From: Dicyema japonicum | Taxonomy: Eukaryota > Animalia > Dicyemida | Assembly (NCBI GenBank): GCA_011109175.1 | Contig: RDEW01000022.1 | Coordinates: forward strand, 291,834 to 355,833 | Direction: 5' to 3' | Length of the DNA stretch: 64,000 bases | Part shown: one piece after another, positions 1 to 64,000 of the stretch | How positions within the stretch are numbered: the first letter of the stretch is position 1 | Layout: the number at the start of each line of letters is the position of its first letter | Program-made: the position numbers and the translations under genes | The notes under the pieces: generated by a model | The model's database searches: none | Seen by the model: only the letters and a program-made list of their open reading frames with translations | Told to the model about the DNA's origin: nothing

Positions 1-270
1 ACGACTCATAGTCGTGGTTCCATATTTCTCCGCTTTTGTGAGGAGGATGGAAACCCTCTTCTATTTCAAGGCAAAAAAACCGGTTGGTACAAAAGTTCCC
101 TTCTCCACCTAGATTCATCTGCGGGAATGAAATATGGGTATTTCGAATGGTGGTGGTATGAAGGTATGATAGAAGACCAGAAGTTGAATGGCTCAATTGA
201 TTGCGGGAACTGGGATCACCTAACTGTTTGACGTTTTTTTCTGTCTTTCTGGAATTCTAAATAAATCACC
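1..270 (+). mobile_element. 3' end remnant of an Ingi/Vingi-like LINE
   Basis: agaagaccaga...ctgggatcacctaac (~170-225) matches the family 3' end at 34140-34190. The 3' arm of the stem is degenerate. Confidence 0.45.
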
Positions 271-274
271 AGAA

Positions 275-620
275 ATGGAAGAACTAACATATCACGTTTG
301 CTCTAAACCTGGTAAGCCAAAGGCCTCCTCTACATCATCTACAGTAACGCACCTAAGTTCTTTGATACCATTCATTTCGGAAGGCTTCAGCGAACCAGGG
401 CACGTTATTAGTCTCATGAAGATCCAAAAGGCCTTTGACTCAATTCCGAGAAACTGACTAACTAGGAAAGTCTTCAACACTTCTATTTATCCGATTTTGA
501 AATGCTGGATAACCAACTTCCTTATCGGAGGAGAGAACAGAGTGTGTATAGGCCTTTCAAAATCGAGACCCAGTCTTCTAAAAAATGTCGTTCCTCAAGG
601 ATCACCTTTCTTGTACAGAA
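275..620 (+). mobile_element. Ingi/Vingi-like RT fragment (left part of a copy interrupted by the minus-strand element at 640-1970)
   Basis: Translates as KPGKP...IQKAFDSIPRN...WITNFL...VPQGSPF, i.e. RT motifs with stops and frameshifts. Confidence 0.7.
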
Positions 621-1760
621 ATTAATCTTTTTGGGGAACTTATCTCCATACAGAGACTACTAATTTAATTTTTTTTCGACGAATAGTTTTCCATAAAAGA
701 CTCGTGGATTTCATATGTCCAATAGATGATAATAGGCGCTTCCACGCCCTATCTTTCTTTTCTCTGATGAGCTTTGTAATTCTCTGATTTAAGCATTTTA
801 TATTTTGCAAATCAGAAGAGGTTTGCAGATGATTCATCTTCAGGGAGTTTCTTTGTTTGATGAGGAGACGAGTCTCCGAGTCCAGAGTAGGCTTGTAGGA
901 TTTGTAAACTGCACGTGGTACAAACAACTTTTCAGCTTGAAGGATTACATGGTTTAGATGGTCTACTGCTTTGTCGATGGAGCAAAATGAGGTGGGATCA
1001 AAGTTTATTAGGTTATTGTCAATGAAGAGCTTGAAATTCGACCAGTCAGCTTTCTTGTAGACCTTGAAGGTTGCTTTAATTCTACGCGAGTTATTGAATC
1101 GGCTCAGTTTTAATATAATCAGATTATGATCACTTTGAAAATCGTAGGAGACGTTCCATGAAATCTTCGGGCAATCCTAGAGGAAACAATGGATATGTCA
1201 GGGGAGGTTGGGTTGTCATTTCTTCGGATAGGTGTCCTTGTGAACATATTCGGGTGATTCAAAATCACCATTTTTTCGAGAGAGTCGATAATTAAACTCC
1301 CCCTCTTGTCTGCCGACTGGGTACTAAACCATTGCGGATGTTTGGCGTTGAAATCCCCACATAGTAACACATTTCGAATTTCTTGTAGTTTGTCGAGCTT
1401 CGGAACATAGTTTTTAGGACAGGATCCCGGCGGTGGAATGTAAATGTTGATTAGAATAAGATGTTCTGACCCATTAATAAGATCAATAGAAATTTGTTCC
1501 GCGGTCTTGTCGTGTAGAATTAAATCATCCACTTGCATGCTTACATCGTGGAAGGATAGACCGTTTCTGATAATTGTGAGTAAGCCGCCACCACGTCCAA
1601 TGCGGTCTTTTCTGATAGAGATGTATCCAGGAAAAAGTGGGGTTGAACTCTTTGTAGAAAGTTTTGACTCCTGGATAAGGCAGATGTCAATCTTGTGCTT
1701 CGTTAATAAAGATCGTAACTCCAGAATCTTTGCATTGAGTTGCATAATAACAAGGGGTTT

Positions 1761-1790
1761 TGGTCCGGGGTTTTGTTCAATATCTCCAGA
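1761..1790 (-). other. 2A-like ribosomal StopGo motif LLL-SGDIEQNPGP
   Basis: Exact D(V/I)ExNPGP consensus preceded by a hydrophobic run, immediately N-terminal to the APE domain and in frame with it. Confidence 0.85.
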
Positions 1791-1882
1791 AAGCAATAGA
1801 ATCCAGGGGAACAAACAACATCTCGAGTTTCCAGTTGAGGTATACCATCCAGGCATAAAGAGTCTGGATGGGGAAGAGCAAA

Positions 1883-1943
1883 TGGTTCTTTTTGGTGTAT
1901 TACTATACTGAGCGCCACCACAAAAGGTGAACCACATGACGCC
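1883..1943 (-). ncRNA. Putative HDV-like ribozyme / nested pseudoknot at the LINE 5' end
   Basis: P1 GGCGUC/GGCGCU (G1-U wobble), AUG linker, P2 UGGUUC/GAACCA, P3 ACC/GGU, P4 GUAU/AUAC, J4/2 ACCAAAAA. Strand order matches HDV topology and the helices covary in other copies. Confidence 0.6.
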
Positions 1944-1977
1944 ACGAGAAAAATAGCCGAGAAAAAAAAAGAGACTA

Positions 1978-2420
1978 CTAAGAATCTTGGGAGTGATCTT
2001 TGACCCTTCCACCTGTTTTCTCTTTATTCGACAGATGCTCTGACAAGGAGTCTTTGGAAACTCAATATTATAAAGACAGTCTTAAATTCAGGGTTCCAGC
2101 TTCCACCTTTTTAATCAGTTCATAAGTCGACGGTGCTTCGTGGGCCTATGGCAGGTCAGTCTCATATTAAAAGACTATAAACTCTCCATAAAGGAAAATG
2201 GAACTAACCTCTCAATTCTTTCCTCTACTCCTCGACCAGTCTGCAATCCGGAATAGTGGTTTCTCACTCTGCCGTCAAATCTGATCGATTTATCGACCAG
2301 GGTTGGAAACCCAGTGGGCATAGGAAAGCAGTTGGAGATATGGAGGAACATTACAAAAACCTCACTCGTTGTGGAATACTAGGATTAATTAGTCAATTTG
2401 ACCTCTCTTAGACTTCCATA
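1978..2420 (+). mobile_element. C-terminal/3' part of the interrupted Ingi/Vingi-like copy
   Basis: RILGVIFDP, KLNIIKT and RVGNP, ending in ggatTAATTAGtc like other family 3' ends. Confidence 0.5.
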
Positions 2421-2799
2421 TGAAAATTCTTCTCTTGTAATGCAAGGTCTTCATTCTATTTGGGCCACATCACATACACCTGAGTGTCTGCTTCTGGTAG
2501 TTATTCTTGCTGTCCCTTCCAAAAATTGGTGTCATAAGGTTAACCAGTCCGTAATGTTCTGGAAGTTTGGTAGGCCAAAGAGTTGGTGGCATTTTCCAAA
2601 TGAATACATTTCCCTTAATTTACAGCCGTTTGTTGAATCTCTATTTTAGTAGTTTTTCCTCCATCGATCAAACTGTCGCCAAAACTAACTACTCTATTCT
2701 GAATGAACTCTGGGTTAGAGTTTTGAACGACAAACTAGAAGTCATGATAGACTCGGAATCTTTGTTGAGGCCCTTTCCAATACGACAAAAGATGCCCTA

Positions 2800-4700
2800 A
2801 GGAGCGACGCGATATAGAACTGGGTACGTCTTCTCAGTTTTGTGCGAGGGGACCTAATCGAGATGGTCACGGAAAGGAGTCTCTCGCTACCGCCATGAGG
2901 ACCAACATTCGTTCTTTTATAGGAGGAACCCATATCCCTTGTTGCCCCACATCTTCTAACCATACGCGTAGACAGATAGTCCGAACATGGATGTGGAAGC
3001 CCCTCAACCTATGGTATCGGTTCTCGGAGGACTCCCAGATACTGTCTTCCAAAATTTAGAGGTGATAATTCCAGCCCTGTTAGAAGCTGGATTAGAATTA
3101 AATTGCGGGAAATGGGAAATCTACAATTGTGGTTTTTCAAAAGAAAGTATTCAAAAGTTGTATCATCTTTCGCGAAATTACTACTGGACTTATTTCCACA
3201 CTCTATGAAGACCTTATATTCCTCGGATCCACAATCACCACGCGTGCAATGAGGAGAGCTATACGGGAAAAACGACTGTTACTCGGAGAAACTCTAGACT
3301 GTGTCTACTTGACGTGCATACAACATTCCAAAGAACAGCCTCAACGTACAAAGGTTTGCATATGTCTTTAGGACTGCTTCTTATTTCACCCAATATTACC
3401 AGGTCGCACATATTGACGGGATTTTCCGTTCGACAGAGGAGCGTATTTTCAACTTCCGGTTAGAGGAATATTCATGGAAGCAGGCCACACTACCGGTCAG
3501 ACTCGGAGAGCTTGGAATTCGCAACCCTGTAGACCAGAGGTTCCCAACCTGGGTTCCGCGAAGTTCCAAAAATTTTTTAATTTTATTTTCAAAAGAATAA
3601 TTTTTCAAAAGAATAATTTTTCAAAACGAATTAATTTAATTTGCGCGTCTAAATGGAGTCTTGTGACAGTGCATATCCTAAAGTTCGGTCGCATCGAGAA
3701 AGTTATATTGCCTTTGGTTTCACATGGACTGGGGACGTGGATTGCCCTCTACTACTTTGTGTTGGTTGCGGTGAAAAACTTGCGAATAGTGCTATAGCTC
3801 CAACGAAACTTAGATGTTGTTTCTCAACCAAGCACCCAGAACTTTCAAAGAAAAAAAAGAATATTTTATGCGAAATTGGACAAGAATAAAGTTCAAGCAT
3901 CCCGTTTTACAAAAAAAAATTCAAAATAAACGAAAGAGCACTGCATGCTAGTTGTCGAGATTGTCGCTAAAAATATGAAATCTGATGACATTGAAACCGC
4001 TTTGGTTCGGTGAATAAAAAATCTGTGCTTTTTGCGCTTCATGTGGATGAAAGTTCGAATATTACAGGCCGATCACTTAAGACTTGTAGCCGTACCTATT
4101 TGTTTAGCCAACCCTTTATATTTTCTCAACGAGGTCTGGACGTCTGTGTGCCGGAAGTCTTTTGAAGATCTGCTAGTGTCATCTAACCAACATCGCCATG
4201 CCTGTTTGTTGTCTTCTGAGAGCGATGACTGGCTCATTGGAGTTTTTTGTAACTTTCTGGAGGATGAATGCGTCCGTATTAGGATCTCTTTACAACTAGG
4301 ATTAAAAGTTTGCGTACCGCATCCGTGCCAATGCAGAGACCAGATCGACTGTTTGGCCTACTTCTTCTCTCCTGCAGGAAAATTCCATCTTTAAAACCAA
4401 AAACACCTGCATCGAAACATTTACCCCTTGCAACTTATTCCAGAATGCCTCTGGCGCCTCTTCTGCCGCTGAGAAGTTCTAGAGGTTGAAACGGAAAAGT
4501 ACGCTCTTACCCAAGGATTTTTTTGTTCCGTTTGCTGTTGAGACGTCTGGTTCCCATTGCTTGTAATACTGGAATTCTTGAGTCGTCTAAGGAATCGTAT
4601 TTCTACACTATCATGAGCGCTGGTGGTTATTTGAAAAAATCTTGTTCGCCACCCTGAGAGGGAATAGCCACGCAGTCAGGGCGTCCGCTATATGACCATT
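2800..4700 (+). mobile_element. Decayed CRE-clade (RLE-type) non-LTR retrotransposon, split by a hAT insertion
   Basis: LGGLPDTVFQNL..GLELNCGKWEI and DLIFLGS (RT), LGELGIRNPVD, LGLKVCVPHPCQC (zinc finger), and an RLE C-terminus (FAVETSGS...LRGNSHAVRA) shared with 27194-27412. Confidence 0.7.
3535..4040 (+). mobile_element. hAT (Buster/Charlie, ZBED5-like) transposon left end and N-terminal transposase fragment
   Basis: Terminus CAGAGGTTCCCAACC preceded by 8-mer ctgTAgac. ORF 3653-3889 ESYIAFGFTWTG..CPLLLCVGCGEKLANSAIAPTKL..KHPE is a BED-finger region. Right TIR not found. Confidence 0.75.
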
Positions 4701-5136
4701 TGCTCACTTTTTTCTGTAATAAATTGTTTAATTTTAAAGCTATTAAATAGATAAATGTGATAGAACGAAATCTTGCTAAAAAATGGACAGATATATCCAA
4801 GTTTAAAAACAATCAACTAGGCTTGCGTTTCTTGACGACGCTAGTTTTCTTGTGCAAACTACTTTGAAAGAAGATAATAAGAGATGGTCTATCTTCGATA
4901 GGCAGAAGTGATGACACCCAATAGGGATTAGTTAATAGTACGAATAATTTATTTTTGATAATGTTGTAGATATAATACATCAGCTGACTGATCATCAAAC
5001 ATTAACAATAAGATGGTCATATTAGCATCAACAATTCCTTACAACCATAACTAGCTTTACCACTTTACACATTATTAATATCCTTACTAGTAAACCAATA
5101 CAACCACAAGCTATATAATGTAACAACTCCCATATA

Positions 5137-6147
5137 CTAACAGAATATCATTAAACACATGTCACTCCCAATAGCCTTGAGAAATATTGTCCTCTACAAT
5201 ATAACATCAAAATAACCTTTTCCTCACAATCAACAATCAATGGGTGATTTAACTCTTGTAGTGCACTCATATAGTGATTGTATATATCATCTCCCTCACC
5301 CAATCTGTCCACCACACACACAATATTACATAGAACTTCCCCATCTCCACTGTCCTATAATAACAAATACCATCCACCAGTCTATACGCCTCCAACAGCA
5401 CAGAATACGCCTCAGCCAGTTTGTTTGCCCAATCAACGAAACTCCTTGAAAGTTCAACAGTCTGCAGAATTCCCAAACCTCTCAATCAGTTCCTTACAGG
5501 CATGGAAAGCATCATTCAGTCCCTTCACGGAATTCTACGTTACCACCAAACACTACCATGTACAAATTGTACTGAATCTGAGCCAGTTGAGTCACTACCG
5601 AGTCCTCGTCCAATTTCACCATCTTCTGCAACTCCTTACAAGCCAAGTCGTGGCGGTGAATACTCAGAAGGCCCTGAATCTTCATTCCCATACATTCCAC
5701 GTGGTCTTTTACGTTTGAGAGTAAGTTTATGGCCAAAATGTAGTTCTATTTGGTTATCAATGTTTACTTTTTCGTGGAACAAAACAATTGACCTCATAAT
5801 TGCAGCTAGAGGGGTCAGATAGGCGCTATCAGAAGAGACGTGGGATAGTATTTCACTGCTGTTCGGTAATGAAGGTAAATAACCGTGATTTATCGTCTGG
5901 TTTGCTAAGGTAAAGCGCTGTGGTGTAGATTTCTTTCAAATCCGAAGTGGACTGATCGTTAGAGTTGATTATAACGGAATATTTGTTCTGTACCATATAG
6001 ACTCGCTGAATTAGAGCCACAACTTCAGGATGTTGCTGGTTATTATATGGTAATTACTTTGTATTTTAATGCTTCTGATAATACTCTGTTGTAATGTCCC
6101 GTATGGAAAAAGTTTTCCATTTGTTTAAGAGATTCAGAGAATGACAT
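5137..6147 (-). CDS. COPE: Coatomer subunit epsilon; multi-exon with ~22-26-nt introns and several 1-nt indels
   Basis: MSFSESLKQMENFFHTGHYNRVLSEA; VECMGMKIQGLLSIHRHDLACKELQKMVKLDEDSVVTQLAQ; DSGDGEVLCNIV..NHYMSALQELNHPLIVDCEEK. These align along the length of COPE as recalled. The 3' end is approximate. Confidence 0.8.
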
Positions 6148-6251
6148 CAACAAAAATAAGCTACGATATTCAAATTTAAATTATTATTATTTAAAAAAGA
6201 TAAAATTTTAATAATTATCTAATTAAGTGATTTCAATATCCTTTCAATTTC

Positions 6252-8090
6252 GAACGTAAAATCAAAATTGCGGCTAGAAAGAAATACTATCAAAGCAAAA
6301 ATAAGAAAAACTATACGCCAGCATAACAGAAATAAAGCACTGGACCAGATTAAGAAGATAGAATCTCTCAAGGACAACGCCAGATTTTACGAGGCTGTGA
6401 AACAGATAAAAGGAAATAGGCCCCATCAACCGATAATGATAAGAGATGACAAAGGAACGCAAATTGTGGACCAAATGGAAGTGGCTGAAATTATCGCTGC
6501 CCACTTTGGAAAACTTTTTGACCCAAGGAACGACACTATCAACCTAGAACGAGGAAAATTGGACGAGGAAATCACACCATATGAAGTTGAACTTGCGAGT
6601 TACAAGTTGAAAAACAACAGGACTCCTGGCCCCGACGGACTCGCTGGTGAATTCTTCAAATATTGAACCCAAAAGCTGTATGGATGCATCGCTAGGATCC
6701 TGAATGAAATGTACTATTATGGTCACACGCTGACCCTGGGAGAGGGTATCTTGATACCTGTACAGAAGGCGAATAAACCAAGATCTAAGGTGGAGAACCT
6801 CCGTCCGGTCATATTAATGAATTCACTTCGGAAAATTCTGGCGAACATAACATTACAAAGGATGGAAGGACGCCTAGATACTTTTCTGTCGCCATACCAC
6901 AGCGGATTCCGAAAAGGAAGATCTACTTCCGATGTTTTGTGGTCCCACAAGTGGAGATCTGCGGCCGTTCAAAAGTTCAAAATGTCTACAACCATCCTCG
7001 GAATCGACATTTCGAGGGCCTTCGACTCTGTCGACAGACGGAGGCTAATACTGGTTTTGGAAAGTTTCCTAGACGCTTCACTGTCAGAATGGCCACCACC
7101 CTCCTAGCTGATACTTGGCTCACTGTAAGAGTCGGGGGAGCCTTGTCTCGCCGATTTGAGACGACTGTTGGCACTCCACAGGGAGACCCATTATCACCTA
7201 TACTTTTTGTCATATACCTTGAAGCTGCTTTACGGGAGTCAAAACCGATAATGGGTGAAAAGACAAACATTATTGCGTATGCTGACGACGTAGACTTTAT
7301 TTCAAATGACAAAATACCGCTCACCCGCTTGATGGAAGAAGTGTCTGGAAGACTAGCCGAATGGTTCCTAACAGTAAATCCGGACAAGACTGACGTAACT
7401 GAACTCAAGAGGGAAGAAACAAGGACGGAGGAGTACTGGCGCAAATGCAAAAAGCTTGGCTCCCTCCTAGGAGACCATGAAGAAATTACGAGAAGGAAAA
7501 CCCTAGCACAAACTGCCCTCTCCAGATTAAAGAACATCTGGCTTCACAAAAAGGGCCTTGACATTATAACAAAAACTCGATTATACAACTCGCTAGTGAA
7601 ACCCATACTACTATATAACGCTGGTACCTGGGCCTGCTCAAGAAATGAACTGAAGAGGCTTAATTCGTTTCATAGAAACCAACTACAGCATATGATGTTC
7701 GAAAGAAGTGATACGAGGATGTCATCTAATCTTCTTATAAGAGGACGAAAACCTCAGAAAATTCAATGAAATTCTGGATACACGATGGAGGCTTTTCGGC
7801 CATATTTTGCGACTGGACCTAGATGCCCTCGCGAACGTAGCCATGGAGGATTACTTCATGTTGGAGGCCCCCCGTTTCCGTGGTCGCCCAAGGACGACAC
7901 TGGCAGTCGTTCTCGACGAGGACCTCAAAGAAATGGGACGGCATCTTGCAAGTGGAGAGGATCTTGACTGGTTGCGCACTGCGGCGTGAATAGGAGGAAG
8001 TGGATGAAACTAACCAGTGATTTGCTAACTCGTGTTGCACATGCTTTGTCAAGTCCTATGACATAGCGATAAGTGCTTATAATAATAATA
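6252..8090 (+). mobile_element. RTE-clade LINE, 5'-truncated, RT with frameshifts (copy A)
   Basis: KLKNNRTPGPDG, GIDISRAFDSV, PQGDPLSP, YADD, RWRLFGHILR..RGRPRTT, then a (TAA)n tail at ~8075-8090. Confidence 0.9.
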
Positions 8091-10260
8091 TCGACGGACC
8101 TTAGAACATTTGGACTCAGACGACACCATGGAGCAGATCACTATCAAGTGGAGCTGTACTCGTCAGTTTGGATCAACTTGATTGACCTATATATTCCACC
8201 ACAAGGATCCTGCCCAAAATCCTACACCCAAATAACCCTGCCTCTCAGTACTAAAGAACGCTCTAATATGCGGTGACCTAAATGATTGACACCCGTTTGG
8301 CTATCTTCACAGTCCTCTGACACCCGAAGTGAGTTCATATTGATATGTTTATCCGGAATGATCTTAAATTACAGACAAGAACCCCTTTAAGGAGCACTGA
8401 TAGCTGCACCTCTCCTGTTTAACCCTATGTTCTCCTCTTTAGCAAGAATCACTAAATGGGATGTGAACTATGGTTTCTCCAGCGACCATAATCCCATCCT
8501 TCTCACGTAAAGGGATTTCGGAGACGCCGGACATTGCTGACCGAAGTGAAAAGTTTCAAGAATTATGAAGGTTGACTGGTATGGCTTCTCTGACTTCGTA
8601 GACTTGGAAATGGTCAAAAAACTATCATCCCATATCCGTTCGATAAATCATCAGTGTGTCCATTCAAAAGGCTGACAACATATTTATTCCCTCTCATCAT
8701 ACACGAATTATACATACCCTCAATTCTCGGACACTTACACTCATAAAACAAAGGAACCAAATGAAAAGATGCCATCGACGGAGTTGAAATCCATCAGACA
8801 ACTAAATAAAAGTATCAACCAGAGCATAAAAGACCATCAGGATCAAAGGTGGCGTCACCTAATCAATCGCCTTAACGGAAAAAGTTAATCTTATCAATTT
8901 GGAAAACATTAAAACAAATTAAATCAGAGTTGGAAGACACGAACGGAACCTGTAACCCCTCTCCAGAACTTATTTGTCATATACACCCTAATCTACTTAT
9001 GAAACATTACGCTGCGATCAGCTTCAAAAATTCTCTAAGCAACTGGATATCAAAGTACGTGCCCGCAAACCGAAAAATGAACCTAACAAGAACTATTCTC
9101 CGACAAGCAGGTCTCAGAGGTTATCGTCGGATTAAAGAACTCACGGGCCTGCGGCCCAGACAAAGTATCTTCAATTCATTTAAAACATTTAAACTAATAC
9201 GCAATTAGTTACCTAACGGAAATTTTTAGCCTGTCCGTTGACTGGAACACTATCCCTAAATATGGAAGAACTCGTCATCACTCCAATTCATAAGACCGGA
9301 AAACCAAAAGGAGATACCAATTTATACAGACCAATCTCATTGACCTCTACTATATCGTTGGAAAAGTTGATCCTATCTGAAATTACTCTTTCCCTAACTC
9401 AACCGAATTTCCAACACGGATTCCGTTCTGGAAGATCAACCACAACATTCCTATCAACGCGTTCACAGTTCATTGCGGATGGTTTCAACACTACCCCAAA
9501 ACACATGCGGACAAAATGGTCTCGATTGACATCAACAAGGCGTTTGACTAGATACCGAGAAAAGATTTAATTGGAAAAATTTTTGATTCAAAAATTCGCA
9601 CTAACTTGAAGTTATGGCTGACCAAATTTTTATCTGGAAGACGTGGAGGGTGATCTGTGGCTACCACAGATCACGTTTACTACCAAACGGATTGCCCCAA
9701 GGTTCGTTTTTGTCCCCCACTTTATTCAACTTTTCCTCCACGACCTGCCAGCAGACATTGACAAGGACTTCCTACTGCTTTTTTATGCTGACGATATCAT
9801 CATTGCTACAAGAAGCAGTTCAACATCAGAAGCAGTCTCACTCGCACAGAAGAAAGTGGATTGTATCCACGATTGGTTGATAGCTAACCGTCTCTCGGTA
9901 TCGGCTCAAAATCAACATGCACTCTATTCACCTCCGACCGGCGGTCCAAAGAAAAACCAGAAATCTTTATCGGACATACTCGGATACCTGTCACAAGAAG
10001 CCCTTAATCCTGGGAGTGACATACGACAGGATGCTTAATTTTACCTACCATGCCAAACAGGTTTTCACCAAAGAACTACAGAAATTGAATGTCACACGGG
10101 CCCTCATCCAGAAGACCCCAGCGAATATGAATGAAGCAATCGGAACCATATACAGTCAGACAATCGCGCCGGCTGTGGAATATGCCTCTGCTGCGTGGAG
10201 ATTCGCGTTATCAGAGGCCACTATCCAAAATTCCACTGTTGAATATTACCATTATGCCCT
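8090..10260 (+). mobile_element. Decayed Ingi/Vingi-like LINE (partial APE, RT, C-terminus)
   Basis: IDLYIPPQGSCPK, KTGKPKGD..YRPISL, QHGFRSGRSTTT, LPQGSFLSP, FYADD, ILGVTYD, EYASAAWRF. Confidence 0.75.
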
Positions 10261-10269
10261 CCTTCCTTA

Positions 10270-11038
10270 GGAAATTTGATAAGGATAGATCTTTTTTTGT
10301 TCATAAGGTAGTCCACAGTTTCTACAACTGATTGACGAAAACGATCAGATTCTTCAATGCAAATGCGAGGAAACATATTTTGCTTTTGTTGATCTTCAAG
10401 TAGTCCAGAAATGAAAAAAATAAATTTTCAGAATGCCCAGCTACGAATCAGCTTTTCCTGGCGAATTGAGCTTTGTTCCATTGAAACCAAATAGGTTGAA
10501 GGCCAGAGATGCCAAGCGTACCTAACAGTATGTTTCAGGAACTAGTAATGGAATATAACGGAGTATTCCTGCAACTCGCAGCACAAGAATGAGAACATAA
10601 CCTTCAGACAGTCTTCAAAAATTTGAATTAGATTTTGAGCCCACTAAACTTCAGGAGTCATTTCTTTGGGAATTGGTCGGCTTGACTTTGAAAACTTTGA
10701 AATCAACACGTATCTTTTTAATATGTCGTGATTCTTGGTTTTAAAAATGTCTGTTTGATTTCTGCATTTTATACAGCGGCTAAAGTATTCAGCCTTTCCT
10801 TGTCGATATTTTATGCGTATTTTAAATTCCTCACATTCACACACTTTTATGATGAAAGATCCGTAATAAGCCTACTCCTTTAGCATTTACAGTTTATTGC
10901 AGATAGAACCAAAGTTAACATCAAGGTAAACATAAAACTCTTTAGGTAACATTATGGGAAAAAATTATTATTTTTATGGAGGTACTATAATTGCTTAGGG
11001 GTAAAAATGCTTAGTGGGGACAAAAGTTCACCAGTACC
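10270..11038 (-). mobile_element. Possible DNA transposon remnant (Merlin/IS1595-like?) with zinc-ribbon ORF fragment
   Basis: ORF 10644-10844 has CECE...CIKC. A GGTACT-type terminus lies at 11038 within a short inverted repeat (10981-11038). No catalytic motif was recognised. Confidence 0.3.
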
Positions 11039-11453
11039 GGCTTTCGCACATCCAGAAAACAATTAGACATTTTGTGTGATAGAGGTACCACTCAAACCTT
11101 CTGACCAAACTTCTTGGTTTACTGGTTGATCTAATTGTGTAATATACTTTCGAAGCAACTGCAGGGACTATGCGCAGGAAGCTTCAGAGGGTATCCCGAC
11201 TTAATGATTCCAAAGATAGTTAGTTTAGTAACCCCGACCTCACTAACTTGTAGGAGACCAGTGGCTATTACTTCCATAGATCTGATCGTGGGCGCATGGT
11301 TCTAAAGAAATCAAAAAGCAGTGTAAGTTCAATTCACTTTGTAAATAATATAATTAATGTAATTACGTGTATCGACTTTATCGAGTTGTAATTAACAGAA
11401 AATATTACTTAAATACGTAACTTATTTGTCGGCGTAGTATTATCATAAATCCA

Positions 11454-12954
11454 ATGAAAGGTGAGAACATAGAAATAATAATAATTATAATAATAATTTC
11501 AACCAAAATGGGAATCAAGTAAATTTAATTAAATTATAATAGCCAAGACTATATCGACTGAAAAGCTGTTAATTAAACAGATATTAAGACGATATAATGA
11601 ATCCTGTGATCTTGGACGTCCTGTTGAGAATCACAATGACAAAGTAATCATATACTTTGGTTTGAGTTTAATACAAATCCTGACCTTAAATGAGAAAGAT
11701 CAGTCCTCACTACAATGTTTGGCTTACATATGTAAATTGACTGTTACTACCCTTAGTATTGGAATGATAGGCATTTAATGTGGAATAAATCAGAATATGA
11801 AAATATTCCACCATTCGAGTGTACTCCAACCTTATATGGATCCCTGATATTATACTTTACAATTAGTAATTTGAGGGATTTCATTCGTAGTGCCGATATA
11901 GATTGGAGGACAAAAAGAGATGCGTTGGCTACGGTAGACTTTAATGGAAATGTGTTATGGATCCCCCAGTCTATCCTTAAATCTCATGTCCAATTGATAT
12001 TACTTATTTTCCATTCGACACTCAAAAATGTAAACTAAAATTTGGATCCTGGTCATACAGTGGGGATGAATGGAATTGGACTTTTACGATGGAAAGAACT
12101 CCTTTGAATTGACTGAATACATAGAAAGTAACACATGGACTCTCATTCAATCAAATGCTGTACGAACTGTCAGCACATATCCCTGCTGTCCTCAGAAATT
12201 TGTGGAAATTACATTTTATTTGGTTCTTCAGAGAAAAGGGGGGTTCTACCATTACATCCTTGCACTGCCCTGTATATTACTCTCCATGATTACATTGGCC
12301 ATATTTTGGATACCACCAGAGTCACCGTCGAAAATGTTACTGGGTTGTTTTCAAATCTCTATTCTTTAGGAATGAATGTTTACGTGGCATCTTTGTGCTC
12401 CTTCTACTACTTTCAGAATCAACTCCTAAGGCAGCCTCTAATGTTCCACTACTAGGTTATTCTGGTTATAATTACCCCCAAAGGTTCATACTTTGTCTTC
12501 AACATGGTGGTTGATCACTTTGTCCACGTTTCTCGCAGCCGTCGTGGTTAACTTTAACATGCGTGGAGATAAAATCAATCCGATTCCTACGAATTTGAAA
12601 AAAGTCAGATTTCTCACTATAAAATAGATGGCTCTTTAAAGTTGCTACCATTTTTGGAATCAAGGAAGATCTTGAGCTGCCGAGTACCCCCTCACATAAA
12701 AACTTACCAGAAACGTACGATTTAATGAAAAATGAAATGAAACAACGAATTTTACCGAGCAGTGTTGATGCTGATGTACGGCACATTTGTGAGTGTGTGC
12801 GGGAGTTGCTAAAAATACAGAAAATTCAAGATTCCAGTAATTTGTAGTTTATGATTGGAGAATTTGTGCAATCATTTTGGATAGAATATTTTTTATTGTA
12901 TATTTGGCCACAAATTTAGTGGCGATTGCATTTGTCTTTTCAAGCTTTATTTGA
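11454..12954 (+). CDS. Cys-loop acetylcholine receptor alpha-type subunit, probable anion-selective subfamily; tiny introns and at least five -1 frameshifts in this sequence
   Basis: Signal peptide; GRPVENHND; WNDRHLMW; WIPDIILYN; Cys-loop [15 protein letters not shown]; KFGSWSY; vicinal YPCC (12178-12189); M1-M2 [13 protein letters not shown]; M4 [13 protein letters not shown]. Confidence 0.9.
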
Positions 12955-13878
12955 CTCCCAAAAATGACACTTCAGTAGTTATTCGATTTTAATCTTTTTA
13001 TTTTTTTCCTCATTTGTCTTTATGGTGGATGCTATGAGCACTAGGTAATGTCCCATTATTAAGATACAAATATTAGTCCAACCCAGTTCCCATGGCCGGG
13101 ATAAGTCTTTCCAAATATGATGGCCCCTGGAGCCTACAAAGAATAAGAGGTATTGTCTAATTAAGTTATCCTACGTTAATTCCTAGCTTCCTCCTGTGGT
13201 TTGCCTTCGAATTTTCGAATTAATCTTCTTAATGGAGAGGGATACTCATGGAAAAGTAAGATTATGAATATGTATCCAGTCTATCTCTATACCGAAAAGA
13301 ATACAACCTAAAAAGGCAATGCCAATCTACTCATACAACTATTTCGATAGTATTAAGTTGCTTATTAACCATGAAGCTCCAATGCGTGTTTCAAAGCTAA
13401 ATGAATTGCGAAAAAATTTAACTGGCACTAATAAAGCCCCACTAGCCAAAGTGGGTTTGTTTCTTAAAGATCAACTTCCGATGCCGTTTGGAACCACAAA
13501 TAGATGTGTGCTTCATGCAAAAATATAAAGAGGAGTACCACATAATGGGAATCGACCTATCTAAGGTATTTGATTATTCAGCAGAGTCAGATGATATAAA
13601 TATTAACACCACTACTCGAGGAAGATTGCATTAGAATAATTCGTTATCTACTCTCCTCCACTCAACTATTTATCCAGCTCGGAAATCAGAAATCCTGAGT
13701 ATTCGGAACAAACAAGGGCACCCCCAAGGAGATGCCCAATCCCCGGTCTTATTCATCGCATATCTGGAGGCAACCCTACGAGATGCCAGGAATAATATGT
13801 CACATGGGCGGCGCGTAACGCATGGGCAGCCTGTTACATTTTTTCGACCTTGAAAAGGTCTTTTGATTATCCGACATT

Positions 13879-13985
13879 ATTATTATTATTACCCCCAGGA
13901 TCACTGGGTCAAAAAGAAAGAAATAAAAGTTCTCATCTAACTAAGTGATCCCAGACCGACAAAGGAGAGGACGAGTCTTTCATTG
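13879..13985 (-). mobile_element. 107-nt 5'-truncated Ingi/Vingi-like 3' end inserted in the Ginger 5' region
   Basis: 14-bp TSD GATTATCCGACATT (13865-13878 and 13986-13999), (TAA)n tail, stem GGGATCACT/AGTGATCCT. Closely similar to 55210-55300. Confidence 0.85.
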
Positions 13986-14127
13986 GATTATCCGACATTT
14001 AATTTTATATATCCGATTTATATCGTGATTTAATCCTGTTAAATTAGTTTTTTATTCATAAATGTTATGATTATAAAGATTTTATTTTTTATAGCGGTAA
14101 ACCTAGATTTCTAGCGTGATTTATAGC

Positions 14128-15634
14128 ATGGAAGATTATTTTGTTGCAATGGCTTCTTACAAGGGTTTTGTGAAAGATTGCGTTGAATATCAAACTTTAA
14201 AAGATGCTTTGCATGATAAATTTCCCGAAAATCTTCCGAGGCACCGAAAATATAGGCTTGTAAAGAAGATAGAGAATTTTTCTATTATCAATGACAGGTA
14301 TTGTAAATTTTCAATAATTTTAGACTGTATCTTAAATCAACTGATCCCAAGTTAGTCATATCCCTGGATAATGAAACCGAAATGGAGCATGTTGCGAAAT
14401 CGTTGCACGAGTTTTCACACGGAGGAGTCAATAAAATTGAGTATGAATGTCGACAAAGATACTTCACTGTAAAGAATGAGATTATCAGAAAAGTCATTCG
14501 AAATTGTGAAGTCTGCAAATTTTCGCGTCCTTTAAAAGTTCGTGATTTTTTATAATTATAGATTGGAGATATAAATCACCATGTGTTTGCTTCTTCTCCA
14601 AATGAACGTTTTCAGATAGATCTAATAGACCTGAAAAAATTTTCAACATTAAATGAAAATTTCAAATGGATTTTAACGGTCATTGACATATATAGTAGGT
14701 TGGTTTTTTTTTAATTTATAGATTCGCTTTTGTACGACCACTCTATAATAAGTCTGGTAAAGAAGTATGTGAAAACTTAAGATCTTTGTTCCGCCTGAAT
14801 GGGCCATGTAAATTTCTTCAGTCGGACAATGGTTCTGAATTTAAAAATCAAGAAATAACAAAACTTTGCGAAGATTTTAACATTAAGCAAATTCACGGAA
14901 GGCCTAACAATCCACGAGCACAAGGAATTGTCGAAAGATTTAATCAGACGATCACGAGGAAGTTGTCAAAAATGCTGGATAACAGTGAAAAAAAGTGGCT
15001 TGATAAATTAGAAAGTGCTGTCTACAGTTACAACATATCGGTCCATTCATTTTCTAACGAAAGTCCTTTCGAAAGATATCGAGGAATTAAGGGAATAAAT
15101 TCAATAATTAATGGTTATACTTATATCACATTATGACTTAGATAATTTAAGTGATGAGTGTGCGATTCCAGAACAAATTGACGATTTGGTTAATTGTTCG
15201 ACTCCAGAATCTATTGAAAATTCACGTAGTTTGATTTAAAAAATTTATATCTAGATAATTCCCAGTCAGATAATTTGTGTCCGAATGCGAAGAGATTCAA
15301 CTTCGAAATTAAATCGATTGAAGAAAATTCTAATTATTACAAAGCTATGAACAGGAAAATGAATGTTCATAATAGTAAATATACTTTTAACATGGGAGAT
15401 AAAGTATGAATCAAAAACATTAATAAATAGGTTCGGGCTAAAAAGGACTTTGGAACAAATCCCTCATTGCGACTGGATAAGTTTGAGTCTCAGTATTATC
15501 CAGTTGCAGAAATAATTAATATTTTATCGAATAATCGCGTGGAGGTAGTTTTAAATAGTTTAATTTGATAGATAAAAAATTCGAAAGGAGAAATATCGAC
15601 TGTATTAATGAGTAGACTAAAAAAAGTTACTTAA
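14128..15634 (+). CDS. DDE integrase/transposase, 440 aa after removing 7 GT-AG introns (14298-14323, 14538-14561, 14699-14721, 15114-15141, 15226-15254, 15404-15430, 15545-15571)
   Basis: HHCC finger (HEFSH...CEVC), D (QIDLID), D (QSDNGSEF), E (GIVERFN). Splicing gives 1323 nt of uninterrupted frame ending in TAA. Confidence 0.88.
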
Positions 15635-16379
15635 ATTTAATTTTTTGTGGTTAATAAATCATTTATAAAATTAATTGAAGTTAATCTTGGTTCAAGGTTA
15701 TAAAATTAATTGAAGTTAATCTTGGTTCAAGGTTAATGTAACAGGCTGCCCATAGGTAACGCTTGGCCCATGTGACATAATATCACCAGACATATAACGA
15801 AAGTCATCTTCGCAGATGACATAGATCTCACGGCAACATACCACCAATTAGAAGGTATTATCGACAAATTGGCCAAAACATTTGAAAACCATTCCTAAAA
15901 ATTAACACCGAGAAAAACAGAATATACTATAGTAAGGCGAACAACGACACGAGGAAAAATGGAGACATACAAAGAAACTTGGCACTCTACTAAGTGATAC
16001 AGAAAACATACTACGAAGAAAACTAAAGAAGCCACCGGGTCTCACGTACGTCGTGTCTTTTTAGTGTAGTTAGGTGTCCAAAATAAATAAATATATTCTA
16101 AAAAAATAATATATCAGAAATTATTATAATGCAGCCCTCGAAGCGAAATGAGTTTTACACCCCAGACTTAGAGTCTTCGAATGCTCCTCCTTTGGTACGA
16201 CTCCACGAGAATGGTGGTCTGGGTCCATTTCGGAGTCGATGTTTGCGTTCCTAATTAGAGGTGGAAGGATGGCCGATGATAAAAAAAAGTATTGGAAAGT
16301 AAAATTCGGGTCATCCTTAGACTCGACTCATCAAGAAATCCGCTCAGTACCCCATTAATTTGTTCTGTTAACAGCATCA

Positions 16380-18300
16380 AAAGCTCTTGATAGGTCAATT
16401 CCCAAATATTGTGGCGTTACGGTATCTTTGATATGTTGCACACCTCCATCTGTGACTCCAGACCGCATCAGCTGTGGATCTCCCTTCTCGAAAACCACAT
16501 TGACTATCTGGTAGGTATTTGTAAGCAGATCCTTTTATTCGTTCAAGCACAATGTTTGCCAAGACTTTTCGTAATGAATTTAGTAGTATGATGGGTAGCA
16601 AATTTTCGATCGGTCCTCTGTTTTTGTTGGTTGTTTTTGTATGGGGATTAGTAGTCCCGTACCCAGAGGTAGAGTTGAGTTAGTTGAAAACATTTCATTT
16701 TGTAGTGTAGCGAATTTTTCAAAAAGGAGGTCAGGGCCGTATTTCAGTAATTCTGGGTTTATCGCATCTGGTCCGGGGCTTCTGTTATTCTTGAGTTTTC
16801 GGCAGGCCGTTTTGATTTCCTCGGCCGTGATTGGTATCTCAAGGGGTCTTGGCCTTCCATCAAATGGGTGGATTTCTATGGTTTTGATGTTGAAAAGCTT
16901 CTCAAAGTGAGCCGCGATGGCTTCAGTTTGTTCTTTGGTGTTCAGTATTAGCTTACCGTTCTCGTCTTTTATGGTTAGTCGACTTCGGTTTGTTCGCCGC
17001 AGCAAACGGGCAGCGACGTACACCTGTGCGTTGTCTTTCACTTTGTTTACTTCTTCTATACAGGAGCTATTTCTTCTATGAAAAGCTTCTTGTTCAGACC
17101 CTTTATTTTTCTTCTGACACGTTGTCGCCTTGAAGGGCTTTTATCGCATTAGTGTCAGTGACATTTGATTTTCTCATATTTATTTCTTTTAGACTTTTTG
17201 CAAGTCCAGGAACATCTGGATGAATAGCCTTCAGGTGCATTTTACTATTCTCCTTTTTGTCAAGACATGCTTCAGCAGCTTCGTTGATGGTGTCCTTTGT
17301 TCGTTTCCAGGCGTCTTCTAGCGTGGTATCCACCAATACGTCCTGCAAATGTCTGAATGTATTGTTGATATTTCTCAGTAGTCTCCGGTTGAGAAATCAG
17401 CCTTTCAGTCGCCTCTGATTTTCTCAAATTCGTGATTTTTTGCATTCTGTATTTAATGGCATGTTTTTTCAGGGTGAAGGTCGCAATAACCATCTTGTGG
17501 TCGCTGACAGTCGTCGAGCCTTCATATGAACGTGCGTTTACTAGAAGGTGTTTGTCTTTAGCCCGGCATATGACATAATCTATTTGGTTGTATATTGAGA
17601 CCAGCTTTCCTTCTGAGTTCCTTCGCTTCCCCATCCACGTAGTTTTGTGGCAGGAATGCGTAAATGCAGTATTGCATAGGAAAGGGTTGTTTTCCATACA
17701 AAAGTAAACAAGTATTGTCCCGGGTAGGTTTCTTATTCCACGTCCATGTTCTCCCAAGAAAACATCATCAGGGTTATTCTTCATCCCAATTTTGCATTCA
17801 AGTCTTCAGCAATAAATATTTGTGATGACGACTCATATTCGTTGTACGTCTGTAACAGTTTTTAATAGAAGTTGTCTAGTTCTGTTGGATCTATTGCTAC
17901 TCTCCCGCAGTGTGGTACATAAACATTTACAATTGTCAGAAAGCTCTTCGTCGGATTTTTAAAGGAGGTAAGTCGTTTAGCCGGATTTGTATAACACAGA
18001 TCCTGTCATTCCCACTCAATATACGGTGGACTGCACTTGTCAACTTTGAGTGGATGGCAAATCCATGTCCATAATGTTTTGAGTCGCTCGGATGACATAT
18101 AATTCGATATTCTCCAAAGTTCTCATCAAGGCTACAAGTAACTTTCGTCTCTTGTAACCACCCAATAGATACGTCGTTTCTCTACGGTCGTCACAGAGAA
18201 TCTTCCTCGACCAGGTCGTAGATAAGCCTCTAGCATTGAACGTAAGGACTTTTAGACATTTTTCTCAATTGCGATCCAATCAAGAAACGAGGCAAGTCAC
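16380..18300 (-). mobile_element. RTE-clade LINE with APE and N-terminal RT, decayed
   Basis: VLTFNARGL, YNQIDYV, SDHKMVIA, KLKNNRSPGPDAI, QCGFREGRSTAD. Confidence 0.85.
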
Positions 18301-19139
18301 CACCTCACCAAAACCCTGCATATTAAGTAAATTTTATTAAATTATTTTTTAATTTTATTCATTAAATAGTTTATTTAATTAATTACTAGTATATTCATCA
18401 TTTTGGTATTTAATCCTATAGATGTTCAATTTCATCATCTTATATCATCCATTCTGCATTTTGACACAGAAAAATTGTCAATGTACTAAATATTAATTAC
18501 TAAGATTTTTGATTAATTGTACATTTTCTGGCCTACACTTTCTAGAATAACGGCAATGGAAATTCAAAACATTATATCTGTAATTTAAATTAATCAATTC
18601 TTTACCTTTAATTATTGAATCGTGGGAAAATGTGAAAAGGCGTTAAAAATTGTAAAATTACAAAGGGAGAATAAACCGAGAAAGAGAATGAAACAAATTT
18701 GAATTCATCGAATAAAACCCTAGAAAATTTCAGCTCCAAAAATTGATTTAAATGACATTAAATTTTGTTTAATAATGAAGAATTGAAAAAGAGTCAAGTT
18801 TTAAAAGCTGTGAAGAAGATGGAGATAACAATGAACTCTAAAAAATGAAGAAAATTGGATATGCAGACTTGATAAATCATATTGAAAAACTTGAAAAATA
18901 CTTTTTAAAATACGGAAACAATGGATTATCAATTCTCGGAATGCGGCGTAATAATTTATTAGAAATTAACAAAAGAGAAAATCGATGATAACTGATTTTA
19001 TGATTGAATTAAATATAGAATATTGATTTTTCTTAAAAATTTATTTTAATGAACGCGCTAAAAATGAAGAATAGTCGCGTTCATTAAATTATTTATTCTC
19101 TTGTTCATCAAAAATTGGCTTTAATACACCATTCTTCAA

Positions 19140-19620
19140 AACTTCTTTCCCAAAATGATTCTCACTAAACCTAACCAAGTTAAAAAAGCTCGGAAACCTG
19201 ATATTGTGTGTAGAGTTCAATGCTAAACATCCAGCCTGGTTAAATCACAGCCAACAAACTCAAGAGGATTATCCTTATTAAACCAACTCACCTCCCTGAC
19301 TATCCTCAACAACCCCAGGAAGCACACTAGGACTCCTTACAAGGAATACGAAGAATCAACGTCCCCGGACATTACCTTCTATTCCCCAAACCTTGCACCG
19401 GACACATCTTGGACGGTTCATTATGGATTATCTTCCGACCACAATCATTATTCGCATCAAAAAAGTTTTTTTACAACAGGAAAGACTGTTTCATTTTTCA
19501 ACTATAAAAAAGCAAATTGGAGTGACTATTCAAAATACATCGATCAAGCTCTCCAGTAGATGAAGCTATTGTATTTTTGAACAAAATTATTCTCACGGCG
19601 CGGAAAACATTCATTCCGAT
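19140..19620 (+). mobile_element. Ingi/Vingi-like APE fragment
   Basis: Conceptual translation gives EFNAKHPAW, TSPDITF, SDHNH with frameshifts. Confidence 0.55.
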
Positions 19621-20339
19621 ATTGGTGTTCTTGGGTTAACAATGATAATTAAAAGATATCAACAAGAAATGCCAATGCCACGAACACAAAATGTGTAAGA
19701 TCACACAAAATTTACAGAAAACAGCTTTGAGATGACTAAAAGAAGAAAATGGAAATTGGGCAAAGTAATATATGCGGGAATTCGGTCATAATGAGACATG
19801 ACATATGAAATCGAAATAATAGTAAACATCCACTCAATGATAAAATGCAAATTTTTGTAAGTCCAAAAAATCTCAAAAGTAGTTGAATTTTTGTAGTGTC
19901 TTTGATTGAATCAGCATGAACATGTTCAAGGAAGCACCAAAAGCTCTGTTATTTGTTCTAAGAAATCTGTTCAACGTGAGCATTAAGTGTTACAGAAATA
20001 ATGTCGGCAAATAGAAGAAAATAATTTATAAAAATTAAAAAACTAATCACAGTAAATCCAGAAAAATCAAATAGTGGAGAATAATTCATATTTTTAGGTT
20101 ACCAAAATATGTATATTAGACATTTTGATAACAACCTTCAAAACTATTTGATGAATCCAATAACATATATAAATCCAATAATATAATATAATAAAATAAA
20201 ATTATTGACAGAAAAAACCAACCACAAGAACGTAACAACTACACGACAACTAATACACACATTAAAAGGTTCGCCATATTAAAAAGCAATTTTTAAAAAA
20301 AATAAATATGTATTGAATTAATATAAATTTGTTTATTTT

Positions 20340-21060
20340 ACTATTCATGGCGGAAATGATATTCTAACTTATGCCGACGACATCGTCATTGCGTTACGCG
20401 ATCATGACATCCAGATTGCCACTTCGAGATTGCAAGAAAACCTGGACCGTTTTGACAAATGACTATCGAAAAATCGCCTAACTGCCAGCAGTGAAAAGTC
20501 CGTCACAACCCTATTTATTTCAGACAAGAGATTGGGAAGACGGACAGTCGAACTGAAGGCAAACAATGAAGCTATTCCTTTCAGAAATCTCAAAAGATCC
20601 TTGGGGTGACTTTTGACATGCACATGTCATTCTCTCCATGTTGAGAACGTAATTACAAAATGCAAAAAGAAAACTAATGTTCTGAAATGCCTCACAGGCT
20701 TATGGTGATCGAAAAGCATTCTGTTTTGAGCACTGTATCTCTTATGCATGTGGTATATGGGCCCACTCATCTCTTGGACGAATGTCTTGAAGATCAAGGC
20801 TAGCCGGAAAAGAGTCTCCAAACTCACGGAAGCTGGATTTATGGAGAGTTACAGCCACCAATGCCACTTGAAGCCTTAATACGAGTAAACCATGGAACGC
20901 GCCGTCGTGACTGCGAAGGTCCAGTCACTCGACCGATACGTGCTTGTGTGGGGTCGAAGGAGGAGCATCGGGCCAAGATGAAGTCCCTGCTAGTGTGTGC
21001 TGGGATCACGTGATTAGTTAGTTTGTGTAACCGTGGTTTCTGGTGTTATTATTATTACTA
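20340..21060 (+). mobile_element. Ingi/Vingi-like RT C-terminus and 3' end
   Basis: LTYADD, ILGVTFD, ends AGIT-TGA-TTAG-TTAG, stem GGGATCACG/CGTGGTTTC, (TTA)n tail. Confidence 0.7.
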
Positions 21061-21490
21061 TATATAAATATAGGCCGACCAATTGAATATGTTGTTCTAC
21101 TTGGAGATTTGCTCTTCCCTCTTCAAGGATCGATTGTATAAACTATCTCAGCATAAAACCGCAGGGCTAATGCAAGCCGACAGTTCATCCATCACCAGTC
21201 TTCTTTCTGTGGTGCGACACTGATAAATGGCCAGAGTTTTTTACGCTTCTAAGGTACTAGGAAACCCATTCATGAAAAGGTGACTCACGCAGAGGAATTC
21301 AGATCCGTCATAAAGAAATGCATCCCGATAGAATTTCTCTGCAGACATATAAGAAGGCATTTTCAGAGGCAGTTGGGTCGCTGGAGGGACATTCAATGAG
21401 AGTCGGGAGATATTGGAAGGTTGGGGTCTCCTAATTAGTGAATCTAACCTTTCTTTCTTGGTGGTCTTGGGGTTAAAATAATAATAAACA
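21060..21490 (+). mobile_element. Second Ingi/Vingi-like 3' fragment, tandem to the previous one
   Basis: WRFALPSS, GNP, EFLC; TAATTAG; ggtggtcttggggtt plus (TAA)n. Confidence 0.65.
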
Positions 21491-21679
21491 TTGCCTTTTG
21501 GTTAAGTTAGTGACATGACTCAGTACTATGTCAGGAAAACAGATTTAATTGACTATACTTCATCCTCTTGACATTCAATGTCAGTGGGGTCTCCAGTACA
21601 TTAAAAGAATAAAAATTTGTGACTACCCTTCGAGATACAAAGTATCGTTCATATGTCTTCAAGAGACATAATTAACTAA

Positions 21680-23230
21680 TGGGATATAACATCACGGAGA
21701 GTTCAGGCAAATCTTACTTTTCTGCGGTCCAAGCACTATGGAAGGGATTCGCTGTAAGGAATGGCTAGTCAGGAGAATTTACCGATATTAAAGTGTGAAG
21801 GACAATTTGTCAAGTGTTACATAAACAGATATGCTCCCCACAGTGGATGGTTTAATAGGAACTCTAAGGAGATTGAAGATTTTTATACTAATCTGTCGGT
21901 TATTTACACTGAACTTGCATACTCAATAATGATTAGGGAGACCTAAACGCGAAAGTGGGTACTCGGATTACCTACGAAGAAACATTTATTGGAGGCATGA
22001 AAAAAGTAACTTGCCGGGGACTCTACTTCTACACGTAAACAACCTATTCCTCTACAACATGAAATAATCGATTAAAATGATTGAAAGTCTCAATGACAAT
22101 GGAAAATTTTATGAGGCCGTTAGACAATTTAGAAGGAAACAATGAAACAACCAGTAACTTTGGGGGAACGAGCAAGAGAGACAGATCTTGGATCAACTGG
22201 GAGTGGCAGAGCTTATCGTTGATTACTTAGAAAAGTTGTTCAAATCAAATGATCATAGTAGAATTTGATTGCTCCAGAAGGGGACGAACTTTAATCGGAA
22301 ATAACCCCAAAAGAAATACAGGTAGCAAGCTAAAAATTAAAAAAAAGTACAAGAGCCCGGGCCTGGATGGTCTTAATGGCGAATTCTTCAAATATGGAAG
22401 TCAAAAATTGTATGAAAATGTCACCTATGTCTTAAATGGAGTGCACAGAACCAACAGAATCCTACTGTTGGGATGGGGACCTTGATACTCGCTGAGAAAA
22501 CTCATAAACCAAGGGCTAAAGTGGAAAACCTCAAACCGGTTATTATGATGAACACAGTTTGAAAAATATTGGCCAACATAGCCCTATAAAGAATGGAGAG
22601 TCGGTTACACTTACACCTGTAAACTTACCATAGCGACTTATGTAAGGGAAGATCGACCTCGTTTGTGTGTGGATTCACAAGTTAATGTGCGCAGCGGTCC
22701 AAAGATTCAAAGTGACAACGACTATTCTTGGGTCGACTATTATTGACTCGGTTAATAGACAGAAACTGTTACAAGTTCTGGAGGACTTCCTTTACAGTTC
22801 CACAGTCAGACTGACTAGGAAACTCCTAATGGATACGAATCTGAATGTGAGAATCAAGGGTACCTTCTCAAAGGCACACCCCAAGGAGATCCATTATCCC
22901 TTCGAGACATGTAGACGTTCCTTAAAAGGCATACCCAGACGATGTGGACTTGATTCAAATGATAAATACTGTTTTATTAGAGGATATAATAGAGGAAGTG
23001 AGGAACAAGAAAACATTAGAAAAAACATTAATAAATGCACACAAAATCAAGAAAACCTGGTTTGTCCGTAATAGGATCGATGTGAATACAAGAGTCCTCC
23101 TGTAAAACACACTTGTGAAACTCACTTGAACTTGCACAAGGCAAGAGCTTGGAAAGCTGAACTCATTCATAAAGATCAGCTTTGGCATATCTTTGGAGCT
23201 CTTCAGACTAAAACCATGATTTTTTGTTAG
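21680..23230 (+). mobile_element. Heavily decayed RTE-clade LINE
   Basis: SPGLDGLNGEFFKYG, KGRSTS..WIHK and DSVNRQKL, homologous to copy A. Confidence 0.75.
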
Positions 23231-23279
23231 TAACAAAAAATTAGGATAGTATTCTAGTCCTGTTACTAGACTTTGGAAT

Positions 23280-24850
23280 TTTGCCAGTTTTCCCCTCCTC
23301 CTTAGTTAAGCCTAATCTGTATGTTCGAATTTCGGACTTTGGTTCTCATTGTGATAACCCCTATCCTCTTCTCGATAACACACTTAATTTTAGCAGGAGC
23401 TTATCTTCCCCCTTGGATATTTCATCCCTTATTCTTCTTTCCAAAGTCAATTCCGTTCTTTTTAGTAGGGATATGATTCTGTCATTTTTCGTGGAAAAAA
23501 ACCTTCCATATACACTCCGCTATAGTCAATACTTACTTCCCCCGAATAACGCAACGATTGCACATTTTCACTTGAAGTGTGTATTCTTGTAGTAATTGCT
23601 TCTTGACCCGACTGACACGTAGTGCATTAAACTTCTCATATGAGAATGTTAACCCTCTCATTTTACACCACTCTTCAATGATATATATAGTCATTCAGTC
23701 TCCTTTCCGCGAATTATTATACATATCCATTAGAATAATATAATCTGCGTATACTATATATGTATTATGACTTTGTGGTTTGGGTAAACTCGCCATAATG
23801 ATATTTAATAATATTTGACTTATACAGACTGTGGGACCCCTCTGATAAGTGAAATTCTATTTGAGACATTTCCTCCAACTTTCACGAAAGACTCTCCGCT
23901 CTTTAAGAAATTTCTTATTTAACTAAATAGGTATTTCGGAATATCCGGCAACACAAGCTGAGTCAGAAGGGCTTCATATTAAACACTGTCAAAAACCTTG
24001 GAAATATCCAGGCATAACAGGTTCAGCTGCCTTCTGCTGTAAATAGCTTTTAAGATTTCTAAATTCAGTAGGAAGAAACAATCTCCACAGGACCTTCCAG
24101 GAGGAAAACGCCTTTGGTGCGGGATCAAGAAATTAGTTTCTTCAATATGTTGACACAACGGTTTAAGATAATCCTCTGTATTATCTTCAAAATATAACAC
24201 ATAAGACTGATTGAGTATATCTCAGAGGATCACTCTTCGAATTCCCTGGTTTGGGGCCATTCACACTATAGATCTCTTCCATAAGAGTTTAATAAACCCA
24301 AGCCTGAGATTAAACATTTTTTTGTAGAATATCAAACATTGATGGATTTTTGGCAAACAGTTTCTGTAGAATATTAAACTTCCAGAATGATGGATTTCGG
24401 ACATGCATCTTCATAGAATCAGCGCCTCCATCCCGGTTTGTCTTATAACCATAACTGGTATTCTTAGAATTAAGATCACCAACTTCTTGTTGCGGAATGT
24501 TAATGGACCCTTCCATAGAATGTCAATGGATTTGCATCCGCTCAGCATTTGACTGTTCGCCTTCTTGACTTCGTCTCATTGACCACCAATATATCGACTT
24601 TGGAGGCCCCTGCAAGTAGTGCTAGTTCATTATGCCTTTTCTTTAAAGAGCGGACATTTATTAACACTATTTTTAGGTCCCCCGTAAACCATTTGGCTGA
24701 TCCTGGCAATTGGCAGTTTTCTACCATTTTTGAAGAACCGCCACACTCTCTCAGCAGAATGAGCCAGATCTCGAACAAAATCCAGATCTTCTTCCCTAAA
24801 ATAATTAAGGTAGGTTCTTCAAAAAGATTTGGAAAGTCTTTCATGTAAAT
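23280..24850 (-). mobile_element. Decayed CR1/L2-group LINE (APE and RT fragments)
   Basis: IVLINVRSLKKR..DILVVNETK (APE); HQRRFPPGRSC..LDISKVFDSV (RT). Confidence 0.6.
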
Positions 24851-25014
24851 TCACAATTTGTGGGCTCCAACACCAAAAGGAGAAGCAGCACTATTGGCGT
24901 CCACAATACAATCCTTGTCATTTCCTTTTTTAAATTCTGTTCTGAAGATACCAGATCCTTTATGAGTTATTCTCATCGATCCAGAGATGTCAAACGAATA
25001 CACGATGTTCACGC

Positions 25015-25230
25015 ATTAATGTCATGTGCCAGTGCTAGGGTGGCACGAAAAAAATCATTTGCTCTCCCTACTACACTGGAAGGGTTCTCAAAACTGCAAG
25101 TAATGGACTTCTTTATACTGGTTCTGGATGGACTTGTGTGACATTGGAAGAACTCAGTGGGAACTGGATACACTTTTAGTTGATAACTTATATTTCTGGC
25201 TGTGTCCTCGGTTAATAATAATAAATAAAG
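25015..25230 (+). mobile_element. Diverged, internally deleted copy of the short non-autonomous element
   Basis: P4 GTGCT/GGCAC, cacgaaaaaa.atcatttgctct, 3' stem GGATACA/TGTGTCC, (TAA)n tail. Confidence 0.7.
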
Positions 25231-26110
25231 CTGAGATAATGAAGTGATTATTTACCCCGACAACTGCCAGAGAAATCCTTTGGAAAAATCATTCGGTTTC
25301 CCGACACTTATTGGTCACTTTCGATATCATTGACCCAAGCGATTTATTAAAAAGATCGTCTTGGACCCGAAGACTCCACTCGTCTAGACGACAACGGGCT
25401 GCACATGGAATCTGGTGGAGAGGCTGTTGTATTTTCTTATTTTAGGGTTTTCAAATGCTCGTGCTTCCCTCTATCGACTCGGAATCTGAAAATGTTGACT
25501 GGGAAAAGGTTTCTGTGCCTGCCCCATTCCAAATCAAGCATTTCCCCAGAGACAGGGAAGACTGTGACCACGATCCAGAACCTACTGGTTCCAGAGATGA
25601 CAAGAGAGCCCTTCAAGATCTCGTTAAAGGCGTATACTTTGGAAACCAGCCACTGCTGCATCGACTAAAAAGGGGTAAAGCCCTTTGCAGTCCACAACAG
25701 ATCCATATCGGCAGGGATGAGCACAGGTCAACCTGAGACAAACGGAAAGACCGATTCGAAGTGCATCCTGATCCAGAAAGGAACCAATTGAAGAGGATGG
25801 GAAAGTATGCAGTCAAACACCGAAGTAGAGGCCCCAGGCTTACCATTGTAAGCTCAGCACAAACAGTCATAACTAACTAATCCAAGGAAGGAACCAAAAG
25901 GAGAACATCTGCTTGTGCCAACCAAATCCATCTTCCAATACTCTCTTCCGCTTCCGAAGAGAGGTGGGAAAGTAGGTCACCCCTCTTCCATTTTTGTCCC
26001 ACGTCTTACCGCCGCGAATGCAACTGTGTCGTGCCAGAAGGACTAGTCGTCTCACGAGTGGGATCTGTTTGTTGACAAAAATTTACCTTCGCTGAAAATT
26101 CCATCTTTCA

Positions 26111-26164
26111 GATTTGAACCCACGACCTTCTGATCCGATTTCATCAAACGTTAACGCTCAGCCA
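26111..26164 (-). promoter_or_regulatory. tRNA-derived Pol III A/B box pair (SINE head or tRNA pseudogene)
   Basis: Minus strand TGGCTGAGCGTT (A box), ~32 nt, then GGTTCAAATC (B box). The cloverleaf arms do not pair well. Confidence 0.5.
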
Positions 26165-26346
26165 GAAGTGAAGAGAGTGACAGAATGATAGCCCGAATTT
26201 TAAAATAGTGATAGAAAAAAATTAAATTAAAATACAGCAAACCCTCATTAATCCGAACAAAAAAATTTGGATGCTTCTCAGATTGTGAAGGAAATAAATA
26301 TACTAATTTCATTTTAATTAATATTTATTTTTCATATATAAAAATA

Positions 26347-26660
26347 ATGTGGTGCTGCGTGTGGTTGAAGTTTTCCGCTTGCTTGTCTGTTCCTCCTTTC
26401 TCTTCCTAATAGAGTGGCGTCATGTGATCCACCTGTCTAGGTGACGCCCAGTGCCAGGCCGGCACGAAAAAGGATCATTTGCTCTTCACCACTCCACTGG
26501 AGGGGTTTTCACAACTGCATGTAATGGACGTCTTACCTTTTATGCTGATTCCGGATGGACTCTGTTTCTGTAGAAGTGGAAACTGGATACACTTAATTAG
26601 TTGGTTACTTTAACTTCTTTCTCGGTGTATCCGGGGTTAATAAATTAAAAAATAAATAAA
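26347..26660 (+). mobile_element. Short (~310 nt) non-autonomous retroelement with the HDV-like 5' module and the family 3' stem-loop
   Basis: Structured module 26416-26477, 3' stem GGATACAC/GTGTATCC (26585-26632), A-rich tail. Second copy at 47342-47650. Confidence 0.8.
26416..26477 (+). ncRNA. Putative HDV-like ribozyme fold in the short element
   Basis: P1 GGCGUC/GACGCC, P2 UGAUCC/GGAUCA, P3 ACC/GGU, P4 GUGCC/GGCAC, J4/2 (C)GAAAAA. Confidence 0.6.
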
Positions 26661-27159
26661 TTTTCAGCATCAATAAATTCCTCGTCGACATTATAATCTT
26701 CACAAAAAAATTCGTTCTAGTCGAGCATTTCTGCTTGAGTTATTTTTTCTTCATTAGAAAGTTCTTCCAGTTCTTTTTTGTACTCATTCAAAGCAGGATC
26801 TTGATGATATCTTTATTATCAAATTAATAGAGACATTTAATTTCCCATGTCCTATTGAAACAATTTTTATTGTGCCTTTTTTACTTCACGCGTGAGATAT
26901 CATGATTATGGCCTTCCGTAAATTCACAACATTTATTTTTCCGAATCAAGAACTTACATGTAATCCAAAATAAGTATTTTTCACAATAATGATTAAAGTT
27001 ATTGATTATGCCTGAATTCATTGGTTGAAGATGAGCAGTTATGTTTTTTGGAAGAACTAAAATTTTAATTTTCAAAAGATTTCGTTAAAAAGTGGCTTGG
27101 AGTATTATCTATCAGTAAAAAGAACTTTTTTCCTTAATATTTTAATTCATATTAAGGAA

Positions 27160-27420
27160 TGGAGCATGTTCTGCCACTGAGAAGGCTGAGAAGATGAAAC
27201 GGGAAAAGTACGCGGTCCTACCCATGGATTTTTGTCTGTTCCACTCGCCGTTGAGACGTCTGGTTCCCTTGCGCCTGAGATTCTTGAATCGTCTAGGGAA
27301 TCGGATCGCTACACGAACAGGAGACCCTCATGAGCCCTGCTGGTTATTTGAGCGAATCTCGCTCGCTATCCTGAGAGGGAATAGCCACGCAGTCAGGGCA
27401 GCCGCTATGTAACTGTTTAC
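27160..27420 (+). mobile_element. CRE-clade 3' fragment (RLE C-terminus)
   Basis: EKYAVL..FLNRLGNRIATRTGDPHEPCWLFERISLAILRGNSHAVRAAAM, highly similar to 4440-4700. Confidence 0.75.
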
Positions 27421-29169
27421 TCTCTTGTCTTTTTTTAATAGAAAGTTTTAATTCATCGCTAAGATGACTGATGAGAACATTAAAAAGTACCCTTTTATTT
27501 GCATAGTAAATAATTTTCTAAGTCAAAATCTTTTAAACATCTCGGTCTTTGACTTGAAAATAACAAAAGGTTTAGTTTTTTGTTCCAGTTGCTTTAGCTA
27601 TGGTGATTCTCATATTTGATTGCTTTATGCTCATTATTTTTTATATGAAATTGTTCTACATAGAAAGATTAAAAAAGATTCCAATTTCATCCATGTTTAG
27701 CAATACGTCAAAGTCAACTTCTTTTAACTTATCAATCATATTTTTCTATTCAAATTAATTTCATCTTGTGTTAAGCTTTTTGGTTCCGTAAGAACTTTTA
27801 ATTTAAGATTAAATCTTCCTTTGAATCTGTGTAGCCTTTACTAAATTCAGATCACTGAATCAACCTTTTCACCAAATATCTTAGCTTTTGGAATGATGAT
27901 ATCTTCAGTAATAACACCATTGGTTGCATCCTTCCTTGAAATCATTCAACAAGAGAATTATCAAGTTCACGTTTTCCAGTTTTTTCACTTAATTTTTGAG
28001 TTTCGAAATTCCCAAATAAAATTTAATTTTTATTTCACAGATATGGGCTAATTCTTTTCTCGGAGAATTACATGAATCATATAAAAAGTTAAATCTTATT
28101 GATACTGTATTGTTTGTGAAAATGGCATGGGAAGATGTGAAATTTCAACAACTTCTATCTGTTTTAAACGTCCAGAACGTACAGAATGCGAATCAGAACT
28201 TACTAACATAAATGTAACTGATGAAATCGTATCCAGAACAGATATTTATGATCCTATTGAAATAGAATTTATTTCAATTAATAATAATAATTTTTTTTGA
28301 TATTAAGCGAATAATAATTAAAAAAAATAAATTCTCTTTTACTTTAAAAAAGTTTATTTTTAAATAAATTAAAACTTAATTTATTTAAATATTATTAATT
28401 AAACTTAAAATGCATCGGATCACGTGATAATTAGTTTTGTTTTACCGTGGTCTTGGGTTAAATAAATAAAAAAATAAAAAACTTCAAATAAAATTTTATT
28501 CTGAAATCTGCCAATTCTCAAATTTTCATAATTTCGCTCGAGCCAAAAACGACAATTTGAGAGAGTTTACTGTAAGTTAAAATTTGTAACCAAAATCGCA
28601 GAACCGACCCAAGAAATGTTGGATGCCCGTAGGACTCAATTTCGAATCCTTCCAAAATTAAAAAAAATCAGAGGACCATCTGTTACAATCAGCACAATGT
28701 GTGATGATACTGATTAAGAAAATCCCAATAAATACTAATCTAATTAATAATCCTGTTCCATCTCAATATTAGATAACTGTTTATTTCTTCAAAGACGACA
28801 TCCCAAATGTTTATGTACTTGCAGTTTCTTTAGTTAAGTGTTCCCTGATTTGGTTATACTGTCCAGGAGCAGCAAGAATGGGCAAGATTGGTTATAAAGG
28901 ACATAAATACATTTTCATTAGAGTTTAGTCATCGACCTTATTTAATAATGATTGACCTATAGCACATTTAGTTAACCCTTATTAATGATTTAGTTTTTTC
29001 TAATTTATTAATCTCTTGAACACTAATTTTTTGCCAAAAATATCATTTATATCAAATTTTATATGTGGAATCTCAAACAGACCACCTCCTAACAGATCCA
29101 TTGGACAACTTAATATGATCCCTAATAGTCCTTACAAGACAATATAAATAAAATAACTATTAAAAAATC

Positions 29170-30586
29170 AGAAAGTTTTTCTTTTAAAAATTAGTCCATC
29201 AAAAGTTATATCCGTCATCATTGGGGACAAATCGATATCTAACAATAAACCACCAAACTCAAACCAAAATCACTCTCAGAATCATCATCCAAAACACTCT
29301 CAAATTTTGTCTGCTTGGTCTTTTCGTCCTCTTTATTCGTCGTGGACACCTGAAAATTTATAAACTTTGTACGGTTTTCTTCAAAATTAGGGCACATTAA
29401 AGGAGGATAAAATTCAGACGGTTCTTCAATGTTATTAAATAGATCAATTGACATTCCCCCGAAATCATCTTTCATAATATCCTTCCTAGATTGTAAATAT
29501 GATAATGCGAAGCTACAGTCACAAAACGTGCAAACCGTGGTTTCTCATATTCTTCATCACAAGAATCGCCAAAATCAACTTTATTTCCCGCCTCAAAATT
29601 AAATCCTCCATCTTTATTATGTTGGCGGCTGATTTTGGTCCAGTTTCGATCTTGAGATTCTTTGTTCACGTTGCGTTCAACTCCGCTTCAATTTTTGGTT
29701 CAAACCTCTGCGATCTTCTGATTTGAGTCTCCGCATTAGCTTCATCTCTCTTATTCCGATATCTGTCACGAGTTACATCATCCCGTCGATCATATCTCCT
29801 AGGAGCTTCACGGCTCGAGCGTTCTTGCACGTGGTCTCTTCTATTGTAAGGGGTGTAAGCGGAATATGGCCTCCTATCAGGTCTTCCACGTATGGAAGAA
29901 TGAAAATCGAAATTTGTGGAATAATATATCTTCCCCGACGAAGTTTTAGTAAAATCACATAAAACATCTACAAAATTAATGGACATTTACTTTCACCAAC
30001 TGGTCTCTGACTCCGATGAATTCTGGGTCTATTTTGGGGGTATTCATAGACGTAATCCGATCTCGTATCCCTAAATGATTCCTCTTTGCGAGGGTTCTCG
30101 GATTTGGAGGCAATGTCAGTCCTTCTTGAGTATGGGAGATTAGAATCTGAGTCAAAGTTGCTATTATTATAGGATTTGGGAGCAATGTCAGTCCTTCTTG
30201 AGTATGGGAGATTAGAATCTGAGTCAAAGTTGCTATTATTATAGGATTTCGGAGCAATGTCAGTCCTTTTAGAGTACGGGAGAATAGGATCTGGTTCAAA
30301 GTCCCTATCATTGTAGGGTTGGTGAACATATCGTGGTTGTTTCCTGTTAAGTTCTCCAGCTCTGAATTATAGAGAAATGCCAACTGTATTTTTCTGTATT
30401 GGGGCGCGAATGATAACAGAGCCTGAGAAACCCTGCCCATTCTGTTGTGCAGTCAAAATATCTTGTTGGACGGTCTATGTAAAGAATATTAGTACCTTGT
30501 AGTATTCCTCGTCTTCCTTGTTTTTTAGGGAAATTTCCTTAATTTTTTCGTCAAGTAGCTTTTCGTTCTAAAGTTAGTTAAAAGAT
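29170..30586 (-). CDS. Orphan hydrophilic protein with N-terminal coiled coil (weakly CCDC9-like) and 24-aa tandem repeats; 21-26-nt introns, indels
   Basis: MSNFTIDEE|NEKLLDEKIKEISLKNKEDEEYYK|TVQQD with introns gtaatc..ttag, gtacta..atag, gttggc..tcag, gtaaat..gtag. Two frame breaks are unexplained. Confidence 0.5.
30100..30300 (-). repeat. 72-bp tandem repeat, ~2.7 copies (TDIAPKSYNNSNFDSDSNLPYSRR)
   Basis: caatgtcagtcc recurs at 30111, 30183 and 30255. Confidence 0.95.
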
Positions 30587-30880
30587 TACTTCCTCATCAA
30601 TCGTAAAATTTGACATTACTACTAAAACTTTAAAATAAATAAATAATAAATTTAATTTAAAAATAAAAAAATCTATTTAAAAAGTTAATTTAAAAATTTA
30701 AAAGACATACTACAAGTTAGAATTAAATCTACGTTCGTTATTTACATTATATTCTTTTTCTCTTTAGCGCTTTAAATCGATACCGCCATAATTTTCAAAT
30801 TATCCTTTAATTTGCTTTGTTAACTTCCTGTTCTTCGGTTACTTCCTTATTATTTATGATAATTCCATATTTTACTTAAA

Positions 30881-33192
30881 CTAGACACCTGCGCACGCTC
30901 CTCGTACACATGGTCTAGCTCTATGTTGTTTGATGATGTTGTTATTAATAAAAGAAAGATTTTAATTAAAAAGAGATGTATCATAAACTATCTGGGAACA
31001 CCTAAAACGATGTTTATTGTTTTACCGGTTGTATCCACCATGACTTTTACCTAAAATAAAACATAATTAATGTATCTCACATTCTCTTTAAATTTTCCCC
31101 TGCTCAAAGCAACGTAGAGTTGTCCATGTTGAAACACAGGTCTTTCCAAACGCACAAATACCTTGTTCATCGTCTGTCCATGAGCTCTGTGTATAGTCAT
31201 AGCGAAACATATTTTCATTGGAAATTGCGTTTTTTTTAACAGTATGCTCTCCAAACAGATTTTAATTCTTGGAATCATTCGCGTGGCGCCATGTGGTGCT
31301 ACGTGGATAGTTGTAGTTTCCTTCCTTCCGATGGCGTCACTTGATTTACCTTACTGAGGAGTCTCCCAATGCCTGGCCGGAAGATCCAACAATTCTTCCA
31401 GGGGACAACGTCGTTACCTGGTGACAAATTCTTAATTACTAAATCGCCTTTAAATTGACCAAGTAGTATTTTCCAACAGTCAAATTCTTGTGCAACTCAA
31501 TCACGACTAAACGTGTCCCATTACATGGTTTGGGAGGCTGCAAATTTTTCATCAACGTGATTGGATAACCAATTTTTAATTCTAATAAATGATCTGGAAG
31601 TCCCGAGATTTCAACAGACTGTAAAAAATCTTCCGGGTAATGGGTGCGATTATGACCATTTTTTACTCCATTAAACGAAACATAATTTGTTTGAAAACCG
31701 GGAAACCGTATATAAATTATTAACTTCTTTAACCATATTATCTGTTACTAATATACAATTATTAACAAATAAGGAAAATGGATCGGAGAAAAATAAAAAA
31801 GATATTCTACTCTCGAATCTGGAGGTAACGTTATATTCTGATTAATGTCCTTAAATATTTTATTTTCCCCAACACGCAATAAAAATTCTGAATGTGATAG
31901 AGAGGCATCCGAAATTCGCATATTTATAGTTAACTCACATTTATTCATGTGTCTCCATAAATATGATTTTTTAATGCAGACATTGATAATATCTGCATTT
32001 GTGCCTCTCTTCACGATTGGAAGAATTTGACGGAAATCACCGCATAACACGGTTAAAATTCCTCCAAAAAACGACTACAATTTTTTGACATTCTGGAGGG
32101 TTCTATCCACCACTTCAAAACACTCTTTTAAATAATAGGACTTTCCCATACGATTATATTAGTAAGTTTGAACAATTTTGCAATGTTTGAATTTTTAGGA
32201 ATTGGCAATTAGAATTGTTAAAAATTTTTATTGTATTTTAAACCTCAAATTATTTTCAAAACAATGAATAATATAATCAGAAATCAATTTTTGTTGATGA
32301 ATTAATTTATAATCAATTTTGCTGATGATTACTTAAAAAATCTTCCATATTTCAGAAATTAATAATGAATTGCATTATTAGTTTCTGAATTTACAGGAAT
32401 ATTAGTGGGAGTAGGTAAATTGAAATCACTTAATGATTTATCAAAGAAATAATTTATCTTGAATATGTGAATTATATCTATCTTGGCATTATTGTATGAA
32501 ACGAAATCTTCAGACATGTGAATATGGAAATCATTAAAGACAATGGATCAGAAGTATCAAGGTTCAATAATAAAATAACAAATAGATCAGGCATCGCGCG
32601 TGGAAATTGCGTTGATTTAGCATCTTCCATTATCAATAAATACTGATCATCATGCAGAAATAAACCACGTGATTCACAAACACTCTTAGAAGAATTATGT
32701 AAAACTCCTTAAAAATTCAAAAGAGGTTGGTATATCTTCACGGGAAATTGCGTTCTTTCACCGTATGCTATTCTGCTATACTGTTCTGCTGATTCTTCAG
32801 CTAGCATTTGTTTGCCATGTGTTCTCAATTCAGCTTACCGATTGCTATGCTGTTCTGCCGATTCTTCAATCCGCAATTGTTGTGTACATGTCCTCAATGC
32901 GGCTAACCGACTCTTATGCTGTTTTGCTAATTCTTCATCCCATTTGTAGTGCATGTTTCCTCAATTGCATTAAACGATCACTATGTTGCTCTTTAGTTTC
33001 ATTAAATCGGGCATTTCCCATTGCAATTCTCTATTTGAGTACGATCTGTAAAAATCGGTTTTCTCTTTCCAAAAAACATCACCAACAAAATTAAATTAAT
33101 ATCACGCTAATAACCAATTTAAACACATATTAAGCACGCTATAATAACCAATTTAACAATAACCAATTTAAACACGTAGTTTCATATATAGA
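30881..33192 (-). mobile_element. Internally deleted Helitron with PIF1-like helicase remnants
   Basis: 5' A|TCTATATAT at 33192. 3' hairpin GTGTACG/CGTGCGC then CTAG|T at 30881. Motifs GDFRQILP, CNGTRL, QFP..FAMTIHRAHGQT, HGQLYVALSR. Confidence 0.85.
31281..31437 (+). mobile_element. ~157-nt insert carrying the Ingi/Vingi-like 5' signature, antisense within the Helitron helicase
   Basis: Starts gcgtGGCGCCATGTGGTGC, with P1 partner TGGCGTC at 31332-31338. The helicase reads GDLV|MIPRI across it. Confidence 0.6.
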
Positions 33193-33269
33193 TTCGAACG
33201 TGATATACGTAGTAAGTAGCTTAAATTAGATATCAAACATTAACCATTTTGTTTCATTTATAACCAAGG

Positions 33270-33664
33270 TGCTGGAGGAAGACGAAAAATTGATGCTTTT
33301 GAGCTGTGGTGACGGAGGAAGTTACTAAAAATCCCTTGGACTTCCAAAATAATAAAAATCGATGTACTCAAACGGGTAGAGACTGACATTTCGCTAGAAG
33401 GAAGAATCGTAAAACACGGATTGGCGTTCTTTGGGCATGTTGTCCGCTCTGATTCACTGGAAAGAACCATTATGCTGAGCAATATTACTGGGAAGAAAAG
33501 ACCTGGCCGACCAAGGACTCGATAGCAATCCACGGTGGAAGACGTCACGGGAATGCCTATATCAAGGCTACTCCAAATTGCAACGGATCGGGGAGAGTGG
33601 AGGAAACTCGTTCATGAGATCTCCAAGGGTCGGACACGACTTAATTGGACAACATAACATAACA
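33270..33664 (+). mobile_element. BovB-like RTE 3' fragment with TSD
   Basis: KIDAFELW..RRKLLKIPWT..FFGHVVRSDSLERTIML..GRPRTR..WRKLVHEISKGRTRL; (ACATA)n tail; 12-bp TSD TTATAACCAAGG (33258-33269 and 33665-33676). Confidence 0.85.
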
Positions 33665-33849
33665 TTATAACCAAGGAAAAAGTTTTAAATCTGATTCATT
33701 CACTTTTTCGACAATTTTGTTATTTGTTCAAAACTTTTTTTAAATTAAAATCCGTTCATTTATCTGCGATTTATGGTGGCACAAACATACAACATTGAGC
33801 TTTAATAAGTATATGTCCACTGATCATAGTGATAGGTCCTTTCATAAGT

Positions 33850-34240
33850 CCTCCAATATCAATTTACATGTAATTTGGTAAAAATAGCCAACAACGTTCA
33901 GATCATGAGGCACATACAATCAGACTCCACATCCGTCCCCAGTCTGTTTTCAGAGGAGGCGACGTTGAAAAATGGCCAGGGTTTCATACGTTTCTGCAAG
34001 GAACTGGGAAACCCACTCAAGGAAAAAATAGCCCATGCAAAGGAATTTCGGTCGGTTATAAGAAAAAAAGTGCACGCCGATTGAATTCCTTTGCAGAAGG
34101 AAGAGAAGGCGCTTCCGGAATGCGGTTGGGTCATCAGAAGACCAGATGAAGAGAGTTCGAATGTTGTTGGAGGCTGGGATCACCTAATTAGTTAGTTTTG
34201 ACCTATCTTTCTTGGTGGTCTTGAAGTTAAATAAATAAAT
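33850..34240 (+). mobile_element. Ingi/Vingi-like 3' end
   Basis: FCKELGNPLKEK..MLLEAGIT-TAA-TTAG-TTAG, stem GGGATCACC/GGTGGTCTT, (TAAA)n tail. Confidence 0.75.
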
Positions 34241-34269
34241 TTTAACATAAGGCTGCGAAACGTTGACTT

Positions 34270-35580
34270 GGTTCCTATATGATACAATCATACTCTATTG
34301 AACATACGCATACGTTCTTTCACCTATATTCAAAGATCTGGCATTCTTCCACGAATGTGAAGTCACTAGACCATCCCAAGTGAGTACAATCGGGACAATC
34401 TTGACCTCTGCGTGGTGCATCAACTCCAGCTCTTTGGAAAAAAGGTCATACTTCCTCAGTTTTTCGCATTCCACCTGCTGTAGTTTTTGGAAGATGTATT
34501 CCCACATCGACCAAGATAATTTTGTTTTTCCTTTTATCAAAAACGAACAGGTCTGGCTTGTTATGCTCAATAATTATGTCTGTTTTGATAAAGGTGTCAA
34601 CTCTGATTTCAATTGACATTCATTACAATGGATTGCACTTAACGAGTCTTCAGTTTCTTCTCGTTTTTGAGACCAAACTCTCTGAAAAAGTGGAAATGTA
34701 GACACCTCACGACTTCGTTATGTCTTCTTACGTAATCTCCATGCAACATCTTTTCACACCTTGTGGCACAATGATCCACGGTCTGGCACACCTAGACTTC
34801 TCGTCAGTAGAGTCTTCGTAAAAAAACTTTTCAATATAACAGAATGTGATCTCCATTGTTCAATTCATATCCTCCTTCCATTTTGAGGGCTCAAATTTCT
34901 TTGTAGTAAGAGTTTGGTAGGCAGTTTGCCCAGCATAAATAATAGAGGAAATTTGATAAATAGATGTTGGGTGATTGAATTTAATACAAGCATTAATAAA
35001 ACGCTTCAGGCATTCGAGAATATCCACATCAAATTTTACATAAGGAATTTTTTTCGTATGGGGCCTTGAAGAATGGTCAATTGACTGATTCGTCCGTAAC
35101 TCCTCACGTTCACAACGAGCATACAACTTAACCTCAATAAATGTCGAAGACATATCAGGCTTAGAAAATGTGGTCCCCTTCGAATCATGTTCATTGCTTG
35201 GTAATTATTGGAGTTTTTGGGCGTATATCAGTTTTCTGAACTCAGGCATTGTTATTTCCTCTCCAAGCATAGACTTGAAACCTTCCAAGAGAAAAGCCCA
35301 CCCATTTCTGGGGACACGACCGAGTCTAGAGCGCGTGCTTTCAATAACCGAGGTAGCCCATTGTTCTCGACAATCAGCTGTTGAGGAAGACATTATTGCT
35401 CGTAAAACCGGAAATTTCGTGTTGTTTTGCTGAGGACGAATCCTAGAAACATTCGCGTTGGAGACATGTCGGACAAGCTCGGCGGCCGTTCGATTTGGGT
35501 TTTCTTTACTCAATTCGACAGAGAAGTCCGCATAATCAGATGAATTTAGATGATTCTTATCAACAAAAACCATTAACCAG
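34270..35580 (-). mobile_element. R4/Dong-like RLE non-LTR element, internally deleted (no RT seen)
   Basis: IYAGQTAYQTLTTKKFEPSKW (N-terminal) and ITSQ..LQQVECEKLRKYDL..VKIVPIVLTWDGLVT..AYVQ (RLE C-terminus). Confidence 0.6.
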
Positions 35581-36369
35581 AAATGTGTTTTTTATAAAAA
35601 GAAAAACTAACCAAAATCTTTATTAAAATACAGAATAATAAAATTCAAAACGTCTTCGGTTTTAAAAATTCGGTCTTTAGATAGTAATTTGTCCAATAAA
35701 GAAAAATTTCTTTAAACAAATAATGATGTGGAAGAACACTTTTTCAAATAGTTGTATACATATGGAGAAATATGTTGTTTTTCCATTTTTGAGATAGAAA
35801 GTACTTGATTGACAGATAATCTTGATTCAGTACTTCCTGATTCCACATAAATCGTCCCCGAAATGCAATTTCTGAATGTGTTCTACCGCGTCTCGCAAAA
35901 TTCTTAGAACATCGTCAATTATCTGACAGATAATCAAAGAGTTAGCCGCAGAAGTCAATGACGACAAGATATTAAAAATATTTTCTTGGGTTCAGAAATT
36001 TTAAGTGTATTGACATATTTCTGTCCTCGGATATCAGTTTCATCAATCAAAAAAAATTATTTGAATCTATAATGAATGAAAATAAAACCTGTAAAGCTGC
36101 TTCTGGCATAAGTTTTCTACACTTTTTCGGCAAGCGTAAGTAGAAGGAAGATTATGTCCAATACTCTTAAACAAGTCTCGTAAGCTTTACTGTTTAACTT
36201 ATGCGAGGGAATATCGGATTCGACAAAAGCATTAGTGAATTATCAACCCATTTATCGGCAGATGGGAAGAGAAAATCAATGGGTTTTATATTATTTGATA
36301 TGCCTAATAGACGATCTATGTGATTCAATAAAAATTGCTTTTTTTGCAGTTACAAATGTTAGTTAGAAC

Positions 36370-36860
36370 ACATTCGCGTTACCAGTAAACACATGATTTC
36401 GCTTGTACCATTTTTTTCGATTATCCTTTCCATTAGTGTTCTTCATCCTTTTCATTGTCTTGCTCGATTCCTGATTTCGTCCAGATCGTCCGCATCCATC
36501 AGTCGGCCCTCGATCACTGCGCATTCCTCCGCGAGTGTCTTTGGAAGACAATTTCTTGGATGTCTTCTGAATGCAGAGATACAGTATGGCCGAAAAAATC
36601 TTCCATGGCGGCATTGTATGGTTTCTGTTCACCCATCCGTATAAAATGTCCAAAAAGGCGTCAGCAGGCTTCAAATACGTTTAGACTTATTGGTCCACAA
36701 TCAGTCGGTTTGTATAATTTATTGTTTGCTTTCCGAGACTAGGAGTTTTTTTAGATGGCCTCTGTGAAAAGAGTCAAGTTGTTCCATAGTTACTAATCCC
36801 CCACATAAATTCCAAAAAAGATTTCCTGTGATTTGATAAAAAACTAATCAGGATATTTTC
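36370..36860 (-). mobile_element. RTE 3' fragment
   Basis: QLDSFHRGHL..RLFGHFIR..NAAMEDFF..DLDEIR, homologous to the end of copy A. Confidence 0.6.
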
Positions 36861-37100
36861 TAAAACAGAGTAAATATTTTCAATGTCATTATTGATTGAA
36901 CGCGGCAACATAGTGAATGGTGATAATTGATCCCACGCTCGCATTTATTTAAAAACTCGAAAAAATTAAAAAATGAAAAATAAAAATCAATAAATTTTTT
37001 GACTTTTTTTGACATTACCCAAAATTTTGACTTTATAACTTTTGATTAATATAATATTTTTGACTAAAAACTACATTTTTACATTTCTTTAATTAATTTA

Positions 37101-38170
37101 GCGTGGGTCATGTGGTTCACTATTTATGGTGCGTCGGATGTAGTCCTAAACTATATCTAAAAGGAACCATTTGCTCTACTAACCAGAGGACGTCCGACTG
37201 GACAGCATTCTCTCCATGTTGGAACATTTCATCCATTGAGATTGTTGACTTCAGGAGACGTGGAACAATATCCAGACCCAATGAAGTTAACAATCTAGAG
37301 CGTAAACATAAACGGGATCAGAGGAAAGATTGCCGAACTTTCCTTATTCTTGGAGAGGAACATAGTAGATATCTGCCTTCTCCAGGAAACGAAGCTTTTA
37401 AAAAACATTCCTACTCCTCTTTTTAATGGATACAACACAATAAGATCCGACCGTCCATCTGTCCAAGAAGGGAGTCTACTGGGTCTTGTAGAAAAGGAAA
37501 AAATATCTTGAGAACCCTTCTTACAATGATTACAAAAATGCAAATTTGACTGGCTTTACAAATTCTGTTGACTCAAAACTGCTAAACTTCTACCCTGAAA
37601 AATTCTCCTCCATAGACAAAGCACTATACAATCATTGACGGGAGAAAAATTTTTGCCAGAAAAGCATATATAAAATAAAATACGACTCAAGAACAAAGAA
37701 ATAGTTATGGAAAGAAACACCCTTAAGAGAATGGCACATCGATCACGAGAAGTCATTAATCGAATCAGGGCACTAAACATTCTGATCACGAAAAAGACGT
37801 ACAATATTCGAAGGAAGAAATCATGCAAATCTCTGCTGCCATGAATAATCAGATGTCAATTTCCAACATGTGGAAGATGTTGATGTGTCTGAAGAACCCA
37901 GAATACGAAGATAACAAATGGCCCCGCTTACTTATTTTCTTCCTAAAAATGTATTCAAATCAATATCAAATCATAAAAAAACACACTCATGTGACCCAGA
38001 CGGAATTCCTCTTATTCCGCTGAGACACTTGGGCCCAGCATCAATAAATGCATTGACAATCACTACAACACATCGCTAAACATAAATACAAAACTTTATG
38101 GAAACTATCAAAAATTCGTCCAATATTGAAACCGGGAAGACCGAGATCTGATAATAAGTCATTGAATCGT
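37101..38170 (+). mobile_element. Ingi/Vingi-like 5' fragment with degenerate structured module and 2A-like motif
   Basis: P2 TGGTTC/GAACCA (37113-37169), P4 GATGTAGT/ACTATATC, SGDVEQYPDP (37251-37280), then APE start. Confidence 0.7.
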
Positions 38171-39233
38171 CAACATATTTGATGTGTTCAACATTCAAAG
38201 CTAAAAATTTCGATTGAAAATTCTCACTCAGATCCATCTCACGTGACTAAAAACTTAACACCACCTCCCAACTCTTAAAAGACTCATCATCTAGATGGCT
38301 CAAGAGCATTATTATATTAAATATTATTTGCATGAACACAATATCATATCTTCTGAATGGTAATCCTCACCAAATCTCCCTTCCAACTAGTAATTAGTGA
38401 TTCGTCCACGGATGACCACGTGACTGAGATTTGGCGTGGATATTTAAAGAATTTTGAAATATCGCCAATGAGATCAAATTTGAAGGTAAAACTTCAATAT
38501 AAAATCAAATCAACCATCGATTGAACATAAACCAATAACGGTTAAGCCACGTGAGCAGATGAAGGTTGTTAGGTACGATTCTACTCCACTTTCTCACATA
38601 ATTGGAAGGGGGTGACTTTAACGGCTCCACGGCATTTGATCGGAAAACATTGATTGTTTTCTCAACCAGAACGGTGTAGTCAGCTTTCACGGAATTGCTA
38701 TAAATTAAAAATTATGACAAACAGCTTTGATTTGATGAGATTTATTTTGTAATATAGTTCAATGTTGAGTTTATTACGCAACTTTTCTCTCGGAAAGTCA
38801 AATTCAGAGTCTTCAATTGACGTTTTTTGTTCTATGAGATTCTCGATGTTCGCTAATAGTTCAGGAAATGTGTTATTCATGATCTAATAAATGATATAAA
38901 TTTTTACTTCAACATAAGAGTCAAAAAGGTTATCAATTTCGTGTATACACTCTTTTATAGCAATAAATACGGAGCAGTCCAAGTCTTCACCACGTCCAAT
39001 AGAAAGCATACGATTTAAATTTAAAAATAAATTAATTTAAACAATTTATTAGTTTAAACAATTTATATGATTTAATAAATTAATTTAAACAATTTATCAT
39101 CAAAACGTCCATAACATACGACCTACTCTTTACCTTCAGCAAACACATCGACAACGTCATCTCCTCGGCACAACGAAAGCTAAATTTTGTTAAAACACTC
39201 CTTGGACAGTATAATGGGTGTTTCAACTCAAAT

Positions 39234-40054
39234 TTGGACTCGCTCTACGTGCAGTATATTAAACCGTCTCTAAGCTACGGAAGAAAGGAGTGCTCGGAGA
39301 TGATTTCTGTGAAAAGAATTCAACTTTTCGAGTTCCTGTATGTACATGCCGATGTACGGGCATTATATAATAGGATTGGTCTCACTAGGGCATTGTATAG
39401 TCTCATTCGAGTTTTAGAGTCAGGCCCTTTGTGCAGAAGCCAGGTCTTCTTCATTTTGTTGAAAGCGACATTAGTTAGTGTCTTTCTTCGTGTTATATCT
39501 TCAGTGTCACCGAGGAAGGATCCTAGTTTTTTTTTATCTACGCCAGTGCTCCTCGGTCTTTTCCTCACTTCTTTTTAGCTCCGTGATTTCGGTTTTGTTT
39601 ATTTTTTACTTTTAATGACCATTCAGCCATTTTATCAGGCATTTTCTCCAAAAGTGAAATTAACTCTTCTTTGTTATTCGAAATAAAGTCCACGTCGTCC
39701 GCATATGCTATTATGCTCGTTCCTTCTCCGATATGAGGCTTCAAGAGCTGCCTCCAGATAAATAATAAACAAAATCAAGGATAATGGATCTCCTCGTGAG
39801 CTGCCTCCAGATAAATAATAAACAAAATCAAGGATAATGGATCTCCTCTTGAGCTGCCTCCAGATAAATAATAAACAAAATCGGGATAATGGATCTCCTT
39901 GAGAGGTACCAATTGTCGTTTCAAATGTCCTCGATAAAGCTTTCCCAGTCCTGACCATCCTAATCGTTGAGCCCTCCAAGAAGTGCTCCAGTAGTTGCAG
40001 CAGCTTGTTTTTGTTGACGGAATCAAAGGCCTTTGACATATCAATTTTTTTCAA
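39234..40054 (-). mobile_element. RTE RT fragment containing a 53-bp triplication
   Basis: DMSKAFDSV, QGDPLS, YADD. Repeat units start at 39745, 39798 and 39851. Confidence 0.8.
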
Positions 40055-40089
40055 ATTAAATAAATATTGTATAATTATTCTTAACTATT

Positions 40090-40480
40090 TTAGTCCTCTT
40101 CAGAGCATTGGACATGTCGATCTTAAATCGTCGATAATATAGCTAAAATACGGTGACAACTCACCTCGATCGGAGCTGTTGTACACGTATATGCAAGACC
40201 ACAATATTTTTTGAGGTCGATCAATAAATGCATGTCCCCACTGTAAGTCAAGGAGCATGTCGGTTGATCATTTAGCCACTCGATACTAATCCATACTCTG
40301 CCATGACTATTCGTGGAGGCATAACGAGGTAGTAAGGAGTCTTAATCTTCTATTATACAATGAGTATGGTATTCGCCACACCAGAAAGTTGCGGACACAT
40401 AAGGTGCAATCTGTAGTAGAGAACACCATGGTCCAAATCAAGGTAGATATCATAGAAGTTAGCATTACGTCTCAAGACAG
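40090..40480 (-). mobile_element. Possible CRE-like RT fragment
   Basis: Ends in KIDMSNAL, an RT motif typical of CRE elements; otherwise heavily decayed. Confidence 0.35.
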
Positions 40481-40490
40481 TGATTTTTTA

Positions 40491-42160
40491 GCGTGGCGTC
40501 ATGTGGCTCACTTGATGCAACAATTCTGGAGGCGCTCAAAATGCTCCTAATGCATTATCAAAAAGAGCCATTAGCTCTCTTCCACCGGGGGTACATGTCG
40601 CCCCCGGTCGACGGATTACTGGTCTGGCTACAGCTTCTCGGATTCGCATCCTACACAAGTCAAAGGACCGGATCTCCGTTATACAACTGAATGTGAATAA
40701 AAGGCAAAATTATTGAACTTAGAACTCTGATTGTTAAACTTAAAGCTGACATTGTGCTCATCCAAGAATCGAAGCTATCAGCAAAAGATACTACGCCCCT
40801 CTTTCCCGATCGCACTAAGAAACGTGGAGGAGGACTACTTACATTAATCAGAAAAGGCATAAAGTATGAGGACCATAGACTCGAAGCGAAGAAACTTTTG
40901 GGGAGTGATGAAACCACGGAGACAATCGGAATATCTGTCGGCACAACAAAATTAAGACTATATTTTGTAAACATGTATATTCCGCTTCCGGCTCATGTCG
41001 GAAACATTACACTATGTCGGACTTATCAGCACTGGAGATTTTGAACGAAGTCGTGATATGCGGCAATTTGAATGCCAAACACCCTCTCTGGTTCTTAAAT
41101 CAGTCTGCAGATACAAGAGGAAATCTGCTGTTGACGCAGTCTGGCATTCTGACAATCATCAATGACCCCTCAAAACCACAAGAACACCTCAAAGGAACTC
41201 TGACAATCCAACCTCCCCGGATATCACACTCTGTTCACCACAGCTTTCAACAACGATTAATTGGTCCGTCATCTACGACACCCGAAGTGATCATAATCCT
41301 ATTCAGCTAAAAATCAAAAGCGAAATTACCAGTGGAAAAAAGAAACCTGCATATACAATCTTGCAAATTGGCAATTATTCCGATCAGTTACAGATTAGCA
41401 TTTGGCTAATATACAGCTGGAAAACTTTACCTCCCTTGATATAGTTGTTGCCTACGTCAACAAAGTCATCTTGGAAGCAAGAACAATGACTGTCCCTAAA
41501 AGATATGTCGTTTACACGAGAGAGTACGGAAGAAGGCTCTGGTCAAGGAACGAAACCGTCTCAAAAAAGCAGGGATTCGTTCCTCCAGATCAAATATCCG
41601 TCTAAAAGTGATGAACAAGAAAATAAAAGCCAATGAATTCAAAATACAGAGAGCTAAATGGAAGATGGTCTTTACGTCAATAATTCGTACCGGTCAACAT
41701 CCGAAGTCTGGAAGACTATTCGAAATATCTCGAAGGTGGATGAGAGGACACCCGGAAATGACGAATTCTGCCAAAATGACCTAAACGCCCTAATAAAATA
41801 CTACGCGAAAATCTCTCACAACAACCACATGAGGACTTACCACCCAAACCGCCGCTAAAAAACCGAAAAGGGATCAATTAACTTATTTCACGGAAAAGGA
41901 GGTAGTGGCATCCTTAAGCCAAACAAAAGTAACACATTCTCATTGTCCAGACGGAATTCCCATAATCCTCCAGAAAAACCTAGGCAATGAGGGAATCTGT
42001 ACCCTGACCAAAATCTACAACTGGTCGATTAATTATAACTCAATCCCAACGGTATGGAAACTTGCAAACATTTGCCCAGTATTGAAGCCAGGAAAACCGA
42101 AAGAAGACCCTTCAGGCCTTTCTCATGCTCCATGTCAAAAATTCTGGAAAAGCTTATATT
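40491..42160 (+). mobile_element. Ingi/Vingi-like 5' half (structured module, APE, start of RT)
   Basis: P1 GGCGTC/GGCGCT, P2 TGGCTC/GAGCCA (40495-40570); LIQESKL, GGGLLTLIR, CGNLNAKHPLW, VWKLANICPVLKPGKP. Confidence 0.8.
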
Positions 42161-43029
42161 AATTTAATTATATAAGACCGTTTGCAGACTGTGGAGGTAG
42201 GGAAAAATAGCATGTATGACATACTTGCAATCGAGATGAGCAGATCCTGGTTAAAGGTCCTCGTTATTCCAATAGTAATGGCGTAAGACGGAATTGCAAC
42301 AAAGTACCACAAGGGTTATCTAAAACAGTTAGGGGTAGATAAGAAGCTAACTTTTTTTATTGTTGGTTAAATAAAGTGGTTTAAGGTTTTTAACTATTTA
42401 TATTAATAATTATGATTGATCTCTTCACAACCCTGAACAATCTCTTATCCTATAGAGAATGTTTTGTTGACTGCACATTCGGAGCCATGACCCTTGATCC
42501 TGCGAATTTTAATATTCTTTGCGTTTTTATCATTAAATAAAGTGAATCCTCGCCAGTATTTAAATTTTCCACATTTCGAAAAATTTTCTAACAATCATGT
42601 TCTCATTATTAATTAGCCAATTTTTAAATTGCAAAATTACTTTGGAAGACATATCCTACGAGACAATTAGGTTCAGAGTTTCAATCTCCAACAACGAAAA
42701 TCAGACAATTTATATAGACGATGCAGCAATCGGTAGAAAAGTTGAAGATTTTTTATATTAAATACACTGAATAAGACAATTATAAAAATTCTTTAGAAGG
42801 TTCAGAAAATAGTAAATAAGAATCGGAAAACAAGACAAAATGGATATTGGAGTTATATTAACACCAATAGAGAGGAACTCTAATGTTGAGAAGTTTTGCT
42901 CATTTCTTTAACAATAAAGTACAAAGTATGTATAAACAAGTATAAAAATTGGATAGTAGTCGTGTAATAGTTTAAATGATGATTTTTGGCTTATTAATAA
43001 TAATAATAATAATAATAATTAAGCCATTT

Positions 43030-45420
43030 TTGCGTGTTTGAATATGCCATGTGGTTCGCTGACTACTGTTGGCATTTGGAAGAAAAGAGCCACACTTTAC
43101 TCTATCTTCACCGGTGGACCAACAAAGCCTAACCGTTGCGGGGAAGTTGAGGCAAACCCTGGACCAGCCAAAATAGTTCAACTCAATATAAATGAAATCA
43201 AGAACAAGATAATTGAACTTAGAACTTATTTAAAAGACATGCTGATAATCCAAGAATCCACACTTTCCCACGATAATACAGCACCAAGATTCCTAGGATT
43301 CATAGTCATTCGTCGTGACAGACCTTGGTAACTTGATGAGGCCTTCTCACACTAATTCGTAACGGAATTCCGTTTGCGTATATAACTGAAAATATCTATA
43401 GTATGCTCAACGAACATGGAAATCTCGAACTTGTGACTATGAAAGTACGATTCCCAAGAATTTTAATAATATTGGTCAACGCACATCTACCGCCTTTGAG
43501 TTCCTTCTCTTTCTGTGCTCCCAGAAACACTCTTCTCACTTGACTGAGGGATGTGATTATCTGTGGTGACTTCAATGCGAAGCACCCATTATGGTTGACA
43601 ATACAAGCCCATGACAAAAGGGGAAGATGATAATTGAGGACCTTCACAGTCTCTGCATAATCACGAACAGGATTTCCACACATGAACACCTACTCGACGT
43701 AACAATAAACCCTCATCCATTGAAATCTTTCTGTCATCTCCATCCCTTGCCCTTCTTATTGACTTGTCAGTGAAATATGACACTATAAGTGACCACAATC
43801 CAATATTTTGGAGGTAAAACGAGGCTACAGATGAAAGGACAGTTTCCGACAATAATTAGTGACCCTGGGGGTAATAATAAGGAATATTTGTCAAGGTGTT
43901 CTACAAAGTTCAAGAACTATTCGAAGGCGGACTGGATTGGTTTTAGCGCGTTTGCGGACAATAGTTTATTCGGCTTCGCTGTTCAAAACTTTCCAATTGA
44001 TAAGGCAGCCCAGATATTAACCTCAGTAATTCTGAGGCCGACAAAATGTTTATCTTCCTATCATCTTACAAAAACTTTAATCTCAAATTATCTTCGGACA
44101 TCCTGGCACTCATCAAAAATGGGATAAGTTGAAGAAAACCGGCTCTCTCAATTTCAGAATATACCAACTAATCCGTGCTAACCACATAAAACAAATGGAG
44201 TTGGCTTGCTAATCGACTAAGCTACAAAAAGTCGTGTGGCACCTTCTGGAAAACAATGAGAAGTATCAAGTCCTATAAACGAAGATGGCGGCGGAGTGGA
44301 AACCGTTACCCACAGTGATTCGGAACCTGCACTCAAATTTGCAAATAATCTTATGAAATATTATGTGATTATTAGCCACAGAATATCTCTCGCTCTCTGC
44401 ATGTGAGGATGTGGTCCACAACAGAAACCATATACTACTTACTTCACTCCCCATGATGTGGACAATACTATTAAATTACGTACAACTTTGGTGTCTATAG
44501 ATATACAGAAAGCCTTCGACTCTGTTTCAAGGACACTCTTTACAAAAAAAATTATTAATTCAAATTTACATCCGAACATCATGCTATTTCTTACGTGGAA
44601 GAGGCCAGATTGGAAAAATTACTTCAAAATCAAGATTATTCCCAAATGCAGCCCAGAAGGTTCCCCTTTTATCTTATCTTCTATTTAATTTATTTCTATA
44701 CGACTTAAGTACCACCACAGATTAGAAACCATATAATCTTACGTGGACGACCTGATTATCGCTGCAAGAGAGAAATCCCCTTCCAGGGCTGTAGCGATGG
44801 TTCAGTCACACCTCAACCAGATGTGTGACTGGCTATCCTAGATTTTCACATCTGTGTCTCAGTTCACCCTATTTACTACGGAATGGAGATTTAACCATTC
44901 CTATTCGGTCTACGCGAATCCAGAAAATCCCTGTAGTGACATTCGACTCTATGACATTCTCCAATCATACTGAGGAAGTGCTAACTAATCCACTTCGAAA
45001 GTGGAACGTCCTAAAATCATAAAGAATCTTCAAGTTATTGGGCCAACAATTGAATATGCCTTTTCTGCCTCGATATTTGCTCTTCCCTCTTCGGGGTTGA
45101 GCGTATGGACTCTCTTAAGCAGAAGATCATGTGGCATATGCAACCAGACATCACATTCATCCCCAGTCTACTTTTAGAGGCGACGACGTTAAGAAATAGC
45201 CAGGGCTTCCTATGTATATGCAAGAAACTAGGAAACCTATTCAGAGAAAGGGCGGCCCATGCGGAGGAATCAAGATAGATAATAAAAAAGTGCACTCCTA
45301 TATAATTCCTCTGCAGATATAAAAGAAGACAATTCCGGAATGCTGGCGAAATTCGAGAAATGTTTGAGGCTGCGATCATTTAATTAGTGAGTTGATACTT
45401 TCTTGGTGGTCTTGGAGTTT
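43030..45420 (+). mobile_element. Near full-length, decayed Ingi/Vingi-like LINE (~2.4 kb) with both termini
   Basis: P1 ATGCCA/TGGCAT, P2 TGGTTC/GAGCCA; CGEVEANPGP (43137-43166); APE; DIQKAFDSV; YVDD; 3' end AAII-TAA-TTAG plus stem. No RNase H recognised. Confidence 0.8.
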
Positions 45421-46049
45421 TTAAATAATCATACTTAAATAGTCATACTTTTTGTGTTCAGGGGCTTTTAGATGGAAGCCATGAACACTTTGCTCTCAAT
45501 AATGAAAATGGATCTAATACACGTTAAAAAGGCATTAGAAGACGCAGACAGCCTCCGAAAATCGCAATCTCAAGAAGAGCGTGGAGGAAGGATATAACTT
45601 TGTTATTACGAATGTACATATAATAAATTGACAAATTCGTAAGGAACCCAAATGGCCAATATGCGAGTGTATTTTATATTATTCTCACGAGTATGGACGG
45701 AAATTGTGAGTCCATTTACTATGATTATAATACTGCTTAGGAAACTAATTTAGAATAATGGGGAAATAATATTGATAAATGGACTCTTCTGATGGTTTCC
45801 CATTGGAGCATCACGGAAAACAATCGGACAATCTCATCGGAATAGAACAGGTTGACTAAACTACTATAACAAGTGGTATTTATGATACTTTAGTTAGATG
45901 ACGTCACCAATCAAGAATATCGAATAAACTTGATCAATATTAACAGAGACTATAAAATACTACTATGATTATATTAGTATAGGAGTACGTCACTATCAAA
46001 TACAAATTGTAAAAATCAAAATAATCCAATTGAAATATTTAGAAAGGTC

Positions 46050-46589
46050 ATGGTTACGTCAAAAATAAATATTTATACTCGAGGAGCCGTTCTCGGGGAA
46101 ATGAAGAGGCACTGGGAGGAAATGCGTGGAGGTAATAATAATAATGAAGTTTTAGCCCATTATGGTGATCTTGAGTCTGAAGAAGAGGCCGTAGAAGAGT
46201 ATGATCCCGAACATGAAGACGTAGAGTTTTACTTAGAGAAATGTGACTATAAAAAGAAGTTGAGTCTGATTAAAGAGGATGATCTAATAAACTTTATATA
46301 TTCAATCGTGAAAATGTACGATGAAAAGTATTTTCCCGATTTTTACAAATACCTCATATATATTAAAGAAGAAGTCGTCCTCTCAAGGGTCTGTTTCAAT
46401 GTTGACGTGCTCTATCCGTTGATCAAATCTTACAGAAAGTTTTATTTTAAGAAAATCCGTTCAAGTAGTGAATCCCTCAACTTTATTGTGAACTTTACGG
46501 ATGTTAATGACTTTAGTGATCCAGGAAGATTGGGCAATCCTCAGAAAGAAATTGGGGATATTTCCGAATCTGATGAAAACACACAGTAA
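46050..46589 (+). CDS. Unassigned 179-aa acidic ORF, probably an exon of a host gene
   Basis: 540-nt stop-free frame in AT-rich DNA. No family recognised. Confidence 0.4.
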   Translation: MVTSKINIYTRGAVLGEMKRHWEEMRGGNNNNEVLAHYGDLESEEEAVEEYDPEHEDVEFYLEKCDYKKKLSLIKEDDLINFIYSIVKMYDEKYFPDFYKYLIYIKEEVVLSRVCFNVDVLYPLIKSYRKFYFKKIRSSSESLNFIVNFTDVNDFSDPGRLGNPQKEIGDISESDENTQ

Positions 46590-47341
46590 CTATTCTTTTA
46601 TAATGACTTTCTTTAAATTTGAAAGCGAATTAGTAGGAAGTAACATTAAGTCTACTGAATTTGTTAATTCGGTTAATCAATAAGGGAGCTAAATAACATA
46701 GTACTATGGGATTGTGAGCGAATTCTACGAGTTTCACATTATCTCTCTTAATGTGGAGGGCACAATACGATGATATTCAGTGGTTATCAAAAACATTGAA
46801 TAGTATTCGCATAGAATACACATATGGGATGAGTTCCAACAATGCAATAAGACTCATATCTGTAGAGAAAGTGCACACTAAACTTAGAATTTAAATGAAG
46901 AGCCTAAGCTGAAGGGAACACTAAAAAAAACACTCTTATGGGGCTGTTGAAGATTATCTGCTTAGTTTCTTCAATTCCTAGATTACATCTTCACTTCAAT
47001 TCCTAGATTTCTGTGAATCTCATAACTCTAATAACTAGCCAATAATTCCCTGATCCGCCTCAAAATGAACTCGTCCAAGTCCTTTCAATGAATGTGCCAG
47101 ATGAGATTTGAAGCGTAGTGATACTTCCTCGCTTTGATACATTGTATATCCAATCCCTCCTGATTCCAGCATTTCGTCCATCAACGATAGAAAATGGGAA
47201 CTAGAGATCACATAAAAGCGACACAATCATTCGACTGGTAGACCACAATATATGGTTTAAATGCTTTAAGAAACAGTGTAGAGATATTTATACCATTTAA
47301 TTCTACCATTTTTTATTATTAACATTATATAAATATCATTC

Positions 47342-47650
47342 ATGTGGTGCTGCGTGGTTAATTGATTGAAGTTTTCTTGCTTGCTTGTCTGTTCCTCCTC
47401 TCTCTTCCTAATATGTGATCCATCTGTCTAGGTACGCCCAGTGCCAGGCCGGCACGAAAAAGGATCATTTGCTCTTCCCCACTCCACTGGAGGGGTTTTT
47501 ACAACTGCATGTAATGGACGTCTTACCTTTTATGTTGATTCCGGATGGACTCTGTTTCTGTATAAGTGGAAAACTGGATACACTTAATTAGTTGTTCACT
47601 TTAACTTCATTTCGGTGTATCGGGGTTAAAAATTAATTAATATAAATTAA
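47342..47650 (+). mobile_element. Second copy of the short non-autonomous element; lacks the 5' strand of P1
   Basis: Highly similar to 26347-26660 with the same start (ATGTGGTGCTGCGTG). An 11-nt deletion removes gagtggcgtca. Confidence 0.85.
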
Positions 47651-47929
47651 ATACCCACATTTATTATAAAAAAAAAGGAAAAAGAATAGTTAATGTTAAT
47701 TCAGCTGTTGGGAGATGCACAAGCTATTCCCACGGACAACAGCCAACGAGAGCCTCTCCTTGAGCCATCTCGTCTCACGAAGATCACCAAAAAAAATTAA
47801 ATTAATATAAATTAAATTACCCACATTTATCATTAAAAAATATAATTTAAATTATTATTTTCTGATATAAAACTTTTTTTGGTTGAGCTGGTGATTTCTT
47901 GAACTCAATGTCTGGAAAACACAGTATCA

Positions 47930-50460
47930 AGGCATTGAATTTTTCACGTTTAACGTCAGGGGACTCTCTATCGTTTGGAAACGGAAGGAACTGGTCGAGG
48001 ATCTTTCAAAATACTAGATTTCAATCGCCTGCCTTCAGGATACCAAACTAATCAACGGGATCGAAGAACAACATGGGAACGTTCGACTAATCTTCCTTCC
48101 AGGTGGAAACAAGCACTATGGGCTAGGATGATCTATCCAAAGAGTCTGCCGATATTACAGTGTGAATGATAGAATCGGGGTGTTGCAATTGAACCTGGAT
48201 GACCTCAACCCGTCGAAGAAATATCTAACTATAATAAACGTTTACACCTCACAGTCGATGGCTTAATAAAAACCCTGAGGAGATTGATGACTTTTACACC
48301 AGTCTTTCTGCCGTCTTCTCCAAGTATGCTCTCTCAACATCGCAGGAGACCTAAATGCGAAAGTTGGCACCTAGGTTACGACCGATGAGATATTCATGGG
48401 AAGGCATGGTCAGGAGGAAAAGAAATCTCCCGGGAACCCTACTAGCTAACTTCTGTCAAACGAACAACCTATTTTTATGCAATACAGCCTTCATGCATCC
48501 AGCCAGACATAAATCTACGTGGTGGGGACACAAAAAAATCCCGAAGGGCGAGTGATAAATACAACCAGATCGACTATATCATATCCAGGCAAAAAGATCG
48601 AGGATTATACTTGATGCACGAGCTTGTGGTGGATCGACAGCGACCACAAAATGGTTATTGCTAGACTTTCTCTATAGATATTTATGGTACTACAAAGAAC
48701 GAAATAAAAGTACATTAAAACCACAGAACCCAACTCTAGACGTTAATAACTGGCCATTCAAAAGAATATCTGGGAACTAGAAAACATGCCTACAGATTTA
48801 CCGCCTGGAAAATCCTGGGGTTTTGTAAAGCAGTCAATACACAAAGGAGCCAATCTGCATCTATTGAAAGAAAATGAGAAAATCCCATCGCACAATGACC
48901 ATGTACACGGTGAAGGACCTTGCCAATAAACAGAAGACCATATGGATGCTATATCAAAATACTGACGATTCTAACGTAATCAAAATTGCGGCTAGAAAGA
49001 AAAACTATACGCCAGCATAACAGAAATATAACACTGGACCAGATTAAGAAGATAGAATCTCTCAAGGACAACGCTAAACAAAGGAACGCAGATTGTGGAC
49101 CAAAGGAAGTGGCGGAAATTATCGCTGCCCACTTTGGAAAACTTTTCAATCCAAGGAACGACACTATCATCCTAGAACGAGGAAAATTGGACGAAGAAAT
49201 CACACCAATGAAGTTGAACTTGCGAGTTCCAAGTTGAAAAACAACAGGACTCCTGGATAAATTATACCATCCTTAAGGCTTATTTTTTACGATTTTCCGA
49301 GTTTTATGATTTTCCGAGTTCAATTTTTTCAGTTTTTTTAATTAAAAAATAAAAATAATAAGAAAATGAAAAAAATTATTTTTAAAAATGCGACGGATTC
49401 GAGAATTTCTCATAGGGAATTTTGTATTTTTGAAAAAATGCGGCGGATTCGAGAGGTTTTACTGTACTTTTCTGTCGTTATACACAGCGGATTCCGAAAA
49501 GGAAGATCTACTTCCGATGTTTTGTGGTCCCACAAGTGGATATCTGCGGACGTTCAAAAGTTCAAAATGTTTACAACCATCCTCGGAATCGACATTTCGA
49601 AGGCCTTAGACTTGTCGACAGACGGAGGCTAATACTGGTTTTGGGAAGTTTTCCTAGACGCTTCCACTGTCAGAATGGCCACCACCCTCCTAGCTGATAC
49701 TTGGCTCACTGTAAGAGTCGGGGGAGTCTTGTCTCGCTCATTTGAGACGACTGTTGGCACTCCACAAGGAGACCCATTATCACATATCCTTTTTGTCATA
49801 TACCTTGAAGCTGCTTTACTGGAGTCAAAACCGATAATGGATGAAAAGACAAACATTATTGCGTATGCTGACGACGTAGACTTTATTTCAAACGACAAAT
49901 TACCGCTCACCCGCTTGATGAAAGAAGTGCTGGAAGACTAGCCGAATGGTTCCTAACAATGAATCCGGACAAGATTGAGGTAACTAAACTCAAGAGGCAA
50001 GAAACAAGGACGGAGAAGCACTGGCACAAGTGTAAAAAGCTTGGCTTCCTCCTAGGAGACCATAAAAAAATTACAAAAAGGAAAACCCTAGCACAAACTG
50101 CCCTCTCCAGATTAAAGAACATCTGGCTCCACAAAAAGGGCCTTGACATTATAACAAAAACTCGATAATACAACTCGCTAGTGAAGCCCATACTACTATA
50201 TAACGCTGGTACCTGGGCCTGCTCAAGAAATGAACTGAAGAGGCTTAATGCGTTTCATGGAGACCAACTACGGCATATGATGTTCGAAAGAAGTGATACG
50301 AGGATGTCATCTGATCTTCTTTATAAGAGGACAAAGACCTCAGAAATTTCTAATGAGATTCTGGATACACGATGGAGGCTTTTTGGCCATATTCTGCGAC
50401 TGGACCTAGATGCCCCCGCGAACGTAGCCATGGAGGATTACTTCATGTTGGAGGCCAAAT
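47930..50460 (+). mobile_element. RTE LINE copy B (APE plus RT), closely related to copy A, 3'-truncated
   Basis: Long near-identity with 6252-7870; APE TFNVRG and YNQIDY upstream. Confidence 0.9.
49255..49464. mobile_element. pogo/Tc1-type terminal fragment inside RTE copy B
   Basis: Ends ggattcgagaggttttactg|TA, with a subterminal repeat aaaaatgcg.cggattcgaga. It replaces ~260 bp of RTE. Confidence 0.6.
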
Positions 50461-50519
50461 GATGGTATTTTATTCTCTTCTGATCCTCGTCTTACTTAGA
50501 AGTCTGATCTGGGTCCGAG

Positions 50520-51060
50520 GGCCAAATTTTTCGTGTCAACACACATAACGTTTCAAATCAGGTTCCGACCACTAGCACAAAGAGATGTTGTAATCCCGTC
50601 GGGAGGTTTTATATTATTCCGGGTGAGATAAGTCTACTCCAAAAAGCAATGATGGCCAGCAGAGGAAAGTGCGTTTTTAACGTTATCAACTTTTTCGAGG
50701 AGCGATAAGAGGACCAATACATACTTAATGTGGCATCTGAAGATACGGTAATACCACTCCACCAAAAAAAACATGCAGAGTTGCCTGAAACCATCCATAA
50801 TCGTAAAAATGTTTATTTAAAATCGCTTCAAGGGTTGACTTAATTTCATCATCAAGGAGAGATGGAAGATCTTTATCATAACAAGGGAACTTCGGAAGTT
50901 GAAAAGCATTTTGGGAAGCAGAGGACAGTTTTTGAGCCCAGACGGATATCGCAATTCTGGAGGTTGACTTGGCGATAGAGGAATACCGCAATAACGGTCC
51001 TGGCTTCGATTACATGAAGATGAGGATATTTAAAGAATGTCCAATGACTTTTTTGTAAGC
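50520..51060 (-). mobile_element. CRE-like fragment
   Basis: LPSLLDDEIKSTLEAILN..WFQATLHVFFGG, matching the CRE post-RT region. Confidence 0.45.
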
Positions 51061-51479
51061 CCATCGAGGTATATTTGATGTTAGTATTAAACTTGGCAAA
51101 ACCCTTTCTGATGGAAACAAATAGTTGTCCAAATAGTGGCCAAACCAGGAAACCTAAAAAAGATCGGCTAGGTTATTGTCCCATACTTCTGATGTGCACT
51201 ATAACCAAAATTATGAAGGATAGATCCTTATTAACCAAGAATTTCTTGGTTCTCCAACTATGATTAGTTATAAATGTTCTTTGCTTAAAATAAGCGTGTG
51301 TCGTCCCTGTGAGCGATAGCTAATATGACTCTTTGTAAAGTGATTATTATTAAATGAAACAAAAGCCCGCTGTAAATAATAAGGTGGATTAAGAACTTCT
51401 TGTCTGGACTGAGCTCATTCCCTGTGCCTCGTGAAGTTCTTTAACATCAACTATCTTCCCGCATCTGCATCGTGGCTCA

Positions 51480-54400
51480 TGCAAAGGCATATGAATGGAA
51501 GAATAATGATGAAATAGTTCTTATTGCACCACCACAACTCGCTTAGAAATAAACACTACAAGATAAATCATCAAACAGCCTGAATTTATACGTCAGTTCT
51601 CTTAGAGTTTCAGATTCCTTTGATTAAGGAACAAATTAAAAATAAATCAATGCAAAAATAATTATTGAAAACTACTCAAAAAATAACAAATTTTCTTTCA
51701 TTCAAGGCAGAGGAGACACTCTTCCTAATCCTATGAAGCAAATCCTGCACAGAAGGGTCCACAGTCATTCTCAAATGGTGGATTCTACCATCCCTCCTGA
51801 CATACAACCTCAACAGGAAAAACAAACAACGGCAGACAAACTCAACTCGAATACAAGTCGCCTGAATACTTCCTATAAGCACAGAGATCACATCAAGGGC
51901 GTAGGAATAAGGCAGAAGCAATAAACAACGGTCCAACTCACTGCAGGTGATACAAACAGATACCCCGGTCTTATTGCAGCCAGATTCTCAATCAAATAGT
52001 CCTCAAGAGAATCCAACCATATACAGCCATCCGTCACATGACTCGCAGTCACCACATTCATTCCTCCGTTTGACCTCCGCTTGCAGAACTCTCCACGGCA
52101 TCATTCAGAGTCTCTGCCTAAAAATTTCCCAGACAAGACTACATCATTCAGAGTGTTACACGTGATCTTTCCTGCATCTCTACCTCACCTGGGATATCTC
52201 CGGGACCTAGTATATATCCATCCTAAGTCATACCACTCTATCGTCATCATCATAACCCACGTGCAACTTTTCTAAATCCTCTTGTTGATCTTCTGCGGGC
52301 TCGTAAATCTCCTCAATCCTTGACCAAAGCCGAATGGAGTTGTCCGAAGAAGCCGTGACCACGTACCCCCGCACGTGCTTAGAGTCATTGCCCAAATGGG
52401 TCCAAAGTGTCTCTAAACAATTAAATCCGACGAATACGTCCAGAGTCATGATCTTCTCGTAGTTTCGGCATTCCACTGCCTCAGATTGTTGTCCTTAGAA
52501 ACTGAAAAGAAATAGTGAGTACGGGGGACGAACCTGAGACAGGTAATTTAGGAATAAGCCAAAACCTTGCCTGTCGGATTGGGCAAGGATCCGTTTGACG
52601 CAGTTCCCGAAATCGACCCCCCCAGATCCTGATCTGTCGGTCGGCTCCCCCCGTGATCACAAATCTGTAGTCGTCTGACACATCCACGGACACGGTAGGC
52701 AGAGAGTGGCCGTACAAATTATGAAGTAACTAAAATAAAGTCCTACCCAACCCTGGAAGTGTCAACGAAACAGATTTTTACAGTGTTGTTTAGCAGAGAG
52801 AGGACCACGTATTTATTACAGACAACAATACCGACTACCATTACAGACAGCAATACTTGAATCTAACTGCCAATACCTCGTCTTCCAGTTCATGAGTAGT
52901 CACGAGGTATAAGGACAGCCCTTTTCTATAATTAAAACGAAAATTCACAGTTTGTCGTTATTCTCGTCGTTTGTAAAGGAAAACTTCCAAAATTTGGCTG
53001 TTTTGTCAACACTTCCACTCACAATACGACTTCTAAGATTAACAGAAGGGACAACCAGATCACGTCCATCCTCCATACAGCCCGGAATGAGCCTTCATAC
53101 TTGGACAGGCTGATCCCACACGTGTCAAATATGCAAATACTTCCATTCTAAACTATTGAGTCAATAATCACCCTGTTTCCTGCGAGAACATATTATTTTC
53201 CGGGGGCCACTAAGAGACATGCGGTCAAATTGGCCTGGATAGTGCGTTTACATGCGCACGTGGCTCTGAAATGATTAAAAAGACAGCCAAACCGATTTCA
53301 CAGATTGATAGTGTCAGAGCTGGCTATGTACAGGTTTGATTATCTGGAGAAATGGAGACCGCTTTTCCAATAGATCGGTGGGAAAGACTCGGTAGTGAGC
53401 CAGTCTTGGAGCTTGTCAGGGTCCCCTCGACCACAGAAACGCGGTAAATTTCGATTGTGTTGCAAGTCAGAGAGACAAATGCCTGAAAATTACAAAAGGG
53501 AGGGAGACAGTGAACAGATCCTCGTAAGAGAGGATCTGGCAGCTCTTAGCCTTCCCAGCCAACTGTAGAACGGGGGTCTTGCGGACGATGTCGGAAGGTC
53601 CTGACTTTTCTGCGATTCCACCGTCCTCTTGTTTCAGCCGTTTTGCCCGAAGCTTTTTGTGCCGTTTTTTCATGATCTTACTATGTTCCTTCTCCGAGGT
53701 AGCCAAAAGGTAGAAGTGGAGTTTTTTTCCCCTCATTATGACAGCCCATTAATGCTCCTTCCATTACAATCTCCGAGGTTTCTGACTCAAATTCCCGATC
53801 AATGATGCCAATTTCTGTGACTTGGAGACCACTATGAACCCCAATGTTGTCTGCGTGTTCCTGAAAGTAAAAAATCTCCTCACTTGACGAGGATTCAGTG
53901 AACTAGGGTCATAATGTGATGGAAACTTTTATTTTAAAGCATTTTATCCCAGAAAATGACTTTGTGATGACAAACAAGTAGTCAAAACCCACGTGGAAGA
54001 GAAGTCCACTGCATTGCTGACCTACGGACTCCGTTTTGAAGCATTGCTGACTGGTGAGCTGCCATAACTTGAGTAAACCGTCACTGAGCTATAATAAGTG
54101 AAAATCTAACTACGTGGTCACGACATCGCGGGAAACCATGATTAGAGAGACAATAGGGTTCTTGTGTTCCTTCATTTTATTTTATAGTTATTTGTCATGT
54201 TTCAAGGGTCCACTAATCACATGTGTCATTTTGGTCATCTCGCGACTAATATTACTCCATTGTTATACGAATGTAACTCGGTCTATCTGTCTAGGATTAC
54301 AATATTTTAGCTTTATTAGGTCACCACTTGGGAAGATATAAAAATAAGAAAGACACATTTTTAAGTAGACTTTGGTTTGAAACCAACATCCACCCTAACT

Positions 54401-55720
54401 TGAAACTTTGGCTTGGAAACTTCTTAAATGGAGACGAGCACAAGTACTTTACAACAACATCAAATCAAGATCTCGCTACTTTCAAATAGAGTCCCTCAAG
54501 GCTCCCCACTGTCATCTCAACTCTCCAGTCTCTACATAAACGATATGCCACAAACCAATAATGAAAACTTTCTAATCCTTTCCTATGCCGACGATATCAT
54601 TTTTGCCTCCTAGGACAGAAGCATTCAATCAGTACCTCAGTCCGCTCAACAGATGCTTGACAAGCTGGAACTATGGATCTCTAAGCAAAACTCGAAATAA
54701 AGTCAATAAAGTCCTCTGTCATGCTGTTTACCACGTACAGAAGACAGCTTTGTGTCGAACCAAAAATCTCAACGAATAACGAGGCTGTTCCTATTAAAAA
54801 AGCACCGATGATTCTGGGAGTCACCTTTGATCAGGGACTTTCCTTTATCGGACATGTTGAGTACAAAGTAACTTCTGCTCTGAAGAAAATGAGATTTTTA
54901 AAAGTGTTCTCAAAACACAATCCTTCCCACGATGACTTATGTAAGTCCTTCGTGGGCAATGGAGAACTCACGATCCTCCTCATTGAAACTATCCGCAATC
55001 GAGGAGACTGCATTAAAGTTGATTGGACTAGAACACAAGATCCAACCTATTGAAAATCTAATTGGATTACAATAAAATTCTTAAAGGCGACCAGTCTACC
55101 GAACTGCCCCCTGTTTCATATACTATCGAAATATCTACAAACATGTGTAAAGTTTGAGCCGATGCCATGTCCAATGAGAAAAGCTGTACAGGATTCTCGA
55201 CCCTGCCGGACAAGTCCTCTCCATTGTCTTCCTGGGATCACTTAGTTAGTTGAGAATTTTTACTTCTTTCTCTTTGACCCAGTGATCCTGGGGGGTAATA
55301 AATAAATTTCAAATATTGGGCTACATCGTGTTTTTGAAAGTAAAAACTCAATACTCCGATGTGTTCCCAATGATGGATTGTGGAGGTCCCCAGTCTAAAG
55401 TTGAAGACGAAATCTACGTCTTTTTTGGAAATAAAATATTCAATCTACTTAATGAAAAGATTAGGGATTCGCCCTTTATAAAAATCCTGAGACTGCGAGT
55501 CGAGTACTTGGTGGATGTTGTTGAATGGTTGACACCTCTTTAATAACTAATAATACCTATGTCTTTATCGAACTCTCATTCTGTGGAGGCTTCGATGAAC
55601 TGAAGAGACGTGCTATGGGGAAAGTTACATGAAGAAAACTTGTAGAACGGATAGTGAAGAGCACAGGACAAGCGGAACCCTAAGTATTCATATGCTCATG
55701 GGTAACATGGGAGTGCATTT
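51480..55720 (-). CDS. WDR3: WD40 small-subunit processome protein Utp12/Dip2; many tiny introns, indels, and an antisense LINE in its 5' part
   Basis: YGHSLPTVSVDVSDD..ITGGADRQIRIWG; YVVTASSDNSIRLWSRIEE; Utp12 domain LLLLPYSYALD..FFLLRL; SDGLLKLWQLTSQQCFKT; MKEHKNPI. Probable N-terminal EVSTI..RLAV at 55450-55540. Ends are approximate. Confidence 0.8.
54380..55305 (+). mobile_element. 5'-truncated Ingi/Vingi-like LINE (RT to 3' end)
   Basis: VPQGSPLSS, SYADD, MILGVTFD; 3' stem GGGATCACT/AGTGATCCT (55234-55289), then (TAAA)n. Confidence 0.8.
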
Positions 55721-55949
55721 AACTAACTATCTTTGGCATGTTTCAAGGGTACACTGATCACATGTGTTATTTTTAATGACCTCGACATTAATAATACTCA
55801 GATGTATATCATACAAGTTGTGATTATATTTAGTATTTCAATATTTTGATCCCCAAATAGCTTACATAGTGATTTAATGAGTTAAAGTAGGTTTACAGTT
55901 TATCACAAATTATACTATTTCTTGTTGATTGGGGGGAATTTATCTGATA

Positions 55950-58900
55950 AGCTTGAGCTCTTCTGTTTTGGGCTCTCAAATAACAAATCGGAAATCTGCA
56001 GTCTCACGAACTCTGATTACCTGAATCGGGGATCTGACTGCTAGTAAATGAGTAATACAGAGTACAGTTATTGTCGGCGATTTTTTTGTTGACAGAATGC
56101 TTCACTATAATGTTAGAGATCACCAAATACATGGGGTGACTTCTATTTGGCACGTGGACAGTCCAACTAAAAATAAACAACTGCACAACATGATTTCTCC
56201 CTTTTCTTGCGGCCTGCGAGATGCTGAGCTCGCATTTTTGCGAGTTGGGCGGTCCTCAAGTTATCAAACCCCTTTAATATTTGTCTAAATCTAACCACTC
56301 CTTCATTATGAATATTTCATCATTGGAAAGGCAACCTTCATAATATTTCACGTCACGTGCTCGTTCAGAGACTTCCGTTTTTCCATGTTGTCATCAATCT
56401 GATCAATGTTTGCCAAATCATCCTGGGTTTCCATTCCAGAGGTCTTTTCTATCTCCACTTGGTCTCCAATGCAACCAAATTTTGGCCTATCATTCTGGAT
56501 TTCCTCAAACGAGATCTCTTCTTAAGCCACGTGGTCTGCAGTCAAAGCGAATTTGAGACAGTCATTCTGCATTTCCTCAATAGAGATCTCTTCTTTCGTC
56601 ACGTCGAAATCAATCTGGGCAAATCGTGTCCACTCATTTTGGTTTTTCTTGCATATATCCTCATTTTTCACGTGGTCTTCAGTCTGGGTACCTTTTAGTG
56701 AGTCATCCTGGATAGGGAGATCTGTCGGAGACTGTACAAAATGTCTAAAACATATAACCTGCATTATATTTGCCATCTCGACATTTTCGATCCCATCATT
56801 CTGTGAGGACTCTTCATGGATAGGTTCTATCCTGAACAACCAGTCGAAATGACGAATCAAAACTTGCTTAGTTTGGAATGTTTGGAGATTCCTACAATTC
56901 TCAAATAATGAACTCTGTCACGTGACTAACAAACGAATGAATTTTGTGGTAAAAATCATTCGAAATGGAGTGATTTTCCATAGTATATGAATACTGGAGG
57001 TCGGTAATCAAATTATTCAGTGAAAGCGGGAAATTGCATCTTCCGTTGGCAAAAATATCGCCAATGGGGTTATTTTGAATGTTCAAGGTCGTAAGGGACA
57101 CCAAATTGCTAATTTCAGGAAGTTCCGTGATACTGCTAGTTAACTATCAATGTACCAATTTCCCGACAAGTCTAGAAATGTTAGATGCGGCAGAAAATAG
57201 CTCCTGAGACTATTCATATCAGAAATGTTGTTATTGGAGAGGTCCATGTGGACTAGTAAGGGAAAGAGAGACAAGTTGGGCAACTAGGGGTACCATAATT
57301 ATGATACTGATTGCAAATAATTATCCCCGATTTTAAGGGATGTGAGATATTTGTTTGGAGATTTGTCCATTTTGCGGATAAAGTTGTTTGAAAGGTCGAT
57401 GGCGGTCAAAAATGGGAGATTCTCTAATCCAGCGCAAGAAATGAGACGACAATGACGACATTCCAAGAACATCAGACTCATCAGTGATTGGGGAAGCTCT
57501 GAAAACTGATAAAGCCAGCAAACCCAGGTAGTCGATATTATTAAACGACACGTTCAAATAAGTCAGGGTACTACAATTATTCATGGTTGGGAGTCGTCCA
57601 AGTTTGTTATTGGATACGTCCACGTGGGTGAGGTTTGGCAAGTTGGAAATATCACAGACGGACAGTGAATTGCCCTAATAATACTCCAAACCATCGAAAC
57701 TCTCAAATTTATGCTCTTAATGAGAGGACAACATCCAGATAGGTCGGGAAATGAGGAGATGCTGCAGTTTGTGAAGGAAAGGTTTGTGAGGCTGTGAAAT
57801 CGACACACGTTCTGTATGCTGTTGACATCCGGACGGTTATCAACGTTAATCTATGCATTTTGTCACAAAAAACTGATTCTAAGTCTCCAAAATCATTGAT
57901 TCTAGCAGAATGGAAGAGATCCTCAACATCGAGGCAATTAGAGTACTCGACAGCCTCATTTGGCTGAAATCTATGTTTTCTAATGGCCGTTCTTTTGGGA
58001 GTAAAAGGCTCGTCGAATCCATCCCTTAAATGACTAATATTAAAACCTTAAACCTTCCCTCAAAGAAGACATATTATCCAGTAGATCATCAAATTTGGAG
58101 ATTTGATCCTCCAAGTTTGAACCATCGAGGCATATCACGTTCAAGACAATCACATTTTTGTCCTCATTTATTGATCCGGCATTTTTCACCCACTGGGTTT
58201 CCTCTTGAGGTTCCACGAATTCCGTTGACTGGTAATCTGTGGGAGGCCGGAATTCATTAGGATCCTCAGTGTAGATTTCAGCCTTAGGTGATTGTAGTTC
58301 ACCATGGCTCGTCTGTAAGTTAGTGAGGTCCACGGATCGGTCAATTTCAGCATTAGCCAGCGATTGATGATCTTCTGCCTTTGTTTCTAAGCGAGCAAAT
58401 TGTTCGAATCGTTCGACTTTGTCATCTTTAAGTGATCCTTGCTGTTCCGACTTTTGGAGGTTTTTTTCAGCATCAAAAATGATTTTGTTATTCGACGTGT
58501 GAGGCTCCTCCAGGGTTTTTAGTTCCTCTGAATTCTCGTCGTTACGGATATTTCCGTTTTTCAACGACTCTGGGTTTTTTGATCCTCCAAAATATTTTCG
58601 TTTGCTGCCTGAATTCCTTTTAGGATCAGTCACGTGCTGGAAAATTAACTTATTCTTTAATAATTTGTGGTTTAACTCCACCAGCCCTTTCGATGGCTCA
58701 CTCGTCTTGGTCCCCAATCGTAAAATTTCCCTACGATTGAGTAAGAGTGCTGTACTGTTCGTTTTCCACATTGAACTGCTTGATTGTGGCCCTAGACTCG
58801 GTCAGTTTGTCTGCTTTCTGTTGATTTGTTCCTGTTTTTATCAGTTTCTTTAAAAAGTTGAAAATGGTTCGAGCCGCCTTGTATCTTTTTTGGATCCCGA

Positions 58901-59780
58901 CGAGCTCGATTTCTTTAATTTCAGCCATTTTCTCGTAGAATCAAAATTCTTACCTGTTTGGCTGAGGAGACTCTGTCATGGATTTCAGCAGCATAAATTT
59001 TCCGTACCCTTAAATGTGAGCGGCTCAGAACCTGTGCATTCTGTAAAATGACTGAATCTTGGTGGCAGCTGAGATCCTTCCTTTGTTCAATTAAGTCCAC
59101 CATGGAGTTATAATCCGACAAGACATCACACTGCCGAATAGTAAAGTCTCTCTGACTGTTCATGAAATTAGAATTACGTCAAAGTTGATTTTTTCTGCTT
59201 CGAGAATTCTCAGACGTTCCTGTAATTCCAAATTTGCTGCAGCTTTCTCACTCTGCCAATCAATCGAAATCGTACAATCAAAGTTGTCTCCCAATTTTCC
59301 AGATCTTCTTTCATTTTGGAGTTCAATATGAATTTTGGTTCTGTCGTTATATTCCCATCTTCCAAGTCACATAGTTCGCTCAGTTGTTTGGTTCCCCCAC
59401 CATGGAGATCCAGAGCATCATCGTCTTCGATATCTTTGTAAGTTAAGCGATAACCTAAAATAATATTTTCAATGTCGAATTTAACGTCATCCGGAAAGAT
59501 TGAAATCTGCAGAAAAGTTAAAATATTTATACGTGATTTTTTGGCTTAGATAATTGTTGGAGAAATAGGCCACAGTCTTCAAAAACGTCATGGCAGGCTG
59601 AAAGTTTATTATCAATCCACGTGGACATATTTGAAGAGCCAACGAAGCTTTCAAATTCACCGAGATCACTCCCATATCGTTACTATGGAAACAATAATTT
59701 TTTAAGTCGAATGAATTGCTGGTTTTAGAATTTGGACGGAAATACAATATTTAGAGACAATTCGGTAATATCTTACGTGG
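55950..59780 (-). CDS. Leucine-rich-repeat protein with upstream coiled-coil/charged region and IQ-like motif (one gene or two; LRRIQ1-like architecture possible)
   Basis: LRRs LTNLSFTNCSI, LTHVDVSNNKL, LTYLNVSFNNI, LTAIDLSNNFI, LTSLKIGDNYL, LTTLNIQNNPI; KAARTIFNFLKK; long exons 58040-58771 and 56522-56860. Confidence 0.6.
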
Positions 59781-60076
59781 GTGTTCTCCCATTGCGACTA
59801 CCAAGAGAATCAATTGGTAGTTGTTTGGCAAAGGTTGGGTTTGATAGCTAAAAATGTAGGCAGTTTTTTCGACGAGCATGTGACCCACATGAAAATCAAC
59901 TGATCTCTGGTAGGGTTTTTGGTGTTACTCGCCTGTAACCACCAGTTTCCTTCACGAGATTGGAGTGGGAGTAAATAATCTTATGAAGGCATCGATATCA
60001 GCATATTGAGTTTGCGTAATCGATGTGTGGAGAACTATTCTAAGTATATATTGGATGGCATATAAGAATCATATTT

Positions 60077-60861
60077 ATGCGCAATAACGTGTCCTCCGTG
60101 GAAATTGATGGAAAAGTAGTGAGGAATGTGATATTTCACAAAACTGGGGGGAACAAATTAGGGCTAAGGATTGGACTGGAGGAATATAATGAACGATGGA
60201 GACTCGTAGTCATAGAGGTCAAAGAGAAGAGCTATGCAAAGCAGGAAGCAGGCTTAGAAGTGGGTATTAGTGAAATATCCATGTAGGGGATGAAATTATG
60301 TGGTTTAATGGAGTCAATTTCAGGGAGATGAGTAAACAGCAAATCACAAGTGAAGTCAGCATGTTGATGGATGCCGATACTATAAAACTGATTGTTGCCA
60401 AACAGGAGCACTTGAAGAGATCTCTTCCTAATATTGAGGACATCGAATGTGTTCAATCAACCTTGTATCCCCCACAATTTATTCCTCCATTCATGAACGT
60501 GCCAGCAGGACCTGGCCAAATGTTGAGTCGTCACGTGCTAGGGTCAGCTTATTATGGAAAGATATATCTATCCCTGAGTCACAATACTCTAAGGAATCTA
60601 ACTGTGACTGTGGGAGAGCTAAACTTGATGGGAGAATGCAAGAAAGTCGTCGTCAATTTGAGTTTGCTGGACAAAAATGTCACAATTGAGAGAAAGGTGG
60701 CTAACATCGAGCAAACAGTCACATTTAGGGCTCAGTGTGGCTACAATTATCTCAGAGTACGATTTGTCCGTATTTTAGATATGTGTAGCAAAGAGTGGAC
60801 ACTCCAGACAAGTCATTGGATGCTCATTAATATCTCTAGAAAGGCTAAACCTAGACCGTAG
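60077..60861 (+). CDS. PDZ plus C2-like protein (RIM/Piccolo-like module), one 23-nt intron at 60264-60286
   Basis: LGLRI..VKEKSYA..LEVG|DEIMWFNG..IKLIVAK (PDZ), followed by GKIYLSL..NLTVTV (C2 start). Confidence 0.6.
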
Positions 60862-61169
60862 CCCAGGGGGATGGTTTTATTTATATCCCAAATCAGTGGT
60901 TAAAAATATATGCCTGTACGTCCAACTAAATTCATGTGATATTTAAATTTTCATATAATCGTCTCTTTTTTGTAAGTATGCTTGGGGATAAGTCCTTGAT
61001 TTTTATAATCTTATGGAGGCGATCCGATTTGAAATACTTAGTAGGCAAATAGGTGGGATCTTTTATTAGTTATATAAGACATAGCTCTTCGGGACGAGGA
61101 TTGACCCACATCGAGGTCCATGGGTCAAACGGAAAATGGACATCCCATCTGACCGTTTTCCATCATTCC

Positions 61170-61570
61170 TACATAGGCCGACAGGTTCTAGCAGAGACTG
61201 ATAACTGGCTGCATCCACAGGCCGCCTGACAACCTCGTTTAGGGCCTTCCGTCTGGGAGACTTCCAACAGTCCTCCTACAGGCGAGTGATTATAGACCAA
61301 AGCCGTCGATCTGGTCACCGTATTGGCACGGATGTGGAACACAAATCTGACTAGAAGACTGAATGAGACTCCAATTCTGAAAAACGTTGTCACTGCTCTG
61401 TTTGGGATGGCGTTGAGCCAGGCCCTCTCAGGAGAAGCCCCAGACAACAGGCAAGCATAGCGGTGTTGGTTCGAGAATTTTAAGAGATTTTATAACAACT
61501 CCCGGAAAGCAACATAATCCAGACTACACTCAGAATCTCATGATGGAGGGAGGAACTAATGAAGACGGTT
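61170..61570 (-). mobile_element. CRE-like C-terminal fragment
   Basis: AWLNAIP..FRIGV..L motif, with hairpin-rich DNA downstream (61095-61165). Confidence 0.4.
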
Positions 61571-61639
61571 TCAAGTATCCTGTACGTGGCTGATGTTCAG
61601 GCCTATCGAGAATTCGGGAAGTGAGTGTAAAATTCCCCT

Positions 61640-63110
61640 GACAAACGTATTGGAAGTTATTAGAGATTAAAATGGGCAATTAGAGATTAAAAATTAAGTT
61701 CTCTGTACAATAGACTGCTCCTCGGGGGAATATTGAGGTTTGTTGGTAGAGTAGAAATAATCGATCGAACGTTTGTTACTTCCACCATTGCATTTTATGG
61801 ATCCAAGGGAGGAAGAGATGTCGTTACTAAGGGAAAGCATGTCGCTTATAAAGAGGTTGAAAAGAATGGGTGATAGAGGGGATCCTTGGGGAACTCTATT
61901 CGGCAGAAATTTGGTGACAGAAAATATGAAATAGGAAGCTAAATTTTCAAGAGCTCTTCGTCCGTTGAGGAAGTTAAATTTTCAAGTTGTTTGGAATGTT
62001 AGAGCCATAATCTTCCGGTGAGCAGTTTCCTCGGTATCGAGTCAAAAGCTTTCTGTATGTCAATGGAACACATCATGGTCTTTTGATGCCGAGGTTTGCA
62101 TTGTAGGCTTTCCTTGATGAATTTCGTCAAGCAAGTAAGGTGGGTAGTTGTGGAGCGAGCTTACTTAAATCCACATTGGAAGGATACGTCTGGGAGGTAA
62201 GGTTTAATTTGATCAAGAATGAGTTCTAGGATTTTGGAGGTAGCACATAGGAGGGATATTGGTCTGTACGAAGCTGGTGAGTCCTTCGGCCGTCCAGGTT
62301 TTAAGATAGGTCGAATATGTGATAATTTTCATAAAGTAGGAATGTAATTTTTACATTATGGAGAAGTTGTAAATTCTGGTCAAGGCCAAGATGGTTTAGG
62401 GGCCTATCTTCTTAATTACTATAGAAAGGATTCCATCTGGAACACTTGCGTAAGGTGATTTCTGGTTTTGAATAGCCTTCCGCACGACGTCCATTGAAAG
62501 ATTGTTCATGGTTGCGTCGCGTATTGGTTTTATTGAAGATGTGGGAGGTGGCTCAATTTTCTGGTGAGAGATGAAGCTCACGGAGGAATAAACTTTCATG
62601 ATCTTGTTTAAAAAGTTCTTGTTCTCTAGGTCTTCGCAAGAAGGCGGTCTCATAAAGTTGGTAAAGTCCCGAAGAGTATTCCACATCCTTGTAAGGAAGG
62701 ATTGTTTGTTTAGGGTGTACATGAGTTATTCTTTCCTGTTTCATCTTTCTGATCTCTCTCCAAAGCTCGGATCCTCGCCCTGGTTTCCCAAGATTGATTC
62801 TGTAGGCTTTTTAGGCAATTTCTTACCGCCTTTAATTTGCTAGGCTGGTTGTGTTTGAGAGATCTATGATCAAAGAAATGATATCCATTATACGTTTTTC
62901 CTTTTTTTCTACGATGCTCTTCTTTTAGTAACTTAAAGAAATGTGGATTTATTTTGATATTCAAAAGGATTTACGTCTTTTACCGCTGAGCGAAAGAAAT
63001 GATCTGATTCGATGCCGCAAAGAGTGTCGAACTCAAAGCCGCTATTTTGGGTTGCAGACTGGGAGTTTATTCCCTCTCCTGATAAAACGGTTAATGGATT
63101 AAATCGACGG
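61640..63110 (-). mobile_element. Decayed Ingi/Vingi-like linker plus RT
   Basis: SPYASVPDGI, LKPGRPKDSPASYRPIS, DIQKAFDSIP, VPQGSP. Confidence 0.75.
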
Positions 63111-63565
63111 CTTTGATGTCAACAAATCATGACCTTCAAACCAAAAACATAGTCTTTAATACTAACTTTGAAGGCTTTACTAGATTATCAACAATCGTGT
63201 GATTTCTGGTCTTAACTGAGCAACAACCTCAATATCTTTATGAAAAGAAGTATTCCCTTATCTATATTTAAGTTAAAAACCCCTGGTTCTTTCCAGATAA
63301 CTCTACCTTTCTTTAGAGAGGTAATATGCAAAGGAGAGTTTATGTATCTGATTATATTTCATTTGGTGTCAAAAGCAGTCACTATAACTATCAAACTGAA
63401 GTTTCACCTGGATTTGTCGTAAGAGGCTTATCAACTCACATGGTTATTCGTGTGCTTATATGCTGTTTCTCAATAGTTTCGATTTTCCTTATAATTTAAT
63501 AATGAATTATAGATTGGTTAACCTAATAAAGATAATAATAAATAGTATAATTATATAACAAAATA

Positions 63566-64000
63566 ATGTTGGGTGATAACTCAGGTTGGTTGTGTTATAA
63601 TAAAGATGTCAAAATAATCAGAGGACGTGTAAAGTGGTTTAGTGTTAACAGAGGATTTGGATTTATAGAAAGGTACCATTGAATGTATATAATAGGGCTG
63701 ACAACAATGAGGATGTGTTTGTTCACGTGGTTATCCTAATAATGAGATGATAGAATAGTATAGGAGAGATTGCACAAAATAATACTCGGAGTCTGGAAGA
63801 TGGGGAACTTGTGCAGTTTGAGTTGAGAAAGAGGAATAAAGGAATCGAGGCATTCAATGTGACTGGACAAAACAAAAAAAAGCTTATTGGTAGTTGTTAT
63901 GCTACTCCCAGGAATGATTCGGTTTTTTTTGTTTTATTATTAGAATTTTGACGGATTAAAGTTTTATCCTCGAAGAAGACGAGACCAAAAGCCTAATTAG
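63566..64000 (+). CDS. Y-box-type cold-shock domain protein with four 21-24-nt introns
   Basis: GRVKWFSVNRGFGFIER|ADNNEDVFVHV|NSI..RSLEDGELVQF..GIEAFNVTG..LIGSCYA. The frame closes at TAG at 64000, which could be a stop or a window-edge artefact. Confidence 0.9.

Follow-up and report, generated by a model that had tools for sequence, protein, structure and literature searches.

A segment at 1883-1943 on the minus strand of a Dicyema japonicum contig can be drawn as a pseudoknot of the kind formed by HDV-like ribozymes, and similar segments, of about 65 bases, stand near the start of several LINEs in the same stretch of DNA. The locus raises the question of whether this pairing is real and maintained in the RNA, from what it descends, and whether it still cleaves. 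The stretch analysed, referred to below as the window, comprises 64,000 nt (assembly GCA_011109175.1, contig RDEW01000022.1, positions 291,834-355,833, forward strand).

Copies of the fold in the window

Six copies of the fold were located in the window. G1, the first base of P1, lies at 1943 (minus strand), 26416, 37105, 40495 and 43044, and the sixth copy, at 47408, is without the 5' strand of P1. Beyond these six, one 5'-truncated copy (around 25030) and one remnant (31285) were recognized. The common helix order, P1-P2-P3-P3'-P1'-P4-P2', was found at the five full and three partial copies where an earlier note had placed it.

1883 to 1943, minus strand: fold of copy c1
1943-1938 with 1916-1911, minus strand: P1 of c1, with a G1·U pair
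1937-1935, minus strand: AUG in J1/2 of c1
1934-1929 with 1888-1883, minus strand: P2 of c1
1928-1926 with 1919-1917, minus strand: P3 of c1
1925-1920, minus strand: L3 of c1, UUUUGU
1908-1905 with 1900-1897, minus strand: P4 of c1
1896-1889, minus strand: J4/2 of c1, ACCAAAAA
25008 to 25074, plus strand: c25, a 5'-truncated member of the c2 family in which only P4, J4/2 and a mutated P2' remain
26416 to 26477, plus strand: fold of c2, every helix perfect; P1 GGCGUC/GACGCC, P2 UGAUCC/GGAUCA, P3 ACC/GGU, L3 UGUCUA, P4 UGCC/GGCA, J4/2 CGAAAAA
31285 to 31340, plus strand: c31, a remnant with leader CGCGU, P1 GGCGCC/GGCGUC and CAUGUGG retained; P2' not found
37105 to 37170, plus strand: fold of c5; P1 degenerate, P2 UGGUUC/GAACCA, P3 ACU/GGU, P4 GAUGU/AUAUC
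40495 to 40570, plus strand: fold of c3; P1 GGCGUC/GGCGCU, P2 UGGCUC/GAGCCA (compensatory), P4 AAUGC/GCAUU, J4/2 AUCAAAAA
43044 to 43092, plus strand: fold of c4; P1 AUGCCA/UGGCAU with the register shifted by one, P2 UGGUUC/GAGCCA, upstream leader GCGUGUUUGAAU
47398 to 47484, plus strand: c47, a sister of c2 (86-93% identical) in which an 11-nt deletion takes away the 5' strand of P1

Read on the minus strand, c1 consists of a leader, GGCGUC, AUG, UGGUUC, ACC, UUUUGU, GGU, GGCGCU, CAG, a 4-bp hairpin, ACCAAAAA, GAACCA and a CU-rich tract. In c2 the fold begins about 105 nt into a 350-bp SINE-like unit (26310-26660). P1, P2 and P4 are good in c3, where a 14-nt insertion enlarges the P3/L3 region. 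In c4, P1 and P2 are good; this copy is without a clear P3, without P4 and without a C in the joiner from P1' to P2'. In c5, P2, P3 and P4 are good and P1 is broken; it is an old, decayed copy of a family like that of the Octopus sinensis protein P0001, with its 2A decayed to YPDP. Except for c2 and c47, the window copies can barely be aligned outside the motif, and thus represent several subfamilies and not recent duplicates.

A pyrimidine-rich (CU) tract lies just 3' of P2' in the window family (for instance at 1865-1882, minus strand) and likewise in the canonical metagenomic families described below (L007:181-195, L035:418-450); translation start and protein binding are possible roles. Minimum free-energy folding also pairs the leader GCGUG with CAUGU (c3, c5) or AUAUGC (c4), at 40491-40504, 37101-37120 and 43033-43048 of the window. 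Such an alternative hairpin could sequester J1/2 or the 5' strand of P1 and compete with the pseudoknot.

Pair conservation and relatives of the fold

The bare topology is cheap. Hundreds of sites in the window satisfy a loose 6+6+3 bp descriptor with G·U pairs allowed, so that the evidence must come from the comparison of copies. With a stricter score and dinucleotide shuffles, c1 was exceeded by 1 of 100 shuffled sequences and c2 by 0 of 100; c3 (enlarged L3), c4 (without clear P3 or P4) and c5 (broken P1) do not pass this score. Minimum free-energy folding was rejected as a test, because it cannot draw pseudoknots and picks either P1 or P2; its z-scores were unremarkable.

For the pair counts, the six window copies were aligned with two copies from O. 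sinensis, one belonging to P0001 and the other lying at L037:3068-3166 (minus strand). Standard pairs fill 90.7% of the pair cells of these eight sequences, compared with 32-50% after a shift of the 3' strands by 1-3 columns, and the observed covariation score was reached by 0 of 500 shuffles. An alignment of seven sequences gave the same covariation picture. P2 pairs in every one of the eight, and three of its pairs have changed at both bases (in c2, G-C to A-U and U-A to C-G; in c3, U-A to C-G), as expected from the earlier claim that it varies and always pairs. For P1, 83% of the cells are paired, with two two-sided changes (c4 and L037); that it varies yet pairs is correct for c1 to c4 and fails in c5, where it is broken. 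P3 is 88% paired. The sequence of P4 differs among copies, yet a stem of 4-5 bp forms in c1, c2, c3 and c5, and a stem is also present in both octopus copies, with a compensatory change between c5 (GAUGU/AUAUC) and the copy of P0001 (GAUAC/GUAUC). P4 is absent in c4. P1 crosses P2, as in a nested double pseudoknot, in c1, c2, c3, c4 and both octopus copies.

Furthermore, a covariance model built from the fold family and run across the whole window with filters off recovered exactly the known copies (six at E <= 2e-10, c25 at E = 7e-4, c31 at E = 0.6); no further match below E = 0.1 was obtained in the window. Among the eight sequences aligned, the covariation is in favour of the earlier note. 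In addition, the conserved CAUGUGGUUC falls in different reading frames in c1 and c4, and in c2 a stop codon directly follows the AUG, which places the conservation at the nucleotide level. Taken together with the covariation, the frame difference supports the view, also put forward in the earlier note, that the fold is selected as RNA.

As for its descent, HDV-like ribozymes are nested double pseudoknots that cleave at the first base of P1, with a P1 of 6-7 bp, a P1.1 of one or two pairs and a core made of L3 and J4/2 (PMC4908430). In the R2 ribozyme consensus the catalytic C and four further positions are invariant, P4 is variable and J1/4 measures 0-2 nt (PMC3774820). The window copies share with the ribozymes of R2, R4, RTE and baggins, and with those of HDV and CPEB3, the strand order P1-P2-P3-L3-P3'-P1'-(P1.1)-P4-J4/2-P2'; most of them also have a P3 of 3 bp, a P4 of variable sequence, a P1 within the range of 6-7 bp, and adenosines preceded by a C ahead of P2'. 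They differ from these ribozymes in their 6-nt U-rich L3 without a fixed C or G, the lack of a fixed P1.1 and the longer A-run of J4/2; in addition, J1/2 contains the start codon, and G1 is preceded by a leader that has been inherited.

The octopus copy at L037 comes nearest to the canonical form within the family. It has a 7-bp P1 with G1·U, L3 UUCUCGU, GG after P1', a perfect 7-bp P4 and a possible P1.1 of (U)C/GG, and it retains the CAUGUGGUUCACC and GAACCA of the family. The L3 sequences of HDV and CPEB3 are UCCUCGC and UUCACGU, respectively. Four unrelated metagenomic contigs with 2A-bearing LINEs (L005, L007, L022, L035) share GCC-UGC(A/U)CG(A/U)-GGU, a P1 of 6-7 bp (with G1·U in L005 and L007), a GC/GC P1.1, helices P2 and P4 that covary, and a GCAA(A)U that leads into P2', at about 100-250 nt upstream of their own 2A. 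The features of L037 and of these contigs agree with the general description of the class and with the R2 consensus. The likeness to HDV-like ribozymes extends in L005, L007, L035 and L037 to a 7-nt L3 (U1, C3, G6) and a 2-bp P1.1, a possible one in L037. The same topology with other sequences occurs in L003 and L002; in the dinucleotide-shuffle test, L007 and L003 were matched by 0 of 100 and L002 by 2 of 100 shuffles.

No convincing fold was detected upstream of the 2A or APE in L009, L010, L011, L034, L036, L038 and L039, which means either that the module is not universal or that the descriptor misses variants. No ribozyme family of Rfam matched the window at the gathering threshold, nor the two best copies and nine related loci at E <= 10, a negative that says little since the canonical relatives were missed too. 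Given the near-canonical octopus copy and the textbook ribozymes of the metagenomic 2A-LINEs, the sequence comparisons lead us to conclude that the fold is genuine and that its ancestors were HDV-like ribozymes as found in non-LTR retrotransposons (L1Tc, R2, RTE). The HDV-like topology assigned in the earlier note is borne out by this homology.

The elements that carry the fold and their 5' ends

The features of the c1 element, and of the octopus leader compared with it below, are as follows.

652 to 1981, minus strand: c1 element with its target-site duplication; the element is 664-1969, about 1.3 kb, and TTAGTAGTCTCT stands at 1981-1970 and 663-652
1119 to 2012, minus strand: c1 open reading frame, with a leader peptide, the 2A peptide DIEQNPGP and then directly the APE endonuclease
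1773 to 1796, minus strand: 2A peptide of c1 (DIEQNPGP), in frame with the J1/2 AUG, the APE domain directly after it
1944 to 1969, minus strand: c1 leader, inside the inserted DNA; 1953-1944 is UUUUUCUCGU and 1969-1954 a further partial duplicate of 1953-1944
L037:3156-3170, minus strand: L037 leader, a copy of its own P2(3')-P3-L3

The reading frame passes through the fold to the 2A peptide and the endonuclease, and the J1/2 AUG is in frame with the 2A in c1, P0001 and L037. The c1 element is non-autonomous, consisting of the fold, the 2A, a partial APE and an A-rich tail. In c4, the 2A EVEANPGP (43131-43154) is followed by APE, its frame is intact, and the in-frame AUG is formed by the first three bases of P1. 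The 2A/APE versions of c3 and c5 are decayed, that of c3 being visible as a decayed APE downstream of the fold. In L035 the annotated start AUG lies at the J4/2-P2' junction (L035:402-410, GCAAAUGUCGGAC); there too the start codon is embedded in the ribozyme, at a different place from that in the window family. It was also observed that c4 begins 24 nt after an (AAT)n run (43000-43043), apparently the 3' tail of c3, the element before it (from 40490), with the two stacked head to tail, and that the c2, c25 and c47 units likewise terminate in (TAA)n.

A HMMER scan of 1.8 billion representative proteins returned 3075 relatives, and NPGP precedes APE in 63 of the best 150 of them. The closest, with 49% identity, is the annotated O. 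sinensis protein P0001, the start codon of which is the AUG in J1/2 of a near-identical fold; it was also the only protein found by word-index searches with the leader region. The setting is thus an animal genome, and the closest LINE relative is found in the octopus. For the fishing of related loci, an alignment of 22 2A-APE N-termini was too diverse, while one of six sequences worked. Relatives of full length have about 1050 aa and carry APE and RT in a single ORF; both domains were identified in P0049, P0020, P0019 and P0011, and no RNase H Pfam match was obtained in any of these four. A single APE-RT frame without an RNase H match fits Vingi, which is described without RNase H (PMC13708176), better than Ingi, which has one.

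The closest known parallel is L1Tc of Trypanosoma cruzi (ingi clade), in which a ribozyme is followed by an in-frame 2A and APE-RT (PMC6765202; PMC5814959) and the first 77 nt (L1TcRz/Pr77) act both as HDV-like ribozyme and as promoter (PMC5814959). As in L1Tc, a fold of HDV topology stands at the head, an in-frame 2A directly precedes APE, the ORF is single and the target-site duplication has 12 bp; the 2A and APE are seen in c1 and c4, APE-RT in the four relatives. The c1 and c2 elements, moreover, resemble the NARTc/SIDER elements of L1Tc in being short non-autonomous partners that carry the same head. On the other hand, the window relatives show no RNase H match, the host is an animal and not a trypanosomatid, and L1TcRz cleaves at element position +1, whereas G1 here lies 5-15 nt inside the copy (about 105 nt in c2).

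The 5' end of c1 was established from four sequencing runs of the same species, which behaved as genomic DNA. An empty-site allele was present in all four, with a joint from 651 to 1970 that skips 1318 bp, at which 12 bases fit both sides, at single-copy depth. The 12-bp duplication TTAGTAGTCTCT occupies 1981-1970 and 663-652 and adjoins the A-rich tail. Joint and duplication together indicate that the inserted DNA begins at 1969, 26 nt upstream of G1 (1943). The insertion is polymorphic. Contig depth summed over the element exceeds that of the unique flanks several hundred-fold, a ratio not to be read as a copy number, and suggests a non-autonomous family with recent activity. The same four runs have 22 nt in place of 54 bp at 3562-3617 of the window; this indel or allelic difference has nothing to do with the fold. 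For c3, c5 and c2, a search for duplications by exact-word matches gave only AT-rich, unconvincing candidates; c1 is the only copy with firm boundaries.

The leader between the insertion boundary and G1 is shared in part. Contigs of sister copies are alike up to 1952/1953 and only then split into different flanks, which implies that at least 9-10 nt upstream of G1, UUUUUCUCGU, were inherited; this segment is common to the sister copies and O. sinensis. More widely, a leader of the form (U)nAGCGU / UUCUCGU is common to c1, c3, c4, c5 and both octopus copies: a U-run and AGCG(U/C) precede P1 in the other subfamilies and the octopus, and GCGUG in c4. The 15-nt leader of L037, GGUUCACCUUCUCGU, repeats the internal P2(3')-P3-L3 segment exactly and in direct orientation, and it ends in the same 7 nt (UUCUCGU) as the c1 leader. 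The latter is composed of UUUUUUUUCUCG, GCUA and UUUUUCUCGU, that is, the homologous leader and a second partial duplicate. From its sequence, the leader looks like an old 5' duplication inherited since; the L037 and c1 leaders recall the 5' duplication model for R2 (PMC3774820). The c2 and c47 units share about 105 nt upstream of the fold (26310-26415 and 47307-47411), containing GCGUGUGGUUGA; this is similar to the 5' half of the fold, as though a second and degenerate one were present, and may be compared with the tandem Pr77 signatures of SIDER2.

Judged by these comparisons, G1 is not the 5' end of the DNA copies: it comes after a leader that was inherited and measures 5-15 nt, or about 105 nt in c2. 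The earlier placement of the fold at the 5' end of LINEs is therefore right in that it heads 2A-APE LINEs, and has to be amended by the leader. An alternative P1 formed from the leader (AGCGU with GCGCU), with cleavage at the first base of the copy, was considered and rejected as a general rule: it has 5 bp in c3, 3 bp in c1 and 0 bp in c2.

Catalytic core and possible functions

The departures from canonical HDV listed in the earlier note (a 6-nt L3, no CC/GG P1.1, an A-rich J4/2 and (GC)GT before G1) were all seen. The L3 of the window family is U-rich (UUUUGU, UGUCUA, AUUUAU, and UUUUCU in the copy of P0001), no C or G is conserved in it across the family, and no canonical GCC-UGCNCGN-GGU core was found in the window; L037, L005, L007, L035 and L022, by contrast, have the L3 of about 7 nt in which C and G are conserved. 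A P1.1 between UG of L3 and CA after P1' is possible in c1, c2 and c47, at differing L3 positions, and is not evident in c5 or c4. P1 has 6 bp in c1, c2, c3 and c4 and 7 bp in L037; its first pair is G1·U in c1, c3 and L037, G-C in c2 and A-U in c4. A C at the P4/J4/2 boundary followed by four or five A is present in c1, c2, c3, c5, c47, c25 and both octopus copies and absent in c4; a C and an A-run precede P2' in 7 of 8 family members. Finally, the elements L1Tc, R4, RTE and baggins begin at their cleavage site (PMC3774820; PMC5814959), whereas c1 starts 26 nt before G1.

The L3 and the P1.1 without a fixed position suggest that the catalytic core of the window subfamilies has drifted and, with the leader before G1, that the fold may no longer self-cleave. 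The L3 C and G are invariant in R2 ribozymes, and an R2 variant altered there is inactive in vitro, although HDV-like ribozymes tolerate much core variation (PMC3774820). The 6-nt L3 without conserved C or G and the inherited leader argue against an active ribozyme making the 5' end in these subfamilies.

The interpretation that we prefer, and to which we would give an even chance, is that the fold is mainly a structural 5' module whose self-cleavage is weak, conditional or lost in the subfamilies of the window. It is a nested double pseudoknot conserved at the RNA level and descended from the HDV-like ribozymes that head non-LTR retrotransposons; in single-ORF 2A-APE(-RT) LINEs, and in the short non-autonomous elements derived from them, it begins 5-15 nt in from the 5' end. 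Translation would start at the J1/2 AUG (in P1 in c4) and would have to pass through P2-P3-P1'-P4-P2', and the 2A peptide would shed the leader peptide dictated by the RNA from the endonuclease. The helices have been kept by compensatory change while the core has drifted (L3, P1.1, and c4 without P4 or the candidate catalytic C), and the RNAs copied into DNA still bore the leader upstream of G1. The fold may control access to the AUG, act in an IRES-like manner or be bound by an element protein, as the R2 protein binds the 5' pseudoknot of R2, and it may mark the RNA 5' end for the protein of the element; the more canonical relatives probably still cleave.

There is precedent for relatives that keep the fold and failed to cleave in vitro, namely SIDER1 signatures from T. 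brucei and T. congolense (PMC5814959) and the sow bug R2 ribozyme, which differs at the conserved L3 C and G (PMC3774820). Their inactivity was assayed, whereas that of the window copies is a prediction from sequence, and the c1 family was very active in transposition recently. Two further observations weigh against the structural interpretation: all copies but c4 keep the C and A-run before P2', like C75-G-A-A of HDV, and c1 and c3 retain the G1·U wobble. As the c1 family is very high-copy, polymorphic and recently active with its present core, this core serves whatever function is needed. The retained leader could itself be compatible with cleavage, if an uncleaved fraction is the template or the leader is re-copied after cleavage.

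A ribozyme still active with a variant core deserves serious consideration, though we hold it somewhat doubtful. A co-transcriptional cut 5' of G1 would free the element RNA from read-through or own-promoter transcripts and leave it uncapped, the fold then driving translation from the J1/2 AUG; the leader would survive through a minority of uncleaved templates or a jump of the reverse transcriptase onto the cleaved leader. The topology and covariation are as in active ribozymes, the short J1/2 and the P1 and P2 of 6 bp fit most HDV-like ribozymes (PMC4908430), and the C with its A-run, the G1·U of c1, c3 and L037, the existence of near-canonical and canonical relatives, and the L1Tc-like layout (ribozyme, 2A, APE, 12-bp duplication) all point the same way. 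Against it stand the leader, inherited across subfamilies and two species, the 105 nt or so upstream of the fold in c2 and c47, the L3 without conserved C or G, the P1.1 of no conserved position, and c4, which has an intact 2A frame yet neither P4 nor joiner C; the lack of Rfam HDV-type matches at E <= 10 weighs little, as already noted.

Rather improbable, in our estimation, is a sharper outcome in one of two directions: either a working HDV-type ribozyme with a new minimal core, whose leader (a duplicate of its own P2-P3-L3) is cut off and then re-copied by end-to-end template jumping of the reverse transcriptase, or an ex-ribozyme fully converted to a translation or packaging element.

It is very improbable that conservation acts only at the DNA or protein level, through an internal promoter (an initiator with downstream elements), N-terminal coding or both, with incidental helices. 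Such a reading would accommodate the conserved unpaired blocks (leader GCGUG, CAUGUG, the A-run, the CU-rich tract after P2'), the AUG in frame with the 2A, and the parallel of L1Tc, the first 77 nt of which are promoter and ribozyme (PMC5814959). It does not account for three two-sided changes in P2 and two in P1 with 0/8 P2 copies unpaired, for distant families that reach the same topology with unrelated helix sequences, or for the frame difference of the motif between c1 and c4 and the stop right after the AUG of c2; a promoter role may coexist with the fold and cannot explain the pairing. Chance pairing in repeated sequence, for which the hundreds of loose descriptor matches and the failure of c3, c4 and c5 under the strict descriptor could be cited, has next to no likelihood; within the reach of sequence analysis the pair counts have refuted it, with the covariation and slide controls, the shuffle tests and the recurrence across species and families on the other side.

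HDV-like ribozymes at the head of non-LTR retrotransposons are established for R2, R4, RTE, baggins and the trypanosomatid L1Tc/ingi elements (PMC3774820; PMC5814959; PMC6765202). In the open-access literature searched, an HDV-like fold paired with a 2A peptide was found for L1Tc only, and no report of such ribozymes in molluscan or 2A-bearing metazoan LINEs was found. The layout of ribozyme, 2A and APE is now seen in an animal genome, in O. sinensis and in several unrelated metagenomic LINE families, which suggests that this branch of APE-type LINEs has had the module for a long time and carries it widely. These elements form a graded natural series, from canonical (metagenomic) through near-canonical (octopus) to a drifted core in a recently very active family; the helices persist at every step, and the cut site is preceded by a leader that was inherited. 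The series is of interest for Vingi-based gene-writing systems, into which 5' UTRs are now being engineered (PMC13708176), and it could show which part of the HDV fold retrotransposition needs besides cleavage: translation start, protein binding or 5'-end formation.

Follow-up and report, generated by a model that had tools for sequence, protein, structure and literature searches.

In stringent LINE/SINE pairs such as UnaL2 and UnaSINE1, the partners share a 3′ stem-loop and short tandem repeats, and it is this stem-loop with its short repeat tail that the reverse transcriptase (RT) recognizes. The RTE, Ingi and R2 clades are known to include bipartite non-autonomous LINEs and 5′ ribozymes (PMC5786205, PMC3414825, PMC4035085). 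The LINEs that accompany the RIME and NARTc elements have a 2A motif that immediately precedes the AP endonuclease, and their first ~77 nt, a stretch shared with the non-autonomous partner, contain an HDV-like ribozyme (PMC3185411, PMC4035085, PMC3708506). In SINEs with an upstream head, an active 5′ ribozyme should behead the element (Kojima 2018, PMC5786205). The head of the LP-SINEs is a ~68-bp 5′ end common to Nimb-17_LMi, I-3_DR and RTE-9_CPB; Pol II transcription is suspected for these SINEs, and the authors of that work noted the parallel to the L1Tc promoter/ribozyme (Matetovici 2016, PMC4758252).

The element at 26347 lies in a window of 64 kb (the whole stretch of DNA analyzed), which is AT-rich eukaryotic DNA. 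Judged by its sequence, it is a non-coding bipartite LINE derivative that comprises the first ~170 and the last ~85 bases of a LINE together with a leader of its own of ~70 bases. Our overall reading, which we hold to be likely, is that of a bipartite non-autonomous LINE, mobilized by a LINE, that has acquired a leader and inherited a ribozyme fold. The original prediction listed three copies; two full copies and a third, 5′-truncated one are indeed present where it placed them, and a decayed relative can be added:

26347–26660, + strand: full copy 1, the reference copy, ~310 nt.
47342–47650, + strand: full copy 2, 88% identical to the copy at 26347, with GTTAAT kept and the P1 5′ strand absent.
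25029–25229, + strand: third copy, older, 5′-truncated, ~74% identical, beginning inside the fold.
31279–31450, + strand: decayed relative; its leader start is complete (GCGTGGCGCCATGTGGTGCTACGTGG) and precedes a fold that has degenerated, and where the relative ends on the 3′ side is uncertain.

The loss of the P1 5′ strand in the copy at 47342 is due to an 11-nt deletion, and the copy at 25029 retains more of a 2A-coding remnant than both full copies. The longest ATG-initiated ORF in the two full copies measures 20 aa, and their short ORFs differ between copies.

The flanks bear on whether the copies are merely segmental duplicates, or chance fragments of longer coding LINEs, a reading that we consider extremely improbable. 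By BLAST, 37 nt of AT-rich upstream flank align between the full copies, as duplication would predict, but over 150 nt the upstream flanks reach a local alignment score of 26, within the range of shuffles (20.5 ± 3.2, maximum 38), and the downstream flanks are unrelated. The copies at 26347 and 47342 are therefore independent insertions; segmental duplication, which by its own terms would have refuted the original prediction, is not what the flanks show. Origin as fragments is contradicted by a single deletion junction in 3/3 copies, a depth of ~10^4 times that of unique sequence and a sharp 3′ boundary. A search for target-site duplications (TSDs) gave an ambiguous, low-complexity 7-nt AAAAATA candidate at 26347, in AT-rich DNA, and none abutting the copy at 47342. 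Beginning within the tail of the latter copy, a 47–49-nt direct repeat (47628–47674 and 47792–47840, 92% identical) flanks a ~117-nt insert with a terminal A-run; this repeat is either an unusually long TSD of a later retro-insertion or a local duplication.

The abundance and limits of the family were assessed with contigs from four public runs, three of this organism and one of a second organism, placed on 24900–27100 at ≥80% likeness. The runs are of unlabelled kind; the uniformity of their depth along unique sequence suggests that they are DNA. In run X1, the summed contig depth was 2.4–4.2 million across 26380–26675, a sum that is not a copy number and is usable as “order 10^4” only, over a baseline of 177–282 for near-perfect single contigs on unique sequence and 403–579 for unique bins; run X2 gave a similar ratio of element to unique depth. 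The element is thus very abundant, at roughly 10^4 times unique depth.

Past 26645–26649, the loose contig ends showed no consensus (agreement 0.45), which places the 3′ limit of the family there. Contigs of the second organism covered 26347–26508, 26385–26523 and 26504–26645, the best with 5 differences in 142 letters, and this close match indicates that the family is shared with a relative. All listed majority differences from the reference within the element (26376, 26398, 26488, 26509 and 26604) fall outside 26416–26477, so that the copy at 26347 shows the majority fold of the family. Two paralogous contigs join 26332 to 26660 by 23 other letters and lack the element; such an element-free paralogue of the older flanking repeat supports insertion. 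An exact 25-mer of the fold found no match in a metagenome scan, and a 21-kb Octopus sinensis locus contained LINE heads and no copy of the SINE.

The sequence on either side of the copy at 26347 (26232–26346 and 26661–26750) is itself a repeat, with a depth of 56,000–111,000 versus a few hundred for unique DNA, and its paralogues occur without the SINE.

For the 3′ part of the element (its positions ~221–312), the window holds five matching LINE-type 3′ ends; the alignments score 39–61, as compared to 22–24 ± 3–4 for shuffles. Alignments and folds alike confirmed the LINE-type 3′ stem-loop with a TAA-rich tail, as well as a 5′ module common to LINE heads, both of which had been recognized from the start. 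The 3′ module consists of two features:

26583–26636, + strand: LINE-type 3′ stem-loop, an 11-bp stem (26583–26593 with 26624–26634) around TTAATTAGTT, then GGGG.
26637–26660, + strand: TAA-rich tail, within which the copies diverge at about 26645–26649.

In the stem, CUGGAUACACU is paired with GGUGUAUCCGG, and the loop begins with UAAUUAGUU; the stem-loop at 26583 has a minimum free energy (MFE) of −18.7 kcal/mol (z −4.2). The same 3′ architecture, with compensating changes, is found at 34184, 21431, 55238 and 13948 (−). The 3′ ends at 55238 and 13948 (−) pair GGGAUCAC with GUGAUCC(U) (z −3.7 and −3.3), and that at 34184 pairs GGGAUCACC with GGUGGUCUU, including G-U pairs. The stem sequence varies between families with its pairing maintained; stems were judged by individual folds, the MAFFT alignment of the 3′ ends not being register-true for the stem. 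By analogy with the stringent pairs, the SINE 3′ stem-loop and tail would be recognized by the RT.

A second high-copy repeat lies nearby at 25832–26175 (−), with a summed depth of up to 1.0 million at 25862–25935. A B-box-like GGTCGTGGGTTCAAATC stands close to its 5′ end; the repeat also has the motif TTAGTTAGTT and the stem GCTTAC/GTAAGC, followed by CTGGGG, and other copies of it continue with TTAATAATAA. This repeat is probably a tRNA-related SINE with a LINE-type tail of the same kind; neither Rfam nor ARAGORN called a tRNA in it. A tandem repeat with a 72-nt period is also present in the window, at 30100–30328, in about three units that are 79–90% identical.

Between the two LINE-like ends, the original prediction saw ~100 nt of unique sequence. 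This part did not hold, since the stretch is homologous to the leader-peptide region of LINEs. Element positions 64–235 align to LINE 5′ ends, as far as the remnant of the 2A-coding motif, at 72–76% identity: 114/149 to the LINE head at 37099-/37104 and 107/148 to Octopus sinensis L001:9989-. The SINE 5′ part also matches the LINE head at 1949- (minus strand) at 77/102 positions, and alignments to LINE heads score 53–78, against 22–23 ± 3 for shuffles. The region and the LINE heads of the window are as follows:

26478–26582, + strand: region homologous to the part of LINEs that encodes the leader peptide, with the conserved CATTTGCTC, a second hairpin and a 2A-coding remnant, ending at the deletion junction.
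1865–1949, − strand: LINE 5′ head with the same fold, the ORF AUG in J1/2, a 58-aa leader, 2A (DIEQNPGP) and AP endonuclease.
40495–40588, + strand: LINE 5′ head of another subfamily, with P2 UGGCUC/GAGCCA and a different P4 hairpin.
37104–37179, + strand: decayed LINE 5′ head, the closest in-window match to the SINE 5′ part.

The deletion junction, ...GTGG(A/G)AACTGGATACAC, is common to 3/3 SINE copies and joins CTGGATACAC. In LINEs, the counterpart of element positions 64–235 contains the fold and the second hairpin and encodes a leader peptide of ~58 aa, whose terminal 2A motif (DIEQNPGP or DVEQNPGP) immediately precedes the AP endonuclease. A protein search with the LINE N-terminus returned three relatives, in a collection without this genome's LINE copies, the nearest being from Octopus sinensis; LOC115229065, an Octopus protein annotated at NCBI, shares 48% identity with the window LINE N-terminus and starts at the J1/2 AUG. 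A 2A directly before the endonuclease is found in the Ingi clade, including a mollusc element and Ingi-1_AC, and 2A also occurs in CR1, L2, Rex1 and Crack elements (PMC3708506). From the 2A-then-APE layout of its sequence, an Ingi/Vingi-like partner LINE is plausible. No intact LINE joining head to tail was found in the 64-kb window, where heads and tails come from several diverged subfamilies; one partner LINE may have supplied both ends.

An element bearing a Pfam RVT_1 reverse transcriptase is present in two copies of ~1.5 kb, 94% identical to one another, at 6303–7869 and 48997–50456.

The LINE-derived 5′ part contains a predicted fold with the order of HDV-like ribozymes, composed of the following parts:

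26416–26477, + strand: HDV-ribozyme-like nested double pseudoknot, found with the strict descriptor.
26416–26421 with 26443–26448, + strand: P1, GGCGUC with GACGCC.
26422–26424, + strand: J1/2, AUG.
26425–26430 with 26472–26477, + strand: P2, UGAUCC with GGAUCA, with UGA at 26425–26427.
26431–26433 with 26440–26442, + strand: P3, ACC with GGU; L3 is UGUCUA.
26452–26455 with 26461–26464, + strand: P4, UGCC with GGCA; J1/4 is CAG.
26465–26471, + strand: J4/2, CGAAAAA.

The strict descriptor was run on both strands and demanded six pairs without mismatch in P1 and P2, two inner P3 pairs, at least four pairs in P4, and a C followed by AAA within two bases in J4/2. It matched six start sites at five places in the window. 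Three of these places are 26416, 40495 and 1943 (−), and the remaining two (three start sites) are AT-rich low-complexity sequence; 10 dinucleotide-preserving shuffles of the window gave 0 matches. An earlier HDV descriptor had been discarded as too loose, with 475 start sites on the first strand scanned.

We aligned seven heads, a small sample made up of five LINE heads, two of them from Octopus sinensis, together with the SINE and the relative at 31333. In this alignment, 90.4% of cells were paired, versus 31–54% when the partners were slid, and five pairs were changed on both sides, versus 1.3 ± 1.0 expected (1/500 shuffles). Covariation in P1 and P2 extends over both LINE and SINE copies, those of the Octopus sinensis LINEs included: P2 occurs as UGGUUC/GAACCA, UGAUCC/GGAUCA and UGGCUC/GAGCCA, and P1 as GGCGUC/GGCGCU, GGCGUC/GACGCC and AUCGUC/GACGAU. 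At P4, the lineages have hairpins unrelated to one another. Before the P2 3′ strand, C(N)AAAA(A/G) stands in 5/6 LINE/SINE heads whose fold is intact, and the second head from Octopus has ACAAACA there; by analogy, this C with its adenosines would be the equivalent of C75/A77/A78. G1 is present, in a G-U pair in LINE copies and a G-C pair in the SINE (the usual pair is a G-U wobble). Either UG with CA or UC with GG can be drawn as a P1.1 mini-helix, at L3 positions that vary. The ENA contigs L002 and L003 showed no clear fold.

The paired P2 change UGAUCC/GGAUCA, which the original prediction had singled out, is real. It makes the codon after the J1/2 AUG a UGA with P2 still paired, so that AUG is directly followed by UGA, and no ATG ORF exceeds 20 aa. 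With coding lost and the helices kept, it can be argued that RNA structure, and not a peptide, was retained. On the modelled pairing, the fold is most likely an HDV-like self-cleaving ribozyme, now or formerly, inherited from the LINE.

Curated HDV-type Rfam models gave no match to the fold even at E ≤ 10; these models are narrow and do not encode the pseudoknot, so a non-match was expected, yet we count it as a failed test. Non-pseudoknot MFE folds of whole copies were likewise not significant (z −1.8 and +0.6). The Rfam result fits an alternative in which the 5′ module is a structured 5′ UTR or promoter element, acting in translation initiation, in protein binding or as a DNA-level promoter, with the HDV order arising by chance, as does the conservation of CATTTGCTC just after P2 at the nucleotide level even in the non-coding SINE. 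This alternative, to which the TTTAGCG described below also lends weight, nevertheless appears rather unlikely: low-complexity matches aside, the full P1-P2-P3-P1′-P4-P2′ order with the J4/2 C/A-run occurs thrice in the window versus 0 times in shuffles, P1 and P2 covary with P4 swapped for unrelated hairpins, and several LINE clades are known to carry HDV-like ribozymes at their 5′ ends (PMC3185411, PMC5786205).

Directly upstream of the predicted cleavage site, TTTAGCG(T/C) recurs at 37096–37103, 40486–40494 and L001:9986–9994, in two species. Conservation of TTTAGCG upstream of G1 in LINEs of two species is unexpected if cleavage sets the LINE 5′ end, and may reflect a transcription start or the alternative pairing AGCGU/GCGCU.

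In the SINE, the presumed ribozyme is preceded by a leader, whose parts are given here for the copy at 26347:

26347–26409, + strand: SINE-specific leader; its start ATGTGGTGC resembles the LINE head ATGTGGTTC, with a C/T-rich spacer after it.
26410–26415, + strand: TAGAGT, corresponding to the TTAGCGT that LINEs have before the fold; LINE homology begins here.

The fold thus begins 69 nt inside the copy at 26347 and ~85 nt inside the full family. Both full copies begin with ATGTGG, and the original prediction was correct about this common start base. It is not the true 5′ end, as family contigs continue with CGTGGCGCC in front of ATGTGG, a sequence missing from both window copies. Its presence upstream both in the contigs and in the relative at 31279 indicates that ATGTGG is not the 5′ terminus of the family. 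The consensus CGTGGCGCCATGTGGTGCTGCGTGGTTAAT stood in front of 26362 in 84 contigs of run X1, 40 of X2 and 9 of X5. The leader of the copy at 26347 falls short of the family 5′ end by at least 9 nt, and the 6-nt GTTAAT block is missing from it. The common ATGTGG start could mark a 5′-shortened subfamily or be a coincidence, two copies being too few to decide.

The SINE leader shares significant similarity with the leader of the relative at 31288–31325 (z 6.0 and 6.8) and has no homology to the sequence upstream of any LINE head compared. Its first bases, GGCGCCAUGUGGUGC, are a near-duplicate of the P1/P2 5′ strands of the fold. No Pol III-type head was found; the original prediction had seen no A/B boxes. 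ARAGORN detected no tRNA, and Rfam no match, the relative with the complete leader included; no relevant Rfam family was returned either for the whole window at gathering thresholds or for 26300–26700, 31240–31470 and 25800–26200 under permissive settings. A-box-like and B-box-like strings in the leader are poor and spaced too closely. The element was also considered as a Pol III SINE with a tRNA, 5S, 7SL or snRNA head and was not assigned to that class, the leader having no such similarity.

These results weigh on a further alternative, that of a classical SINE in which the leader is the true head with an unrecognized promoter, either for Pol III or of the LINE-type internal Pol II kind, and the fold is an inactive “middle body”. 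The leader is indeed SINE-specific, the old relative at 31279 conserves it, and sequence upstream of the predicted cleavage site is kept in many copies: depth 18 nt upstream of the site is ~60% of that of the body (1.52 versus 2.44 million at the listed positions), which implies that many copies derive from RNA uncut there. SINE middle bodies from LINE 5′ parts are documented, and an active ribozyme would truncate such SINEs (Kojima 2018, PMC5786205); in mollusc SINEs, a ~68–70-bp LINE-derived head is followed by a CT-rich stretch, and a LINE-type Pol II promoter has been proposed for LP-SINEs (Matetovici 2016, PMC4758252). The missing similarity to tRNA, 5S, 7SL or snRNA and the quality of the box-like strings speak against such a head, and the fold helices are intact in the family majority and kept via compensatory P2 changes, which suggests selection on structure, or simply young copies. 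On balance, we regard the classical SINE as possible and yet doubtful, and retain the reading of a bipartite element with an inherited ribozyme fold. Since the leader precedes the fold, an active ribozyme would cut the leader off, and a SINE leader ahead of an apparently intact fold is exactly the tension that Kojima described (PMC5786205).

In an Octopus sinensis LINE head at L001:3158–3173 (−), the 16 nt GGTTCACCTTCTCGTG (P2-P3-L3) are duplicated directly upstream of P1, a situation comparable to that in the SINE leader with its partial head duplicate. Template switching at the RNA 5′ end may give rise to partial duplications of this kind. Much more speculative, and in our view improbable, is the idea that the GGCGCCAUGUGGUGC duplicate in the leader acts as a decoy for the P1 3′ strand and restrains self-cleavage as a built-in attenuator, so that full-length RNA including a presumed promoter would be copied; if true, it would resolve why an active 5′ ribozyme does not behead a SINE with an upstream head.

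The following history would fit the bipartite reading. In the ancestral 2A-APE-RT LINE, the fold would have stood at the 5′ terminus and held the ORF start codon. This LINE would have lost everything from the 2A-coding motif to the 3′ stem-loop, leaving its 5′ end (HDV-like fold and hairpin) fused to a 3′ recognition module (stem-loop, GGGG and a (TAA)n-like tail). The endonuclease and RT of the LINE would then copy the element RNA into the genome via the shared 3′ stem-loop and tail, and amplification would have led to roughly 10^4 copies, a figure shown only roughly. The family would also have gained its leader of ~70–85 nt, starting with a partial duplicate of the LINE head.

For annotation, the family is to be treated as a LINE deletion derivative and not as a Pol III SINE. 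If the fold cleaves, a very abundant animal repeat family would carry thousands of HDV-like ribozymes, and the pattern of trypanosome RIME/NARTc and insect R2-SIDE elements would extend to a dispersed high-copy element of a mollusc-like genome. The leader before the ribozyme-like fold offers a test case of how ribozyme-bearing retroposons keep upstream sequence. A full-text search of one literature library recovered no account of an HDV-like ribozyme from an animal SINE-like family that is both dispersed and high in copy number, which is weak evidence.

Compared with known systems, the element resembles the pairs RIME/ingi and NARTc/L1Tc, in which a non-coding element combines a 5′ and a 3′ part of its LINE. 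This analogy, drawn in the original prediction, holds for the architecture and is closer than was claimed since the middle is LINE-derived too. Its extension to SIDER lacks support: SIDER elements are degenerate relatives of RIME/NARTc, and a role in UTRs has no support for the Dicyema element. Unlike the trypanosomatid elements, the family resides in an animal host, with its nearest LINE protein in Octopus sinensis; its tail is a stem-loop with a (TAA)n-like repeat, whereas theirs is poly(A), and its fold lies behind a ~70-nt leader and not at the very 5′ end.

R2 SIDEs (short internally deleted elements; Eickbush and Eickbush 2012, PMC3414825) and bipartite LINEs (PMC5786205) retain a 5′ HDV-like ribozyme together with an RT-binding 3′ end and are mobilized in trans by their parent; the deletion in the present element likewise spares a 5′ HDV-like fold and a putative RT-binding 3′ end. 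R2 SIDEs are rDNA-specific and of low copy number, whereas the element described here is dispersed, with ~10^4 copies, and has an extra leader upstream. SINEs of the UnaSINE1 type differ in having tRNA heads, the head here being LINE-derived.

The LP-SINEs of gastropods and bivalves (PMC4758252) resemble the element in having a LINE 5′ head, there of ~68–70 bp, a CT-rich stretch after it (in scallops) and tandem-repeat tails. LP-SINEs have been described neither as ribozymes nor with the 3′ end of the same partner LINE; going by the descriptions only, they and the present element may be the same thing. A ribozyme-like fold may also explain the ~70-bp 5′ end common to mollusc LP-SINEs and unrelated LINE clades. 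Overall, this comparison positions the element as one of a known kind (RIME/NARTc/R2-SIDE), whose odd feature is a leader with a partial head duplicate before an apparently intact predicted ribozyme.
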